Part shown: positions 1 to 64,000 of the stretch, piece by piece
Numbering within the stretch: the first letter of the stretch is position 1
Layout: each line of letters begins with the position of its first letter
NCBI GenBank assembly: GCA_963733055.1
Contig: CAVTBR010000003.1
Span: 416,001 to 480,000, forward strand
DNA length: 64,000 bases
Source: Candidatus Bathyarchaeota archaeon
GTDB taxonomy: Archaea > Thermoproteota > Bathyarchaeia > 40CM-2-53-6
Direction of reading: 5' to 3'
The notes under the pieces: generated by a model
What the model was told of the DNA's origin: nothing
The model's input: the letters and a program-made list of their open reading frames with translations, nothing else
Databases searched by the model: none
Position numbers and translations under genes: made by a program

Positions 1-2
1 TA

Positions 3-251
3 CCCTTCTGCCACTCGATACCGATAACGACCGTCCGCACGAAGCATTCGTTCCAGGGAAATACTTTGCGAGTTGAATCCTACGTCAAAGGCTTGGCAAG
101 GACGGGGGTAGAGATGGAGGCGCTTATCGCTGCTTCAACCTACCTGCTCACTATATGGGACATGGTAAAGCAGTACGAGAAGGACTCGAAAGGGCAATAC
201 CCGGACACCATGATATCCAACCTACGGGTAACTAAGAAAATTAAGCGATGA
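3..251 (+). CDS. moaC: Cyclic pyranopterin monophosphate synthase MoaC, 5'-truncated by window edge
   Basis: Open frame from nt 3 reads PFCHSIP...ARTGVEMEAL...TIWDMVK, the MoaC signature motifs; overlaps the moaB start. Confidence 0.9.
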   Translation, partial: PFCHSIPITTVRTKHSFQGNTLRVESYVKGLARTGVEMEALIAASTYLLTIWDMVKQYEKDSKGQYPDTMISNLRVTKKIKR

Positions 252-787
252 GAATGAGCCAAACCTCAAAACTACACAAGAAATCATCGCCAGAGACAGC
301 CACCGTTTACGTTATCACCTGTAGCACGTCGAAATTCATGCAGCTGAAAGCGGACCAGAAACCCGACGACGAGTCCGGCGACATCATTGAACAACTCGCA
401 GCCAGCGCCGGCCACAAAATTGCAGGACGCCAACTAATTTCAGATTCGAAACCTATGATTCGAAAAGCTACAAAGGGTGCGCTTTCGAACCGAGACGTCG
501 ACGCAGTGATCATTACCGGAGGCACTGGCCTGTCGTCTACAGATGTTACGTTCGAGGCCATTTCTCCCCTGTTGGATCGGGAGATTCCAGGATTTGGTGA
601 GTTGTTCAGAAAGATAAGTTACGACGAGATAGGCTCCGCGGCCATGATGAGTCGGGCGTTCGCGGGCACAATAAAGTGGGCGGCCATATTCTGCTTACCC
701 GGATCACCGAATGCGGTGAGGACGGCTATGGAGAAACTGATTCTCCCCGAATTAGGCCACCTGGTTGGTTTAGCCCGAGGGCCCTAA
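248..787 (+). CDS. moaB: Molybdopterin adenylyltransferase MoaB/MogA family
   Basis: DESG, ITGGTG, DVTFEA, IPGFGELFR, CLPGSPNAV motifs. Confidence 0.9.
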   Translation: MRMSQTSKLHKKSSPETATVYVITCSTSKFMQLKADQKPDDESGDIIEQLAASAGHKIAGRQLISDSKPMIRKATKGALSNRDVDAVIITGGTGLSSTDVTFEAISPLLDREIPGFGELFRKISYDEIGSAAMMSRAFAGTIKWAAIFCLPGSPNAVRTAMEKLILPELGHLVGLARGP

Positions 788-2559
788 GTCTTCTTGCGAC
801 TCTTCGTTTTCTTCACTCCTTTGGTTGCTGCCTTTGGAGCCTTCGAGGCCGGGGCATTCTTGGCTACATACTTCTCGTAACCCTTTGGATCACCGACCGT
901 TTCCTCACATAGACAGTACTTCAAAGATGTGACCGTGTGGGTCGGGCAGCTTTCTACGAACTCGCACTTATCGCACACAACCTGCAGACCATCAACGAAG
1001 CATTCTTGGATGGCACCTGCTTCACCGCGAGCCGCAACTTCTTCAGATCGTGCAAACTTAACGGACCGAGACAGGATTCCAGCTAGCCTTTCCTCGATAG
1101 CGTCTAAATTGTCAAGGCGCCGAACTACGAAGCAGCCGCCGGTTCGATCGTAGCCGATTCCCGCCCTCATGAGTTGGATGAATTTGTCCTTACCCATGTA
1201 TGGCAGTTTGAAACCGGTTGGGTCAAGAAGTTCCTGGGGGCCGGTAACTGCGGGTTGAACCTTCGACTCGGAGACTAGGAAGTCGATGTCGCGTTCCTCT
1301 AGCTCCAGCTGAAGGGCGACTTCTCTGCCCTGAGCCTCGTTGATCCGAAAGAGTTCCACTACGAACGGAACTATTTCCAGCAGTGCCTTGCGTTTCGAGA
1401 GGTGGCATGCTCGGGCCAACCGACTGCAGAGATGGTCTAGCGCCCAAAGTCGATATTGAAATCGATCAACAACTTTTCTTGAAACTCGGGGTGCTACTTG
1501 TAACGCGTGAACAGCGTCCTCGTCAGGGTTCTGGAAACCGACCGAAGCCAACTCGTTTAAAGCGACAGGTAGAAGGCTCCATTCTGGTACTCGGTCGCGG
1601 CGTGGAAGGTTGAATGGAGGCGGCATCATACCTCGCGATCTGCCGGCGCCGACTTTCCCGTAGCCCATGTCTGCTCTGGAAAGGGCGTCGTACGCCTTGG
1701 CCAGCTTATCTGGCGACGTATAGATGTAGGGAAGGATGTCGTGGATTAGCAGGAGAAGCTCGTCACGGTAGAGGGGAATCTCAGTCTCGTTAAGGACACG
1801 CCGAGCCGCGCCTAGTCCTTTCCCAGCGAACATTCCGCGAACCGTATTCTTCTCATTAAGTTCCCTAGTTCGGGTCGAACGCAGAGTCGCGATGCCGCTT
1901 GTTGACATTGTCTGCGCATCGTTAATCGCCGACCGCATGTCCCCGTAACTCTCACCAGCCAGTTTCTTCACAACTTTCGGCTGCAGTGACCGCCCTTCCT
2001 CGGCGAGTATGTGGTTGAGTAATGAGACGAGGAGACGCGGTCTGATCTCGTACATGGGGAGGACGATGCATGCTTTCCTGAGGTCGTCGAATTTTTCGTT
2101 GTCAAGGTCGTTGGCGGTGAGTACGATTGGTAGAGGCGCGCCTTTGATCGCGGTTAGGACTGCTCCTAATCCGCCTCGATCCTCACGGCCAAAAACTCCA
2201 TCCACTTCATCCAGAAGTATTAGGTTCCCTCGGCTGCCGGTCGAGAAGACATCGAGGGTCATGGAGCTACTTGCAGGGGCCAGCACTTTCTTGATCGTCT
2301 TTTCGGTTCTAACGTCACTTGCATTCATTTCCACCACTCTGAAGCCATAGTCACTGGCCGCCACTCTTGCGAGAGTAGTTTTTCCTACGCCTGGCGGTCC
2401 AACCAGGAGGCAGGCTTTGCTTGGTTTCTTCTTCAGTGTCCACTGCTTTAACCAGACTTTGAATTTCTCAACAGAGTCCTCATTTCCGAGGAGCATGGAA
2501 GTGGTTTGAGGGCGGTATTTCTCCGTCCAAGCCACGTTCTGTTGTGCCTGAGCCTGCAC
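784..2559 (-). CDS. rfcL: Replication factor C large subunit with C-terminal Cys-rich extension
   Basis: WTEKYRP, GPPGVGKT, EMNASD, DEVDG, GDMRSAIND; directly downstream of rfcS. Confidence 0.92.
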   Translation of the reverse strand: MQAQAQQNVAWTEKYRPQTTSMLLGNEDSVEKFKVWLKQWTLKKKPSKACLLVGPPGVGKTTLARVAASDYGFRVVEMNASDVRTEKTIKKVLAPASSSMTLDVFSTGSRGNLILLDEVDGVFGREDRGGLGAVLTAIKGAPLPIVLTANDLDNEKFDDLRKACIVLPMYEIRPRLLVSLLNHILAEEGRSLQPKVVKKLAGESYGDMRSAINDAQTMSTSGIATLRSTRTRELNEKNTVRGMFAGKGLGAARRVLNETEIPLYRDELLLLIHDILPYIYTSPDKLAKAYDALSRADMGYGKVGAGRSRGMMPPPFNLPRRDRVPEWSLLPVALNELASVGFQNPDEDAVHALQVAPRVSRKVVDRFQYRLWALDHLCSRLARACHLSKRKALLEIVPFVVELFRINEAQGREVALQLELEERDIDFLVSESKVQPAVTGPQELLDPTGFKLPYMGKDKFIQLMRAGIGYDRTGGCFVVRRLDNLDAIEERLAGILSRSVKFARSEEVAARGEAGAIQECFVDGLQVVCDKCEFVESCPTHTVTSLKYCLCEETVGDPKGYEKYVAKNAPASKAPKAATKGVKKTKSRKKT

Positions 2560-2560
2560 G

Positions 2561-3541
2561 TTACTTTCTTCCGAGTTCTACGACTTGAGCAAGCATAGCG
2601 CTCAGTTGGATATCCTCGTTCGCTCCCTGCGTTAACCTGAAATCGCACTCCCCTAGAGCACGGACAATCTCCACTTGCTTTTCTCCCGTTACTTCGGGAA
2701 TCCGATTAATTTCTCGATTTGCCCCGCGAATAATCTCCCTCCCGCTCACACCAAACTTACCCATCAACTCATACATGATGTCCCTCGCTTTGATGAAATC
2801 GCCCTTAATCGCCAGGATTAGCATGTTGCGTAAGAGGCCGCTCTGTGCCTCCGGCTGAAACTTTTCCAAAGCCGCAAGATCTAATCGTCCGTCCTTCGAG
2901 CTGCTCGCAACGACTTGTAGATAGTTCACGGCCCGTCTAAGGTCTCCTTCTGAGAGCTCCAAAATTCTCCTTAGAACCTTCGGGTCCGCCTCTACTTTTT
3001 CAGACTTGCAGATTTTATCAAGGTAACTTGTGGCGTCAGTCTCCTCTAGTTGTCTGAACCTGAAGACGGAGCATCTGCTCTGGATGGGTTCGATTATTCC
3101 GCTTTGGTAGTTGCAGATTAATATGAAGCGGCACGTTCTGGACGCGGTCTCCATTATCCTCCTAAGAGCCGTCTGTGCGTCCTTGGTCATTTCGTCGGAT
3201 TCGTCAAGGATCACGAGCCCAAATTGGACGCCGGAAGCCGTAGTTTGGATGATCTGCGAGAAACCTTTGATGCGCTCCCGCACCACGCCGATACCGCGTT
3301 CATCGGACGCGTTCAGTTCCAATACAAGCCTCCTGAAGTTGTCCCCCATCAACTGCCGTGCGATGCACAGTGCGACACTGCTCTTTCCCGTTCCCGGAGG
3401 GCCAGCGAAGAGTAGGTGAGGCATTGTTGATGGTGATTTTAGAAGCGACCTTAATCCTTCGACCGTCTCCTTTTGATTCACTACGTCATCAAGTGTTCGC
3501 GGCCGATATTTCTCGATCCACATGAGCCCCGTTTCATTCAA
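2561..3541 (-). CDS. rfcS: Replication factor C small subunit
   Basis: WIEKYRP, GPPGTGKS, LELNASDERG, AQTALRR, PIQSRC (SRC motif); no intein. Confidence 0.96.
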   Translation of the reverse strand: MNETGLMWIEKYRPRTLDDVVNQKETVEGLRSLLKSPSTMPHLLFAGPPGTGKSSVALCIARQLMGDNFRRLVLELNASDERGIGVVRERIKGFSQIIQTTASGVQFGLVILDESDEMTKDAQTALRRIMETASRTCRFILICNYQSGIIEPIQSRCSVFRFRQLEETDATSYLDKICKSEKVEADPKVLRRILELSEGDLRRAVNYLQVVASSSKDGRLDLAALEKFQPEAQSGLLRNMLILAIKGDFIKARDIMYELMGKFGVSGREIIRGANREINRIPEVTGEKQVEIVRALGECDFRLTQGANEDIQLSAMLAQVVELGRK

Positions 3542-3785
3542 GATTCAGATTCACCGTATGAATTTCCTTTGGAGTTCCTGTGCGACCAAGTTCGTTTGCG
3601 TCATTCAAAAGCCTTGGCCCCACCGAAACGTGAGTAAAATAATCGCAGCGAAAACCATGAACAGTTTCAGTGGCCTCTGTTGCTTTGTTTCTCACTGCAG
3701 TGGCAATTTGTAGTAACCTATTCAAATTTGCTCGTTCGAACGGCTTAAATTCGGAAACACGAAGTGAGAAGTTGGTGGTTTATTC

Positions 3786-4349
3786 TTGGCAGAAGCGTTG
3801 ATGTCGGTAGAGGATATTGACTTCGATTTCGAAAATTCGCAAACCAGAATTGTACTAACCCGCGAAATACCGGAAATGTCACCAAAGCTAAGCAGAATTC
3901 TGTCGTCCAAAATGGGACAGGAAGTCGAGGTCCCGTATTGGACAGCCAGAGAACTTGTTCAATTAGGATACGCAAGGTTCCGCGAAGAAGACGTCCTCAA
4001 TTACAACACACTCTCCAAGATCCACTGGCGGGAAACAATCCCAGCGTCGAGACAGCTGCCGGCGCTTCAACCAAACTTCTACTGCCTACTCCGACGCCAC
4101 GTAACCGAACTGAAAGAAGTAAGCAAGCAGGACCAAGTCAAACTACGTGAACTAGAGAGAACGGAAAGCCTCGTCCGAGACATTGTCAACTGTAGAATCC
4201 GCAAGATAGTTTCACTCGCGGCATCCCCAACGCCCTCCGAAGAAGTCATACAAGGACTAACCTACGAAGAACGAATCCTATACCTGATTCTCAACAAGAC
4301 CGTCGTGGACTGGAAGACTAAACTTCTCGGGAGCGCGCTGAAATCGTGA
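3786..4349 (+). CDS. GINS complex subunit (Gins23/Psf2-like)
   Basis: EVPYWTARELV B-domain motif, RIRKIVSLA, LTYEER; stop overlaps the mcm start, matching the known archaeal gins23-mcm operon. Confidence 0.8.
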   Translation: MAEALMSVEDIDFDFENSQTRIVLTREIPEMSPKLSRILSSKMGQEVEVPYWTARELVQLGYARFREEDVLNYNTLSKIHWRETIPASRQLPALQPNFYCLLRRHVTELKEVSKQDQVKLRELERTESLVRDIVNCRIRKIVSLAASPTPSEEVIQGLTYEERILYLILNKTVVDWKTKLLGSALKS

Positions 4350-6389
4350 CCACGTCTCAAAACCCTGAGGAGCGCTTCCAAGACTTCCTCAGATCCTTCC
4401 TCGCAGAGGACGAATACAAATACAGAAAACGACTCGGTCACGTTGCTCTATCTGGATCAGCGCTCTCTCGTCGTCGATTTCGAAGACCTGATCGCATACG
4501 ATCCGGAACTTGCACGATCTATTCTCGACAAACCCGACGAGTACATGGAGTATCTGGATCGTAGCGGTTGGGCTCAGCTCAAGATCGAAGATCCTGAGTA
4601 CGCTGAAATCATAAAGAAACTCCGCATCAGGTGCAGGAAGCTCCCCGAGAAACACTCCCTCCGCTTAATCGGGTCTGAGAACATTGGACGATTGCTGTGC
4701 ATCGACGGCATTATTGTCAGATCGACTTCTGTCAAACCATTACTCCTGAAGGCTGCATTCCAGTGCCGCAAATGCAATGCAATGACCTACGTCGAGCAGG
4801 CGGGCGTACTCATGCGCGGCCCAGGCGTCTGTGCCCACTGTCGATCTTGAGTCTTTGAATTCCTTGAGAAACAATCGACTTTCATGAACTCTCAGGAAAT
4901 CCGAATACAAGAGAGACCGGAGGACCTACCTCCCGGCCAATTGCCGAGGGCAATGGACATCAAACTAGCTGAGGACATGGTAGACATTGCAAGGCCGGGC
5001 GACAGAGTATCGATCACTGGCGTAGCAAGGGCTCAGCAGGAGTACGTAGGTCGTAAGGCAAGGCTGCGGACCTTCGACCTTCAACTTGACGCAAACTATG
5101 TGGACATTATGGGGAAGGAGGTTGAGGTTGTCGAGATAACGCCGGAAGATGAACGCCACATCCGGGAACTAGCGAAAGACCCCTTCATCCACCGAAAACT
5201 CATCGCCTCGCTCGCGCCATCAATCTACGGTTACGGAGACATCAAAGAAGCCGTCCTCTACCTATTGTTCGGCGGCGTCCCCAAACGACTACCCGACGGA
5301 GTCAGCATCAGGAGTGAAATAAACGTCCTTCTCGTGGGAGACCCAGGAGTCGCCAAAAGCCAATTACTCCAATACGTTTCCCGCATCGCTCCCCGAGGGC
5401 TCTATACTAGCGGACGAGGAACGACGGCAGCGGGCCTCACCGCAGCCGTCGTACGCGAAAAATCTGGCGGCATGGTACTAGAAGCCGGAGCCCTCGTACT
5501 CGCGGACAAAGGCATCGCATGCATCGACGAAATGGACAAAATGCGACCGGAAGACAGAGTCGCGATACATGAAGCTCTGGAACAACACACCGTAAGCGTA
5601 GCAAAGGGTGGGATCGTAGCTACGTTGAATGCTCGGGCAGCGGTCCTAGCGGCGGCCAACCCGGCTTTGGGAAGATACGATCCGTACAGGAACATAAACG
5701 ACAACATCAACCTCCCCGTAACCCTACTGTCACGTTTTGACCTTCTCTTCATCATGAAGGACGTTCCCGAGGCGGACTCTGATAGTCGCATGTCGGAGCA
5801 TATACTAACACTTCACAGATTGAAAACGACCCCCGAAGAACCGCCACTACTTCCCGAAATGCTGCGCAAATACATAGCCTACGCAAAACGCATCGAACCC
5901 GTCTTAACCGACGATTCAGTGAACGCTATCCGACAGTATTACCTGAAAATGCGCTCCCTATCCGGATCCAGCGAATCCCCAATCGTCATAACTCCCAGGC
6001 AACTGGAAGGATTGGTGAGACTTGCTGAAGCCAGGGCGAAGAGCTTCCTACGCAACCGCGTCGAAGCCGAAGATGCACAGGCCATAATTCGCTTGATGAC
6101 TCTATCCCTCCAAGACGTAGGCATCGACAGCACCACCGGAAAGATCGACATCGACGTAATCATGACAGGCAAACCAAAGAGCTTACGAGACAAGATGCAA
6201 GTCGTCCTAAGCACCTTCGCCGACTTAGAGAAACAGCTTGGAATCGTAGAAGACTCAACCCTCTACCAAGCGCTCTCACGCAAAGTCGACCTTACAGACG
6301 ATGAAGCAAGAAGACTCATTGACCAACTAGTGAAGGAAGGAATTCTTTATTCACCAAAACCTGGTCACTTGAAGCGAACAGCAGCCTAA
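4346..6389 (+). CDS. mcm: MCM replicative helicase, interrupted by one extra base near 4455-4460 and an in-frame TGA at 4848-4850 (probably sequence errors)
   Basis: Three consecutive pieces: N-terminus ERFQDFL; SLVVDFEDL plus Zn finger CRKC/CAHC; QERPEDLPPGQLP, GDPGVAKSQ, IDEMDKM, LLSRFD, ITPRQLE and C-terminal winged helix. Confidence 0.93.
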
Positions 6390-6406
6390 GCTAGAAGCTC
6401 AGAGAC

Positions 6407-8668
6407 TTGCGAGTAGAAGAACTCCCTATTCCAGACTCGGTCAAAGCAGTGGTCGCCAAAGCGGGTTATGAAACGCTATACCCCCCGCAAGAAGACGCCA
6501 TTAAGGCGGGAGTTCTCGACGGAAAGAACCTCGTACTGGCAAGCCCAACAGCCTCCGGAAAGACTCTCGTAGCTGAACTTGCGATTTTGAAGTCTATTCT
6601 GGAGCATGATGGCAAAGCGCTGTACCTCACTCCTCTCCGTGCGCTAGCAAGCGAGAAATTTGAAGACTTTCAAAAGTACGCTGAAATTGAGAAATCGCCT
6701 GGGCACAAGGTCAGGGTCGCCATCACGAGCGGCGATTACGACAGCTCCGACTTACACCTATCCAACTATGACGTCATTATCTCGACGAACGAGAAAGCAG
6801 ATTCTCTGTTAAGGCACCGATCGCCATGGCTCGCTGACATAACCGTAGTCGTCGCCGACGAAATCCACCTAATCACCGAAGCAGACAGAGGCCCCACCTT
6901 GGAAGTAGTGCTGACGCGGCTACTGAAAATTAACCCGAAACTGCAAATCATCGCACTAAGCGCAACCATAAAAAACGCAGCCGAGATCGGCGAATGGCTT
7001 GACGCCGCCCAGATCACAACAGACTGGCGACCCGTCCCCCTTCGCGAAGGAGTCTTCTACGGCGGACAAATCCAATTCAAAGACGGTTCCTCACGAGCGA
7101 TTCCGCATTCCGAATCGAACCCAATATTCGAAACCGCGCTTGACGTCATACGAGATGGAGGCCAAGTGCTCATTTTCGCCGAGACCCGACGAAGTGCCGT
7201 CGAGATGGGAAAGAAAGCAGCCGCACTGCTAAGGAGGAGCTTACCAAAGCCGGACCGTAGAGGCCTGGAAAACATTGCTCAACGAATTCTATCAACAGGT
7301 GAGAGAACGCGGCTAGGCGAAACCTTGGCTGAGCAAGTTCTGAGCGGAGTAGCATTCCACCACGCTGGCTTGCCCGGTGGACATCGGAGAATCGTCGAAG
7401 ACTCTTTCAAGGCCGGACGTCTCAAGATCCTTTCAGCGACCCCTACGGTAGCGGCGGGAGTGAATCTACCTGCCAGAACGGTGATCATCAGTAGCTACGA
7501 ACGCTACGAAGCGGGCTACGGACGGTACCCCATCTCGGTTCTTGAGTATAAGCAAATGTGCGGCAGGGCTGGCCGTCCGAGGTATGATAAGTTCGGGGAA
7601 GCCATCTTGATTGCTAGAACTGAAGATGAACAGGATTACCTGCTCAAGAATTACCCGCTAGCCGAGTCCGAGAGAATCTGGTCGAAGCTCGGAGCAGAGA
7701 AAGTTCTGAGGCCGCATGTGTTGGCTACGGTTGCAACGAGGTTTGCGACTAGCGAAAGTGGGTTGGAGAGATTCTTCGCAAAGACCTTCTACGCGTTCCA
7801 ATATGACCCTAAGATGATCAATGGAAAGCTTGGAGGCATACTCTCATTTCTACACAGGGAACAGATGGTTGAGTTCGCGGGAGACGAGCTGAAAGCCACT
7901 AGATTCGGCCGACGCGTTTCTGAACTCTACATCGACCCAGTTTCCGCCGTCATACTCCGCGACGGATTGTACACCCGCGCAAAACATGTCACGGACGTGA
8001 GCTTCCTTCACCTAATCTCCAGAACCCCTGACATTTCTCCAAAACTGTATCCTCGGCGCGGCGAAGACGAGATGCTCGACCTGTTCGCCAAGGAACACCA
8101 AGACGAGTACATGTGCGAGGTCCCTGAATATTACGGGGACACGAACGGGATCACCTACGAAGAATTTCTCGCCGAAATCAAGTGCGCGAGAGTCATGTAT
8201 GAGTGGATAAACGAGACCTCCGAGGACGGAATCCTAGAAGTTCACCGAGTCGAGCCCGGCGACATCCTCAGAATGGTCGACACGTCAAGATGGCTATTAC
8301 ACGCCACCTATCAGTTAGCAGAACTGTTTGGCCATAAAGATCTCCTGAATCAAGCCTACGAACTCCAAGTTCGATGCGCGAAGGGCGTGAAATCCGAACT
8401 TGTCCCACTCGTTGAACTTGATGGAGTAGGGCGTGTTCGTGCGAGATCACTCTTCAACGCAGGCTACAAGAATTTGGAAGAATTGAAACACGCCTCCGTA
8501 ACAGACCTGATGAACGTACCCTTGATAGGGCCGTCTCTAGCCAAGAAAATAAAAGAGCAGGTTGGCGGACTCATAAAAGCAGAGGAATGGGAAACGCTGA
8601 AAGCGAAAGACGCCGAGACTACGGAGCAGAGCTTGCTCACGGATTACAAGAAGGACGACGAGTTCTAA
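6407..8668 (+). CDS. hel308: Ski2-like DNA helicase Hel308/Hjm
   Basis: PTASGKT, DEIH, LSAT, FHHAGL, AGVNLPA, QMCGRAGRP, C-terminal HhH GVGRVRAR. Confidence 0.93.
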   Translation: MRVEELPIPDSVKAVVAKAGYETLYPPQEDAIKAGVLDGKNLVLASPTASGKTLVAELAILKSILEHDGKALYLTPLRALASEKFEDFQKYAEIEKSPGHKVRVAITSGDYDSSDLHLSNYDVIISTNEKADSLLRHRSPWLADITVVVADEIHLITEADRGPTLEVVLTRLLKINPKLQIIALSATIKNAAEIGEWLDAAQITTDWRPVPLREGVFYGGQIQFKDGSSRAIPHSESNPIFETALDVIRDGGQVLIFAETRRSAVEMGKKAAALLRRSLPKPDRRGLENIAQRILSTGERTRLGETLAEQVLSGVAFHHAGLPGGHRRIVEDSFKAGRLKILSATPTVAAGVNLPARTVIISSYERYEAGYGRYPISVLEYKQMCGRAGRPRYDKFGEAILIARTEDEQDYLLKNYPLAESERIWSKLGAEKVLRPHVLATVATRFATSESGLERFFAKTFYAFQYDPKMINGKLGGILSFLHREQMVEFAGDELKATRFGRRVSELYIDPVSAVILRDGLYTRAKHVTDVSFLHLISRTPDISPKLYPRRGEDEMLDLFAKEHQDEYMCEVPEYYGDTNGITYEEFLAEIKCARVMYEWINETSEDGILEVHRVEPGDILRMVDTSRWLLHATYQLAELFGHKDLLNQAYELQVRCAKGVKSELVPLVELDGVGRVRARSLFNAGYKNLEELKHASVTDLMNVPLIGPSLAKKIKEQVGGLIKAEEWETLKAKDAETTEQSLLTDYKKDDEF

Positions 8669-10041
8669 GCCGTTAAACCACGGGCCCGACGTTCAGAAAT
8701 TGTCTTCTCAATCGCGGAATCTACAAGCTCCTTGGACATGCCCAGGTATCCATTCGGGTCCAATGCCGAGTCCAGCTCGGTCTTAGTGAGATGCTTTGTC
8801 ACGATTGGGTCCTGTTTTAGAGTGTCGCCGAAGTTCGCGTGTTTGCGTTGGCTTTCGAAAACTAGTTTTTGCAGGAGGCTGTGGGCTTCCTGTCTTGGCA
8901 TTCCTTTGTTGACGAGAGAGATCAGGACTGATTCGGACATGAGAGGGTCCTTGAACTTCATCAGGTTCTCAAGCATTCCTTTCTCGTTTACGCGGAGTCC
9001 GTCAAGAATCCGAATCATTGAGGTTAGCATGTGATCGAGTATGATGAATGATTCTGGGATGACGAACCGTTCGGTTGCCGATTGCGACAGATCACGTTCG
9101 TGCCATGTTACTATGGACTCTAGGGCCGGGCTGACTAGGCTTCTCTCCATTCTTGCTAGGCTTGAAATATTCTCACTCCGCCAGGGATTTCGTTTCTGAG
9201 GCATCGCTGAACTACCGACCTGTTTGCCTTCTACAAAGGGTTCGGCCAGCTCGTCAATCTCGGGCCTTTGCAAGTTTCTGATCTCTGTCGCGAACTTATC
9301 CAGCGAGCTGCCGAGTATCGCGAAAACGGTCACTAATTCGGCGTATCGGTCGTGTTGCACGATCTGGCTGGTGACGTCAGCAGCCTTTAGTCCTAAGTGT
9401 TTCATGACTGATTCTTGAATTGCGAGAGCGTGCTCGCCTAGCCCTGCCATTGTGCCTATAGCCCCACTCATCTTCCCAACCAGCACGCGCTCACGGCATT
9501 GCCTGACTCGTTCAATATGCCGGCCAACTTCGCGCAGCCAGACCGCGAATTTCAGGCCGAGCGTCATAGGGAGAGCGTGTTGTCCGTGGGTTCGGCCGAT
9601 CATTATTGTTCCACGATACTTCCGCGAAAGCGTGATGAGTTTCTCCTCGAGCGTGTCCAGTTTTCTTTCCGCAATTCCAAGGCCTTCTTTCATCTGCAGT
9701 GCGAGAGCAGTATCGAGAACATCAGAGGAGGTGGCTCCGAAATGCACGTAGGCGCCACCTTTTCCCGAAACCTCCGCTAACGCTTCGACTAACGCCATGG
9801 TCTCGTGTTCTGTCGTTTTCTCTATCTCGTGAATTCTCTCAAGCTTCACGTATTTCGTGGAAGCATGACGCTCGATCTCTTCTGCGGCTGAGGATGGAAT
9901 ATCGCCAACCTCCGCTCTAGCCCTCGCCAAGGCGGCCTCAACATCAAGCATCTTCTGGAATCTCGTTTCCTCTTCGAACACTAGGCGCATTTCCGCGCTA
10001 CCATAGCGGCCCGTGTCGATTGGCAGAATCGGCAAAAGCAA
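8665..10041 (-). CDS. purB: Adenylosuccinate lyase
   Basis: HFGATSSD, GRTHGQHA, GSSAMPQKRNP, HERDLS. Confidence 0.95.
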   Translation of the reverse strand: MLLPILPIDTGRYGSAEMRLVFEEETRFQKMLDVEAALARARAEVGDIPSSAAEEIERHASTKYVKLERIHEIEKTTEHETMALVEALAEVSGKGGAYVHFGATSSDVLDTALALQMKEGLGIAERKLDTLEEKLITLSRKYRGTIMIGRTHGQHALPMTLGLKFAVWLREVGRHIERVRQCRERVLVGKMSGAIGTMAGLGEHALAIQESVMKHLGLKAADVTSQIVQHDRYAELVTVFAILGSSLDKFATEIRNLQRPEIDELAEPFVEGKQVGSSAMPQKRNPWRSENISSLARMERSLVSPALESIVTWHERDLSQSATERFVIPESFIILDHMLTSMIRILDGLRVNEKGMLENLMKFKDPLMSESVLISLVNKGMPRQEAHSLLQKLVFESQRKHANFGDTLKQDPIVTKHLTKTELDSALDPNGYLGMSKELVDSAIEKTISERRARGLTA

Positions 10042-10172
10042 AACCGAGTCTGATCTAGGGTTCGCTTCAAATATAAAACTCGGGCTTTGAGCCCGACTGC
10101 GCCTACAACCTACGGAAACCGTGCTGAAAAGTCATTGAGATGGTTTAGGGTACGGCGTATTCTAGCTCGCAA

Positions 10173-10880
10173 TCACTCTCGTTTTCGAAGTCTAAGAATC
10201 AAGAGTGCAAACAGTCCAACTACGATTCCGAGTAGTAACGCCTCGGGTGGAAAGCCTGGGATACTGGGTGAGGACGTGCTTCCGGGGATCACCGTCGTAA
10301 TTGTGGTCAGTAAGGGTTGTGTAATTGTATAGCCTCCAGAGGATAGGTTGGCTACGATGGTTCCTTCGGCATTTCTCGCATTCGAAGAATTAACGAGCAC
10401 AAGAACCCAGGCTCCGGAACTGGGAAGAGCGGCGTTGAAGGCGTATGACTTCGTGAGTAATTGACTTGCAACTGCCGCCGTCGTACTTCCACACGTTCCT
10501 TGCGTCACCCAACCCTGATAGGTTGAGCTTTGGACTAGGTAGAAGTCGACCGGGCTGTCTGACGTGAAGTTCCCGGAAATATATTGCCCCGCACTGCCAG
10601 TGAAATTTAACGTCCAAAATTCGCACGGTAGATTGGTTCCAGTCGTAGCGAGTACTGTGAAGGGGCCATTGATGATCTGTTGGGACTGTGAGAGGGAAGT
10701 GGAGAGGCTCGTGCCTACAGTAGCAGTAGTTGTCACCATCTGGAACGCGTGAGAAGCCAAAGCGAAGATGTTCGAGTTACCGGCAACCGTCGAGAACGAA
10801 AGCGCACAAACAATCACGATGAGCAGAGCGAAACGCTTTTGCAAAGAGGCACCCTGATCCACATTCCCACGTTTGGTCAT
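10173..10880 (-). CDS. Secreted surface protein with C-terminal PGF-CTERM-like sorting signal
   Basis: N-terminal signal, Thr/Ser-rich linkers, C-terminal SIPGFP + TM helix + RLRKRE basic tail. Confidence 0.7.
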   Translation of the reverse strand: MTKRGNVDQGASLQKRFALLIVIVCALSFSTVAGNSNIFALASHAFQMVTTTATVGTSLSTSLSQSQQIINGPFTVLATTGTNLPCEFWTLNFTGSAGQYISGNFTSDSPVDFYLVQSSTYQGWVTQGTCGSTTAAVASQLLTKSYAFNAALPSSGAWVLVLVNSSNARNAEGTIVANLSSGGYTITQPLLTTITTVIPGSTSSPSIPGFPPEALLLGIVVGLFALLILRLRKRE

Positions 10881-10956
10881 AAAACCGTTTGCATACCGTT
10901 TAATTGTGGTCTAGAACAGTGAGAATTTCCGTCGTAATTTTCGTGAGGTGCAGATT

Positions 10957-12366
10957 TTGGGTGCGATCGTCGGCATTGCAACCTTTAGCGACGTGAACAC
11001 CCCTCCCATCGTTGAGACAATGCTTGATGCCCTCAATCACCGCGGAACCTACAACAAGACGATGACAATCGATGGTGACAAAGTATCCGCGATCACAATT
11101 GGTTGTTCTTCACACTTCGAATCGAATCTCGACATCGTCAATTCCCCTAAATCGATGGTCGCGTTCAACGGCTCTTTTTACGAGCGGCGGACACTCGGAA
11201 ATGCTAGGTTTGTCCTTCGTGAAACCGAGCACTCTCCTCCCATCAAAGGTATCCGGCGAATCGAGAACCAGATCGGTGGATTCGCCAGCCTAGTCGCTCG
11301 GAGGGACCGATTGTATGCATTCAGGGACATTAACGGTTTGAAACCCCTTTACTACGCACGCGCCCACCATCTCACAGCGTTTGCGTCTGAGAGGAAAGCC
11401 CTCTGGAGAATCGGTCTAAAGAATCCGGAACCGATTCCACCAGGTTTTGCATGTACGTTCACCAAGAGAGGATTCGCTAAGAAACGGATTGTTCAGTTTC
11501 AACCGCCAAGAGAGACGGAGATGACGATTGAGCACGCCTCGTCCGTGCTTCGCCGATTGATGGCCAAATCAATCAGACGGGTCACTCATTTCAAAGGGAA
11601 GATTGCCGTAGCATTCTCAGGTGGACTAGACAGCGCACTAACGGCAGTCATGGCGAAGAAAACAGGCGTTGACGTAGAAGCGGTAAGCGTCGGGCTATCC
11701 AACGCCCCAGAAGTGACGACGGCCGACAAGTTCGCCAAAGAACTTGGCATACCGGTCACCGTGGAAACGTTTGCCCTGGACTCGCTTGAAGAGTACATTC
11801 GTCGCGTAGTATGGCTCATCGAAGAACCAAACTTGATGAAAGTAAGTGTTGCCATTCCTCTGCACTGGGCAGCAAAAATTGCTGCAAGACGAGGCTGCGG
11901 AGTGATGTTATGTGGACAGGGCAGCGACGAACTTTACGGCGGGTATTACAAGTACGCGAAGACATTGGACAACAAGGGACCGGGAGCCCTGGCCCGACAT
12001 CTCTTCCGTAGCGTTATTGAATCTTCTCAAGTCAACTACGAGAGAGATGATCAGGCAACCTCCCCGTTCCCGATAGAATTACGCACCCCCTTCGCCGACC
12101 CAGACGTAATCCGATTCTCACTAACCATCCCGTTGGAGTTCAAGGTGAAGGAGGGCAACGATGTTACTAGGAAATGGGTGCTACGAAATGTGGCCAAGAT
12201 GGTCGGCGTACCGGACGATATTACTTGGCGCCGAAAGAAGGCGATCCAACACGGGACGGGGGTGGAGAACGCCATTCGAAAACTTGGAAAGAGTTACGGG
12301 CTTACCGTCGACGACTTCCTAACGAAGACGTACGACGAGGTAAAACGAATGGAGTCCATGCCTTGA
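10957..12366 (+). CDS. Asparagine synthase (AsnB)-related protein lacking the N-terminal nucleophile Cys
   Basis: RDINGLKPLYY, FASERKAL, AFSGGLDS, GQGSDELYGGY, RKWVLR; N-terminus MGAIVG after a GAGGTG SD-like site. Confidence 0.8.
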   Translation: MGAIVGIATFSDVNTPPIVETMLDALNHRGTYNKTMTIDGDKVSAITIGCSSHFESNLDIVNSPKSMVAFNGSFYERRTLGNARFVLRETEHSPPIKGIRRIENQIGGFASLVARRDRLYAFRDINGLKPLYYARAHHLTAFASERKALWRIGLKNPEPIPPGFACTFTKRGFAKKRIVQFQPPRETEMTIEHASSVLRRLMAKSIRRVTHFKGKIAVAFSGGLDSALTAVMAKKTGVDVEAVSVGLSNAPEVTTADKFAKELGIPVTVETFALDSLEEYIRRVVWLIEEPNLMKVSVAIPLHWAAKIAARRGCGVMLCGQGSDELYGGYYKYAKTLDNKGPGALARHLFRSVIESSQVNYERDDQATSPFPIELRTPFADPDVIRFSLTIPLEFKVKEGNDVTRKWVLRNVAKMVGVPDDITWRRKKAIQHGTGVENAIRKLGKSYGLTVDDFLTKTYDEVKRMESMP

Positions 12367-12447
12367 CCCCAGACGAAGGCAAAGATCAAGGTAAGCGTCA
12401 TATGAAACGGATAATACTCTTTGCATGTACACGTGGAGTGAGCCGGA

Positions 12448-12945
12448 TTGCAACCTCTTGGACGCTGCCCCCGATGTGGCTACGCGCTCACTTACGACGG
12501 TAAGGCATACAGATGCGAATTCTGCGGGTATCCGAAAACCCGCCAACCGTTCAAGACTTCTTTACGAAATCTAGAGCGTAGCGTACGATTCAAGATGGAG
12601 GGCCTGCTCGAGGGTAGCAGAAGGGAACAATATCAAAGAATGAGTTTTCAATACCAATATGCGGCTCGACGTCAGGTTTGCGATTCCTGCGGCCTCAGAA
12701 TCCCCAACGGAGTGCAGATGTGTCCTTACTGCGGAACCCCTCAGAGAATCCCTCAACCCGTCCCAGAAAACGCCCCCCACGTGGTTCCACCTCAAAGTGG
12801 TGATCAACGTATCCTCGACTACATCGCGGCACGTAACGGGACAATCTCCATTTCACAAGCCGCCTCCGAACTCTCGATTTCCCCCGAAAACCTTCGCGCG
12901 ACAATAGAGAGGTTGAAGCAAGCAGGCCTCCTGAAACCGGCATGA
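12448..12945 (+). CDS. Double zinc-ribbon protein with C-terminal winged helix
   Basis: CPRC/CEFC and CDSC/CPYC pairs; C-terminal ILDYI...ISISQAASELSIS...IERLKQAGLL. Confidence 0.7.
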   Translation: MQPLGRCPRCGYALTYDGKAYRCEFCGYPKTRQPFKTSLRNLERSVRFKMEGLLEGSRREQYQRMSFQYQYAARRQVCDSCGLRIPNGVQMCPYCGTPQRIPQPVPENAPHVVPPQSGDQRILDYIAARNGTISISQAASELSISPENLRATIERLKQAGLLKPA

Positions 12946-12970
12946 GCAACGCGTCGTAGAGGGTTCGCAA

Positions 12971-13540
12971 ATGCTCTCAATCGCAGTTGATTTAGACGGA
13001 GTTCTAGCTAATACGATGGCGCCAGCCTGCAAAATAATCAACCAACGCCACTCTACCCATTTCGAAGTGTCCTCTTTCGTTCGGTGGAGGGCTTGGGAGA
13101 CCGCGAAGATTACGAGGGAGGAGTTCTTTCGAACGTTGGACCAAGCGTGGTTCGAATGGCAAACGATTCCTCCGACCGAGGAACACATAGCCGAGAAAGT
13201 CGATCGGCTAAGGGAATTTGGCAAGGTAGACATAGTTACCGGTCGGAGTCCAGAGACAGTTGCTTCGGCCAACTCCTGGCTCAAGAAACAGGGCATACAA
13301 TTCTGCTCTTTCGTGAGGGCCGACAGCGGGAATGATAAATCGAGACTGAATTATGATGTCTTCATTGACGACTCCCCTGAACTTATGTTCCAACTCTCCA
13401 AACGTAACAAACACGGAATATTATATACGCAGCCGTGGAACGAGGAACTTCCCCAGATGACGCGAATTTTCCGAGTTGACTCCTGGGATCAGACCCTAGG
13501 AATCGTTGGAGAAATCGTAAAAGGGTGGGGTCGGGTATAG
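12971..13540 (+). CDS. HAD-family 5'(3')-deoxyribonucleotidase (NT5C-like)
   Basis: IAVDLDGVLA, IVTGR, FIDDSP, PWN motifs. Confidence 0.8.
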   Translation: MLSIAVDLDGVLANTMAPACKIINQRHSTHFEVSSFVRWRAWETAKITREEFFRTLDQAWFEWQTIPPTEEHIAEKVDRLREFGKVDIVTGRSPETVASANSWLKKQGIQFCSFVRADSGNDKSRLNYDVFIDDSPELMFQLSKRNKHGILYTQPWNEELPQMTRIFRVDSWDQTLGIVGEIVKGWGRV

Positions 13541-13546
13541 AAGTAT

Positions 13547-14020
13547 GTGACTCCCATGGCGGTATACTCGGTGAGATACGGGTTCAAACAGATTCTTCCA
13601 CTAGCCGGGAAAGAAGCTTTCGAATGGTGCACAGACTACAAGCCCTACGATTTTAGTCTCATGCATGAAAAGGGCAGACGAAGGATTCAGAAACTTACAC
13701 GCGACGCAATCATTCTGACAGAAACAACTCGCAAAAACAATAAAACAATAATTAAAGCGAAACTAATCAGACTGAATAAGTCTCAACTGTCTTGGACGAA
13801 CGTCCACATATCTGGCCCCAACCGACACTCAGAATTCTTGTACCAAATAGAGCCACTAGGAAAGAATCGTTCACGACTCAATTTTACTGGCTTACTGATC
13901 TGCAATTCGAGTCGCGCCCTCTCTAATCAGAAGCTTCGCAAGATAGCCCGAGACGAGAGACGAGCGGACTCACGTGTCTGGCGTTATTTGTCAATTGCCA
14001 TGCGGAAAGAAATGGCTTGA
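13547..14020 (+). CDS. Hypothetical protein, possibly SRPBCC/START-like
   Basis: Operon-like 6-bp spacing from the upstream gene; AFEWCTDY N-terminal pattern. Confidence 0.55.
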   Translation: MTPMAVYSVRYGFKQILPLAGKEAFEWCTDYKPYDFSLMHEKGRRRIQKLTRDAIILTETTRKNNKTIIKAKLIRLNKSQLSWTNVHISGPNRHSEFLYQIEPLGKNRSRLNFTGLLICNSSRALSNQKLRKIARDERRADSRVWRYLSIAMRKEMA

Positions 14021-14040
14021 ACCCTTGAATCGGCCTTGAA

Positions 14041-14316
14041 CTATTCCAGGCGCCGAATGATATGATAGCCGAATTGTGTCTTCACGATGCCCGAGGTCTG
14101 TCCTTTCTGAAGGGCGAACGCGGCCTGTTCAAATTCCTTAACCATCCGTCCCCTCGTGAAGGTACCTAGGTCACCGCCACGCTTTCGTGATGGGCAAAGC
14201 GAAACATCGCCAGCGACGTTTGCAAATTTCTCCCCTTTACCCAGCCGCTCAATCACGGCCTGTGCGTCCTTCTCCGATTTTAATAGAATATGTGCGCAAT
14301 GTACCTGATTAGACAG
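14041..14316 (-). CDS. ppiC: Single-domain parvulin peptidyl-prolyl isomerase (Par10/PpiC-like); apparent CTG start
   Basis: Frame extends upstream to SNQVHCAHILLK; SLCPS..RGGDLG, MVKEFE, TQFGYHII. Confidence 0.88.
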   Translation of the reverse strand: MSNQVHCAHILLKSEKDAQAVIERLGKGEKFANVAGDVSLCPSRKRGGDLGTFTRGRMVKEFEQAAFALQKGQTSGIVKTQFGYHIIRRLE

Positions 14317-14505
14317 CTACGATCACCGAATAGTTGAACCCAAAGAACCGGAGATTTAGATAAGCATACTGGGTTCGCGCGGAACATGATCATCTAAGAC
14401 AGCGAATTGGATAGCCACTTCGAAGCTGCGCCAACCCCCAGGGTCCCCACGCGTTGTGTACAAGCCTCCATAATACAGCCCATCACCAAAGAGGTCCCGA
14501 TCGTA

Positions 14506-15213
14506 ATGAGCCTCGCACGAAGTAGCAAGATCCTGAAGCGCCTCAAGTCCATGTCGAATAAGGAAAATGTAGCGGGCATGGCGCGCTTCGGCATCAACCC
14601 GAAGAACACATACGGCATTTCGATTCCCGATCTAAGACGAATCGCTAAGGAGTTGGGGAGAGACCACGTACTCGCGCTTCAGCTGTGGAGATCCGGAATC
14701 CACGAGGCACGCATACTTGCATCCATGATAGACGACCCACAGAAAGTCACCCCATCGCAAATGGAACGATGGGGCAAAGATTTTGATTCGTGGGATGTAT
14801 GCGACCAATGTTGCAGTAATCTGTTCCACAAAACAGCGCTCGCCAGGAAAAAGGCGGTTGAATGGAGTTCACGAAAGGAAGAATTCGTGAAACGAGCCGC
14901 ATTCGCCCTGATGGCCGCAATGGCGGCTCACGACAAAACGAAAGATGACGCTCAATTCAAGAGATTTCTGAAAATTATCAGTGTGAGGTCGAATGATGAG
15001 AGGAATTTTGTCAAAAAAGCAGTGAACTGGGCATTACGGGGGATAGGAAAGCGCAGTAGCGATCTGAATGAGGCGGCAATTGCATCCGCAAAGAAAATTC
15101 AGACCCATCCATCCAAAGCTGCGCGCTGGATCGCTTCCGACGCTCTGCGCGAGTTGACGAGCCCGGCGGTACAACAACGTTTGAACAAGCAAGACAAGTC
15201 GCAGAATGACTGA
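14506..15213 (+). CDS. AlkD-like DNA alkylation repair protein (HEAT-repeat glycosylase family)
   Basis: GMARFGI, LWRSGIHEARILA, FDSWDVCD, DERNFVKKAVNWALR. Confidence 0.85.
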   Translation: MSLARSSKILKRLKSMSNKENVAGMARFGINPKNTYGISIPDLRRIAKELGRDHVLALQLWRSGIHEARILASMIDDPQKVTPSQMERWGKDFDSWDVCDQCCSNLFHKTALARKKAVEWSSRKEEFVKRAAFALMAAMAAHDKTKDDAQFKRFLKIISVRSNDERNFVKKAVNWALRGIGKRSSDLNEAAIASAKKIQTHPSKAARWIASDALRELTSPAVQQRLNKQDKSQND

Positions 15214-15364
15214 TTCGGTCCTTTCGTAACAGATTCAATGCCATTTGCGTTGCTTCAATTCTGTCAATCAGAAATCGCTAACCCAACTAGCCGTGCATTT
15301 CCCTATGCGTCTAAACACTTTATGAAAATTCTCACACCCGCACCTTACCTGGGACGGCGGGCTT

Positions 15365-17002
15365 TTGATCACGACATACCGACGAGTTCTGGTTGCTCTA
15401 GTTTTTCTAACCTTGGCTTCGAACCTCACATTACTACAACTCACACAATCTTCCAGCCCACTAACGCCTCTGGTGACAAGTCCAGCTCCTTCCAATGCCG
15501 GAATCCTGGGTGAGACCGCAACCGCGGGCTTTCGCCCCCGAATCACTCCCGTCCTCGGCATTATTCGGGTCTTGGTTATCGCGGTTGCTTTTTCTGACGT
15601 AAAACCGACCCTGAGTATCGATGGGATAAAGCGGGAATGGTTCGGAACCGTCCCTGCCTATTATCATGAAATTTCCTATGGAAAACTGACTATCCAAGGT
15701 GATGTCTATGGATGGTACAAACTCCCGCACCCTGAATCGTATTACGGTAGGGATTGCCACGCAATCAACGACGCTGACTGCAGTGGAACAAATCAATCAT
15801 GGAAGATTGCAAACGACACCGTGCCTCTGGCCGAGAAGGATGTTAACTTCAGCAACTATGACTACTTCGTCTTCATCCATTCCGGGGCCGGCCAAGAAAC
15901 CAGCCTCAAACCAAACGACGTCTGGTCGGTAACATACCTAGATGCCTCCGTAGAAGCCAACTCTAAGAATCTAACCCGATTCAGCATAGTACCAGAATTA
16001 GAGGCGCAGCCAAACGTTCCAAACGGGGATTGGTGCGTCGAGTTCGCTCATGACTTGGGAGTACCAGACCTCTACAATACTACAAACGGCCCGAACCACG
16101 CGAAATTAATCCTGGGTCCATGGGAACTTATGGATAAGGGATCATGGAACGGCGATCCACCGGGCTCGCTTCCTGCTCACATGACAGCCTGGCTGAAAAT
16201 GCAACTCGGATTCATCAGCGGCTCCACACTCGAAACAGTTCCGCTCGGACCCTCCACCATCCTCGTAGACCCGACTGAGATTCCTTCGAACAATGTCCAC
16301 GCAATCAAAATACCGCTAGGCAATTCACAGAATTCAACACAATACTACTTGGTTGAAGTGAGAAAACAAATCGGCTTCGACGCCGCACTTCCCAATGCGG
16401 GCGTTCTAATCACGTTTGTGAATGAGAGCCTCTCGGTCGGAGAGGTTCGCTTAATCAATGGTGATCCAGGGGTTTCCGATTTGGAGGACGCGGTTTGGCA
16501 TTTGGGCCAGACATTCGCTGATAGCCGTCACAACCTCACCATTACAGTCTCGGGTGAGACGGGGAACTCCTATGAAGTCACAGTAACCAGAGGCACCAGC
16601 CCGGCTCCCACTGCACAACTTGCCACAAACAATTCGACAGCGCGAATCATTATAGCAGGAACTAATTTAACAGTTGAACTCGCAACAACCCTACCCGCTC
16701 AGGAGCGCGGCCTCTCCGGGCTGCCGTCCCTGCCCAGCAACGAAGGAATGCTATTCGTCTTCGACCATGCGGATTACTGGGGCTTTTGGATGATCGGGAT
16801 GAAATTCCCACTGGACATAATCTGGTTTAACTCAGCCAGACAAGTGGTCTGGACGGAACCGGACTTGAAACCATGCCCGCCCTCTAATTGCCCGGTGCTA
16901 ATGCCAAATGTCAAAGCGATGTACGTCTTAGAAGTGAACGCAGGCTTTATCGCCGCCCATCACATTACGATAGGAACTACCTTCTCGTTCTCGACTTTCT
17001 AG
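15365..17002 (+). CDS. Secreted M6 (immune inhibitor A-like) metalloprotease-domain protein fused to DUF192; zinc motif degenerate
   Basis: YYHEISYGKL, IHSGAGQE, VEFAHDLGVPDLY, WELMDKGSWNG, YYLVEVR; C-terminal ERGLSG...GMLFVF...FWMIGMKFPLDIIW...YVLEVNAG. Confidence 0.8.
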   Translation: MITTYRRVLVALVFLTLASNLTLLQLTQSSSPLTPLVTSPAPSNAGILGETATAGFRPRITPVLGIIRVLVIAVAFSDVKPTLSIDGIKREWFGTVPAYYHEISYGKLTIQGDVYGWYKLPHPESYYGRDCHAINDADCSGTNQSWKIANDTVPLAEKDVNFSNYDYFVFIHSGAGQETSLKPNDVWSVTYLDASVEANSKNLTRFSIVPELEAQPNVPNGDWCVEFAHDLGVPDLYNTTNGPNHAKLILGPWELMDKGSWNGDPPGSLPAHMTAWLKMQLGFISGSTLETVPLGPSTILVDPTEIPSNNVHAIKIPLGNSQNSTQYYLVEVRKQIGFDAALPNAGVLITFVNESLSVGEVRLINGDPGVSDLEDAVWHLGQTFADSRHNLTITVSGETGNSYEVTVTRGTSPAPTAQLATNNSTARIIIAGTNLTVELATTLPAQERGLSGLPSLPSNEGMLFVFDHADYWGFWMIGMKFPLDIIWFNSARQVVWTEPDLKPCPPSNCPVLMPNVKAMYVLEVNAGFIAAHHITIGTTFSFSTF

Positions 17003-19061
17003 CCCGTGTTTTGCGGCTTCGAGCTCGTCTTCTCGCTGGAAGCCTTCCCCTTTTGAGAGACGCATTGTATCCTACGGCAGCTACCGCGATTATGGCAACT
17101 ACGTACACTATGATTTGTAGCAGAAATAGAGGTGGAAGGACGGTTAGGGTTTGCTCGTCGAATTGAATCACCGCGCCTGAAGGAACTTGCGCGTACAGCT
17201 GCGTTGTAACTCGGTGTTCTCCAACCGGAAGCGATTGATTGTTGAGATTCAAGTTAGCTCCGTAGATTCCGAATCCGAGGTTTGATCCTTGAATCGTCGC
17301 CTCAGACGCTCCGGTCACGTCATGAATTTGCACGGTGAACGTTGCGTTATCTAGCGATCCGCCGTCGTAGGTTAGTGCTTGAGAGCGAAGCTGAACTTGG
17401 CTTCCGCCAATACGCGATCCGAAAGCTTCCTGCCCTTGAAGAGCGTAAAAGACTCCACCACCAGGTTGAGCATCCAGTAACTCAACCCCTGATCCCTGCG
17501 TGAATTTTGCCAACGTAAACGCACCCGATGCTTCCAGGGCCCCGGTCAACATTAGCGCGAGAGGGCCGTTGGTTGTTGGCAAGAGGTCTGCGGGTAAAGC
17601 AAATCCATTCGCGATACCCTCCATCGCAAAGCGGTCGGAGCGAAGCAAGGATATCCTGATTGTTCGGGTGTCCACCTCGCTAACACTTTTGATCTCATTC
17701 AGAGCCGAGTAGAGTGGCGTAGATGGAACCATATTCTTGATCAGCCAGTTGAGAGTGGCAGCCAAATCATGGGCCGTTATTGGGGTTCCGTCTTGAAACT
17801 TCATTCCGTCGCGGAGAACAATCGTAAGGTTTGTGGAGTTGTCGCTCATTTGCCACTGTGCCGCTAACCCGGGTTGAGTCGAACCATCGGAACTATGCGT
17901 TAGCAACGGTTCGGTTATGAGTCTCAGTGTCAACGAGTCTGCGGGTGCGAGAACAGTTGCGGGGTTCAAATCACTCAACCCGGACACTTCACCAATCGTG
18001 ACGGGACCTGATCCAGTCATGTTCGTGAGTGTCGCCGCGATGGTGCCTGGTACGCTTCCCGTGATTGGAGATAGCTGGGGGAAACTCGCCTGAGTCACGA
18101 TGAGCAGACGCTTGGAGTAGACGGGAATTGCTGGAACGTCTAGGTTGAGTTGTTCCTGGCATGTTAACGCGGCCGCTTTGGCGGAAACAGAATCGGATGC
18201 CGTCATTAGCCGGTTCGCGCATTCATCAAAAGTTGAGTTGCGGTATCCAACCAGATTCGTCGAATATGGTACCGGAGATACATCGTTTACTCCCGCGAAA
18301 AGGTCATACAGCCAGGTGGGTGCCGGTCCCGCGATTTGGGTTTCGATGAAGAGATCAAAATAATAGTTGACTTTTATTCCCGAGAAATCGAAGTTACTCT
18401 CAGGGAAACTGACTATCGGGAGACCGATGGCTTGCATGTCCTCAGCGAATAGGTTAGCAGCCGCGACTGCTTGCGGGTCGCTCAACCTACTATAGATGAA
18501 CATGGTGCGGAGTTCCTGTCCGGTGGACGGGTCTTCGCGCATACCGCCCGATGATCGAACGAATCCTATACTGTCGAGAAGCTGGGATGCGATCGTGGGG
18601 CTGTAAGGGTATGAATCTGTAGCCTCATTCCTCCATCCCAATGTTGCATATGCGGACGAGAAGAGGCTGGGGTTCAAAGTCTCTCCATATCCAGCCAGCA
18701 CCTGGTTTACCACGCGCTGGCGGTCGAACCCGTAGAGCATGGCGCGACGGAAGACTGAGTTGTTAAGAGGCGGATTTCGAAGGTTAAGGCCAATGTAAGT
18801 GAAACCGAAGTTTCCGATCGGAACCACATTTAGGTTCGAGCTATCCTTTAGCTGCAGCAATGTTGCCGGAGCGATGTTGTCGATAGGGGCCATGTCGACT
18901 TGGCCGTTTGTGAGGGCTTGGACTAGCGCCGTGGTTGAGGGGTAGGATTCGATCATCACACTTCTCGTCGGGGAGCGGGACGGAAGGTAAACTACAGCTT
19001 CGCCAACTAGAATTACAATTATGACTAATGCAATGAAGAGAAGTTGAGTTTTCTGTCTCAC
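16977..19061 (-). CDS. Family-5 ABC substrate-binding protein, circularly permuted, with TM helices at both ends
   Basis: YIGLNLRNPPL...FRRAMLYGFDR lies before LNP...EPLL...PGLAAQW...MKFQDGTPITAHD. Confidence 0.75.
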   Translation of the reverse strand: MRQKTQLLFIALVIIVILVGEAVVYLPSRSPTRSVMIESYPSTTALVQALTNGQVDMAPIDNIAPATLLQLKDSSNLNVVPIGNFGFTYIGLNLRNPPLNNSVFRRAMLYGFDRQRVVNQVLAGYGETLNPSLFSSAYATLGWRNEATDSYPYSPTIASQLLDSIGFVRSSGGMREDPSTGQELRTMFIYSRLSDPQAVAAANLFAEDMQAIGLPIVSFPESNFDFSGIKVNYYFDLFIETQIAGPAPTWLYDLFAGVNDVSPVPYSTNLVGYRNSTFDECANRLMTASDSVSAKAAALTCQEQLNLDVPAIPVYSKRLLIVTQASFPQLSPITGSVPGTIAATLTNMTGSGPVTIGEVSGLSDLNPATVLAPADSLTLRLITEPLLTHSSDGSTQPGLAAQWQMSDNSTNLTIVLRDGMKFQDGTPITAHDLAATLNWLIKNMVPSTPLYSALNEIKSVSEVDTRTIRISLLRSDRFAMEGIANGFALPADLLPTTNGPLALMLTGALEASGAFTLAKFTQGSGVELLDAQPGGGVFYALQGQEAFGSRIGGSQVQLRSQALTYDGGSLDNATFTVQIHDVTGASEATIQGSNLGFGIYGANLNLNNQSLPVGEHRVTTQLYAQVPSGAVIQFDEQTLTVLPPLFLLQIIVYVVAIIAVAAVGYNASLKRGRLPARRRARSRKTRARKSRTRR

Positions 19062-19063
19062 GG

Positions 19064-22000
19064 TTAAGCCATCTCAACGTTCAAGGTGTAATTTTCAGGA
19101 TAATTCGAAAAGGTGCCCCCGAAGAGCACGTTATGAAGGACGAGGAGGTAGACCCCTGGCTGCAAGTTTGACGCAGTTATGTCCTGTGTCGTGTCCGAGC
19201 CGGTATTCGTGTGGAAGTTGAATTTTCCGGTTCCAACGAATGAGCTGGTCGGGTATTCTGATGAGGCAACTAAGAAACCGGTGGGACCGGTAAGATGGGC
19301 CTGTATTTCGGTTTGTGTGTCAGACCATGAGACCTTTACGTTGATGCTGCTCGTGCCGGGTGGAACGATGACGGCGAAGGTACGCCAGTCCCCAGCTTCG
19401 TATCGCCACGACCAGTCGAACGCTCCGTAAACTGCAAAGTTGGTATAGGGAGTTTTCTCGGCAGATGCGGATCCATAGGATCCTGATACCACGATTGGTA
19501 CGACGACTGAGACCGGGACAACCGTTTCCACTCCCTTATCGGTTACCGAGATGAACCCGCCGTAGACGCCGGGGGCGGTGCCCTGCGGCACTGTTAGGGT
19601 TGTGTTTAGTGAGTTTGGTGAAGTTGAAAGTTGGTTAACCCAGCTCCAAGGGGACTTTTGATAGTAACGGAATACTAGTTCGAAACCAATTTCTTTAGCT
19701 GGGCCCTGTTTCACGATTCTCACAGCGGGCGTTCCGAGAAACTTCGTTAATGGCCTTCCGACAATTAGTTCTGAGGTTGTACTGTATGGGGCGCCGTTCG
19801 TGATTCTGCTAATGTGTCCCGCGGGGTCAAAGTTCGTGTCGTAGATCTGGGCTAGAAGAAGATTATTGTAACTCCAACTAGTCGCGTTTACGAAATCTGA
19901 AAAGTGGTACACGAGCGTGACTTTCATGAGATCCGCGTTGGTTGGAATCGAGGATTTCGGGATCTGGACCCATGTTACCGTGGAATTCGCTGTGTACCGT
20001 GATGAAGTTGTAGAAACGAGCGTGTAGGTGTATGCTTGTGCGGATGGCTGCACCGCGTTCTGAATGTCGAAAGTAGCGCTGGCGGAAGCACCGGGTTGGA
20101 CGATTCCGGCGTACCAGTTTGTTGACACACTGCTCGTCGTCGGAATTGGGGTTTGCAGGTTCACGGCCCACGACTTCGCGAGCAGAGCTTTGGCGGAATC
20201 CCACGTGGCAGTTGAGTATAGATAGAACCTGGTCGGTAGGCGGTTATCATGTCCTTCTGAGGCTACGGCGACAGCCTCCCAAACGTTCACTCTCCCAGAC
20301 CCTTGCGTGAACTGATCATACGAGAGATCCGTGGCACTACTAGCTAAGATGGCCTTTACGAGGTCGGGGGCGGGCGTCAGGCCTCCGTGCGTGTTTCGGT
20401 ATTCTTCTATAACCAAGGCCACCGCTCCGGCGGTTACAGGTGTGGCCATGCTTGTTCCGCCGAAGATTGTGTAAGCACTGGTGCCGTTACCGTAGCCCGT
20501 GAAGGTTGTTTGATCTGTGAATCCGAAGGCGCCCACGTTAACTACGTCGGGTTTCGGCTCACCGGTTGAAGTTGGACCCCGAGCGCTCCACGGAATGACC
20601 TCGTCATAGCTGCCTTGAATTTCATGCGCTATATGGGTGCCAGGCTGAGTTCGGTAGGCGTAACTCGTTGACGCACCTACCGTTATCGGGAGTGTTGCGG
20701 CTCCGGGCGCCGCGGTTGTACCGTACCCGAATCCACCGTTTCCACCCGCGATAAGCATCACAACACCGGGGTAGGCTGGGTCAAGGTAGTGAGGGATCGT
20801 TAAAGCGTCGGCGAGCTGGCTTTCGAGGTCCGCGCCAAAGGTTGAGCCCAGGTCCGCAATCGGATTTGAATCTCCCCAACTATTGCTGATGATGTCGGCT
20901 CTATGATTTCCTGTGTACTTGAAGCTGAAATCGGTGGGGTTCCAGTCGAACCCTGCCGCGTAGTACCACGCGAAAGTTGTGTCGCCCAGCCAGAGCGCTT
21001 TTACCCCCATGATCTTCGCTGCGGGAGCAACACCCGGCAAAGTAAGCAGGGTGCCGTTTTGATAGATATCACGTTTCAGCACCCCCCGTGATGCGGCGTT
21101 GGATGCCGTGCTGGTTCCGTGGCTCTCGAAATCGAAGTATACGTTGACGAAATTTCCGTTGGAGTCAATTGGTGGGAGTAGGGCGAAATTCTTGCCGCTG
21201 TACCCGCCGAGATCGATTCCATTAGCGAGTATGCCTGCGCTGAAGACGGGGACGCCGGTATTGTTTGGATCAAAGAATATGAGGTCGTTTCCGGGTGTTG
21301 CGTTGTGTGGTTGTTCGTCGGCGAAACCGTGATCGTTCCAGGCGAGTTGAGGGGATGGCCATGTGAGGTTGAGATTGAGGGTTTGTGCGGCATTTGCATT
21401 CAGGCTGTCTCGATACCCGAGTAGGAAGTTGTAGTAGGCTGTGGACATATCAGCGACTACTGTATCATATACGCCCGCTTGATGAGCGTCGATAACAACT
21501 ATCGGGATCCCTACGTCCACTGTCGAACCCGAGATTACATCTGAAATTTCTTCTTGAAGAATGCCGAAATGGTAGTTTCCTGATTTCGAGAGTACGTTGG
21601 GAGCCACGTAGTTGTAGTGCAGCTTGACTTTCTGAATTTGTGGCTGACCGGGGCTGGTGCTTACGTAGCTTGCGGCGTTCCAAACGCTGACCGTCTTCCC
21701 GCCGGTGGCGAGTACGTCGCCGAACCGTGTTACCGTGAGGTTTGTAATTGCGAAACTTTGCCCGTCAGCATCAAACGAGATCGCTTGGCCTTGGTCGTTT
21801 CTCGCGACGGCGTTCTGAAGGTCGGGTATGGCGAAATCGGTACCCGTGTCTACTATGGCGATTGTAACCCCTTTTCCTGAAATCCCAAGCTGGTTCACTC
21901 GGTCGGCGCCGATGATCTGTCTGACCTTGAACATGTCGGTCGCCAAATGCTGACTGTAGACCTCAGGGTCAGGCTTCATTTGTTCGAAGCCCAGCTTCAC

Positions 22001-22345
22001 GTCTGGAAAAATGTATGAGACGGCCGGCGAGGAAGCGAGAGGCAAGAGCGAACTTATGCTCGCAGTTCCATACACGGCGATCGGTGAATGGGAAGACCCA
22101 ACTGAGAATTTCGTCGACATGTAACCTGCGACATCGCTTGTGCCGTACCCGGGATTTAGTCGCACGAAGACAAAGACCGAACTTCCTTGAACTCGCAGAC
22201 CTGACTGCTGGACGCCTTGGAGTTGCTGTATTAGAGTCGGGTCGAGTTTACCGAGCGCCCTATCGGCACCGACCAGCTGAAGAGGCACAATCAACCCGAT
22301 GAGGAATATGGCAACCAGTAGCACTGCCATTGCTTTCGCGTGCAT
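19064..22345 (-). CDS. Large secreted subtilisin-like S8 serine protease
   Basis: Catalytic triad motifs IVDTG, SHGTS, FGGTSMATP; SNSWG, KPDVV, QGSGRVN; signal peptide. Confidence 0.92.
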   Translation of the reverse strand: MHAKAMAVLLVAIFLIGLIVPLQLVGADRALGKLDPTLIQQLQGVQQSGLRVQGSSVFVFVRLNPGYGTSDVAGYMSTKFSVGSSHSPIAVYGTASISSLLPLASSPAVSYIFPDVKLGFEQMKPDPEVYSQHLATDMFKVRQIIGADRVNQLGISGKGVTIAIVDTGTDFAIPDLQNAVARNDQGQAISFDADGQSFAITNLTVTRFGDVLATGGKTVSVWNAASYVSTSPGQPQIQKVKLHYNYVAPNVLSKSGNYHFGILQEEISDVISGSTVDVGIPIVVIDAHQAGVYDTVVADMSTAYYNFLLGYRDSLNANAAQTLNLNLTWPSPQLAWNDHGFADEQPHNATPGNDLIFFDPNNTGVPVFSAGILANGIDLGGYSGKNFALLPPIDSNGNFVNVYFDFESHGTSTASNAASRGVLKRDIYQNGTLLTLPGVAPAAKIMGVKALWLGDTTFAWYYAAGFDWNPTDFSFKYTGNHRADIISNSWGDSNPIADLGSTFGADLESQLADALTIPHYLDPAYPGVVMLIAGGNGGFGYGTTAAPGAATLPITVGASTSYAYRTQPGTHIAHEIQGSYDEVIPWSARGPTSTGEPKPDVVNVGAFGFTDQTTFTGYGNGTSAYTIFGGTSMATPVTAGAVALVIEEYRNTHGGLTPAPDLVKAILASSATDLSYDQFTQGSGRVNVWEAVAVASEGHDNRLPTRFYLYSTATWDSAKALLAKSWAVNLQTPIPTTSSVSTNWYAGIVQPGASASATFDIQNAVQPSAQAYTYTLVSTTSSRYTANSTVTWVQIPKSSIPTNADLMKVTLVYHFSDFVNATSWSYNNLLLAQIYDTNFDPAGHISRITNGAPYSTTSELIVGRPLTKFLGTPAVRIVKQGPAKEIGFELVFRYYQKSPWSWVNQLSTSPNSLNTTLTVPQGTAPGVYGGFISVTDKGVETVVPVSVVVPIVVSGSYGSASAEKTPYTNFAVYGAFDWSWRYEAGDWRTFAVIVPPGTSSINVKVSWSDTQTEIQAHLTGPTGFLVASSEYPTSSFVGTGKFNFHTNTGSDTTQDITASNLQPGVYLLVLHNVLFGGTFSNYPENYTLNVEMA

Positions 22346-22418
22346 GCTGATCAGATTTAGGCGAGACGAATCAAACCCTAATTTTACTCTATTGGTGCTT
22401 CTTCCACAGAGGCTGAGG

Positions 22419-23411
22419 CTAATCGCACGAGTTGTCAGAGCGTTGAATTAAAGCGGGAGCGACAACGGTGAAAATCATTACAACGGCAAGAAAGACTGGT
22501 TCAATGGAAGGGAATTCCGGGACTGGGAGCGAGGTTTGGCTTTGAGAAGCGAGCGTTGGTTCCTGCATCCATAACCAAGTCTTTGCGGGCGTTGAGCGTG
22601 TAACGTTGCTTCCTGCATCCGCCTGATACGCTCCGCCTCCGAGGTATTGCACGTTCGAATCCTGGCAGGTTGTGTTGCCGTATGTGAGCTCAGCCTTAAC
22701 CGGCGCGTGGTTACCTGCGTCGTTCAGGGCGTACGGGTATGAGAAAATTGCGCTTGAAGGTGGCGTGTCACAGGACGCTGCAGTCGCGTATTCGTCCCAC
22801 GTTGACGAGAATGTGCCTAACTGCCCATACGTTGGGGATACGAGAATGTTTCCGATAATTGAAGTAGAGTTTGCTGAATAATCGTATATGCTCCCTTGCC
22901 ATTGTTCGCTCCCGTTTACGTCGGAAATTCTTGAAACTTGGAGTCGGTAATCGTATCCAATATTCCAGTTGTAGAAGATGAAACACGCCGAACCGGTGCC
23001 GGTCGTGAGGAATCCTATGACGTTGTCGCATACGCCACTTGAGTTGTTTGGGTTTCCCTGCACGGCATCAAATATGCCGAAGCTGGTAATCCTAGAATTA
23101 CCTCCCACGCCCACAGTTATGTAACCCGTCTCGTTATTCGCAAATTGGAATTGTTCTCCCCAATATATTGCCGCGTTCGATAAGGGTGATTTCAGAACTT
23201 TCACGTCCAAGCTCATCGAGTAACTGCCGGCTATAGGCCATTGCAGCACAACGTCGGTGTCCGGGGCTTTTGTATTGAAGTGGCCATATGCCGGGTGCGA
23301 TATTTGACTGACCAAGCTAGCTAGAAGCAACAAGACGGCGCAGCAGAGTATGAAACGTCTACTGAACGAATCTCTCGATCTACGCTTAACGTCCCTTGGA
23401 TTGGCCGACAC
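22419..23411 (-). CDS. Secreted beta-rich protein with PEF-CTERM-like tail
   Basis: Signal peptide; YWGEQFQF...GYITVG; C-terminal PVPEFP + TM helix. Confidence 0.65.
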   Translation of the reverse strand: MSANPRDVKRRSRDSFSRRFILCCAVLLLLASLVSQISHPAYGHFNTKAPDTDVVLQWPIAGSYSMSLDVKVLKSPLSNAAIYWGEQFQFANNETGYITVGVGGNSRITSFGIFDAVQGNPNNSSGVCDNVIGFLTTGTGSACFIFYNWNIGYDYRLQVSRISDVNGSEQWQGSIYDYSANSTSIIGNILVSPTYGQLGTFSSTWDEYATAASCDTPPSSAIFSYPYALNDAGNHAPVKAELTYGNTTCQDSNVQYLGGGAYQADAGSNVTRSTPAKTWLWMQEPTLASQSQTSLPVPEFPSIEPVFLAVVMIFTVVAPALIQRSDNSCD

Positions 23412-23584
23412 CTACATCCTCTTCGCCACCCGAACCTTCCCCGCTTATTTCTGGGGTTTTGACGCAATGCGTGCTAAATCAGGACCACGCGGGCAGCTGT
23501 TTTAGACACCCGCTATGAATCGCACAGATAACCAGGCCAGAAGACCAATTTTCTAGCGGGACAATGCAAACGGTTCCGCCATTA

Positions 23585-24394
23585 CTAGAAGATAGAAGTA
23601 TAGGAATGGAATAGACCCGCTAGATACATCAAGTAGAAACCCAGGAGGAAAAAGGCAAGGTAAAGCACAGCACGGTCGCCGCGCGTGAGATTGGGTATCA
23701 GTTTGTATTCGATATAGATGACCGCCGCCGCCCCTGCCGCGAAGAAGACCGTCGAGTCGACCGGTACCATAAGCGCGACCGCCAAACCGATCAGGGTCGG
23801 TATCCCCGCTATGAGACCCAGGACAAAGTTGCGCCCTAAGCGTATCTTCACGGCGGCCGCGAAGACCCCTATGACGAATCCCTCTAGGAGTTTGTGCAGA
23901 AGATATGCGACACCAGATCCGAGCCCGCCAATTGCAGTAATCAAATTCGACGATGCCCCGGCTACCGCGTAAGAGTAGGCTATCAGAGAACCAATTTCCA
24001 CACCTTCACCCAAGGAATGAAGTCCGATGCCCAACGCGACTAGAAGAGCCGTACCATAAGAGAGCATAACCTCCCGCCCCCTCCGACTACCGGTAGTCGT
24101 CGAAACTCGATCCAACCAAAACAGCGCCAGCAAAGCTGCAGCAAACATTGCCGCGATGAATACGTGGACTAAACCTCCACCGAATCCTTGATTGACACCT
24201 AGCAAGGCCACGTCGTTCATCAGATCAAGAAAAGACCAACACATAATTCCTGAAGCGACCGCCATCAGAACAGTCAATCGCGAGGCAGATTTTTCAGCAA
24301 TCAGGAGCGGAGTGAAGATCCCCAAGTAAAGGCAGATGATGGTGGCCAGTACAGCTTCGGCGGAGTTAATCAGTTCACCAGGCACAAGAGCCAC
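23585..24394 (-). CDS. ZIP-family divalent metal transporter
   Basis: GIGLHSLGEG and LLHKLLEGF metal-site helices; about 8 TM. Confidence 0.82.
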   Translation of the reverse strand: MALVPGELINSAEAVLATIICLYLGIFTPLLIAEKSASRLTVLMAVASGIMCWSFLDLMNDVALLGVNQGFGGGLVHVFIAAMFAAALLALFWLDRVSTTTGSRRGREVMLSYGTALLVALGIGLHSLGEGVEIGSLIAYSYAVAGASSNLITAIGGLGSGVAYLLHKLLEGFVIGVFAAAVKIRLGRNFVLGLIAGIPTLIGLAVALMVPVDSTVFFAAGAAAVIYIEYKLIPNLTRGDRAVLYLAFFLLGFYLMYLAGLFHSYTSIF

Positions 24395-24449
24395 TTCACA
24401 ACTGTTAGACTTGGATTGATCATCTTTCTATTCTTGTAGGCTTCTAGTT

Positions 24450-24458
24450 TTGTACCAA
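24450..24458. promoter_or_regulatory. Candidate operator TTGTACCAA, copy 1, in the ZIP / Cu-protein divergent promoter
   Basis: Identical near-palindromic 9-mer at 29112-29120; each lies 56-59 nt upstream of a minus-strand gene and is followed by TTAA. Confidence 0.4.
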
Positions 24459-24512
24459 ATGGCTTAACTAAGCTTAACCCTTACTCGCGATTCCTTCTCG
24501 CTTAGTATTAGG

Positions 24513-25235
24513 GTGGTTTTGATGAAAGTTAAGTTCGGCATACCAGTGATCATAATGTTTGTCTGTATAATATTACTCGCCTCTGCGCCGTCCGCTTGGG
24601 CACACACTCATCGAGTTCTAACAATTAACGGACAGCAGGTTGAATTCGTGGTTGGGTGGTTCAATGAACCCGCTTATGCAGGTGAAATAAACGCCGTTGA
24701 TTTTTGGGCTCATTACATTAACGCAACTTGTCCACAGGGAACTGTCAGCACTTCCTGCCCAGTCTACGGACTCGACCAAAGCCTACGCGTAACAGTTGTC
24801 TTAGGAGGGCAGACACAGACCCTGAGTTTCTCGCCTAACCTTTCGAACGATGTTCCGCCATTGTTCTATGGTGAATACACGGCCGAAGTTGAACCCACGG
24901 TGCCTGGAACCGTCTCGTTCATAATATTCGGAAACATTAGTGGAACGACGGTGAACGAAACTTTCACATGTGGACCAACAACCTACGAATGCATAGACCC
25001 AGCGTCCGAAATCCAATTCCCTCAACAGAATGGGTCAAGTACCGATCTTCAGACGGCCTTGACCAACGCCCAATCGCAAATCTCAACCCTTCAGTCTCAA
25101 GTCACGCAGATGCAGGGCAGCATTCAAACAGCCTATACCGTTGGTGTTGTTGGAGTTGCGATCGGAGTAATTGGAGTCGTCGCAGGCGTAGTTGCGATGA
25201 ACCGAGGCCGCAAACGCCCACCAAGCAGGAAATAG
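24513..25235 (+). CDS. Membrane-anchored extracellular protein with N-terminal His-x-His, putatively Cu-binding
   Basis: Signal AWA|HTH, VGWFNEPAY, PTVPGT, coiled coil, C-terminal TM; directly upstream of the copCD fusion. Confidence 0.7.
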   Translation: MVLMKVKFGIPVIIMFVCIILLASAPSAWAHTHRVLTINGQQVEFVVGWFNEPAYAGEINAVDFWAHYINATCPQGTVSTSCPVYGLDQSLRVTVVLGGQTQTLSFSPNLSNDVPPLFYGEYTAEVEPTVPGTVSFIIFGNISGTTVNETFTCGPTTYECIDPASEIQFPQQNGSSTDLQTALTNAQSQISTLQSQVTQMQGSIQTAYTVGVVGVAIGVIGVVAGVVAMNRGRKRPPSRK

Positions 25236-25266
25236 AACAAACAGAAACTGAAATGCCGCGAGTGCT

Positions 25267-28071
25267 ATGAGCAATCGCGCCTTAGCAATAGCCACAATCG
25301 CAACCCTGTTATTGATAGCAGGATTCATAGCTCCGGCTTACGCACATGCGAACCTAATCAGGTCAGATCCTCCTGCCAACAGCGTTCTTCCTTCATCGCC
25401 ACATCAAGTAACGCTCTACTTTACCGAGCAACTCGAACCTAAGCTCAGTGGAGCGGCGGTGTATGATTCAACGGGCAAAGAAGTCGACACCGGTTACTCC
25501 GTCAGCCCTACGGACGCCACGATCCTCATTGTGAACCTGCCAACACTACCCTCAGGAGTGTACACAGTCGCCTGGCACGCAATCTCAGCCGTGGACGGCC
25601 ATCATACGAGCGGATCATTCTCTTTCGGCATCGGAAACGTGACCATACCCGTGCAACGGAACAACAACGCCACGGCTTACACGTTTCCATCCGCCCTTGA
25701 AGTCAGCGAACGTTGGCTAAACCTCCTAAGCGACGTAATATTTGTCGGCGGAGGCTTCTTCGCGATCCTCGTTTGGATTCCTACAATTGCGACACCTCGA
25801 AGGGAAGATTTGGATGATTACGCTCGCAAGGTGTCATCGCGATTTTCTCGGCTTCTAACGCTCTCCGTCATCATTGGAGTGGCAGCAACTCTGTTATTGC
25901 TGATTGTCGAAGCAATAGCAGCCGCCGGATCATCTTCGGTATCTGACATTGTGGTGACGGCCTATACCATTTTGTCATCAACTCATCTCGGCGAATATTG
26001 GATTTTGCGATTCGCCGCTGTCGTCGCAGCCCTCGGGACCTCGATAATCATTACCAGGGCAAAGGGACGATCGAAGGGTGGCTGGAGCCTAGTCTTGCTG
26101 ATAGGGATCATACTGTCCCTTTCCACAAGTCTTACGAGCCATAACGCGGCAGCCACAAATTACAACCCCACGATCAACCTACTCTCAGATTGGATCCACG
26201 TAACGGCGGTGGGAGCCTGGGTTGGCGGCTTGGCTTACTTTGCTTTGGCCATCTATTCCATCAATAGTCTGAAAGAATCCAAGGGAAAACTCCTCGCTGG
26301 TTTGCTCAGACGTTTCTCATCGGTTGCCGTGACTTGCGTCGGAGTCATTGGGATAACTGGAATCTACAACCTAATTGTAGAGGTGGGAAGTTTAACCGCC
26401 CTGTACACTACACCATACGGCCAAATTCTTCTCATAAAACTGGCAATCTTCGCGCCAATGATCGCCTTAGGCGCCTTCAACCAATTCGTTATCTACAATA
26501 AAATTACGGCGACAACCGCTAAGACGCCGCGAATCAATCGGCGACAGGCCCGTTTGTTTGGGAAATTCAAACTGTCGATCCGTTCAGAGATTACTCTGGG
26601 CGTAATCTTGTTACTCGTGGTAGGCTTGCTGACAGCTAGCGCGCCTGTTGCGCAAACCTCCTCTACACCTCAGGCGTACCAACCCGCGCCGTTCATTCTT
26701 CGAGGTTACTCAGACCAAGGCGTCAATGTGACCGTGAAGATATTCCCCTTCCAAGTAGGTGACAACCATTTTGAAATCGATTTCACGAACCCACAAGGAA
26801 CCGCGGTCACAAATGTTCGATCAGTTTTCGTGAAATTCAAGTACTTGGACAGAAACATTGGGGTGTCGCAAGCCAATGCAACCGCCTCATCAAACGCGGG
26901 TGTTTACTCCCTTGAAGGAACTTACCTAAGTTTCTCAGGCGACTGGCAGGCGGAGGTTTGGGCGCAAAGATCGGGAGGATTTGATATCGTTGTTCCGTTC
27001 CAGTTTAACGTCCCACTTATCTCCCTAAGATTCTCCGAACTACCGTTGTCGACCGACGCCAACCCATATGGAGTCGTGGTCGACAAGAGTGGCGTGATTT
27101 GGTTCGCGGAAAGCGGGTCCGGGAACATAGCCCGCTATGAGCCTACAACAGGAGCGCTTAGCGAATTCTCTCTACCCCAAGCGGGCTCGCGGCCATTCTA
27201 CCTTACAATTGATGACAATGGTTCTGTTTGGGCTTCAGAAACTCAATACAACCAGATAGTAAAATTCGACCCAACAGCCAACACTTTCAAGCAATACTCT
27301 ATCCCAACTTCGGGCGCAGTTCCAGGGGGCATATCCGCTGACAGGAACGGAAACATATGGTTCACTGAAGAAATCGGTGATAAGATCGGACGACTGAACC
27401 CAGTAACGGGCAATATCACAGAATTCCAAATCCCAACCGCCGATGCCATACCTATCCAAACTACAGTGGATGCAAATGGCTCCGTCTGGTTCACGGAATC
27501 AAAGGGAGGAAAGATCGGGATGGTCAACCCGCAGAATGGTATAATAAGTGAATTTCAACCGGGAGGAAATGGAACGCTCTTGGGTCCGACGGGCATTACT
27601 ACTGCGCCGGATGGATCGATCTGGTTCACAGAGCACGCTGGAAACCGAATTACGCAGTTTGACCCAAAGAATCAATCGTTTCAGTCATATCCGATCCCCA
27701 CCAAACAAGCGTTCCCATTCGGGATTACATACCACGATAACACGATCTGGTTCGTAGAACACATCGCCAACGCCATAGGCAGCCTGGACCTGTCAACACA
27801 CACTTTCAGCAATTTCCCAGTCCCGAACAATAGCTCCGACGTTCAGCTCCTATCTGTTGACCAATCGGGAAATGTGTGGTTTACCCTCCCAGCGAGCAAC
27901 GTCCTCGGTGTCTTGACCTCCACATCATCCGCTCTCCAACTCGTATCGAACGCAAATAACTCTGGTTTCGTCCAACTTGCGGTAATCGCTGCCGTAATCG
28001 TTGGATCAGTAAGCATCGCCGCACTGGTACTGGGCCAGAGAAGAATGAAACTTAAAGCGCGCAACCGGTAA
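25267..28071 (+). CDS. CopC-CopD-Ig-like-Vgb/NHL beta-propeller fusion (copper uptake/handling)
   Basis: AYA|HANLIRSDP...SAVDGH (CopC); SLTSHNAA, WIHVTAVGAWVGGL, YGQILLIK (CopD); repeated GxIWFTE blades. Confidence 0.88.
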   Translation: MSNRALAIATIATLLLIAGFIAPAYAHANLIRSDPPANSVLPSSPHQVTLYFTEQLEPKLSGAAVYDSTGKEVDTGYSVSPTDATILIVNLPTLPSGVYTVAWHAISAVDGHHTSGSFSFGIGNVTIPVQRNNNATAYTFPSALEVSERWLNLLSDVIFVGGGFFAILVWIPTIATPRREDLDDYARKVSSRFSRLLTLSVIIGVAATLLLLIVEAIAAAGSSSVSDIVVTAYTILSSTHLGEYWILRFAAVVAALGTSIIITRAKGRSKGGWSLVLLIGIILSLSTSLTSHNAAATNYNPTINLLSDWIHVTAVGAWVGGLAYFALAIYSINSLKESKGKLLAGLLRRFSSVAVTCVGVIGITGIYNLIVEVGSLTALYTTPYGQILLIKLAIFAPMIALGAFNQFVIYNKITATTAKTPRINRRQARLFGKFKLSIRSEITLGVILLLVVGLLTASAPVAQTSSTPQAYQPAPFILRGYSDQGVNVTVKIFPFQVGDNHFEIDFTNPQGTAVTNVRSVFVKFKYLDRNIGVSQANATASSNAGVYSLEGTYLSFSGDWQAEVWAQRSGGFDIVVPFQFNVPLISLRFSELPLSTDANPYGVVVDKSGVIWFAESGSGNIARYEPTTGALSEFSLPQAGSRPFYLTIDDNGSVWASETQYNQIVKFDPTANTFKQYSIPTSGAVPGGISADRNGNIWFTEEIGDKIGRLNPVTGNITEFQIPTADAIPIQTTVDANGSVWFTESKGGKIGMVNPQNGIISEFQPGGNGTLLGPTGITTAPDGSIWFTEHAGNRITQFDPKNQSFQSYPIPTKQAFPFGITYHDNTIWFVEHIANAIGSLDLSTHTFSNFPVPNNSSDVQLLSVDQSGNVWFTLPASNVLGVLTSTSSALQLVSNANNSGFVQLAVIAAVIVGSVSIAALVLGQRRMKLKARNR

Positions 28072-28131
28072 CTCCGGGTCAGAGACCTAGGGCACATAAT
28101 GCCATTGATGCGGCCTTTCTAGATTTCTACT

Positions 28132-28665
28132 CTAGTCACCGACCAAATCCCAAGATTGAAGGAACGAGTCGGTTAGCCTATCTAGGGAGCTTAGGTTGAA
28201 TTTGGATAGAATACGGTTTGCATTTCGAGGATCCTTAAGGCGCCACACAGTCGAATCCGGCAACCCGTCTGGGGAATTTACTACGCCTTCTGATTCGAGT
28301 ATCTTAAGATGCCAAAGGGTCGTGGACTTGCCGAGATTCAATTTTGTAGCGAGGTCGGACAGACTCAACGCCTCCTTCGCAAGCAACAGCTGGATAATTA
28401 GCCGGCGGTTCGGGTTTAGAAGAGTCGAAAGCATCTTCCGATCAGTTACGTTAATGTCAGGTGGATAGTAACGACGATATCTCCCGCACTTTTCCGAGTC
28501 GATCAGGCCCATGGATTCTAGTTTCTGAAGTTGGTATACAGTATCGCCTAATCCGAGTCCGGTTCTACGTTGCGCTTCCCTCAAGTGTATCCCAGGAAGC
28601 AGTTTTACCACATCAAGCAACCGTTGGGCTCGGTATCCAACATGCATTGTGGTCACGGGCTTCAA
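28132..28665 (-). CDS. Tandem winged-helix transcription regulator (ArsR-like)
   Basis: PGIHLREAQRRTGLGLG..VYQL; second HTH LSDLATKLNLGKSTTLWHLKILE. Confidence 0.8.
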   Translation of the reverse strand: MKPVTTMHVGYRAQRLLDVVKLLPGIHLREAQRRTGLGLGDTVYQLQKLESMGLIDSEKCGRYRRYYPPDINVTDRKMLSTLLNPNRRLIIQLLLAKEALSLSDLATKLNLGKSTTLWHLKILESEGVVNSPDGLPDSTVWRLKDPRNANRILSKFNLSSLDRLTDSFLQSWDLVGD

Positions 28666-28690
28666 TCTCCCGACTAGACGGTATTGGTTT

Positions 28691-29053
28691 CTATGTTTTC
28701 TTTAGAACACCTACTGCGAAAAACAGAATGGCCCCGAAACTGACCGCGTGCATGAGCTCGATACCAATTAGTGGCACAGGTGTGTTCACCACTGAGAATC
28801 CAAGCGATTCAAGTGCCTCCATCATCTGCTGTGCTCCAAGGAAGAGAAATGCAATAGTTAGGAGAAGAATCTTCGGTCTACGATCACGCAAATACGCATT
28901 ACACGAAACTACGGCGAGTAAAACTGCAAGCGAGATCCCCGCCGCGTGAATCGCCATATGAATATCGAGCTTTACGACCAACAGTCCCAATGCGGCTAGA
29001 AGCGCCGAGATCTTCCCAAAGCCGATTAGATGAACTTGCAAAGATTTCTCCAC
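28691..29053 (-). CDS. Small multi-TM membrane protein upstream of the regulator
   Basis: AYLRDRRPKILLLTIAF pattern; 3-4 hydrophobic helices. Confidence 0.65.
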   Translation of the reverse strand: MEKSLQVHLIGFGKISALLAALGLLVVKLDIHMAIHAAGISLAVLLAVVSCNAYLRDRRPKILLLTIAFLFLGAQQMMEALESLGFSVVNTPVPLIGIELMHAVSFGAILFFAVGVLKKT

Positions 29054-29111
29054 GATAGAACGTACTGCCGCTCAATTTAACAGGCTTTGGAAACTTCACT
29101 CCTCTCGATGA

Positions 29112-29120
29112 TTGTACCAA
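29112..29120. promoter_or_regulatory. Candidate operator TTGTACCAA, copy 2
   Basis: Same 9-mer and similar spacing as 24450-24458. Confidence 0.4.
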
Positions 29121-29232
29121 TACAAATTAATTGACCGATTTATTGAACATCCAAACGAATTATCGCCCTAGACCTTTCGATTCGGTGTTAAATACCGGGC
29201 AATAGTTGCTTTGTGTTATTCTGGGATTGCAC

Positions 29233-29844
29233 GTGAGCGTTTCAGGGCGGGTTAGATCGAGGAGGAAAGTCATACGGCGTACGAGGCCTAGGGCAAGTCG
29301 CTCGCGGAATAGGAGATTGGCGGTTCTCAGTGTGGCCCTTATCGCAGCGATATCCGTAGCTGTTGCCGGATTTCTCTTCTACGGCAATCTGGTTCCGAAT
29401 ACACCGACGGTCGTGGTAGTGGTAATTCCTAACGGGGCGAGCGCGAATCTTCATTTGGGGTTCGAACCGGCTAAGATCACGATAGTGATTGGAGTCAACA
29501 ATACTGTCGTTTGGAAGAACGAGGATTCGGACTGGCACACGGCTCACAGCAACATTCCGGAGTTCAATTCTGGGTTAATTCAAGCAGGGGATAGCTTCAC
29601 ACATACCTTTCAGCGAGCGGGAACCTATCCGTATCACTGCGACCCACACCCATGGATGACTGGAGTCGTTATTGTGAAGACAGTCTCAACTACCGCCATA
29701 GTTAGCTACTGGCCGTTCGAGCAGGGCAGGCTTCCCCAATTAGGCGTCGATAGTCAACTAATCGTCAACTCCGAGAACTTACCCGCGATCGCTTTACCCC
29801 ACGACGGCGCGATTTCTTTGACTCACGACTCCTTATCACTATGA
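29233..29844 (+). CDS. Membrane-anchored type-1 blue copper protein (plastocyanin/halocyanin-like)
   Basis: FEPAKITI..GVNNTVVW.N.D..WHT; YHCDPHPWM ligand loop. Confidence 0.88.
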   Translation: MSVSGRVRSRRKVIRRTRPRASRSRNRRLAVLSVALIAAISVAVAGFLFYGNLVPNTPTVVVVVIPNGASANLHLGFEPAKITIVIGVNNTVVWKNEDSDWHTAHSNIPEFNSGLIQAGDSFTHTFQRAGTYPYHCDPHPWMTGVVIVKTVSTTAIVSYWPFEQGRLPQLGVDSQLIVNSENLPAIALPHDGAISLTHDSLSL

Positions 29845-30298
29845 ATAAACCCATGAGGATCGCGACAGCACCACCTGCAGTCAGATAATCATTGAATCGT
29901 GATTGAAGTGCTGTCGAAAGATATTCCACGCTAATAGATTCCGGGTTGCTGAGCTGCTTCGTGTACAACGCGAACTGGTCGTAACTTGGGTTCGGGGCTG
30001 GTTGAACTGCTTCAATCTGCACAGTGGCCGTGCAACCGGGACATATCGTAACTGGGTCCGAGATTCTTGGGTGCGTATCAATCAAGTCTTCAATTACAAC
30101 TACAACCGTTACATTCGATGATCCGTAATTACGAATGGCTACCGAATCAAAGTACACCCCATTCAGATCGACAGACCCACTTTGTGGCATTAGGATGTTA
30201 ACAGGGGGTACAGGTTTCGGCGTGACAGATAATGCCAGCAAGATAACGCCCGCCAGCACGAGCACTAAACCCAACACCAAATTCAAACGAACCCTCAC
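29765..30298 (-). CDS. Hypothetical membrane protein (two terminal TM helices, CPGC motif)
   Basis: Hydrophobic termini, basic tail. Confidence 0.6.
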   Translation of the reverse strand: MRVRLNLVLGLVLVLAGVILLALSVTPKPVPPVNILMPQSGSVDLNGVYFDSVAIRNYGSSNVTVVVVIEDLIDTHPRISDPVTICPGCTATVQIEAVQPAPNPSYDQFALYTKQLSNPESISVEYLSTALQSRFNDYLTAGGAVAILMGLFIVIRSRESKKSRRRGVKRSRVSSRS

Positions 30299-30368
30299 CT
30301 AACAGTCCTCCAACTCACAATTCCCGGCCAAGACCAATACGGTTACGAGAGTACAATCCATGTTAACA

Positions 30369-30386
30369 AGGATTAAGCTTAATCCT
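30369..30386. promoter_or_regulatory. Perfect 18-bp palindrome AGGATTAAGCTTAATCCT
   Basis: Self-reverse-complementary; intergenic, about 70 nt upstream of the 29765-30298 gene. Confidence 0.45.
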
Positions 30387-30450
30387 GATTGTTATTCACG
30401 CGTAGCAAATTAATTCGATTCGGGACGTGCGGTCTGAATTTGCCCATTAG

Positions 30451-30921
30451 TCAGTCGGAAACAATCAGGCGACTCACCATGAAGGCATGAACGGTGCAGA
30501 AGATGTTGCAATATATCACGAACGTGCCTGGCACGGTTGCTGAGAAGACGATTCTGTAGGCATCGCCGGGTGCCATAACTACGCCCGTATCGAAGTATGT
30601 TTGTATCGCAAAACCGTGTGCCTGAGACGTGTCCTCATTGCACACCACGATTCGAACGACATCCCCTTCGTGTACATGGATAACAGGCCATGGATTCAAC
30701 GGAGCCCCATGACTGATACTGTCGTTGAATCCCGAGAGGTCCGCGATGATGAGAAAGAATCCCGGCGGTCGAACGCAAGTCGATGAGGTGACGCTTACAA
30801 CTGGCAGAGGATTACCGGAACCGTGTGGAGGCGGAATGGAAACAATCCCCGTGACAAAACTGATGAGTAAGATCGCGGCAACCGCCGCGGCCCCCGCGAC
30901 TAATCTCCAAGAGTGAGACAT
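30451..30921 (-). CDS. Membrane-anchored CuA-like cupredoxin (CoxII/NosZ C-terminal type)
   Basis: GDVVRI...AHGFAI; YCNIFCTVHAFM. Confidence 0.8.
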   Translation of the reverse strand: MSHSWRLVAGAAAVAAILLISFVTGIVSIPPPHGSGNPLPVVSVTSSTCVRPPGFFLIIADLSGFNDSISHGAPLNPWPVIHVHEGDVVRIVVCNEDTSQAHGFAIQTYFDTGVVMAPGDAYRIVFSATVPGTFVIYCNIFCTVHAFMVSRLIVSD

Positions 30922-31026
30922 TGACGACGCGCCCCTTAGGAATCACGTGTAGGATTCGCATCGGATTGGAACACGTCTCAGTCTCTTGAAGATAGGCTTG
31001 CCGATTGCTCTCGACCTCGCCTTGGA

Positions 31027-31857
31027 CTAATGTTTGAAGTACCGTCTGATCCATAAAGGAATGATAGTGGCGTCTGAGGCCACACACATGGCAACCATAG
31101 TTGCTCCTGCTTCCACTTGTTGAGGTGCTGGATAGGAGCCGTAGACCGCTATCGGTGCCACTAGCAAGTACGCTCCAAAGATCGCCATCGCCTTACACCC
31201 TAGAAGGTACGTCAACAAACGCATGCCAAGGGTCAGGCGCGTGAACCCGACGTAAATTAGCACGCCTGCAAAAAATACTGAGACATGCATGATCCAATGC
31301 AGTTGGAATTGAAGGAGAGCCTGGTCAAGAATCGATGGGACATGCCAAAATACAATTATCAACACTGCAGCAGCTAAACATGGCAAGCCTTTCCAGTTCA
31401 CGGCTCTATTCACTGACCCGAGAAGAGATGAAGCGTCAGCCAGGTTCCTCGACATCATTCTCCCTGCTGAAAGAAAGGTTCGCAGTGAGGCAGCCAGGGC
31501 GTAGCCGGCAATTAGAAGCAACACGTCGGAGACCATGAGCAGAACCTCCGGCGCAACATTCAACTCCGAAGAAAGAGCAAAGAAAACATAATCGATCGGT
31601 TCAATCGGCGTGAGCATTGCGATTATCAGAATCGAACTTAGGATGAGAAGGATCATCCCCCGAAACGCCGCCCTCCGAACAAACGCTCGGTCTAATTCGA
31701 ACCCAAACACCACAGACGCCTCTCTAGCCTCAGCAGGTATCCATTGAAAAACGTAGTTGAATAGCGAATCTGGAACACTGCAGAGTAAGAGGTGCAAAGT
31801 CTCAGGTCGAGATTTCGACCCGCGATCCAATACTACGCTCTCGCCGAGCTCGACCAA
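31027..31857 (-). CDS. CtaG(caa3)/DUF1404-like membrane assembly factor
   Basis: FWHVP..D.A......HWIMH; YGSYPAPQQVEAG..M. Confidence 0.7.
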   Translation of the reverse strand: MVELGESVVLDRGSKSRPETLHLLLCSVPDSLFNYVFQWIPAEAREASVVFGFELDRAFVRRAAFRGMILLILSSILIIAMLTPIEPIDYVFFALSSELNVAPEVLLMVSDVLLLIAGYALAASLRTFLSAGRMMSRNLADASSLLGSVNRAVNWKGLPCLAAAVLIIVFWHVPSILDQALLQFQLHWIMHVSVFFAGVLIYVGFTRLTLGMRLLTYLLGCKAMAIFGAYLLVAPIAVYGSYPAPQQVEAGATMVAMCVASDATIIPLWIRRYFKH

Positions 31858-32464
31858 TCTGAACAGTTAATGGAATGATAATGCTCAACGAAAAGAAAGC
31901 GGCCAAACCCACTATCAACCCCGGAAGGATGGAGCGATAGCTCAAGGAGGGCACCACTCCTTCGACGTGTATGATTATGAGAACGAGGACGATGAGCATT
32001 AACCAGACATGGATTTTCTTGTGTCGGCCGAAATTTCGGGATTTCCTCGCAGACTCCGTGAGCAGCCCCGAAAGATTCAGGACGAGCAATATTGCGAACG
32101 CTACTGCACCCAACCAGAGTGCGAGGCTTGGTTCGAGAAGACTGGGAAGAAACAAGAAACCATGGATGACTAGGAAAACGGTAACGACAATCGACAATGC
32201 GGAATGCATGCCGCCCCACTTGAAGATCGCCGACTGGTAGGACGAATGATGATTGCTGTTCGATCCATCAATTTTCGGGTGGCTCTTCCGAATCCAAAAT
32301 CCTTGGAGCATAAGCATCAGGAAAGCTGTGATAGTACTCCATCCGATAACGCCCGCGTAACCTGACATCAGGGACTGGGGTTCGACGAGAAGGAAAGTGA
32401 GCATTAGTGCAACTGCGGATCCTAGGAAACCTTCCACGGCCCACAGTTTCATGTGCATTACCAA
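31802..32464 (-). CDS. Putative di-heme b membrane protein (ferric-reductase-like TM domain)
   Basis: Two TM helices each with a His pair: MHSALSIVVTVFLVIHG and IHVWLMLIVLVLIIIHV. Confidence 0.6.
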   Translation of the reverse strand: MVMHMKLWAVEGFLGSAVALMLTFLLVEPQSLMSGYAGVIGWSTITAFLMLMLQGFWIRKSHPKIDGSNSNHHSSYQSAIFKWGGMHSALSIVVTVFLVIHGFLFLPSLLEPSLALWLGAVAFAILLVLNLSGLLTESARKSRNFGRHKKIHVWLMLIVLVLIIIHVEGVVPSLSYRSILPGLIVGLAAFFSLSIIIPLTVQIGRARRERSIGSRVEIST

Positions 32465-32568
32465 AGCCTCAGGGCTTCATTGTCAATGAGTATTCATATT
32501 CCTCGCTAGCAGTGTTATAGAATCCAGTTCGATTAATCTGTCCTGGTATTTTGAAAGAATGATTCCCT

Positions 32569-32844
32569 CTAAGGGAAGAAGAAGTTGGACAAGAGTAGGA
32601 GAATCAAACCCAGCGAGCCTACGAGGACCCAGCCTCGAGCGAAAGCCTCTCCCCACTTATCGTGCGTGTATACGGAAGCGACAATTGAGAACGACAACAG
32701 ATTAACCCCGAGAAACACAGCGAACCTGGCGTCGCTCAGGGTTCCAACTGCACTTCCAATCCACAGATAGCCGATCGTAGTAACCTGAAGTGCAAGAAGC
32801 AGCGCTACAACTCTTTTAATGGGACTCATTTGTCGACCATCCAA
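32569..32844 (-). CDS. Small 3-TM protein at the end of the Rieske/cyt b operon
   Basis: Overlaps the cyt b stop; hydrophobic. Confidence 0.6.
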   Translation of the reverse strand: MDGRQMSPIKRVVALLLALQVTTIGYLWIGSAVGTLSDARFAVFLGVNLLSFSIVASVYTHDKWGEAFARGWVLVGSLGLILLLLSNFFFP

Positions 32845-34297
32845 TTTCGAGCCAACCGAATCTTCTCTTGAGCGAAGCTCCCGCCAACTCTATCCGATAC
32901 ATGAAGAAGATTGTGGAAAATACCACGATCCCTAGGAACGCAGCCGACAGGCCCAATTGAAGAATACTCGGAGTACTCATTCCGTAGATGGCCAAGTGCA
33001 CTACCGCGTTCAAGGAGGCACCGATGGCCAATGCTCCGCCTGAAAGGAGCAGCACAAAGGACAGTGCTGTCCTGAATCTTCCTCGAGGTTTCGAAATTCT
33101 CTCTCTGCGTGATTTGCGTGCACTTCTCGATTCGACGAGAGTGTAGAGCGCGAACGAGGAAGTCCCAACTAGAAGTGCGATTGCCCCAAGCACCATGGCC
33201 GCTTCCTCCGTTGGGATCACTTGCCCAGGAGACTCCAGCCCCCAGTACGCGAGGACAAAGATTTCCGCGATGAAGATCAACCCTAACGTTACGAATACTG
33301 GCCTCTGAGCTACCCTCCTAGAGGAACCTCTGTCCATGAATGGGAGCGCAATTAACACCACAAAAAGGAGAGTGACCACACCTAACGCCACTGGCAACCC
33401 CGCTCCTTCGAAAACAGAGATTTTCAGAATCTGGTATATCCAAAGGAAGTACCAATCTGGTTGTGCGGTGAATTGGGCCGCGAGCTGAGGGGAGTACATG
33501 GGAGGTAGACTCAGCGGGAAGATTGCAGAGATCAGAAGCATCGCGCTACCGAACATAGCCGCGAGGCCGAGTAGGTAAATCGTGACGTCAGGAAATATTG
33601 GAAGACTACGGCTGGCCTTTTGATCGACTGGGGAACCCGTGGTAGGTTCGGCTATTCCATGAACTTCAAGCATGTACATTTTCACCGTAAGAAGAATCAA
33701 CAAGACTGCTGGCAGAACTACAACATGCAAATCGTAGAATCTGAGAAGTTCCGTTGCGTCGCCGCCGGCTCCTACGATTAGGAAGCTAAGGAAGTTAGAG
33801 ATTGCGCCGGGCAGGGCATCGATAATGCCTACTCCAACATCAGTTGCAGACTTTGAGACAACCGTCCACGGCAGCAGGTAGCCTGTAAACCCGAAGCCCA
33901 GCGTAACAAACCCCATTATCATACCGACGACCCACATCACCTCCCTTGGCTTCTTGTATACGGAGACGAAGTAGCCGCGCATCATGTGCATGAAGGCAAG
34001 CATGATCATAGCGTACGCGGTGTAGAGATGCACGGTTTGAAGGAATCTTCCGTAATACACATTTTGAAAGATGTATTGAGTCGAACTGAAAGCTTCAGTA
34101 GGGCTGGGTACGTAGTAGAGCATCATCATGATTCCTGTTACGCCTTGAATTAGAAAGGCGACTACGGTTAATGCACCAAGCCAGTAGAACGGGTTGATGG
34201 AATACCTCGGCGCGGGCCTAAGGAGAGGATAGGTTAAACCAAGTCGCGCGTCGAACCAGGCCGCTAGCCGCGCCCATCGTCCCGCTGTTTCAGTCAC
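32816..34297 (-). CDS. Cytochrome b of a Rieske/cyt b complex (b + subunit IV fused, extra TM helices; QcrB/SoxN-like)
   Basis: YWLGAL, QGVTG, VHLYTA...MHMMR, GFTGYLLPW, RFYDLH, QPDWY. Confidence 0.92.
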   Translation of the reverse strand: MTETAGRWARLAAWFDARLGLTYPLLRPAPRYSINPFYWLGALTVVAFLIQGVTGIMMMLYYVPSPTEAFSSTQYIFQNVYYGRFLQTVHLYTAYAMIMLAFMHMMRGYFVSVYKKPREVMWVVGMIMGFVTLGFGFTGYLLPWTVVSKSATDVGVGIIDALPGAISNFLSFLIVGAGGDATELLRFYDLHVVVLPAVLLILLTVKMYMLEVHGIAEPTTGSPVDQKASRSLPIFPDVTIYLLGLAAMFGSAMLLISAIFPLSLPPMYSPQLAAQFTAQPDWYFLWIYQILKISVFEGAGLPVALGVVTLLFVVLIALPFMDRGSSRRVAQRPVFVTLGLIFIAEIFVLAYWGLESPGQVIPTEEAAMVLGAIALLVGTSSFALYTLVESRSARKSRRERISKPRGRFRTALSFVLLLSGGALAIGASLNAVVHLAIYGMSTPSILQLGLSAAFLGIVVFSTIFFMYRIELAGASLKRRFGWLEIGWSTNESH

Positions 34298-34303
34298 TCT
34301 GGC

Positions 34304-34955
34304 CTAACCTACCGGGTTTCCACCTTGCAGGTCACCGGATACATCGTTTGAGCCGGTGTTATGACCGAAAATTGTTGGCGGCCCCATGCCAGTCGCGAAG
34401 ATATTACCTGAAGTGTCGACCTCCAATAACACCTGAGGTTGAGGCCTCGGTGACGGCCCCCCAATTACATTCGCCTTGTTTGCGAGATCAAATACGCTTC
34501 CGTGACAGCAGCAATATCCTACTGGACGATCCGCTTTGTATGCGGGGTTGCAGGCAGGCGAACTACCCGGCGCTTGAAATCCGTAAATACATCCGAGGTG
34601 CTGACAAATGCTGCTGAAAGCCACAATGTCCTCGTCTGGACCTACGCCTCCGTCGGACTTTGTTCCTAGCTTGACTAGAATATTCGGTTCGTTGTCGAGC
34701 GGATAATTGAAAGATATTGGTTGACCTAAGGTTAGAGCGCTGAGCTGAGCAACTTTCACTTTGGGAAATTGTCTTGTCCCCGATGCCCCCGTTGTCCCAC
34801 CTGCGGAAGGCGCAGGATTCGTGACGGACTTAAGTACCGCAGCTATTCCGCCAACCGCAGAGCAACGTAGAAAACGCCATCGCAAATTTGAGAAAGTTTC
34901 GCTTTGACTCTTTCTTTCGATCTGAAGCAGACTCTCCGTTACTCTCTCGGACCAT
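34304..34955 (-). CDS. Rieske [2Fe-2S] protein (SoxL/AioB-like); one-base frameshift near 34860 separates the Tat-like leader
   Basis: CQHLGC and CCCHGS boxes, GGVGPDEDIVAFS, GGPSPRPQP; upstream frame from ATG 34955 gives SKRNFLKFAMAF. Confidence 0.88.
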
Positions 34956-34958
34956 GAT

Positions 34959-36092
34959 TTACACCGTGTTTTCTTTACGCCTGGGGCGAACGACCGTTCC
35001 GATTATTGCCCCGACCACCAGTAGCCCGACACCTACAGCGGCGGCAAGAGTCGGTGAGATCCCGCTTGCCGGAGCGGGGGCAGTCGGAGTGGGCGATGGT
35101 GGCGCTTGATCGCTAACGGTTAAGGTGTACCACTGCGATACGGATTTTATGTGCGAAGATTCCCCCATTTTTCCGTTCCAGACGGCAAAGGCGACATAGT
35201 AGTTCGAACCTGTCGCAAGTTGCACTCGGTACTGAGACGCGTCTGACATTGAGAAACTCCGTACCATTTCAACCGTCCATGTCTTGTTTGAATCAGAGAA
35301 ATAATTTCCGACATGCACGGCATACGGGTCGGCATATGGGTCGAGATTTGGTGAGCTGGCACCGAAGCTGCCACCGATCACGTAAAACCCGGTTGTGTTC
35401 GTATAATCGTCCTCTGCAAACGACACATTATTGTTGGGAAAGATCGCGGACCCTGAAGGATTCGTGTAGCCTCCGGGAAACGAAGTGTCACTCGCACTGT
35501 TATCCGTCGGCACCGATTGCCAATGCCAGATGTCTGCCGCCCCACCGGTGATCGCACCGTTTGACCCCAAGACCATAACTGGTGACTGTTGGCGCGTTGC
35601 GGGGGTTTGCAGAAACCAGAGCATGGCAACCCTGTCTGGATAATAATACGTTGAGTTGTAGAACAGTTGTTTCACATTCGTGGTGCCCGCTGGGTTGAGC
35701 GGAATCAGCGTCCCATTCGGAGCGGCGTAAACTTCAGTGGATGAACCGAAGGAGGGCCCCATTGAGTCATTCCATCGAAATATGACGTAGATGTTGAATC
35801 CGTCATTAGCAGATTTCACCAGGATATTCGAAGTCTGCCCCCCTCCTGGTGACACCGATGCAGCCAGTGGAACATCAGTCCAACCAATTCCATTCCAAAA
35901 CGACTCGCTACCAGGAGCGGTATAATTTGGCGCGCCACTCACCCGATAAGATGTCAAGGCCACAAAGGACCCTTGCGCCCTTACAACTCCCGTTCCGCCC
36001 CAACCGATTACAACGGCCAAGAACAAGACTGCTAGCAAACCAAGGGCAACGATAGACTGCTTACTTCTCCGTCTCGTTTTGATGGACAACAT
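34959..36092 (-). CDS. Membrane-anchored DOMON/EbdC-type heme-b protein (cytochrome b558/566 CbsA-like)
   Basis: VKSANDG.NIYVIFRWND, YPDRVAMLW, ADIWHW, WTVEMVR, VAFAVWNG...K; signal and C-terminal TM. Confidence 0.78.
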   Translation of the reverse strand: MLSIKTRRRSKQSIVALGLLAVLFLAVVIGWGGTGVVRAQGSFVALTSYRVSGAPNYTAPGSESFWNGIGWTDVPLAASVSPGGGQTSNILVKSANDGFNIYVIFRWNDSMGPSFGSSTEVYAAPNGTLIPLNPAGTTNVKQLFYNSTYYYPDRVAMLWFLQTPATRQQSPVMVLGSNGAITGGAADIWHWQSVPTDNSASDTSFPGGYTNPSGSAIFPNNNVSFAEDDYTNTTGFYVIGGSFGASSPNLDPYADPYAVHVGNYFSDSNKTWTVEMVRSFSMSDASQYRVQLATGSNYYVAFAVWNGKMGESSHIKSVSQWYTLTVSDQAPPSPTPTAPAPASGISPTLAAAVGVGLLVVGAIIGTVVRPRRKENTV

Positions 36093-36201
36093 AATTCGAA
36101 CTATCCGTATATCATGTGCATTTAAAGGAAATTCTTGAACCCCTACCATTGATTCTAGCCATTTTAATCGTCAAAACTATTTCGCACGCTGAAGATCCGA
36201 G

Positions 36202-36693
36202 TTACGTTTTCGATGCCGCGGGTGGCTTCCAGGTCAAAGCGAATATTCCGCCAAGTACTCCAAGTATCAGCCCAACTCCGAATCCTGCCATCGCACTGCC
36301 AAATATGCTGAGCACGGAGAAGATTAGGATTAGTAGACCCCACTTCGAATGTTCTATGGGTTTGTTGTAGAGCATAACTGCGCTGATTACGACTACTATT
36401 CCGAATAGTATGCCGGCGAGGCCGAATATTCCGCCGAATCCGTATCCTCCCATCATACCGAAACCAGGGCCAGACAAGTATCGGCCCATCATCCCTCCGT
36501 ACCATTCATTTCCACCGTATCCTCCATATCCCGAATAGCCGTTCATCATTCCTCCATAACCAGAGTAGCCACTCATCATCCCGCCTAGACCATAAGGACC
36601 GATCATTGACATCATTCCTCCCCCAACCAGAATGAAGACGCCCCCAATCAGTGAGAGTATGAAAGCGACGGTAGGTTTCTCTTCTGCTGTCAT
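36202..36693 (-). CDS. Small membrane protein with Gly/Met/Tyr-rich loop
   Basis: KPTVAFILSLIGG...GGMM repeats...GLILGVLGGIFAL. Confidence 0.7.
   Translation of the reverse strand: MTAEEKPTVAFILSLIGGVFILVGGGMMSMIGPYGLGGMMSGYSGYGGMMNGYSGYGGYGGNEWYGGMMGRYLSGPGFGMMGGYGFGGIFGLAGILFGIVVVISAVMLYNKPIEHSKWGLLILIFSVLSIFGSAMAGFGVGLILGVLGGIFALTWKPPAASKT
36521..36580. repeat. Two imperfect 30-bp tandem repeats encoding GGMM(S/N)GYSGY
   Basis: cctccatatcccgaatagccgttcatcatt / cctccataaccagagtagccactcatcatc. Confidence 0.7.
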
Positions 36694-36712
36694 GCTTTGA
36701 TTTCGTCTCTGT

Positions 36713-37441
36713 CTAAGTGAATTCGACTTCCTGTATAAAGTCCCCATGCCAGGAATGATACCAGACTTGCCCCGTACTACCATTAACACTCAACATTCCG
36801 GCAATTTTCCCATTAACTGTGAAATCGAACGTGTAGTATCCGTAAAATCTCGTTCCCATCTCTACCTTTGCGTTGCTGAAGTTTGACATTAAGTATGTTT
36901 GCGCGAGCTGCGCTGCCTTGTCCTGCGAAACCGTCATTGTAGAGGACCATTGGTTTCCGTAGTAGCCCATCATTCCGTTGTTCATGGCGCTGTACTTGGC
37001 GTTCCAGATCATATTTGGCCCAGGTTCAGGCATCATGATACCGACCGCGATGCGTCCGTACATCATTCCTCCACCCATCATTCCTGATGGTGGAACTTGC
37101 TTCCAAATGAGCATCTCGAATGCCCCTCGGCCAGTGTCCTTCTCGTAATAGATTACGTAGAAGTTGTATTGGAACTCCATTATCTCCTTAACAGCCAAGT
37201 TAGAATTCCCGGTCAACGCGAGGTTTTGTTGCGCGATCGTCTCGGCTTGCGCCAACGTCAGCGGAGTGCTCGACGACGACTGGAGTTGCTGATACGGTTG
37301 TCCAGTAATCAATTGGTTGCTGTACCCGCCGCCCTGGTACGACGTAGGCGGGGGGACAGACATTGAGTAGACGGCAGTTAGCCCCAGACTTCCAAGACCT
37401 ATCGCAACTAACAGGATTGCGAGAACATTGCTCTTACTCAT
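36713..37441 (-). CDS. Met-rich PepSY-like exported protein, of a type seen in metal loci
   Basis: EIMEFQYNFY, PEPGPNMIWN.KY, FYGYYT, GMLSVNG.TGQVWYHSWHG. Confidence 0.7.
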   Translation of the reverse strand: MSKSNVLAILLVAIGLGSLGLTAVYSMSVPPPTSYQGGGYSNQLITGQPYQQLQSSSSTPLTLAQAETIAQQNLALTGNSNLAVKEIMEFQYNFYVIYYEKDTGRGAFEMLIWKQVPPSGMMGGGMMYGRIAVGIMMPEPGPNMIWNAKYSAMNNGMMGYYGNQWSSTMTVSQDKAAQLAQTYLMSNFSNAKVEMGTRFYGYYTFDFTVNGKIAGMLSVNGSTGQVWYHSWHGDFIQEVEFT

Positions 37442-37473
37442 TCTAAATACGTATCCCTGTCTGAGCATCTGCT

Positions 37474-38136
37474 TCAATATACCGTTACTTGGCCTTCCAT
37501 CCATCCAGGCTGGGACATAGCTCCCTGCATTCCAGTAGCTCCGAAGCCGCAGGGGGTCAAACAGATCCATTGAAACGTCCCAGTCTGGTCAAGGTTTAGG
37601 TACGCTATCTGCAAGTCACCGCCAACAACTGGGACATTGATTCCCAACTGGGGAATCGAGAACGTGTGTGCAAGCATTGCCCCGGGAACCGATGTAACAT
37701 TTCGGCCCCAACGCTGACTAACGTCCATTCCGGAGGCGCTAGTGCCATTGACTAGGTATACTGTGCCTCCGACGGTTCCAGTTACTTTGCCCTCCATATC
37801 TGTACTGCCCATCGTCGGCGTATCATACGAAATAATTGTTAGCTGGATCAGTGTGTGGGCGGGAAGAAGTATGTTTGTCGCTGGCTGTGTTCCGTTGGGT
37901 CCAAGGATTGAGAACTGCGGTTGAGCCATTGAAGAATTCCACCCGGTATCCATAATTTCAATCAGCGTTAGCCTGAACGGGCCGGTCTGCGGCGGCGTTG
38001 AGGCAACACTGCGATAATTTAATCCATAATTGAGAGAGAGGCCTCCGATCAACCCCGCTGAAATAACGAGGATGAGGCACTGTAACCCCTTCAGGCTACA
38101 CCGTTTCGGCTGCGCGTCTTCGGTCATATTTGACAC
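37474..38136 (-). CDS. Membrane-anchored atypical cupredoxin-fold protein
   Basis: AHTFSIPQLGINVP, GTFQWICLTPCG...AMSQPGWMEGQVTV. Confidence 0.65.
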   Translation of the reverse strand: MSNMTEDAQPKRCSLKGLQCLILVISAGLIGGLSLNYGLNYRSVASTPPQTGPFRLTLIEIMDTGWNSSMAQPQFSILGPNGTQPATNILLPAHTLIQLTIISYDTPTMGSTDMEGKVTGTVGGTVYLVNGTSASGMDVSQRWGRNVTSVPGAMLAHTFSIPQLGINVPVVGGDLQIAYLNLDQTGTFQWICLTPCGFGATGMQGAMSQPGWMEGQVTVY

Positions 38137-38235
38137 GAAAGTATTTACGAGATGACCAAACTTAACGCCTTTGTAGAGATATTCAGTACTCTATATAGAA
38201 CACACATGGTTGTCGAAGTGTAACTTTTCTGACAA

Positions 38236-38985
38236 CTAGGTGGATAATTTCCGGGCAATTATTATGATTCCGCCGCCCATCAAGAACTCCTTGAGTTCAG
38301 CGCTCTGGAATTTGCTCTTCATCTGAGCTAGGAGAGCGTGGTTTGTTGGTAGGGATTTGTACGTGGGGCCGATCATCCTCCAAGGGTTTCCCTTGATTCT
38401 GCCGAGAATCGTTACCTTCGCGATAATTGGCATTAGATACCTTATGTATAGTGTGCTGCTCGCTCTTTTGAGGAAATTCTCGGGCTTACCAATATCCACA
38501 TCTGCGAAGCGGCCATTTTCGGCGCAGACCCGCGCGTATTCTCCGATGGCTTTGGTGAGGTGGAGGCTGTCACGAAGTGCGTAACAGGTAATGACGGCGT
38601 TGAATGCGTTGTCGCGAAACGGAAGAAGTTCAAAAGACCCCCTTACAACTTGCAAGAGGCTCGGCCAAAGGATGTCTATGTTGGCCTTGGCGGTCTTGAG
38701 CTGCTTCACCGATCCATCTAGGCCTACGAGTAATTTCGGCTTGACTGACGTTAGAATCAACCTTGACGTCGTACCCGGCCCAATCCCGCCGTCGAGTATT
38801 GAATCCCCATCTGACAATTCGAGCCTTTGAATAGCAAACTTGCGTGACTCTTGCGCCTTACCAAATGAGATGAGATCGTTGACTTCATCGTATAGTGGAA
38901 TGGCATCTTCGATCGCCTCTACAACTTTCCGCCAAGTTTCCGGAGGCACACCATAAGAATCGCTCTTCTCTTGATTCCCTTCCAA
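38236..38985 (-). CDS. UbiE/MenG-like class I SAM methyltransferase
   Basis: YDEVNDLISFG, ILDGGIGPG, LPFRDNAF, YALRD. Confidence 0.8.
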   Translation of the reverse strand: MEGNQEKSDSYGVPPETWRKVVEAIEDAIPLYDEVNDLISFGKAQESRKFAIQRLELSDGDSILDGGIGPGTTSRLILTSVKPKLLVGLDGSVKQLKTAKANIDILWPSLLQVVRGSFELLPFRDNAFNAVITCYALRDSLHLTKAIGEYARVCAENGRFADVDIGKPENFLKRASSTLYIRYLMPIIAKVTILGRIKGNPWRMIGPTYKSLPTNHALLAQMKSKFQSAELKEFLMGGGIIIIARKLST

Positions 38986-39127
38986 TCCGCCAATCCACCC
39001 GGACTATGCAGAGGGGCTGTTACCGGAAAGGACTGATAAAACAAGTATGTATCTGGTCACCGGTTGGCGTTATCGATGGTGCAAACTCTTTGATGACTCA
39101 GCGTTCCAATTATGACAGTTGACGCGG

Positions 39128-39544
39128 TTACTTTTCCAGCAGACTCGTGAAGAAGTCGTGATGCTCTTCTTCTTCCTCTTCTATTTCTTCGAAGATCTCC
39201 TTAGTGGCGACGTCGCCTTCCTTGTCGGCGAGTTGGATGATTTCCTTGTACATGGCAATGGTCTCCATCTCGGCTTTGGCATCGTTCTTCAACATTTCTT
39301 CAAGAGTCTCGCCCACGAAGATCGGGGCGGGTTGAATCGTGGGCTTGGTACCCAGATACCATAATCGTTCCGCAATCTTCTCAGCATGCTTCATCTCCCC
39401 AATTGCTACCTTCTCGATCCCGTCGATTACCGCGTAGTGTTCAACACCTTTCCACTGAACATGCTGCCACATATACTGAATAATAGCCTGAAGCTCACCG
39501 GCAACTGCTCGGTTCAACATCTCCAATAGTTTTGCACTAGCCAA
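39128..39544 (-). CDS. Bacterioferritin/ferritin-like di-iron protein
   Basis: ELQAIIQY, EMKHAEKIAERL, EEEHH. Confidence 0.85.
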   Translation of the reverse strand: MASAKLLEMLNRAVAGELQAIIQYMWQHVQWKGVEHYAVIDGIEKVAIGEMKHAEKIAERLWYLGTKPTIQPAPIFVGETLEEMLKNDAKAEMETIAMYKEIIQLADKEGDVATKEIFEEIEEEEEEHHDFFTSLLEK

Positions 39545-39761
39545 AACTAGTTCAACCTTACAGAACCCCTCCCCGTGCAGTCCTTAAACTGGCTGATAGA
39601 GAATCGCTATTGAAATTGAGGATCGCCCGAGATTCTTAGATGGGTTTCAGAACGAAGCAGCCGACTCTTGCACCCATAGCGTCTCTCTAGATGAACTTCC
39701 AGTATGTAGAAAAGAGCTATTAATTGTCGAAAAGCTTCCTCGGGTCGAGGTATTTCACGGG

Positions 39762-40985
39762 TTGCTAGATTCCGGAGACATTGCGTGGGTCATCACTGCC
39801 ACCGCCCTCGTCATGATCATGACGCCAGCCCTAGGGTTCTTCTATGGAGGCTTTGTTAGAAGAAAGAATCTCGTATCCACCATTGCTCAATGTTTTGCGA
39901 TTTTCGCAGTCGTAAGTTTGATCTGGGCTTTCTGGGGATACAGCCTCGCTTTAGGCCCCTCTGTTAGTGGGTTCATTGGAAGCCTCTCTGACGTTTTCAT
40001 GAATAATGTTGGTTACGCCCCTAATCCCGGATATTCCAATACAATTCCCGAACTCCTCTACTTCGCTTTTCAACTGAAATTCGCCGCGATCACGCCCGCC
40101 CTAATCATAGGAGCATTTGCGGAACGAATTCGGTTCAAGGCGTTATTGATCTACGTTGTTCTCTGGACCACGTTCATCTACGCACCCATAGCTCATTGGA
40201 ACTGGGCGGTGGGAGGATTTCTCAGAGGATTGGGTGTGATTGACTTCGCCGGAGGCCTCGTTGTGCATACCTCGGCCGGACTCTCAGCTCTAGCGGCCGC
40301 GATGGTGCTGGGAAGAAGACGAGGTCTCGAGAAGAAAAAGGAAATGAGACCCGCCAACATCCCCTACGTTATACTTGGCGCTTCGATACTTTGGTTTGGA
40401 TGGTTCGGATTCAACGCGGGGAGCGCGCTAGCTGCGAACGCGCTTGCGGTAAACGCTCTTGTCGTAACGAACTTGGCTGCGGCGGCAGCTGCGGTGAGTT
40501 GGATGATGGTAGATTGGTTGGTGAAAGGAAAGCCAAGTGCACTTGGAATGTGCGCTGGAGCCGTCTGCGGCCTAGTAGCGATCACGCCTGCTTCAGGATT
40601 TGTGGGACCGATGCCCTCGATCATCATTGGGTTGGTGGCTGGGGCGTTATGTAATACCGTTGCTAGTTGGAGAGGTAGAACAAAGGTAGATGATTCACTC
40701 GATGTCTTCGCTTGCCACGGCGCTGGAGGAATCTGGGGAACGATCGCGACGGGACTTTTCGCTTCCACCCTAGTCAATGCGGCAGGTCCGAACGGCCTAT
40801 TCTACGGCAACCCGATGCAACTGTTACTTCAATGCGAGGCAGTGGCTATCGTCGTGGCCTTCGCATTCTGCGGCTCATACGTGCTACTCAAAGTGATCGG
40901 GCACTTCACACCGCTCAGAGTCAGTGCACAGGAAGAGGATACGGGGCTAGACATTAGCGAGCATGGCGAAGAAGCATACGCTTAG
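39762..40985 (+). CDS. amtB: Ammonium transporter Amt
   Basis: FAAITPALI.GAFAER, DFAGGLVVH, LWFGWFGFNAGS, DDSLDVFACHG. Confidence 0.96.
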   Translation: MLDSGDIAWVITATALVMIMTPALGFFYGGFVRRKNLVSTIAQCFAIFAVVSLIWAFWGYSLALGPSVSGFIGSLSDVFMNNVGYAPNPGYSNTIPELLYFAFQLKFAAITPALIIGAFAERIRFKALLIYVVLWTTFIYAPIAHWNWAVGGFLRGLGVIDFAGGLVVHTSAGLSALAAAMVLGRRRGLEKKKEMRPANIPYVILGASILWFGWFGFNAGSALAANALAVNALVVTNLAAAAAAVSWMMVDWLVKGKPSALGMCAGAVCGLVAITPASGFVGPMPSIIIGLVAGALCNTVASWRGRTKVDDSLDVFACHGAGGIWGTIATGLFASTLVNAAGPNGLFYGNPMQLLLQCEAVAIVVAFAFCGSYVLLKVIGHFTPLRVSAQEEDTGLDISEHGEEAYA

Positions 40986-41073
40986 GAACTAACGCTGAAG
41001 GTTCTTCCGTATCCCTAGAGAAGTCAGGACTGACGGAATTTATACGAAGCGGCCGTTCCCAGCGAGCTACGCA

Positions 41074-41376
41074 CTAAACCGACTTGGCTAAGCTCTTAGG
41101 AGCCTTTCTAAGAGACAGCCCTAGCCACACGACACCTACAATTACGATAACCAGACCGATTATCGTTAGATAGTTAGTTAACCCGAAGCCAAACCCTCCC
41201 CCGAACTGGCGTGCTCCACTGAAGCCAGGGCCAGGTCCCCCGCCCGTTCCATTGAAACCACCGGAACGGAACATGGCTCTGAACATTAGAGCTCTCACAG
41301 CACCAAGGATCACGGTAATTGCCATTATACCAACGCCGACAACGGTCAGTACGTACGCAGATTTGATTTCGGACAT
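41074..41376 (-). CDS. Small 2-TM protein with Gly/Phe-rich loop
   Basis: Hydrophobic termini; TATA-like element upstream. Confidence 0.55.
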   Translation of the reverse strand: MSEIKSAYVLTVVGVGIMAITVILGAVRALMFRAMFRSGGFNGTGGGPGPGFSGARQFGGGFGFGLTNYLTIIGLVIVIVGVVWLGLSLRKAPKSLAKSV

Positions 41377-41478
41377 TGCTCCTTTCCTCTCAACTACACC
41401 TTGTAGTTGCCATAATCCGCAACCCCGTATATAACCAGTACGTAAGCTGCCGTCATCTTACCGCCGCGGGCAAAACAA

Positions 41479-42906
41479 TTAGGACAGTTTGTCCTTGTCG
41501 AGCATCAACTCTGAGTCGGAATGCTCATGCCCATTCATTCTCTTGATCATGAGGAATCGTTTGGGCTTCCCTCCCACTTCTTTCTCGTGGATTTCTATGA
41601 TACCATCGAACACGCCGGTAAGCGTCTGTTTCTCCTCATTGGAGGCTACGAGTGGGTTGAGAAAGGCGATCACTGTGAAATCCTCGGCCTTGCGTTTTGC
41701 GAGAAAGTCTGAAAACCACTTTCCTGCCGTAACTCCCTTGTCAACCAGAAACATGTGAGAGTAGGTGAGAAGGTCGACTATGAGCAATCTGTTCTTTCCC
41801 CGAGTTGCGCGTCTATCCAAGATCTTTGCAAATGCTCCGTCCAAGTCGGTAGGACTGTCAATGTTGGAGATTTGATACAAGTTTGCGGGTGGGGACGGTA
41901 TCTTCGATGCTTCTGGAGTGAACGCATAGAAATTCCTGCCATACGTTTTCGCCATTTCCTGAATTTTGGCGAGATCATTCGACAAATAGAATGTCGGTAT
42001 CTCGGCGGATAGGACGGACTGGATGATCTTCCGCAACAGTAGATCTCTTTCTTCACACCGCGGAGAGAGCAGAAGGATTGAGGATGTTTTTGGTAGGCCT
42101 CCCCCCAACATGCCGTCGAGGTCGCGATATCCAGTTGAAAGCACATTTGCAGGAGGTTGAGGGGGTTGTTCTAACGGTTCAGCTTTTGGAGGCGGCGTCG
42201 GTTTCACAGTGACCATTCTGTGCCCTGTTCTTTTTCTTCTCGTAAAGAGTACAAACGACGCTGAGATAGCAATTACGATCGCTAAGGCGATTGCCGCTAC
42301 AGTTCCGAACCCAGCCGACGCGTTTACTGAACTGGGTTGTGAAGTCGCCGAAGGTGAGCTGGATGTGCTGGAGGTCGAGAGGATAATCGTTGTTGCGGTT
42401 GTGCTGGAAAGCGTCTTTACGCTACTCAATGTTGCTGAGCTGGTTGTCCTATTGATCAAAGTTATTGAAGCTGGAAAACTGAGTTCAATACTTGCATAAC
42501 CTGATGGAACGCTTGTAGGGCCGCTGACGATGTAAACGAAGAAATAGGTTCCGCTGGCCGGGAAAGGAAGGGACTGATATGGGTTACCGTAGCCCACTAA
42601 GTTTCCAAACAGTAGGGGCCTTGCGGATGATGAGAGATGACAATTCTGGATTGAGTTCAACTCATCCTGGGTGATAATATAGAAATTGAATGGTGCGTCG
42701 GATCCGTAAGTCCCCGCTATCGTATCGCCCTTCATTGCTGAGAACGCTAGCGAACGGATTGTACACTGCCCCGAACTCACGGGTTGCGTAATGGTCATCG
42801 TGGTTGTTGTTGTACCGGATGATTGGCTGTTCGCATATGGGACTGAGAGGACCGAGAGCCAGAAAGCCGCAATCAGAAGGCTAGTAACAAGAATTCGGAG
42901 ATTCAT
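41479..42906 (-). CDS. Single-pass membrane protein: ectodomain + S/T linker + TM + degenerate KaiC/RAD55-like ATPase domain
   Basis: LSTGYRDLDGMLGGGLP, Walker A replaced by SPRCEERD, LLIVD, FDGIIEI...RFLMIKRM. Confidence 0.8.
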   Translation of the reverse strand: MNLRILVTSLLIAAFWLSVLSVPYANSQSSGTTTTTMTITQPVSSGQCTIRSLAFSAMKGDTIAGTYGSDAPFNFYIITQDELNSIQNCHLSSSARPLLFGNLVGYGNPYQSLPFPASGTYFFVYIVSGPTSVPSGYASIELSFPASITLINRTTSSATLSSVKTLSSTTATTIILSTSSTSSSPSATSQPSSVNASAGFGTVAAIALAIVIAISASFVLFTRRKRTGHRMVTVKPTPPPKAEPLEQPPQPPANVLSTGYRDLDGMLGGGLPKTSSILLLSPRCEERDLLLRKIIQSVLSAEIPTFYLSNDLAKIQEMAKTYGRNFYAFTPEASKIPSPPANLYQISNIDSPTDLDGAFAKILDRRATRGKNRLLIVDLLTYSHMFLVDKGVTAGKWFSDFLAKRKAEDFTVIAFLNPLVASNEEKQTLTGVFDGIIEIHEKEVGGKPKRFLMIKRMNGHEHSDSELMLDKDKLS

Positions 42907-43196
42907 CCGAATGTCAAGACGAGCATATCGTTGTAGGCTAATAAGGATTAAATTCAATCAGCGAAAGTTTCAACCTGAAGGCATCTGCCGCCACCATATA
43001 CAAAACTGCTTGAAAGAATCGAGCACCATGAAATTGGTTTCGATTGATTCTCAGGCCACACACTCCTAACAATGTTACTGAATGTTTTGGCATTACCAAA
43101 ATGTTCAATCGCGGAATTTTCTCACGGCAATGCTTAATATGCCGTTGAGTGTGGGAGCACGAAAGCAACTCGTAAGTTGGAGTCAAGGAAGGATGA

Positions 43197-43493
43197 TTGA
43201 ACTTGGCACGTCTTCTGGCTTTTGTAGACATTTTTGTCGAGTCGCCTGCCTTGGACGACGTCGTCAAAGCCCTTAACCAGTTTCCTAACGTAGAAGAAAT
43301 CTACGAGGTAACCGGCGAATTCGACGTTGTCACGCTCGTTTCAGCGGCTGACATAGAAGAATTCCGTGATTTTCTCAAGAACAAGCTGTTGAAGATAAAG
43401 GGCATAAAAAGCACGGTGACCTCAATCGTATTGAACGCACCGAAAGGGCACAGGAACGGCCATTCAGCTGTAGCACTACCGTCGCAACAGTAA
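43197..43493 (+). CDS. Stand-alone Lrp/AsnC ligand-binding (RAM) domain protein
   Basis: VEEIYEVTGEFDVV, IKGIKSTVTSIVL; no HTH. Confidence 0.82.
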   Translation: MNLARLLAFVDIFVESPALDDVVKALNQFPNVEEIYEVTGEFDVVTLVSAADIEEFRDFLKNKLLKIKGIKSTVTSIVLNAPKGHRNGHSAVALPSQQ

Positions 43494-43565
43494 CGACTAA
43501 CCCCGTTTCTCGAGGCAGGCTTCTCTGATACATACTAAGAATTATGACTAGGGGCTTGAGCTAAT

Positions 43566-45222
43566 TTGATTGACCTCATTCAAGCCACAACCGTATTCCT
43601 AATCCTAGGCGCCGCGATCGCGCTGGGACGACTTATAGCACCTTATGTCACAAAGGTCTTCGCTCGCTCACCGAGTCGACTCGACCGATTCCTAAACCCC
43701 ATCGAAAACACAATCTACAGACTCTCGGGCGTGAATCCGAATCGCTCAATGAACTGGAAAGAATATTTTCTCTCGCTCATGTTCCTCAATATCATGCAAA
43801 TGGCTCTTGCGTTCTTCATATTCATGTTTCAAGACAGACTCCCGCTAAACCCGCAAGGGTTTCCGGGACTGAACTGGGATCTAGCTTTCATGCAAGTCAT
43901 CTCTTTTGCAACAAATACGAACCTTCAACATTACAACGGTGAAACCACTCTCTCATATCTTAGTCAAATGAGTGCAGTACAATTTCTCCAATTCACTTCA
44001 GCCGCTTCAGGCATTTGCGCTGCCGTCGTGTTTGTGAGGGCTTTTGTTGTTGGCTCGAAAGACTTTGGCAACTTCTACGTCGACTTCATTAGATCTCTGA
44101 CAAGAGTTCTTTTCCCGTTCTGCTTAATCGCGGCGCTGATTTTTGTCTGGCTCGGCACCCCCCAAACGCTTAGCGGATATACTTCGGTTAAGACTGTGGA
44201 GGGCGCAACACAGCTGATCCTTGTAGGCCCAGTCGCGTCCCTGGTCTCCATCATGCAGATTGGGACTAACGGCGGCGGGTACTACGGCGCCAACTCCGCC
44301 TATCCCTTTCAAAACCCGAACCCTGCCACCGACGTCATTCAGATTCTTCTAATGCTCCTCATGCCTACAGTCATGTGCTTTGTATTTGGAGAAATGCTTG
44401 GGAAGAGGAAGGAAACCCGACCAATTCTTTGGGGCTCCTACGGACTCTTCGTACTCGACCTAACCATTGCCTTCGTACCGAACCCACTCTTCGGCCCAGG
44501 GATGGAGGCGAGGTTCGGGGGATTCTTCTCAGTATTTTGGACGGTAGTAACTACTGCGGTAACGACGGGGTCGGTGAAACGCGTCACTTCTCGCGGTGCA
44601 CCCGCTAGTCATTCTCGCCGGGTTCATAGGGATGCTAATTCAGTCCACACCGGGCGGGAAGGGGGTAGGATTGATGTACATGGTAATGTATGTGGTCATC
44701 ACCGTATTCATCGTTGGACTCATGTCTGGCAGGACCCCCGAATATCTCGGCATGAAGATTACCGGAAGAGATGTCCTTCTAGTGATGGTGACATTCCTCA
44801 TTCATCCAATAATCATTCTAGTACCGACTGTTCTAGCGTATGCAACGGGAGCGGCAAACGCGATAGGCTTGAGTGGAAATTCGCTCGGGTTCACCCAGGT
44901 TCTTTACGAGTTCACTACGGCTGCGGCGAATAACGGCTCCGACTTCCTCGGCGCCTCAGCAAACACGTTATTCTTCAACCTCTCAACCGGGATCGTAATG
45001 TTTCTGGGTCGATTCGCTCCAATTGGTTTACTGTTTGCCCTTGCTGGCTCGATGATCGGAAGGAAGAGGCATGTGGAGATCGGCCTGAGAACCGACACCG
45101 TAATCTTCGCGGTCGTCCTGATCGGAAGCATAGTGATTCTTGTCGCTTTGACATTCTTTCCATTTCTTGCATTGGGTCCAATCCTGGCCTGGTTCCAGGG
45201 CCACATGAGTGGGTACGGGTAA
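43566..45222 (+). CDS. kdpA: K+-transporting ATPase subunit A; frameshift from one extra A near 44577-44579
   Basis: SFATNTNLQHY, IGTNGGG, TTGSV(N), GRTPEYLG, AANNGS. Confidence 0.92.
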
Positions 45223-45241
45223 AGATGGCGCTGGTGATTGA

Positions 45242-47374
45242 ATGAGGTCTGATAATTACAAACCCTCTCTGCTCAGCAGTCTATCAAGTAAGACACTATT
45301 CGACTCCCTCGTGCGCCTAAACCCGGTACATCTGCTTTCAAACCCCGTCATGTTCATCGTCGAAGTTACGTTCTTCATTGTGACCGCCATGGCGATTTAT
45401 CCGCAGGGGTTCCTGCCCGTAGCCAACCCCAACGAGACAACCTTCTACGTAGAGGTCGCCATCATCCTTCTAGTCACTGTTTGGTTCAGTACGCTCTCAG
45501 ATTCCCTTGCGGAGACACAGGCGAAGAATACTGCAAGCAGCTTGAGGAAACTGGAGAAGGAAGTCGCCGCCAAGAAAATTCAATCGGAGAGTGGAAAACG
45601 TACAATCGTTCTCACCCCCTCTACTAAGCTTCGCCAAGGAGACCAAATCCTGCTCGAGAAGGGAGACATGATCCCCATCGACGCCGAAGTACTCGAAGGG
45701 ATTGCAATGGTAGATGAATCCCTCCTCACCGGTGAGTCTACTCCGGTTAGGAAAGCTGCCACCGACCCGTTGATTGGAGGTTCAAAATTGATCAGCGACA
45801 CCCTCACCGCCAGAGTGACGGTGAACCCTGAGGACAGTTACATCAATCAGATGATTCGGATGGTGGAGGCCTCTAAGAGGCCGAAGACTCCGAACGAACA
45901 AGCGGTCGTAATCGTTCTGATCTCCCTGACGGCGATATTTACCATCATCATTTTGGCGCTCCTAGGAATCACCGTCGTTCTGAATTTAGGAGCAGACCTC
46001 TCCGTTCTGATCGCACTCTACGTCTGCCTACTGCCCACAACCATCGGAGCACTACTACCCGCCATAGGCCTTTCCGGCATGTCTCGACTTTATGGCAGGA
46101 AAATTGTTGCAAAGTCGGGTAGAGCCATCGAAACCGCCGGAGACACGGACACAATCCTCCTCGACAAGACCGGCACGATAACCGTCGGAAGCAGACAGGC
46201 AATTGAATTCATACCCTTTGGAAATCGCACCGAAATTGAAGTCGGAGAAGCAGCATTCCTCTCATCCTGGCACGACGACACGCCGGAGGGCCGCAGCATA
46301 ATCAGATTGGCCTACAACCGCGGACTGATACCGAAAGAGTTGAACGCCCTAGCACTCTCCGAAAACTACGAGTTTTCCGCAACTACTCGAACAAGCGGTG
46401 TGAAGTTCACAACCGGATCAGGCTTTATGTTGCCCAAGGCTGGTAGCGGCTACGAGCGGAGTAGATTCAGGCGTAAGTTCACCGATTCGTTGGATAGCTC
46501 TGTGGAGGGGGGTGAGATTGAGATCATTAAGGGGGCGCCGGATGCTATCAAGAAGATCGTACGGGAATACCCAGATGATTTCAGCCAAATCGTTGACAAG
46601 ATTTCGGCCGAAGGCGACAGCCCGGTCGCAATCAGCCGAAACCGCGAAGTAATCGGGATAATTCGCCTAAGGGACATTTTGAAGGAAGGCATCAAGGAGA
46701 AGATTCGAGACGTCAAGGCAATGGGCATCCGGCCAGTCATGATTACCGGAGACCAACCCCTCACCGCGAAAAGTATAGCCTCCGAAGTCGGAATCGATGA
46801 GTACGTTCCTCAGGCGAAACCTGAAGACAAGCACGAAATAGTTCTCAAAGAGCAGGCGAACAGTCGGATCGTGGCCATGATCGGCGACGGAACTAATGAT
46901 GCACCGGCGTTGGCAGTCGCGGACGTTGGACTCGCCATGAACTCGGGGACTCAGGCGGCTAAGGAAGCTGCGAACATGGTTGACCTAGAGTCGAACCCCT
47001 CGAAGATTATTGAGGTAGTTATGCTCGGGAAGCAACTGTTGATGACTCGGGGAGCGATAACAACTTTCAGCATTGCAAATGACGTAGCTAAGTATTTCGC
47101 AATAGTTCCAGTGATGTTTGCGGTCGTCCCGGAACTCTTTGCTCTGAACGTCCTTGGACTTGGGCTTCACACTGCGGTGCTCTCAGCTTTGATTTTCAAC
47201 GCCATAATAATCCCGCTCCTAATCCCGCTAGCCATGAAGGGCGTTTCGTTCAAGCCAACGGATACTATGACGCTATTCTTGAAGAACACTATGATCTATG
47301 GGGTGGGAGGGGTTATCGTTCCCTTCGTCGGAATCAAACTCATCGACATACTCTTAGTCGCAATTCACATGTAG
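45242..47374 (+). CDS. kdpB: K+-transporting ATPase subunit B (P-type IA)
   Basis: NPVMF, TGES, DKTGT, GDGTNDAPAL, TFSIANDVAKYF. Confidence 0.96.
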   Translation: MRSDNYKPSLLSSLSSKTLFDSLVRLNPVHLLSNPVMFIVEVTFFIVTAMAIYPQGFLPVANPNETTFYVEVAIILLVTVWFSTLSDSLAETQAKNTASSLRKLEKEVAAKKIQSESGKRTIVLTPSTKLRQGDQILLEKGDMIPIDAEVLEGIAMVDESLLTGESTPVRKAATDPLIGGSKLISDTLTARVTVNPEDSYINQMIRMVEASKRPKTPNEQAVVIVLISLTAIFTIIILALLGITVVLNLGADLSVLIALYVCLLPTTIGALLPAIGLSGMSRLYGRKIVAKSGRAIETAGDTDTILLDKTGTITVGSRQAIEFIPFGNRTEIEVGEAAFLSSWHDDTPEGRSIIRLAYNRGLIPKELNALALSENYEFSATTRTSGVKFTTGSGFMLPKAGSGYERSRFRRKFTDSLDSSVEGGEIEIIKGAPDAIKKIVREYPDDFSQIVDKISAEGDSPVAISRNREVIGIIRLRDILKEGIKEKIRDVKAMGIRPVMITGDQPLTAKSIASEVGIDEYVPQAKPEDKHEIVLKEQANSRIVAMIGDGTNDAPALAVADVGLAMNSGTQAAKEAANMVDLESNPSKIIEVVMLGKQLLMTRGAITTFSIANDVAKYFAIVPVMFAVVPELFALNVLGLGLHTAVLSALIFNAIIIPLLIPLAMKGVSFKPTDTMTLFLKNTMIYGVGGVIVPFVGIKLIDILLVAIHM

Positions 47375-47385
47375 GAGGATTAGCA

Positions 47386-47823
47386 TTGAAGAAAGACATC
47401 TATTTGCCGCTAGTCAGCATGGCGATAATCTCACTAATACTGTGCGGGCTAGTGTTTCCTGTCGTGGTAACTGGGCTCGCACAGGTTCTGATGCCCTACC
47501 AAGCAAACGGGGAGCTAGTGCAGTTCAAAGGTCGAAACGTCGGTTCGATTCTGGTTGCAGAAACCTTCAACTCATCCATGTTCTTCCACCCCTGGAACGC
47601 CTCAGCATCCGGAGCTGACCCAGATATCACCCTTCAGAATGCGTATTCTCAGATCCCAAGAATTCAAGCATCAACAGGCATATCCGCGAATGCGCTCAAG
47701 CAAATTGTGGATGCCAATATCGAATGGACGCTGTGGGTGACAGGCGACCCATATGTAAACGTCCTCAAACTCAACCTCATTCTCATTCAACAATACCCAT
47801 CGATCTATAGCTCCTACAGCTAA
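47386..47823 (+). CDS. kdpC: K+-transporting ATPase subunit C (short form)
   Basis: QANG, SASGADPDI, VNVLKLN. Confidence 0.9.
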   Translation: MKKDIYLPLVSMAIISLILCGLVFPVVVTGLAQVLMPYQANGELVQFKGRNVGSILVAETFNSSMFFHPWNASASGADPDITLQNAYSQIPRIQASTGISANALKQIVDANIEWTLWVTGDPYVNVLKLNLILIQQYPSIYSSYS

Positions 47824-47838
47824 TATCCAACTACCAGG

Positions 47839-49320
47839 ATGACCGGGTTGAGCAGAAAGATTTCGCTTCGCCGACAGCTCAACACGTTTGATACGACAAG
47901 CCTCGTGGTGGGGTCCGCAATCGGTGCGGACATCTTCGTAATACCCGCTCTTATCGCCCAAATCATAGGACCTGTTTCAATCCTCATCTGGTTCGCCGGC
48001 GCCATTATCGCGATCGCCATCGCCCTTTGCTTCGCGTATTGCGCGACCATTCTACCGAGAGTCGGCGGTTCGTATGCTTATGCTACGAAAGTTGCAGGAC
48101 CTTTCCCCGGCTTCATGGTAGGATGGGCACTCTTATTGGCGGAATGGTTCTCGCTCGCAGTCTTCCCGGTTGCCTTCGTTCAATATTTTCTAATCTTGGT
48201 CCCCAATCTCTCTCCCATGTACCAAATATTGCTGAAAGCAGCGTTCACGATTACGATTGTTCTGACAAACATCTACGGCGTCAAAACGGCGGGGCGATTC
48301 AATGACGTGCTTACCGTTGCCAAATTGGGACCACTCTTCTTCTTAATCTGCCTGGGGATAGCATTTGCTGCCTTACGACCGAACCTCGCCGTCTCTCACT
48401 TTCAACCGTTCTTTAATGGAGATTTTTCCGGAGCAGGGCAAGCACTAGTGCTGATCATTTGGGCTTATGCAGGTTTCGAACTCTCGACACTCCCAGCCGA
48501 CGAAATCGAGGATCCTAAGAAGACATTGCCTAAGGCTTTGTTTCTCGGCATGTTGATTGTTGCGGCATTCTACATAATCACTAGCGCCGCCGTGATGGCT
48601 GTCGTGGATCAGAAAACTCTAGGCGCGTCGACCGCTCCTCTAAGCCTCGCCGCGGCCAAGGCTCTTAGCTTTTCTCCTACCCTCGCGTTAATCGGGGGTT
48701 TGATACTCACCTTTGGCGCTTTAGCATCGATTCTCGGTGTGGACGAGTCGGGAGCGATAGGAACGTCTAGGCTGGCTTTCGCCATGTCACTGGACGGCAT
48801 GTTACCGCGAGCGTTTAGCAAACTACACCCAACGACCAAAACCCCCTACATTAGCATAATCGTTCTCTGTTCAACAGCCTTTATCGCGAGTCTCACAAAC
48901 AGCTTATCCGCTCTGATCAACGCGGCAGTCTTTCTCGTTTCCTTCGTTTACTTCGCGACATGTGTTTCAGCGTACTTCCTTGAAAAGAAGCATGCTGCGA
49001 AGGCGAGCAGTTCACTCGTCAATAGGCTCGTGATAGTTTTTGGTGTCGGATTTTCGGTGCTTCTTATGACCCAGGTGAACGCGCAGCAAGTGCTAATTTC
49101 CATAATACTGTTGGCTGTTGGTCTTCCGGTCTACAGATTCTTCGCGCCCAAGAAGGATATTACTGATCTTAAGCGTGAATACTTGTCCAGACAGGCGATT
49201 CTTGAACGGGCGTACCATCAAGGAAGGGTCTACTTAGCCAACGTCGTATACCACCTGAAGTTGCGGATCTACAGAGCGAAACGGATCCAACCAGCTTGGA
49301 AAGTCGAACAAACTAAGTAA
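47839..49320 (+). CDS. APC-family amino acid permease
   Basis: GSAIGADIF, GGSYAY, WAYAGFE, SRLAFAMS.DG. Confidence 0.88.
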   Translation: MTGLSRKISLRRQLNTFDTTSLVVGSAIGADIFVIPALIAQIIGPVSILIWFAGAIIAIAIALCFAYCATILPRVGGSYAYATKVAGPFPGFMVGWALLLAEWFSLAVFPVAFVQYFLILVPNLSPMYQILLKAAFTITIVLTNIYGVKTAGRFNDVLTVAKLGPLFFLICLGIAFAALRPNLAVSHFQPFFNGDFSGAGQALVLIIWAYAGFELSTLPADEIEDPKKTLPKALFLGMLIVAAFYIITSAAVMAVVDQKTLGASTAPLSLAAAKALSFSPTLALIGGLILTFGALASILGVDESGAIGTSRLAFAMSLDGMLPRAFSKLHPTTKTPYISIIVLCSTAFIASLTNSLSALINAAVFLVSFVYFATCVSAYFLEKKHAAKASSSLVNRLVIVFGVGFSVLLMTQVNAQQVLISIILLAVGLPVYRFFAPKKDITDLKREYLSRQAILERAYHQGRVYLANVVYHLKLRIYRAKRIQPAWKVEQTK

Positions 49321-49388
49321 ATTGATTTCAGAAAATCCCAAGACAACTACACTACTCTAGAATAAACGAGATTCGCGCCGGGTCGTTC

Positions 49389-49775
49389 CTACTTTAGCCC
49401 GACCTTTGTTGCATACTTGGCAATGAAGAAGATCACGACCACGACTATCATGAAGTTGATGATTACGCCCACAAAATCTCCTAGAGCGAAATGCATACCA
49501 TTACCGATCGGAATAGATACTATCGCTTTGCGCCAATCGCCGCCGGGCACGAACGCCCCTGGGACAGGCATTATAATGTCTTGAACTAGAGCCGACACCA
49601 CCTGCCCGACATAAGAACCCATAATGAAGCCCACCGCCAATCCCAGTACCCCAGCTTTTCCAAGGAACGCGAAGAATTCCGCCTTCAAGCCCTTCGGAGG
49701 GGTTGGGGGAGGCGCTGGTGTTAGAAGTTCTCGGATCTTCCTGAGTTCCGCTAGGATCTCATCGTTACTGCTCAT
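49389..49775 (-). CDS. mscL: Large-conductance mechanosensitive channel
   Basis: EFFAFL...VLGLAVGFIMG, LVQDIIMP, GDFVGVIINF. Confidence 0.88.
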   Translation of the reverse strand: MSSNDEILAELRKIRELLTPAPPPTPPKGLKAEFFAFLGKAGVLGLAVGFIMGSYVGQVVSALVQDIIMPVPGAFVPGGDWRKAIVSIPIGNGMHFALGDFVGVIINFMIVVVVIFFIAKYATKVGLK

Positions 49776-49848
49776 AGTGAGTCGGTGTATTCGAGCGTTT
49801 ACGTGCTAATGAAACTTTAGACCCGATAGGGACCAGCCATGCCTAGAC

Positions 49849-50496
49849 CTAACGCGCGATTTTGAAGTTGAAATTCGGACTCTGAAAGAGGCCCATAAGC
49901 CTTAGCCACAACGGGAGAACCATCTCTGTTCCCCTCGCGGCGGTTATATCGCCTAGGTCGATTATGGATTTCCACCCAAATGATTTCAGAATCTCCTTCA
50001 CTTTGTCCTTAGCCTGCGCATCGTTTCCGCACACAAACACCTCATGCTCGCCCCGGACCAGAGTCGGCTCAACCATAACTATACAGTTCATTGTGTTCAA
50101 CGTCTTCACAACTCTAACGCTCGGAAACGTGCGTTGTATCTGTTCGCCCAGCGAATCGTTGTTACAGACAGTTAGGGTCGGGGGCATTCCTTTCGAGAAG
50201 TCAAGCGGGTTCGCAACATCAATCAAAACTTTCCCCTTTAGATTGCTCGCGCCCGCGGCCGTCAGAGCCGCCAACGATGCTGTTCCAGCGGTGCAGTTGA
50301 AGATAACCTCACCAAACTTCGCAGTGTCATCAAAAGTTCCTTGAGATGCGTTTGATCCGTTCCCTTTTACCCACTCTGCAGCCTTCTCGTTGTTCGCCGA
50401 ACGAGATCCCATTCTGACCTCGTGGCCTACTTGAATGAGTTTTGTTCCAAGGGTCGCTCCGACTATCCCGGTCCCCAAAATTCCAATCTTCAACAA
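49849..50496 (-). CDS. F420-dependent NADP oxidoreductase family protein
   Basis: GILGTGIVG, LIDVANPL, VVKTLN, IIDLGDI. Confidence 0.82.
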   Translation of the reverse strand: MLKIGILGTGIVGATLGTKLIQVGHEVRMGSRSANNEKAAEWVKGNGSNASQGTFDDTAKFGEVIFNCTAGTASLAALTAAGASNLKGKVLIDVANPLDFSKGMPPTLTVCNNDSLGEQIQRTFPSVRVVKTLNTMNCIVMVEPTLVRGEHEVFVCGNDAQAKDKVKEILKSFGWKSIIDLGDITAARGTEMVLPLWLRLMGLFQSPNFNFKIAR

Positions 50497-50603
50497 TCCA
50501 ACCTCAAGAAGAAACCAACTATTGTAGCATATTTATTGACTAGCTCACGGAATGGCTCGGGCTTTTTAGTACTGAGAGCGCCTCATTAGACGAGGCGACT
50601 AGT

Positions 50604-50975
50604 TTGGATCCACACGATTTAGAGCCACTAAAGAAGGAACAATTCGCGTACCTGACCACGCTCGGAAGAAAATCAGGGAAACCGCATACAGTTGAATTGT
50701 GGTTCGCACTGGCAGACGGCAAGATTTACCTCAGCCATGAAGGCGCGACCACAGACTGGATGAGAAACATAGCCAGCAACCGTCGAGTCAGTATACGGGT
50801 CGGGGGTGCAAATGTAGAGGCTGACGCCCAAATACCCACTGAAGCTATCGCGATCAAGGCCGGCCAAAAGGCATTATACGAGAAATACTACGGCCCGGCA
50901 TCCGAAGCCACAATAGACGATTGGTTCGAACTCTCAAAAATCATTGAACTCACCCCTGTGAAGACAACCTCTTAA
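50604..50975 (+). CDS. Deazaflavin-dependent nitroreductase-like split-barrel protein
   Basis: LTTLGRKSGKPH.VELWF, DWMRNI, YEKY. Confidence 0.75.
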   Translation: MDPHDLEPLKKEQFAYLTTLGRKSGKPHTVELWFALADGKIYLSHEGATTDWMRNIASNRRVSIRVGGANVEADAQIPTEAIAIKAGQKALYEKYYGPASEATIDDWFELSKIIELTPVKTTS

Positions 50976-51010
50976 TCTGAGCCCCATGCGAGCTTCAGGC
51001 GCTGTATTCA

Positions 51011-51592
51011 ATGATTCATCTCCCCTCAAATACCGCACTCATTATTGTTGATGTGCAAAAGGGGTTTGACGACCCGAAGTGGGGAAGAAGAAACAACCCT
51101 GAAGCAGAATCTAACATCCGGAAGCTATTGGACACTTGGAGAGGATCGCATATGCCCGTGTTTCACATCCAACACTGCTCCCAAGAGGCAGGTTCACCTC
51201 TTAGACCAGGTACACCCGGGAATGAAATCAAAGAAATTTTAGCACCTTCAAATGGAGAGCCGATCGTTACGAAGAGAGTGAATAGCGCTTTCATCGGCAC
51301 TGATCTAGAGCTTCAATTGAAGCGGAAGAACATTGGGACACTGGTGCTAGTTGGCCTAACCACCGATCATTGCGTCTCAACGACAGCGCGGATGGCCGGG
51401 AACATGGGCTTCGAAGTCTACGCAGTGTCCGACGCGACCGCCACATTCGACCGCGTAGGACCAGACGGGAAATCCTACAAGGCTGAGGAAATTCACGCCG
51501 TGAACCTCGCTAGCCTGCATAACGAATTCGCAACAATCGTAGACACCAAGAACCTACTCAATAGCTTGGTGCCGATACCTAAGCGACAGTGA
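51011..51592 (+). CDS. Isochorismatase-family cysteine hydrolase
   Basis: IIVDVQ, KRVNSAF, TDHCVSTTAR. Confidence 0.9.
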   Translation: MIHLPSNTALIIVDVQKGFDDPKWGRRNNPEAESNIRKLLDTWRGSHMPVFHIQHCSQEAGSPLRPGTPGNEIKEILAPSNGEPIVTKRVNSAFIGTDLELQLKRKNIGTLVLVGLTTDHCVSTTARMAGNMGFEVYAVSDATATFDRVGPDGKSYKAEEIHAVNLASLHNEFATIVDTKNLLNSLVPIPKRQ

Positions 51593-51610
51593 GACCGGCT
51601 CGAAGAACAT

Positions 51611-52912
51611 CTAGTCGAAACGATTCACTTCGATCAATTGCAAGGGGACGGGAACCCACTGAACGAATTGCCCCGTGAGCATTCTGGATTCTGGGAATAT
51701 GGGATTATAGGTTGTTGGAGCGATCTGTGCGGTGTTTTGTTCCGAGCCTATCCCCACCCAATTTACGTATGTATAATTGTTAACGAGTGCTGAAAGGTTC
51801 GTAAAGGATTTGCCGGAATATTCGTAGAGCGAGCCGTGGTTCTTGAGGTATCCACCAATTATCCATGAATCTGGGGTGGCGGTTATTGTCAATACGCTGG
51901 ACGGGGGAGTCAAGTCTGTCGATGGCGGCTTAATTTCCTGCGTGAGATCTACAAAATTCTGAGCGGAGTATCTGACAAGCCAAGCCTGGCTGTTAGACAT
52001 CTGTGCTACGGGGACACCTCCGCCAATCATCCATTCTGCCCCGTTCCATGCGATCGCATTAACTATGGCGCAGCAAGTGCCGCTTAACTTTAGAACCGAA
52101 TCCAGTTTGCCCGTTAGGTCCGTGAATGTGTGACCGTCATAAGCCGCTAAGAAGCTCTCCCCTCCGACGAGCCAATAATATCCATTCCAAGCAACCGCTT
52201 GGATAGACCCAAAATTGGAGACGGACGGACCGATTTGATCTGATAGGTCTACTATTTTGGATCCGTCGAACGAGAACAGCACGCCGTTCTCGTCGTATCC
52301 TCCTCCAACCAACCAGTACTGGCCATTCCAAGCGTTAGTGTACAAAATCGCGTCTCGTTGCCGAGGAACCCATGAGGAAAGATCTGTGAAGTCGTAGCCG
52401 TCGAAGGTTGAGAGGGACATGTGGTTTCGTTGCTGGCTGCTGAAAGAAGGCAACACGCCAGACCCTAGTCCCGACAGTAACCATTCTCTGCCATTATAGC
52501 TAGCCGCGAAAACATCTCCGCCGTGCCACGACGACTCTGCATCATATTGATTTAGCGATCCGGCCAGCACTTGGTTCCGTCCATCGTAAAGGTAAATGTA
52601 TGGATCGGACCCATTCGGCCCATCATCGTCACCCCAACCCGACACTAGCCATTGGGACCCATTCCATCCACCAGCCCATACCGTTCCTTGACTATGGACG
52701 GGGTTCAGAGACGTAACGGAGTAATTGGAGAGTTCGACCCGCTCAAGCCGAGGCGCCTGACCATTCTCAAACCATGTACCATTCTGCCCGCCGACGAGTA
52801 CGTAGCTTGAATTCCTCATCGATGTTCCTAATACGGGAAGGATTCTAGCCGATGGGATGGCTAGCGCTGTGATAGTGACGACGATGACGAAAGTGGATAG
52901 GGCAGATCGCAC
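51611..52912 (-). CDS. Secreted repeat (beta-propeller-like) protein
   Basis: Signal peptide; 5-6 repeats of WNGxxWLxGG...(F/Y)DG..F.DL. Confidence 0.7.
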   Translation of the reverse strand: MRSALSTFVIVVTITALAIPSARILPVLGTSMRNSSYVLVGGQNGTWFENGQAPRLERVELSNYSVTSLNPVHSQGTVWAGGWNGSQWLVSGWGDDDGPNGSDPYIYLYDGRNQVLAGSLNQYDAESSWHGGDVFAASYNGREWLLSGLGSGVLPSFSSQQRNHMSLSTFDGYDFTDLSSWVPRQRDAILYTNAWNGQYWLVGGGYDENGVLFSFDGSKIVDLSDQIGPSVSNFGSIQAVAWNGYYWLVGGESFLAAYDGHTFTDLTGKLDSVLKLSGTCCAIVNAIAWNGAEWMIGGGVPVAQMSNSQAWLVRYSAQNFVDLTQEIKPPSTDLTPPSSVLTITATPDSWIIGGYLKNHGSLYEYSGKSFTNLSALVNNYTYVNWVGIGSEQNTAQIAPTTYNPIFPESRMLTGQFVQWVPVPLQLIEVNRFD

Positions 52913-53264
52913 TGTGATTCACGTTTGAGATGCTGTTCCGGCTGCCGAACGTACTCGCAGCTAGGATTAGGCGATTTATAAGACAAATGGATGATTGATC
53001 CGGTGAAAGTAACACGAAACAGTTTACTAGTCTTGACCTCCTATTAACAGAGCAGGCAGGAAAAATCGCAGGTTGAGTTTTGGGCTTGTGAAGACATGCG
53101 ATAGTGCGAAACAACTTGTGCTGCCTGTGTGCACTCAGATTGCGACAGATTCTCGCAGAGTAAATATGGTTCCGCCCAGTCGTGATAGAATAGGCAAAGC
53201 GACAAATAGCAATGCTTGCCTTCATTCCACCTTCCGAACACACTTACCTTAGGAAGCGAGATGC

Positions 53265-54288
53265 GTGAATCCGTTTCGCTACATACTGCGAAGACTTCTC
53301 TTCGGTGCCCTAGTTCTAGTTGCGGTCATAACCGTCACGTTTGTTTTGTCGCGTAGTTTAGGTGGTAATACGGTGGTTGCCTGGCTCGGAAAGAGCGCGA
53401 GCATTCACCCAGAGCTTGCCGCCCTCTATGCCAAGAAATATCATCTCAACGATCCAATTCCAGTTCAATACTACTATTACATACTGAATCTGATCCAAGG
53501 AAATCTGGGTTTTTCACCTTCACGTGGCTTCCAACCGGTCGCTGAAGTTATTTCGATAACCCTTCCATTCACTATACAGATAGCGTTCTTCGCCTTCGTA
53601 ATTTCACTCGCTCTTGGAATTGGGCTGGGAGTTTTGTCGGCTAAATACCAGCATAGGCCATTGGATACATGTATTCGGGCTTTCTACCTTGGGGGTTACT
53701 CTTCACCACCATTCTTCATTGCTTTGATCCTTCTAATTGTATTCGCGTTCACGTTCCGCATTCTGCCCAGCGGAGGCGCCTTCGATCTTGCACTGACACC
53801 TCCGACCGCCATCACCGGCGTTCCGATGGTAGACGCTGCAATCGAGGGCAACGGACCGTATTTTCTAAGCTCTCTTCAGCACGTAATCCTACCAAGCGTT
53901 TCGCTGGCGCTGGTCACCTTTGGGGTGCTCACGAGGGTTTTGAGGAGTTCAATGCTTGACGTAATGCACTCGAACTATATTCGAACGGCTAGGGCCAAGG
54001 GTCTCGATGAAAATACTGTCTTTTTCAAACACGCACTTAAGGAACACGATGATATCAGTAGTAACGATCTCCTCCCTGATGGTAACTTGGCTGATAACGG
54101 GAACGATATTCGTAGAGAACATCTTTGGTTACCCGGGGATGGGACAATACCTGGTTACCGCATTATCGGCAGAAGACTACCCTGGGATATTGGGAGTTAC
54201 AATAGTATTCGCTGTGGTCATAGTAGCCACGAATCTAATCGCCGACATCCTATATGCAGTCGTTGACCCCCAAGTAAGGTTAGGTTGA
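53265..54288 (+). CDS. dppB: Peptide/nickel ABC permease (DppB); frameshift from one extra A near 54040
   Basis: YILRRLL, HVILP, RSSMLDV...YIRTARAKG, KHAL(RN), VENIFGYPGMG, VDPQVR. Confidence 0.88.
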
Positions 54289-54337
54289 ATCACTGCTGAA
54301 CTCAACTGTCCGTCTCAGAATTCTCGGCCTGCTCCAA

Positions 54338-55162
54338 TTGTTCAGAAGGAGCAAAGAGGCAATTATCGGAGGCATAATCGCCTTGGGGTTTCTGCTCATG
54401 GCTGCGGCAGTTACGATAGCAGACCTACTGAGAGTCAGAATCACTCCGTATGATCCTATCCAACAGAATGTTGGTCCAGCCCTGGCTCCACCTTCCCTCC
54501 TCCACCTGATGGGCACGGACATTCAAGGACGCGACTTGTTAAGCCGCATCATAGTAGCCACACCGAATGATGTCTCTGTCAGTCTCGCGGTCGTAGGCGT
54601 TGCATTGGCGGCGGGAGCAATCATAGGTTCAGTAGCAGCATTCCACGGAGGACTCCTCGATGAGGCGCTGATGAGATTCACGGACGTGGTATTCGCACTA
54701 CCCGCTCTTGTTCTCGCTCTGGCAATTGGGGTTACATTGGGTCCAGGAGTGACGAACATGATGGTCGCCTTGATGATAATCTGGTGGCCACCATATGCGA
54801 GGTTGGCAAGAGGAGAAGCTCTCAGAGTTGCTCATCAGAATTACATCGAGGCAGCTAGGCTGTCGGGGATGGGAACGGCGAAGATACTGGTCAAGCACGT
54901 ATTCCGAAGTATTCTCGTGACGATGCTAGTCTACGCAACACTAGACATTGGAACCGTCATACTGGTCTATTCAGGGTTAAGCTACCTAGGCCTCTCAGTT
55001 AGGCCACCTCAACCCGACTGGGGAGAGATGGTGAGCTCCTATCAGGATTATCTGATTACAGCACCCTGGCTCCCCATCATTCCGGGATTCATTATCGCTT
55101 TGGGCGTGATAGGGTTCAGTTTGCTCGGCGACGGGATACGCGACGCCCTTGAGGCTAGATGA
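54338..55162 (+). CDS. dppC: Peptide/nickel ABC permease (DppC)
   Basis: HLMGTDIQGRD, YIEAARLSG, LSYLGL..RPPQPDWG, LLGDGIRD. Confidence 0.9.
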   Translation: MFRRSKEAIIGGIIALGFLLMAAAVTIADLLRVRITPYDPIQQNVGPALAPPSLLHLMGTDIQGRDLLSRIIVATPNDVSVSLAVVGVALAAGAIIGSVAAFHGGLLDEALMRFTDVVFALPALVLALAIGVTLGPGVTNMMVALMIIWWPPYARLARGEALRVAHQNYIEAARLSGMGTAKILVKHVFRSILVTMLVYATLDIGTVILVYSGLSYLGLSVRPPQPDWGEMVSSYQDYLITAPWLPIIPGFIIALGVIGFSLLGDGIRDALEAR

Positions 55163-56246
55163 AATGGCGCCGCTCATAGCCGTACGAGACTTGACGATCA
55201 ACTATGCGTCAAGAGGAGGCGCAGTCACGGCACTCGACAGAGTAAGCCTCGACATCAAAGAAAACGAATTGATCGGAGTCGTGGGAGAGTCAGGGTGCGG
55301 AAAATCGACGTTAGCGCTAGCGATGATTGGCTTACTCCCAATTCCCCCCGCACGAGTACAGAACGGGGCTATTGAATTCAAGGGAACCGATCTCGTTCAA
55401 CTTGGACCCGCACGCATGAGAGAATACAGAGGCACACAAATCGCAATGATCTTCCAAGAACCCCTCAGCAGCCTCAACCCGGTTTACAAGATCGGAGATC
55501 AAATCGCTGAAGCAATCACAATCAAAAAGATGCGGGAACAGGGACACTCCACCGTCGATTCTGAAATAATGCAAAAAACCCACAAAATCGTCCCCCCTCG
55601 AACCTCAAAGCATTCCATAACCAAACGGAAAATCAATTCGGAGATCAAAGAAGAAACGATTGCCGCACTCAAGCTTGTGAGAATCCCAGATCCTGATCAA
55701 GTGATCGATCGCTATCCATTCGAGCTCTCTGGAGGAATGAGACAGAGAGTCATGATAGCGATGGCGCTTTCACAGGAGCCCGCCTTACTCATCGCGGACG
55801 AACCGACAACTGCGCTAGACGTCACAACACAAGCACAAGTCCTCAAGCTCATGAAGGAACTCATGAACAAAGTCAAAACAAGCATATTACTCATAACCCA
55901 CGACCTAGCGGTCGCCTGCCAAGTTGCTGACCGAGTCGCAGTCATGTATGCCGGCGACATTGTAGAATCCGCAAATGTCTACGATCTATTCTCCAAACCA
56001 CTACACCCATACACCCAGGGGCTTCTCTCTTGTCTACCCACTGGATCAAAACGCAAGATCGTCCTCAAACCAATTCCAGGATCTGTACCCGACCTCAGAA
56101 CCCCAATAATTGGATGTAAGTATGAAAGCCGGTGTACCTACGCAATGAAGTCGTGCTCGCAGAAGAAACCGCAGTTAATCGAAGTGGAAGCAAACCATCG
56201 GGTGGCATGCTACCTACACGGTGAGGCAAATGGAAGCAATACTTGA
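55149..56246 (+). CDS. dppD: Peptide ABC ATPase (DppD)
   Basis: GESGCGKS, LSGGMRQR, DEPTTALD, HPYT, C-terminal Cys motif. Confidence 0.92.
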   Translation: MRLDEMAPLIAVRDLTINYASRGGAVTALDRVSLDIKENELIGVVGESGCGKSTLALAMIGLLPIPPARVQNGAIEFKGTDLVQLGPARMREYRGTQIAMIFQEPLSSLNPVYKIGDQIAEAITIKKMREQGHSTVDSEIMQKTHKIVPPRTSKHSITKRKINSEIKEETIAALKLVRIPDPDQVIDRYPFELSGGMRQRVMIAMALSQEPALLIADEPTTALDVTTQAQVLKLMKELMNKVKTSILLITHDLAVACQVADRVAVMYAGDIVESANVYDLFSKPLHPYTQGLLSCLPTGSKRKIVLKPIPGSVPDLRTPIIGCKYESRCTYAMKSCSQKKPQLIEVEANHRVACYLHGEANGSNT

Positions 56247-57210
56247 AACAACTGATTTGAAGAAATATTTCCCTATTCAACGTGGCATCAACCCATTCTC
56301 AAAGGCTAAGAAATTCGTCAAGGCCGTTGACGGGGTCGACATGACCTTGTGGAAGGGAACAACGCTGGCAGTTGTGGGAGAATCAGGATGCGGTAAGACA
56401 ACTTTGGCGCGGACGATTGCACTCCTCACCAAGCCGACAAGCGGAAATGTAATCTTCAACGGGAAGAGCATCGTTAACAAGAAAACGGACACACGTGTAG
56501 TATACAGGGACCTACAAATCGTCTTCCAAGACCCTGAATCATCCTTAGACCCAAACATCACGGTGGGTGCCTCGATCGGAGAACCACTGTTCGGTTTGAT
56601 GAAATGGAGTAAAGAGGAAGTTGACAGAGCGATCAAGAAGAGCCTAGAGGTCGTGGGCCTTTCTCATGACGTTGCAGACCGCCTGCCTGGGCAACTTAGT
56701 GGAGGACAGAAACAGCGGGTCGCGATAGCCCGCGCGATTGGGCCGCAGCCGAAACTTGTTATCCTCGACGAGCCCACAAGCGCGCTTGACGCGTCCGTCC
56801 AAGCGCAGATCCTGCGCTTACTTCTGGAACTTCAGAAGGAGTATTCCCTCTCCTACATGCTGATAACCCACAACATTGCAGTGGCGGAGTACTTGTCGGA
56901 TTTCATGCTGGTTATGTATTCAGGCGATGTCGTGGAGTACGGTCAAACCGAAGAAATCATGGCTAAACCACGGCATCCATACACGATAGCTCTAATTTCT
57001 TCAGCCCCAATCGCTAACCCTTGGAAGAGGAATTTACTTCAAGTCGATATTCGAGGTGAGGTACCCAGCGCAATCGACCCTCCCAGCGGCTGCAAGTTTC
57101 ACCCACGCTGCCCCTACGCCGAATCTATCTGTTCTCAGGAACGGCCGAAACTCAGAGAAATCTCACCAGGACGGCTTGTTGCCTGCCATTTCGCCGAGAA
57201 AACCGCATAA
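56221..57210 (+). CDS. dppF: Peptide ABC ATPase (DppF)
   Basis: KAVDGV, GESGCGKT, LSGGQKQR, GCKFHPRC. Confidence 0.92.
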   Translation: MRQMEAILETTDLKKYFPIQRGINPFSKAKKFVKAVDGVDMTLWKGTTLAVVGESGCGKTTLARTIALLTKPTSGNVIFNGKSIVNKKTDTRVVYRDLQIVFQDPESSLDPNITVGASIGEPLFGLMKWSKEEVDRAIKKSLEVVGLSHDVADRLPGQLSGGQKQRVAIARAIGPQPKLVILDEPTSALDASVQAQILRLLLELQKEYSLSYMLITHNIAVAEYLSDFMLVMYSGDVVEYGQTEEIMAKPRHPYTIALISSAPIANPWKRNLLQVDIRGEVPSAIDPPSGCKFHPRCPYAESICSQERPKLREISPGRLVACHFAEKTA

Positions 57211-57308
57211 CCCTCCACCCTGCGACTCTGGCCCGCAGACAATTCCATACACTTGGCAGCTCAACGAATATGTGTTGTATATATTGTCCGAATCCATCCA
57301 GACAAATT

Positions 57309-57316
57309 GTTAAATA
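57309..57316 (+). promoter_or_regulatory. Putative TATA box for a separate, probably leaderless, SBP transcript
   Basis: GTTAAATA ending about 21 nt before ATG 57338. Confidence 0.4.
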
Positions 57317-57337
57317 GATTTACCCCAACCTAATTTC

Positions 57338-59239
57338 ATGTCAACTTTTAACAGAAAAGCAATAACCCGAGTACAAGCCGCCGTAGTTGTCGTAGTTATC
57401 GTCTTTGCAATAATAGCAGGCGCAGTATACACTTCAATGCAGCCGACCCAACCCAGTCAGATGTCAACTTCGGCAGCTCAAGGTGCATCAAAGACCATTG
57501 ATACGCTCACCATCTCAGCAGCATTTTGGCCCTTAGATGACCTCAATCAACTCTATTCTGAGGGGGAGCTACCGTGGCCGAGCCCCATGGCCTTCACAGT
57601 CTACCAACCATTAGTCACTATGAATATGAGCGCTGAATTTCAGCAAGGTGCTGTCCAGTTCCTACCGGGCTTAGCGACTTGGACCGTTTCCCCCGACGGA
57701 ACGACGTATACCTTCAGTTTGAAACAGAACGTAAAATTCTCTAACGGCGATCCACTCAACGCCTTCCAGGTGTGGGCGGAGGAGTATGGATTCTACTATC
57801 TCTCCGGCAACAGCACCGCGTGGCTAGAATCCTACGCCCTCTTCGATATGTCGAAAGTGAACTTCGGCCCCGCAACAATCGCCCTAATGACGAAGAGCGG
57901 CCTCATCAACCCAACTCAGGACCTGCTCAACATAATGATGAACAGCGCTTGGCCCATTTACGTAACCGATCAAAACACAATCGTATTCCGTATAGTCGCG
58001 CCATTCGTCTGGTTCCCCGGAACCCTCGTAGTCTACAATGGGCTGATCTATGATACCCAGTGGCTTCTCCAGAACGGAGGCTTCGGAACCCCCACCGCAT
58101 ATAACTCATACTTCAACCAGCACCCGATCCCAGGAACCGGCCCATATGTGGTCTCAGGGATATCGGAGAACTCCTACGTGAAATTCTCCCAGAACCCGAC
58201 GTATTGGGGCGCGAACATGACCGCTGACGAGATCGCTCAACAACCATTATTCGACCCCGGACACGCGCGAAACGTGATCGTCAACTACAAACCCGACGAC
58301 GTTGCAAGATACACGGACCTATCCACAGGCGCTGCTCAAATCGCAGACATAGAAACGCCAGACTGGAACCTGATAAGCCAAAACCCGCAAACATATTCCT
58401 ACTTCAAGCCCCCGGCCTGGAGCGGCGAAGTTGCGCTGTTAGGCCTGAACACTCATGAGTACCCCACAAACATCACACTCGTAAGACAGGCAATAGTGCA
58501 CGCCCTTAACTACACTGACATTGCAGCGAAGGCGTACGGCGGAGCACTCTCCTCCTATGTGGGCCCTGAATACCCATGGTGGAAGGATTACTACGATCTA
58601 GGCAACTACCCAGCATACCAATACAACCTAACCTTAGCCAACCAACTCCTAGCTGAAGCCCATATCACAAACATGCCCACATTTCTACTCAGGGTCGAAA
58701 GCGGATGTCCGTTATGCGTTAACGCGGCGCAAGTCATGCAATCTGATCTAGCCATGATAGGAATCAACGTTAACATTGCAGTAATTCAACCAAGCCTATA
58801 CAATACTCAGCTGGGATCTTACCAGACTAATGTTGCGAACGCGGCACAGCTTGGTCAACTTGAATACGTGAACTCAGGTTTTGGTTGGGGCCCTGCAACG
58901 GTTACTCCAACAGACTACTGGGTCACCTTTGTGAGCAATCAATCGGTTTGGGGTAACTACGCAGCATACTATAACCCAACAGTACAGAAAGCCGTGAACG
59001 CCTTCTTCACTAACAGCTCCAACCCAGCCTATCTACAATCATTAGTGAAGGACGCCCAGGGGCAAATCTACAATGACGCTCCATACGCGTGGCTGGGCAC
59101 ATTCGGCCTCTGGTTACCTTGGGGAGGCTCAATCGTCTGGAAGACCGGCGTCATATCTGGCTTCCTCGTCGACCCAGTGTGGACCGGACAAGCCACGGAA
59201 CCAATCTTCAACACAGTGACCTTCGGCCCCAACGCGTAA
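57338..59239 (+). CDS. dppA: Family-5 ABC substrate-binding protein with class III (prepilin-like) signal peptide
   Basis: RKA|ITRVQA leader; VYQPLV, FLPGLA, VKFSNGDP, PGTGPY, VRQAIVHA. Confidence 0.85.
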   Translation: MSTFNRKAITRVQAAVVVVVIVFAIIAGAVYTSMQPTQPSQMSTSAAQGASKTIDTLTISAAFWPLDDLNQLYSEGELPWPSPMAFTVYQPLVTMNMSAEFQQGAVQFLPGLATWTVSPDGTTYTFSLKQNVKFSNGDPLNAFQVWAEEYGFYYLSGNSTAWLESYALFDMSKVNFGPATIALMTKSGLINPTQDLLNIMMNSAWPIYVTDQNTIVFRIVAPFVWFPGTLVVYNGLIYDTQWLLQNGGFGTPTAYNSYFNQHPIPGTGPYVVSGISENSYVKFSQNPTYWGANMTADEIAQQPLFDPGHARNVIVNYKPDDVARYTDLSTGAAQIADIETPDWNLISQNPQTYSYFKPPAWSGEVALLGLNTHEYPTNITLVRQAIVHALNYTDIAAKAYGGALSSYVGPEYPWWKDYYDLGNYPAYQYNLTLANQLLAEAHITNMPTFLLRVESGCPLCVNAAQVMQSDLAMIGINVNIAVIQPSLYNTQLGSYQTNVANAAQLGQLEYVNSGFGWGPATVTPTDYWVTFVSNQSVWGNYAAYYNPTVQKAVNAFFTNSSNPAYLQSLVKDAQGQIYNDAPYAWLGTFGLWLPWGGSIVWKTGVISGFLVDPVWTGQATEPIFNTVTFGPNA

Positions 59240-59474
59240 TCCGCATACAAAACAGTACGGCCACTCAACTGACCGTACTGCCTTCCGATTTTTTCCGAGC
59301 CGTCAATTTCGTGACCCTCACCTGAACGGAGCGTTTTATCGCTAAGGTATCGAATCCGAACCGAGTTCTATGAAGATAGGGTGCTGTGCGGCACATGCAA
59401 CAATTTCAGCAGCAGTGGTAATCTAACAATAATCTTAACCGTTGAATGGGTTCGGCGACACGCGTGACAGTTTC

Positions 59475-59703
59475 TTGAAGATAACTGACCTGAAGTCGAC
59501 GATTGTGGCGGTGCCGCTAACTCAAGCTCATCCGTCATCATTAGACGTAGTCGGCCGAACACCATGCCTATCAGTAATTGTTGAGGTCAGGACTGACTCA
59601 GGTTTGGTCGGCATTTGGTGAGTCCCGATAATTACTGGAGCTGAAGTTTGCAAATCAATGATAGACGCCGTAAAGCCCATACTGGTAGGCAGCGATCCTT
59701 TCA
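59475..59703 (+). pseudogene. Truncated N-terminal remnant of a mandelate racemase/muconate lactonizing (enolase superfamily) enzyme
   Basis: MKITDLKSTIVAVPL...VIVEVRTDSGLVGI-W-stop-VPIITGAEVCKSMIDAVKPILVGSDPF; no room for the TIM barrel before the convergent gene. Confidence 0.7.
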
Positions 59704-59736
59704 TGAAGGCAATGAAATCAGACCGAAAGGCGAATT

Positions 59737-60825
59737 CTAAGTTCTGGCTCCCCTCGCATCAATACTAAGACTTGAGATTATCTCATCGCCCCGACAAAAG
59801 TGAATTCTGTCCCAGAGATCGATGAAAGGGCAGATGTGGTAAGGGATGAATTCAAGTTTCTCCCCAAGCTCAGCTCTTAACTTACCTTCCCGAGACCTGA
59901 GCACGGCATGTTCCTCTGAAAGACCTACGATTTCACCGTTGATGTCCTTGAGAGGGCTGGGAAACCTGCCTTGATCGGAGGAGAAACTCTTCGACCCTGC
60001 ATCGATCACCGCCTGTTCGCTTGATGGTTTGCTCATCACTGTTCCGATAAGCGTAACAGCACAATCGGACTTTGGAACCCCTCGCTCATACTGCATCACA
60101 TCATTGTATACGTACGCGCCGGGTTCTAGTTCGGTAACGTCCGCCAGTTCAGCCCAGATTGGCGCCGAAGGAGTTCCGCCAACTGAAACAACATCAACCT
60201 CCATTCCCTTACCTCTGATTTCATGAACTGCTTTCTGAACAACCTTGTTGGATTCCATCACAATCTTACTGCGTTCAGCGTTACCTAGAGGCTTGAAACT
60301 ATGCCCGTCATAACCCATGACCCCTACGAAATACAGGCTCGGAGATTTCGAGGTTAGGTTGGCCAGCGTTCCAGCCCTCTCAGGGTCAACGCCGCACCTG
60401 TGCATTCCAACATCCACATCAACGTAGATCCCGATTTCAACGCCATGTGAACGCGCTGACCGCGAGAGCTGCTCTACGCCCAGTTCCGAATCAACAGCTA
60501 CAGAAATCTTCGCCATCGAAGCTAGAGCTGCCAACCTGTCAGTCTTCTGTACCCCGATTACTTCGTTGCTTACGAAGACATCCCTAACTCCATGCTTCAC
60601 CATTACCTCGGCCTCTTCCGTCTTTTGCACGCAGATTCCAACCGCTCCAGCTTCTACTTGCCATAGCGCGACCAAAGGAAGCTTGTGAGTCTTGGCGTGC
60701 GGTCGAAGTTTCTTACCATTGGCGTTCGCGAGTCTCTGCATTCTTTCAATATTGGCCCTTACCTTGTCGACATCAGCTACTATGAACGGGGTGTCGAGAT
60801 CCTCCTTCCGCATAAACAAAGCCAA
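59737..60825 (-). CDS. DSD1/D-threonine aldolase family fold-type III PLP enzyme
   Basis: LRPHAKTHK, MHRCGV, GYDGH, GGTP, DAGSK, SEEH, PYHICP. Confidence 0.88.
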   Translation of the reverse strand: MALFMRKEDLDTPFIVADVDKVRANIERMQRLANANGKKLRPHAKTHKLPLVALWQVEAGAVGICVQKTEEAEVMVKHGVRDVFVSNEVIGVQKTDRLAALASMAKISVAVDSELGVEQLSRSARSHGVEIGIYVDVDVGMHRCGVDPERAGTLANLTSKSPSLYFVGVMGYDGHSFKPLGNAERSKIVMESNKVVQKAVHEIRGKGMEVDVVSVGGTPSAPIWAELADVTELEPGAYVYNDVMQYERGVPKSDCAVTLIGTVMSKPSSEQAVIDAGSKSFSSDQGRFPSPLKDINGEIVGLSEEHAVLRSREGKLRAELGEKLEFIPYHICPFIDLWDRIHFCRGDEIISSLSIDARGART

Positions 60826-61044
60826 CTCGGACCGTGGTTAACTCGATAGGTGAATGGCGCCTATTCCTCTCAAAATACATTGTGGCCTCTTGACTGCGTC
60901 CACGAGACCAGCGAGGCAGAAAAGGAAATTCCCTGGCTAGTGCAACCTCTTCTCATCGAAGTAGAACCGGTCCACCTCACGGTCAAGAATTGTGCGTGCC
61001 TCTTAAATCCAGACCGCAGATTGAGAGCCTGCGTTGTGAAGCAG

Positions 61045-62185
61045 ATGAAGCCAGACATGGGAGTATATTACGAGATGCTTGACGCCGCTAGCTGTAGCGC
61101 CGCCCTCTCTTTCTTTCCTATCAGGAACCTGGCCTGATGTCGAGACCTGGAAGTCGAAAGCTAGGGCAAAGGCTCTCGAATTGATCGCTTTCAAGCCACC
61201 AGAGGTTCAACTAAACGCATCAACCGGAGCCCGCCATCATGAAGACGGAGTGGTTGTGGAGGAAATTTCTTACGACATGCCATATGGACCTCGGGCCAAC
61301 GGCATCTTCCTCTATCCGAAAGACGCTGGAAGCAAATTGCCGGCGATCGTAGCTCTTCACGACCATGGCGAATTCTTCTATTATGGCAAGGAGAAGCTTG
61401 TGAGCTTTCCAAACGAACCCAAAATCCTTCACGAATACAGAGACAAGTATTATGGTGGCAGGGGCTGGGCGAAGGAGCTCGCTAAAAGAGGATTCGCCGT
61501 TTTGGCGGTTGACAGCTTTCTTTGGGGAAGCCGAAAGATTCCGATTGACTCCGTCAACGAGGAATTACCAAAAGAGTTTGAACGGCTGGACTCCAAAAGT
61601 GAGGAGTACATTCAGAGGTATAATGAATTCTGGGCAAGGAACGAATGCATTCTGGTTGTCGACTCGATTCTCAATTCGGGGACGAGCTGGCCTGCGATCT
61701 TTGCATACGAAGATAGGCGAAGCGTAGACTACTTGGTAAATCGACCAGAGGTGGATTCGAACCGAATCGGATGCGGAGGGTTGTCGATGGGTGGCCTACG
61801 TACCATATTTCTAGCCGGATTGGACGAGCGAGTGCGCTGCGCATTCTGTGTGGGGTTCATGACCACGATGCGCGGGGTGCTTCGCAACCACATCAGGTGC
61901 CCGCCTGGACATGGCTTACTCATGTATGTTCCAGAACTTTTCAAATTACTGGACCTGCCTGATGTAATTGCGATACGTTCACCGGCACCCCTCATGGTCC
62001 AATATAACGAAGAAGACGAACTATTCACTCCCGAAGGTCAGCACCAAGCAGACCGCAAGATTATGGGCATCTACTCCAAGAGCGGCTACCCAAACAACTA
62101 TGTAGGTAAATTTTACCCGGGCCCGCACAAATTCAACGTAGCAATGCAAGAAGACGCATTCAAGTGGTTAGAAGGTTGCCTTTAG
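61045..62185 (+). CDS. Alpha/beta hydrolase (dienelactone hydrolase/esterase-like); possible frameshift near 61078, main ORF starts 61079
   Basis: ALHDHG, GLSMGG nucleophile elbow, DELF, GPHKF. Confidence 0.8.
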
Positions 62186-62209
62186 GTGATACAAGTGGCT
62201 AGGTTTTGA

Positions 62210-63148
62210 TCAAGTCCCGGCGATGACGTTTTGCAGGAAAGTCCGAGATCTGGTGTACATCCCGTCGATTGAATCGCGCATTTGAGGGTTTCCGCCAATG
62301 TCGATACCGAACACTCCGCCGAAATGTTGCTTCTCGAGCGCTTTCATGACGGTCGTCCAATCAATGAGACCTTTTCCAATTTCTAAGTGGCCTTCGTTGC
62401 TATAGTCGGAGTCACTTGCGTGCACGTAGAAAATTCTCTTCCCTAGCATTTCGGCAGCCTGAACGAGGGCGGTCCTTTGGCAAGCAAAATGCGCGGTTTC
62501 GAAGACTGCTCCCAGATTCTTACTGTTCACTTCACGCATCAGAAGTTCCAGCCCCCAAACGCTGGAAACTGTTTCCCAAACTCTCGGTTCAACGCACAAT
62601 CGAATCCCATGGCTTGCTGCGAAATCCGTGCACTGAGCCACCGAGTCAACAACCACTTCCTTGAAGTACTTCCAGAAATCGAAATTGGGTTCGACTTTCA
62701 TTTTCGGGGGTTGGTAGGCGTAGCTGAAATCGCGAGAGATGTCGTAGGGTTTGACCTCGTAAAACGGAGGGTAGTATGAGTCCAGTTCAACCATATCGGC
62801 CTCCAGGAAGTTCGCTATTTCACAACCCAATCGGAAGTCAGCTAGTGCAGCTTTCCTTTTTGTTTCATCAGTACTGGTTAGGTCTGGAAGCACCGGTACG
62901 AAATTCACAATCTTAAGCCCGGCCTCACTACACCGTTTTCTTATTGTTCCTTTGTTTTTTTCTTCAGCGTGTAGCTGTGGGCCACCGACGCCTTCCATCT
63001 CGAATAGGGTGAAACCAAGCCTTCGTGCATCTTCAAATGCCTTGAAGATATCTTCTAAGCTCATCACGTACCCATACTTTGTAATTGCGTATAACCAGCA
63101 CATGCCAATGCGGGGGTTCAAAGTGGTCGAGAAAGCTCCTGACCTCAA
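62210..63148 (-). CDS. Sugar phosphate isomerase/epimerase (AP-endonuclease-2 TIM barrel)
   Basis: LCVEP, FETAH, YVHASD, HLEIGKGLIDW. Confidence 0.8.
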   Translation of the reverse strand: MRSGAFSTTLNPRIGMCWLYAITKYGYVMSLEDIFKAFEDARRLGFTLFEMEGVGGPQLHAEEKNKGTIRKRCSEAGLKIVNFVPVLPDLTSTDETKRKAALADFRLGCEIANFLEADMVELDSYYPPFYEVKPYDISRDFSYAYQPPKMKVEPNFDFWKYFKEVVVDSVAQCTDFAASHGIRLCVEPRVWETVSSVWGLELLMREVNSKNLGAVFETAHFACQRTALVQAAEMLGKRIFYVHASDSDYSNEGHLEIGKGLIDWTTVMKALEKQHFGGVFGIDIGGNPQMRDSIDGMYTRSRTFLQNVIAGT

Positions 63149-63211
63149 CCAAATATAACATTACCGAGAAAGCGGAAACCTGGTTCGAATGTTCGCCTTT
63201 GAATTAGTTAT

Positions 63212-63937
63212 TTGCACGTGAGATTATTGGTAGAGTATGTGGTTCTTTTCGATATAGATGGCACCTTAGTCTCAAGCGTAGTGGCGGAAGACGACGAGAG
63301 GCGTCGCTATTCGGATGCCGTACGCGACGTTGTTGGTCAAATTCCTACAGTGTCTCCGGCAAGGTTCGCAGGCATGGTTGATCCGCAGATCTGCCGAATA
63401 CTCTTGACCGAACTTGGACTGACTGGTGACGCGATTAACTGTCTCGTTCCCAAAGTGCTCGCACGTATGAGTGAACTGTATGTTGTGATGAATAAGACGA
63501 TTCAGTTGAACACGGGTGTACGAGAGTTGTTGCCGCTTCTCGCCAAGTCGCCAAGGCATATTGTCGGTGTTCTCACAGGGAACCTCCAGCAGATCGCTAA
63601 GGAAAAATTGGCTCGTGCTGAAATCGTATCCTACTTTTCGGAGTTTTACTGTGCTGACCGTTATTTTGACCGCACAAGTTTGGTGCCGGACGCGGTTAGT
63701 TCTTGCGTGAAGAAACATTCGTTGCCCACCAGCAGGAGAGTAATGATTGTCGGCGACACACCCCGTGACATCACAGCCGCGAACTCTTCCGAAGCAACCT
63801 CGATTGGCATCGCAAGCAGTGGGTTCTCCATGCGACAGTTAAGCGAGGCGGAGGCGATGCAGGTTTACCCAAACCTGAAACCAACCAAGCAACTCCTCGC
63901 GGGACTAGGCTTAGAGTATCAGCACAAATTGCTTTGA
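63212..63937 (+). CDS. HAD-family hydrolase (phosphoglycolate phosphatase-like)
   Basis: LFDIDGTL, LTGN, IVGDTPRDI. Confidence 0.85.
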   Translation: MHVRLLVEYVVLFDIDGTLVSSVVAEDDERRRYSDAVRDVVGQIPTVSPARFAGMVDPQICRILLTELGLTGDAINCLVPKVLARMSELYVVMNKTIQLNTGVRELLPLLAKSPRHIVGVLTGNLQQIAKEKLARAEIVSYFSEFYCADRYFDRTSLVPDAVSSCVKKHSLPTSRRVMIVGDTPRDITAANSSEATSIGIASSGFSMRQLSEAEAMQVYPNLKPTKQLLAGLGLEYQHKLL

Positions 63938-64000
63938 GCAATATCGGTAAGCATGACATATGCTCAATAATACCCAGAAGCTAGGCTTCGGGGATTTGCG

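Follow-up and report, generated by a model that had tools for sequence, protein, structure and literature searches.

A cysteine-rich, putatively metal-binding module fused to the clamp-loader large subunit RfcL in a genus of Bathyarchaeia

Results

The rfcL gene and its C-terminal extension

The window investigated in this study, a stretch of 64,000 nucleotides from the genome of a Candidatus Bathyarchaeota archaeon, encodes both components of the clamp loader RFC, which in archaea is a two-gene machine assembled from one large and four small subunits. The gene of the small subunit, rfcS, is located directly upstream of rfcL, with a single base between the stop of the former and the start of the latter, and the frame of rfcL is uninterrupted over its whole length (Table 1). 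Its ordinary core resembles the archaeal large subunits of the NF003229/PRK04195 group and eukaryotic Rfc1, as reflected in a score of 280.3 bits for the NCBIfam profile NF003229 on residues 6–429, which only just reaches the cut-off of 280, in a Pfam AAA domain covering residues 50–152 and in a Walker A motif GPPGVGKT at positions 54–61; the placement behind rfcS is a further likeness to the archaeal proteins. An AlphaFold model of the full-length protein has yeast Rfc1 (7tku_A) as its top Foldseek match, with E 9e-16 over 487 alignment columns, and superposes on Rfc1 as found in RFC-PCNA structures. In contrast to these relatives, the core of the window protein is followed by a module of about 150 residues combining an alpha/beta part with a cysteine knot, and a PIP box is absent. 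The RfcL proteins of Pyrococcus and Sulfolobus end in a PIP-containing tail without a metal module.

Table 1. Coordinates of the clamp-loader genes and of the segments of RfcL within the window
Feature	Position (nt)	Strand	Properties
rfcS, RFC small subunit, 326 aa	2561..3541	(-)	Pfam Rep_fac_C, AAA, lid
rfcL, RFC large subunit with Cys-knot module	784..2559	(-)	GTG start; 591 codons plus stop at 784-786
RFC large-subunit core, aa 1-430	1270..2559	(-)	AAA+ with Walker A, lid, collar, C-terminal helical region
Linker, aa 431-442	1234..1269	(-)	Site of the split-gene stop/start in relatives
Module part 1, aa 443-503	1051..1233	(-)	beta-alpha-beta-beta-alpha-beta; motif GFKLPYxGKDKFxxLMRxGxxYDR
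Variable insert, aa 504-518	1006..1050	(-)	Missing from most stand-alone homologues (gap in most alignment rows)
Module part 2, Cys knot, aa 519-554	898..1005	(-)	C520, C529, C532, C538, C549, C551
C-terminal helix, aa 555-569	853..897	(-)	DPxGYEKYVAKN; conserved
Basic low-complexity tail, aa 570-591	787..852	(-)	Sequence weakly kept, Lys/Arg-rich in every case

Beyond the core, the sequence contains LLDPTGFKLPYMGKDKFIQLMRAGIGYDR, continues into the stretch that harbors the six cysteines and terminates in a Lys-rich tail. The cysteines obey exactly the pattern C-x8-C-x2-C-x5-C-x10-C-x-C (nt 907–1002), and this spacing, together with the Lys-rich tail and the lack of a QxxLxxFF motif, all described in an earlier sequence-only reading of this DNA, is confirmed in the sequence of the protein. 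In a comparison of eight regions among 83 fused homologues, the highest mean identity is found in the alpha/beta part (76% for residues 445–503), with values of 72% in the collar, 69% in the AAA+ module, 50% in a block covering the linker area (residues 433–444), 37% in the basic tail and 30% in the variable insert. Both latter segments and residues 438–440 show pLDDT values below 50 in the AF2 model, which contains helices at residues 552–555 and 560–568, and two tyrosines in this region, Y561 and Y564, are invariant in 84 aligned fused proteins. In the alpha/beta part, the residues L10, P11, L21 and G25 (in the numbering of the module, P0002) are near-invariant in fused and stand-alone proteins in both alignments, A2 and A3, F18 is near-invariant in A3, and Y28 is invariant in A2 and near-invariant in A3. 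The window module carries the N-terminal motif F-[KR]-L-P ... G-x-x-Y of the RfcL-linked Cys-knot family. No strongly basic character is seen in the folded module, with a median pI of 8.1 in 89 homologues and a value of 5.2 for the window module minus its tail.

Stand-alone relatives and their genomic context

Elsewhere in Bathyarchaeia, and in most Nitrososphaeria, the region comprising residues 443–570 of RfcL is matched by stand-alone open reading frames of about 100–140 amino acids. At E <= 0.001, a profile search recovered 752 stand-alone-type proteins among 2022 candidates and, among the 120 matches listed, the named ones are all annotated as 'hypothetical protein' except for the JGI labels 'rubredoxin' and 'VapD'. 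The sampled genomes of Nitrososphaeria contain the module in 143 of 151 cases (142 of 150 without the unpublished genome G632). In Bathyarchaeia it is present in 45 of the 201 genomes sampled, with the profile of the module finding no match in the other 156, and the genome of the window contains a single copy. In the family of the window, none of 27 genomes from the four remaining genera encodes the module, and their RfcL proteins span 400–440 amino acids, thus illustrating that it is dispensable for RFC as such.

At all 22 loci of Bathyarchaeia where the module is encoded separately, an RfcL reading frame is found just upstream on the same strand, and in 17 of these the gap between the intact frames measures only -4 to +17 nucleotides. 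In Nitrososphaeria, the module gene directly follows rfcL at 11 of 16 loci examined. Since rfcL is absent within about 2 kb at 5 of 10 further loci from this class, four of which place the module gene behind ABC/ECF-transporter-like genes, the linkage of both genes is frequent but not obligatory. The module is thus found both as stand-alone protein and fused in relatives, the two forms for which the sequence-only reading had suggested a search.

Variation of the cysteine pattern

In its stand-alone form, the knot contains eight cysteines with the pattern C-x2-C-x5-C-x2-C-x5-C-x~9-C-x-C-x2-C, of which Cys 2 is found in 129 of 129 proteins and Cys 8 in 128, with a replacement of cysteine by histidine in a single one of the 129. 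This pattern is incomplete in the window protein, where the positions of Cys 2 and Cys 8 are occupied by D523 and T554, and the same joint exchange, of Cys 2 to Asp or Glu and of Cys 8 to Thr or Ser, is observed in 110 of 110 members of its fused clade, with Asp at the former position in 109. The remaining six cysteines (1, 3, 4, 5, 6 and 7) are invariant in an alignment of 84 fused proteins and in one of 94 sequences that includes stand-alone forms, and C-x8-C-x2-C-x5-C is present in all 109 homologues of at least 540 amino acids, the window protein counted in. The conservation that the sequence-only reading had proposed to inspect is thus evident in both alignments, and the cysteine-rich extension is not a product of chance. 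The fused clade has also gained an Asp or Glu immediately following Cys 7, in light of which its metal sites have probably been kept by mixed ligation with cysteines and carboxylates.

Evolution of the fusion

Ten further genomes from the genus of the window contain open fused frames encoding 596–622 amino acids, and metagenomes contain 149 fused proteins, 108 of which, besides that of the window, comprise at least 540 amino acids. In a soil-metagenome DNA run with 14 of 30 bins covered, two short contigs from related strains span the junction between core and extension (nt 1171–1334 and 1171–1269); both display substitutions only and no indel, with codon changes that are mostly synonymous and that nowhere introduce a stop. 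The possibility of a stop between both parts had been raised by the sequence-only reading, and none is found in the fused frames of the 10 genomes or in the contigs. Although relatives do carry two genes in this location, the probability that a missed stop or frameshift had joined two genes in the assembly is negligible in view of these equal frames, of the independent contigs without indel and of a fused clade with fixed substitutions of its own (D523, T/S554).

Within Bathyarchaeia, the module is fused in one genus, which is that of the window. A second fused protein, the Nitrososphaeria-like fragment P0130, is colinear with residues 380–567 of RfcL at 32% identity and retains all eight cysteines. 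Its module groups with those of Nitrososphaeria (SH-aLRT 97), which argues that the fusion has occurred independently at least twice. The trees of RfcL and of the module have major clades in common, namely Nitrososphaeria, the fused genus and f16/f31, and the f13/f25 sequences form a weak group in the former and are unresolved in the latter. Fusion, conservation and gene linkage are directly evident from these data, as is the co-inheritance of RfcL and the module. In the trees, the fused clade does not group with the RfcL proteins that lack the module in the same family, and since an AU test does not reject a single clade (p 0.151), we do not claim horizontal transfer of the fused gene into the genus.

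Searches for related families and folds

No match in Pfam, NCBIfam, PDB sequences or fold databases accounts for the module. Neither Pfam nor NCBIfam contains a model matching it, its 13 and 94 homologues or the Nitrosopumilaceae variant, and the only hit of a sequence profile against the PDB is aIF1 at E 0.27. A DNA- or protein-binding fold was not recognized by Foldseek, which returned no PDB match at E <= 0.001, or by the VIA fold search, where the best Z-scores are 3.7 in a wide and 3.5 in a second look, with no row reaching 5 and the knot being barely probed. For the alpha/beta half, the latter search returned generic folds only (KH, Cas2/VapD, SUI1 and the XPB N-terminal domain), and the only rows covering the knot are weak matches to the PHD fingers 6lqe_A (Z 2.8) and 6lqf_A (Z 2.6). 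The protein atlas queried with the knot alone yielded mostly zinc-ribbon-type small proteins with language-model scores of at most 0.81, which are leads only. DUF5710 (PF18974), with an atlas score of 0.84 and a TM value of only 0.41, was rejected as identity of the module because its HMM (gathering score 26.5 bits) provides no support: it does not match P0002 at E <= 1, reaches at best E 0.26 among the homologues and does not hit the module in a search over the whole genome. Other architectures were sought among longer proteins by a weak word-index search, with two matches, both of the Nitrosopumilaceae type with read-through. Searches of the literature on archaeal RFC and clamp loaders (Thaumarchaeota, Nitrosopumilus, Bathyarchaeota) yielded no mention of the module, and passages of PMC3914693, PMC9258230 and PMC2880001 are equally silent on it.

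Discussion

The last approximately 150 residues of the RfcL investigated in this study probably represent a fused member of an unnamed family of small proteins that is associated with the clamp loader and that would serve as an accessory module with two metal sites. The sequence-only reading had described a metal-binding module grafted onto RfcL. This can be retained for a separable, conserved and cysteine-rich module on the C-terminus of the protein that very probably binds metal, whereas its origin is better described as fusion of a pre-existing neighboring gene; judged by its relatives, the module is an ancient partner of RfcL rather than a fresh graft. Other Bathyarchaeia and most Nitrososphaeria carry a separate module gene, which in most cases directly adjoins rfcL or overlaps with its end. 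The genus of the window has lost the stop between both genes, and a linker of about 12 residues consequently tethers the module to the helical C-terminus of RfcL. Its knot is predicted to form a small rigid surface that is stabilized by two bound metal ions or clusters, and the module may constitute an arm of RFC that docks either to DNA at the loading site or to a partner in the replisome, in a role akin to the add-on parts of other clamp loaders. Physical association of the split form, metal binding and a function as adaptor are inferences.

An assignment of the small protein to a job unrelated to RFC, as for example a zinc-finger regulator, with adjacency and fusion reflecting the tight packing of genes, would be in line with the location of its gene away from rfcL at 5 of 16 loci in Nitrososphaeria, its patchy distribution in Bathyarchaeia and the fact that no functional domain was recognized. 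We nevertheless consider this quite improbable, as RfcL was the partner in both independent fusions, each time at the corresponding end, adjacency is preserved over two classes, the clades of module and RfcL are congruent and the fused module is conserved at least as well as the ATPase core; the search among longer proteins, although weak, revealed no further architecture, with both of its matches being artefacts. A different role within the clamp loader would be a contact to PCNA, with the module replacing the PIP box that is found at the C-terminus of characterized archaeal RfcL proteins. Its location at the equivalent end of RfcL is compatible with such a role, as is the lack of a canonical terminal PIP box in any related RfcL and the K-K-F-x-[IL]-L-like ending in 19 of 33 distinct sequences of the small proteins from Nitrosopumilaceae. 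The ending is, however, not kept in Bathyarchaeia, and many f16-type proteins finish shortly past the knot. A search for Qxx[LIMV]xx[FYWHL][FYWL] gave no match anywhere in the window RfcL and, in 42 related RfcL proteins, of which several have basic tails of their own, it identified a canonical PIP box at the C-terminal end in none, including nine from genomes where the module is absent altogether. The PIP-type motifs found in six of the 42 are all located within the folded core and not in a C-terminal tail, as illustrated by L033, where the match resides in a conserved helix 34 residues before the end. The contrast drawn by the sequence-only reading, which had placed the module instead of a PIP tail, thus fails, since RfcL proteins without module equally lack the box, and the sister genera devoid of both illustrate that the module is not needed to offset its absence. 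In light of these findings, we regard a replacement of the PIP box by the module as unlikely.

The spacing C-x2-C-x5-C is known from [4Fe-4S] sites in endonuclease III/MutY, where a loop of the form C-x6-C-x2-C-x5-C closes the HhH-GPD glycosylase domain, and in Cas4/AddB/Dna2, where C...C-x2-C-x5-C straddles the PD-(D/E)xK nuclease core. Both have the triad and a fourth upstream cysteine in common with the window module, whose invariant C529-x2-C532-x5-C538 could with this cysteine ligate one [4Fe-4S] cluster and render the clamp loader dependent on redox state or DNA charge. Asp, which occupies the position of Cys 2 in nearly all fused proteins, is a known alternative ligand of such clusters, and eight cysteines within about 35 residues would in principle offer room for two of them. 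The spacing x8-x2-x5 nevertheless differs from the x6 of endonuclease III/MutY, the ancestral module contains eight cysteines with CxxC pairs, and neither a glycosylase family such as HhH-GPD in RfcL (P0001), the module (P0002) and 94 homologues nor, despite the triad, a Cas4/AddB/Dna2-type nuclease domain was found by Pfam or NCBIfam. An Fe-S domain also lacks a match to any Fe-S family in these databases or to a solved structure, and the three CxxC pairs with one exchange of Cys to His are more typical of zinc knuckles, to which the PHD zinc fingers as only fold rows over the knot and its mostly zinc-ribbon-type language-model neighbors add weak leads. In the PHD/RING cross-brace, there are likewise eight ligand positions in four pairs as in the stand-alone form, and 6lqe_A aligns 44 residues within positions 70–114 of the model at an rmsd of 3.3 Å; in contrast to this fold, whose ligand pattern is C4HC3 or C3HC4, the ligands of the module are all cysteines with no His, its loops are much shorter and the Z-score is far below the level of kinship. 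Eight-cysteine pattern, Cys-to-His exchange and weak PHD-like folds are thus at least as compatible with two zinc sites as with an Fe-S cluster. We lean towards two structural zinc sites in the knot, and consider the presence of at least one Fe-S cluster, and with it a redox- or charge-dependent loader, as possible though not the expected outcome.

The proposed accessory module finds parallels in other parts of the replication machinery. The C-terminal domain of eukaryotic family-B replicative polymerases carries two motifs, CysA for zinc and CysB for [4Fe-4S], and thus resembles the proposed accessory module in outline, as an eight-cysteine unit with two metal sites used for contacts to subunits and PCNA and not for catalysis. 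No relation in sequence or fold to this domain was detected for the window module, whose cysteine spacing differs and which also occurs as free-standing protein and with an alpha/beta domain in front. Among clamp loaders, the BRCT/N-terminal region of Rfc1 binds a second DNA at the 5' junction, and Ctf8-Dcc1 of Ctf18-RFC and the bacterial chi-psi are accessory parts. These have the concept of a non-ATPase add-on, present as separate subunit or fused domain and connecting the pentameric loader with DNA ends or partner proteins, in common with the proposed arm, whereas the window module is not homologous to any of them and differs in its location at the C-terminus of the large subunit and in its metal knot. 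A more far-reaching and rather doubtful extension of this concept would view the module, with a redox-active Fe-S cluster or a two-zinc knot, as third RFC subunit in Nitrososphaeria and part of the Bathyarchaeia that couples loading to a DNA end, polymerase or primase; if true, it would be an archaeal convergent counterpart to bacterial chi-psi or to the accessory subunits in Ctf18-RFC. In the sampled Nitrososphaeria, a near-universal protein that is usually encoded near rfcL and whose family was twice fused to it carries no name, Pfam or NCBIfam model or structure. Should it belong to the loader, current descriptions of the replisome would lack a component in the globally abundant ammonia oxidizers and in Bathyarchaeia. 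The naturally split and fused forms and the variants with either eight cysteines or six cysteines plus carboxylates provide ready constructs for probing the module and its metal.

A conserved C-terminal module of the clamp-loader large subunit

The gene of the RFC large subunit (rfcL) is part of a small replication gene cluster that also comprises rfcS, encoding the small subunit, and a GINS-family gene. Residues 6-429 of the protein match NCBIfam NF003229 (RFC large subunit) with 280.3 bits at a cut-off of 280, and a full-length AlphaFold model calculated from 84 homologues (mean pLDDT 74.4) has yeast Rfc1 in RFC-PCNA complexes as its top Foldseek matches (7tku_A, E 9e-16, 487 columns). Searches of Pfam, NCBIfam and the PDB sequences gave no match for the last approximately 150 residues. 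The sequence-only reading had described this part as a Cys-rich putative Fe-S or Zn domain in place of a PIP tail, and its account of the sequence is exact with respect to the six cysteines (C520, C529, C532, C538, C549 and C551; nt 907-1002), the Lys-rich tail that follows and the absence of a PIP-like motif from the protein.

Features of the window and of related loci (L031, L035, L068 and L074 are loci of other genomes)
Feature	Position	Strand	Remarks
rfcL	784..2559	-	ORF reading; single open frame, 591 codons, GTG start
rfcS	2561..3541	-	directly upstream of rfcL, 1 base between genes
GINS-family gene	3786..4349	+	Pfam Sld5, E 1.5e-9; divergent from rfcS-rfcL
MoaB-like gene, window	248..787	+	converges on rfcL 3' end, four-base overlap
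AAA+ module of RfcL	aa 50-152		Pfam
Beta-alpha-beta-beta-alpha-beta domain	aa 443-503		predicted models
Variable insert	aa 504-518		low-confidence in models
Cys knot with short hairpins and helices, then conserved helix, then disordered basic tail	after aa 518		predicted models
MoaB-like gene, Nitrososphaeria	L068:2351-2914	-	abuts module 3' end
MoaB-like gene, Nitrososphaeria	L074:1507-2031	+	abuts module 3' end
Nitrosopumilaceae-type small proteins	L031:3986-4297	-	also L032-L034, L036; proteins P0263-P0295
375-378-aa conserved ORF	L031:5460-6587	-	directly upstream of rfcL; 4-nt overlap
375-378-aa conserved ORF	L035:1615-2751	+	directly upstream of rfcL

The module, modelled with a mean pLDDT of 79.6, combines an alpha/beta domain with a Cys knot. 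Among 83 fused homologues, mean identity amounts to 76% in the alpha/beta part, 72% in the collar, 69% in the AAA+ module, 64% in the Cys knot and 37% in the tail. The module is not strongly basic (median pI 8.1 in 89 sequences); eight of its columns hold conserved Lys or Arg (76-97% of the same 89 sequences), and six of these columns fall within the alpha/beta domain.

With residues 430-591 as query, 149 of 545 candidate proteins matched at E <= 0.001. The best 120 of these share 54-89% identity over the extension and are mostly proteins of 564-602 residues with AAA domains, the rest being fragments. Every one of the 109 proteins with 540 residues or more retains the spacing C-x8-C-x2-C-x5-C, the window protein counted and thirteen shorter entries excluded. 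Within the window's genus, the module is found in 11 of 13 sampled genomes, ten with open frames of 596-622 residues and one (G182) with a broken gene, the remaining two giving no match. Soil-metagenome contigs span the junction of core and extension with substitutions only, none of which creates a stop as judged from the codons. An artefactual origin of the fused frame is ruled out since conserved fused homologues exist, open frames recur throughout the genus and contigs cross the junction. In G182, a 76% complete genome, the fused gene lies in several pieces (L003), possibly owing to frameshifts or assembly errors.

The module as a separate gene

The check proposed with the sequence-only reading, whether the module is free-standing elsewhere and fused in relatives, gave a positive answer. 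The 149-residue extension matched 36 of 201 whole genomes of the class, and outside the window's genus these matches are small open frames of about 98-205 residues (stop to stop), whose proteins align end to end with residues 443-570 of the window protein in the split loci. One locus (L006) contains an rfcL of 422 residues whose end overlaps by 4 nt with a downstream gene of 117 residues, another (L007) an rfcL of 429 residues followed after 13 nt by a gene of 120 residues. Where Bathyarchaeia have the module as a gene of its own, it is closely preceded by an RfcL-like ORF in the same orientation in 22 of 22 loci, a count that leaves aside L004, which stops at a contig edge. In 17 of these loci the two intact ORFs are separated by -4 to +17 nt, and in three rfcL or the module is fragmented (L005, L028, L030); the other two seem to overlap, by 58 and 175 nt, as an artefact of choosing the longest ORF.

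In Bathyarchaeia genomes of at least 85% completeness the distribution is patchy (45 of 201), with the module in 8 of 10 genomes of family f13, 18 of 32 of f16 and 3 of 10 of f31, and in 0 of 46 of f21 and 0 of 10 of f19. In the other four genera of the window's own family it was found in none of 27 genomes, though 24 have an RfcL match. The RfcL ORFs of these sister genera encode 400-440 residues in nine loci examined and show only 28-40% identity to the window's core. The same module-less type is carried by G200 (L060, one of the loci L054-L062 from the window's family), a genome assigned to the window's genus.

In Nitrososphaeria, a module profile found the module in 143 of 151 sampled genomes (142 of 150 without the unpublished genome G632, which contributed no sequence) and in 108 of 111 at high quality. 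Of the 12 families 10 are represented, the search having given no hit in f77 (0 of 3 genomes) and f87 (0 of 1). The module gene directly follows rfcL in 6 of 6 loci of a first set and in 5 of 10 from further families; the other five lack an rfcL within about 2 kb, four of them having the module gene behind ABC/ECF-transporter-like genes. In the small proteins of Nitrosopumilaceae a CxxC...HxxC finger replaces the alpha/beta half, leaving only the Cys knot in common.

History of the fusion and of the cysteine pattern

In trees of 42 chosen RfcL cores, from which the fragmented or start-ambiguous sequences of L003, L005, L009, L023, L026 and L028 were omitted, Nitrososphaeria are separate from Bathyarchaeia, the fused proteins form a single clade (support 99/100) and the module-less family members constitute one long-branched clade beside the module-linked RfcL of families f13 and f25 (support 93/96). 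The module tree recovers the same major groups. Most simply read, the trees reflect an ancient pairing of rfcL with the module gene, fused on one occasion within the window's genus; the sister genera would then have lost the module. Since a constraint tree uniting all RfcL of the window's family was not rejected (p-AU 0.151), we make no claim of RfcL transfer. The RfcS of this family has a long branch similar to that of the module-less RfcL. A second fused fragment, P0130, is colinear with residues 380-567 (32% identity, E 5e-19), keeps all eight cysteines and is placed among Nitrososphaeria modules (SH-aLRT 97); fusion to RfcL therefore arose at least twice.

Stand-alone proteins contain eight cysteines in the pattern C-x2-C-x5-C-x2-C-x5-C-x~9-C-x-C-x2-C (128 of 131, after removal of four fragments or frameshifted entries). 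When counted by ligand position, with five fragments omitted and P0143 off-pattern, the second Cys is present in 129 of 129 and the eighth in 128, with one His. In 110 fused proteins the second is replaced by Asp (109) or Glu (1) and the eighth by Thr (99) or Ser (11), and the residue after the seventh is Asp or Glu in all 90 fused motifs displayed, where stand-alone proteins mostly have Pro. The joint change of both positions throughout the clade, with the other six cysteines still invariant, suggests that the putative metal sites have been retained with a changed set of ligands.

Proposed role and alternatives

Fusion and gene linkage to rfcL are shown here, as are co-inheritance with RfcL and strong purifying selection, and we consider the module to be a probable accessory part of RFC. 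It would sit at the C-terminus of the large subunit, with its Cys knot binding two metal centres that shape a docking surface, and might aid the engagement of DNA at the loading site or of a replisome partner. Two zinc sites are slightly favoured, at least one Fe-S cluster being possible at distinctly lower odds. As target, a DNA junction has nearly an even chance, while PCNA or another protein appears rather unlikely. The suggestion that the module stands in for a PIP box is weakened because module-less relatives likewise have none.

The module bears no convincing resemblance to any known fold or family. Foldseek returned nothing at E <= 0.001 for its model, and the best hit of an exhaustive structure aligner has a Z of 3.7, with generic matches for the alpha/beta half and PHD fingers, at weak scores (Z 2.8 and 2.6), as the sole matches over the Cys knot. 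A language-model lead to DUF5710 (0.84) was not confirmed by an HMM test, and the knot alone retrieved mostly zinc-ribbon-type small proteins with scores no better than chance. Exact-sequence look-ups, with entries from Nitrosopumilus sp., Candidatus Nitrosopelagicus brevis, Candidatus Nitrosocaldus cavascurensis and Bathyarchaeia, label the small proteins 'hypothetical protein', as do all source names among the matches listed except two automatic JGI labels. The literature searched on archaeal RFC contains no mention of the module.

Neighbouring genes and tails

The 3' end of the module borders on a MoaB-like gene in the window and also in two Nitrososphaeria genomes whose module gene does not adjoin rfcL, and this neighbourhood thus seems to be kept across classes. 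Basic tails seem to be common to these RfcL proteins in general, because module-less proteins of one sister genus (L058, L059, L062) also have a Lys/Arg-rich C-terminus (...KKRAK...RRKKK..) resembling the tail behind the window's module. A K-K-F-x-[IL]-L-like motif conserved at the C-terminus of 19 of 33 distinct Nitrosopumilaceae small proteins could be a partner-binding peptide. Finally, the conserved ORF of 375-378 residues in one Nitrosopumilus and one Nitrosocaldus genome, which has no match in Pfam or NCBIfam, possibly represents a further unnamed gene of the rfcL operon.
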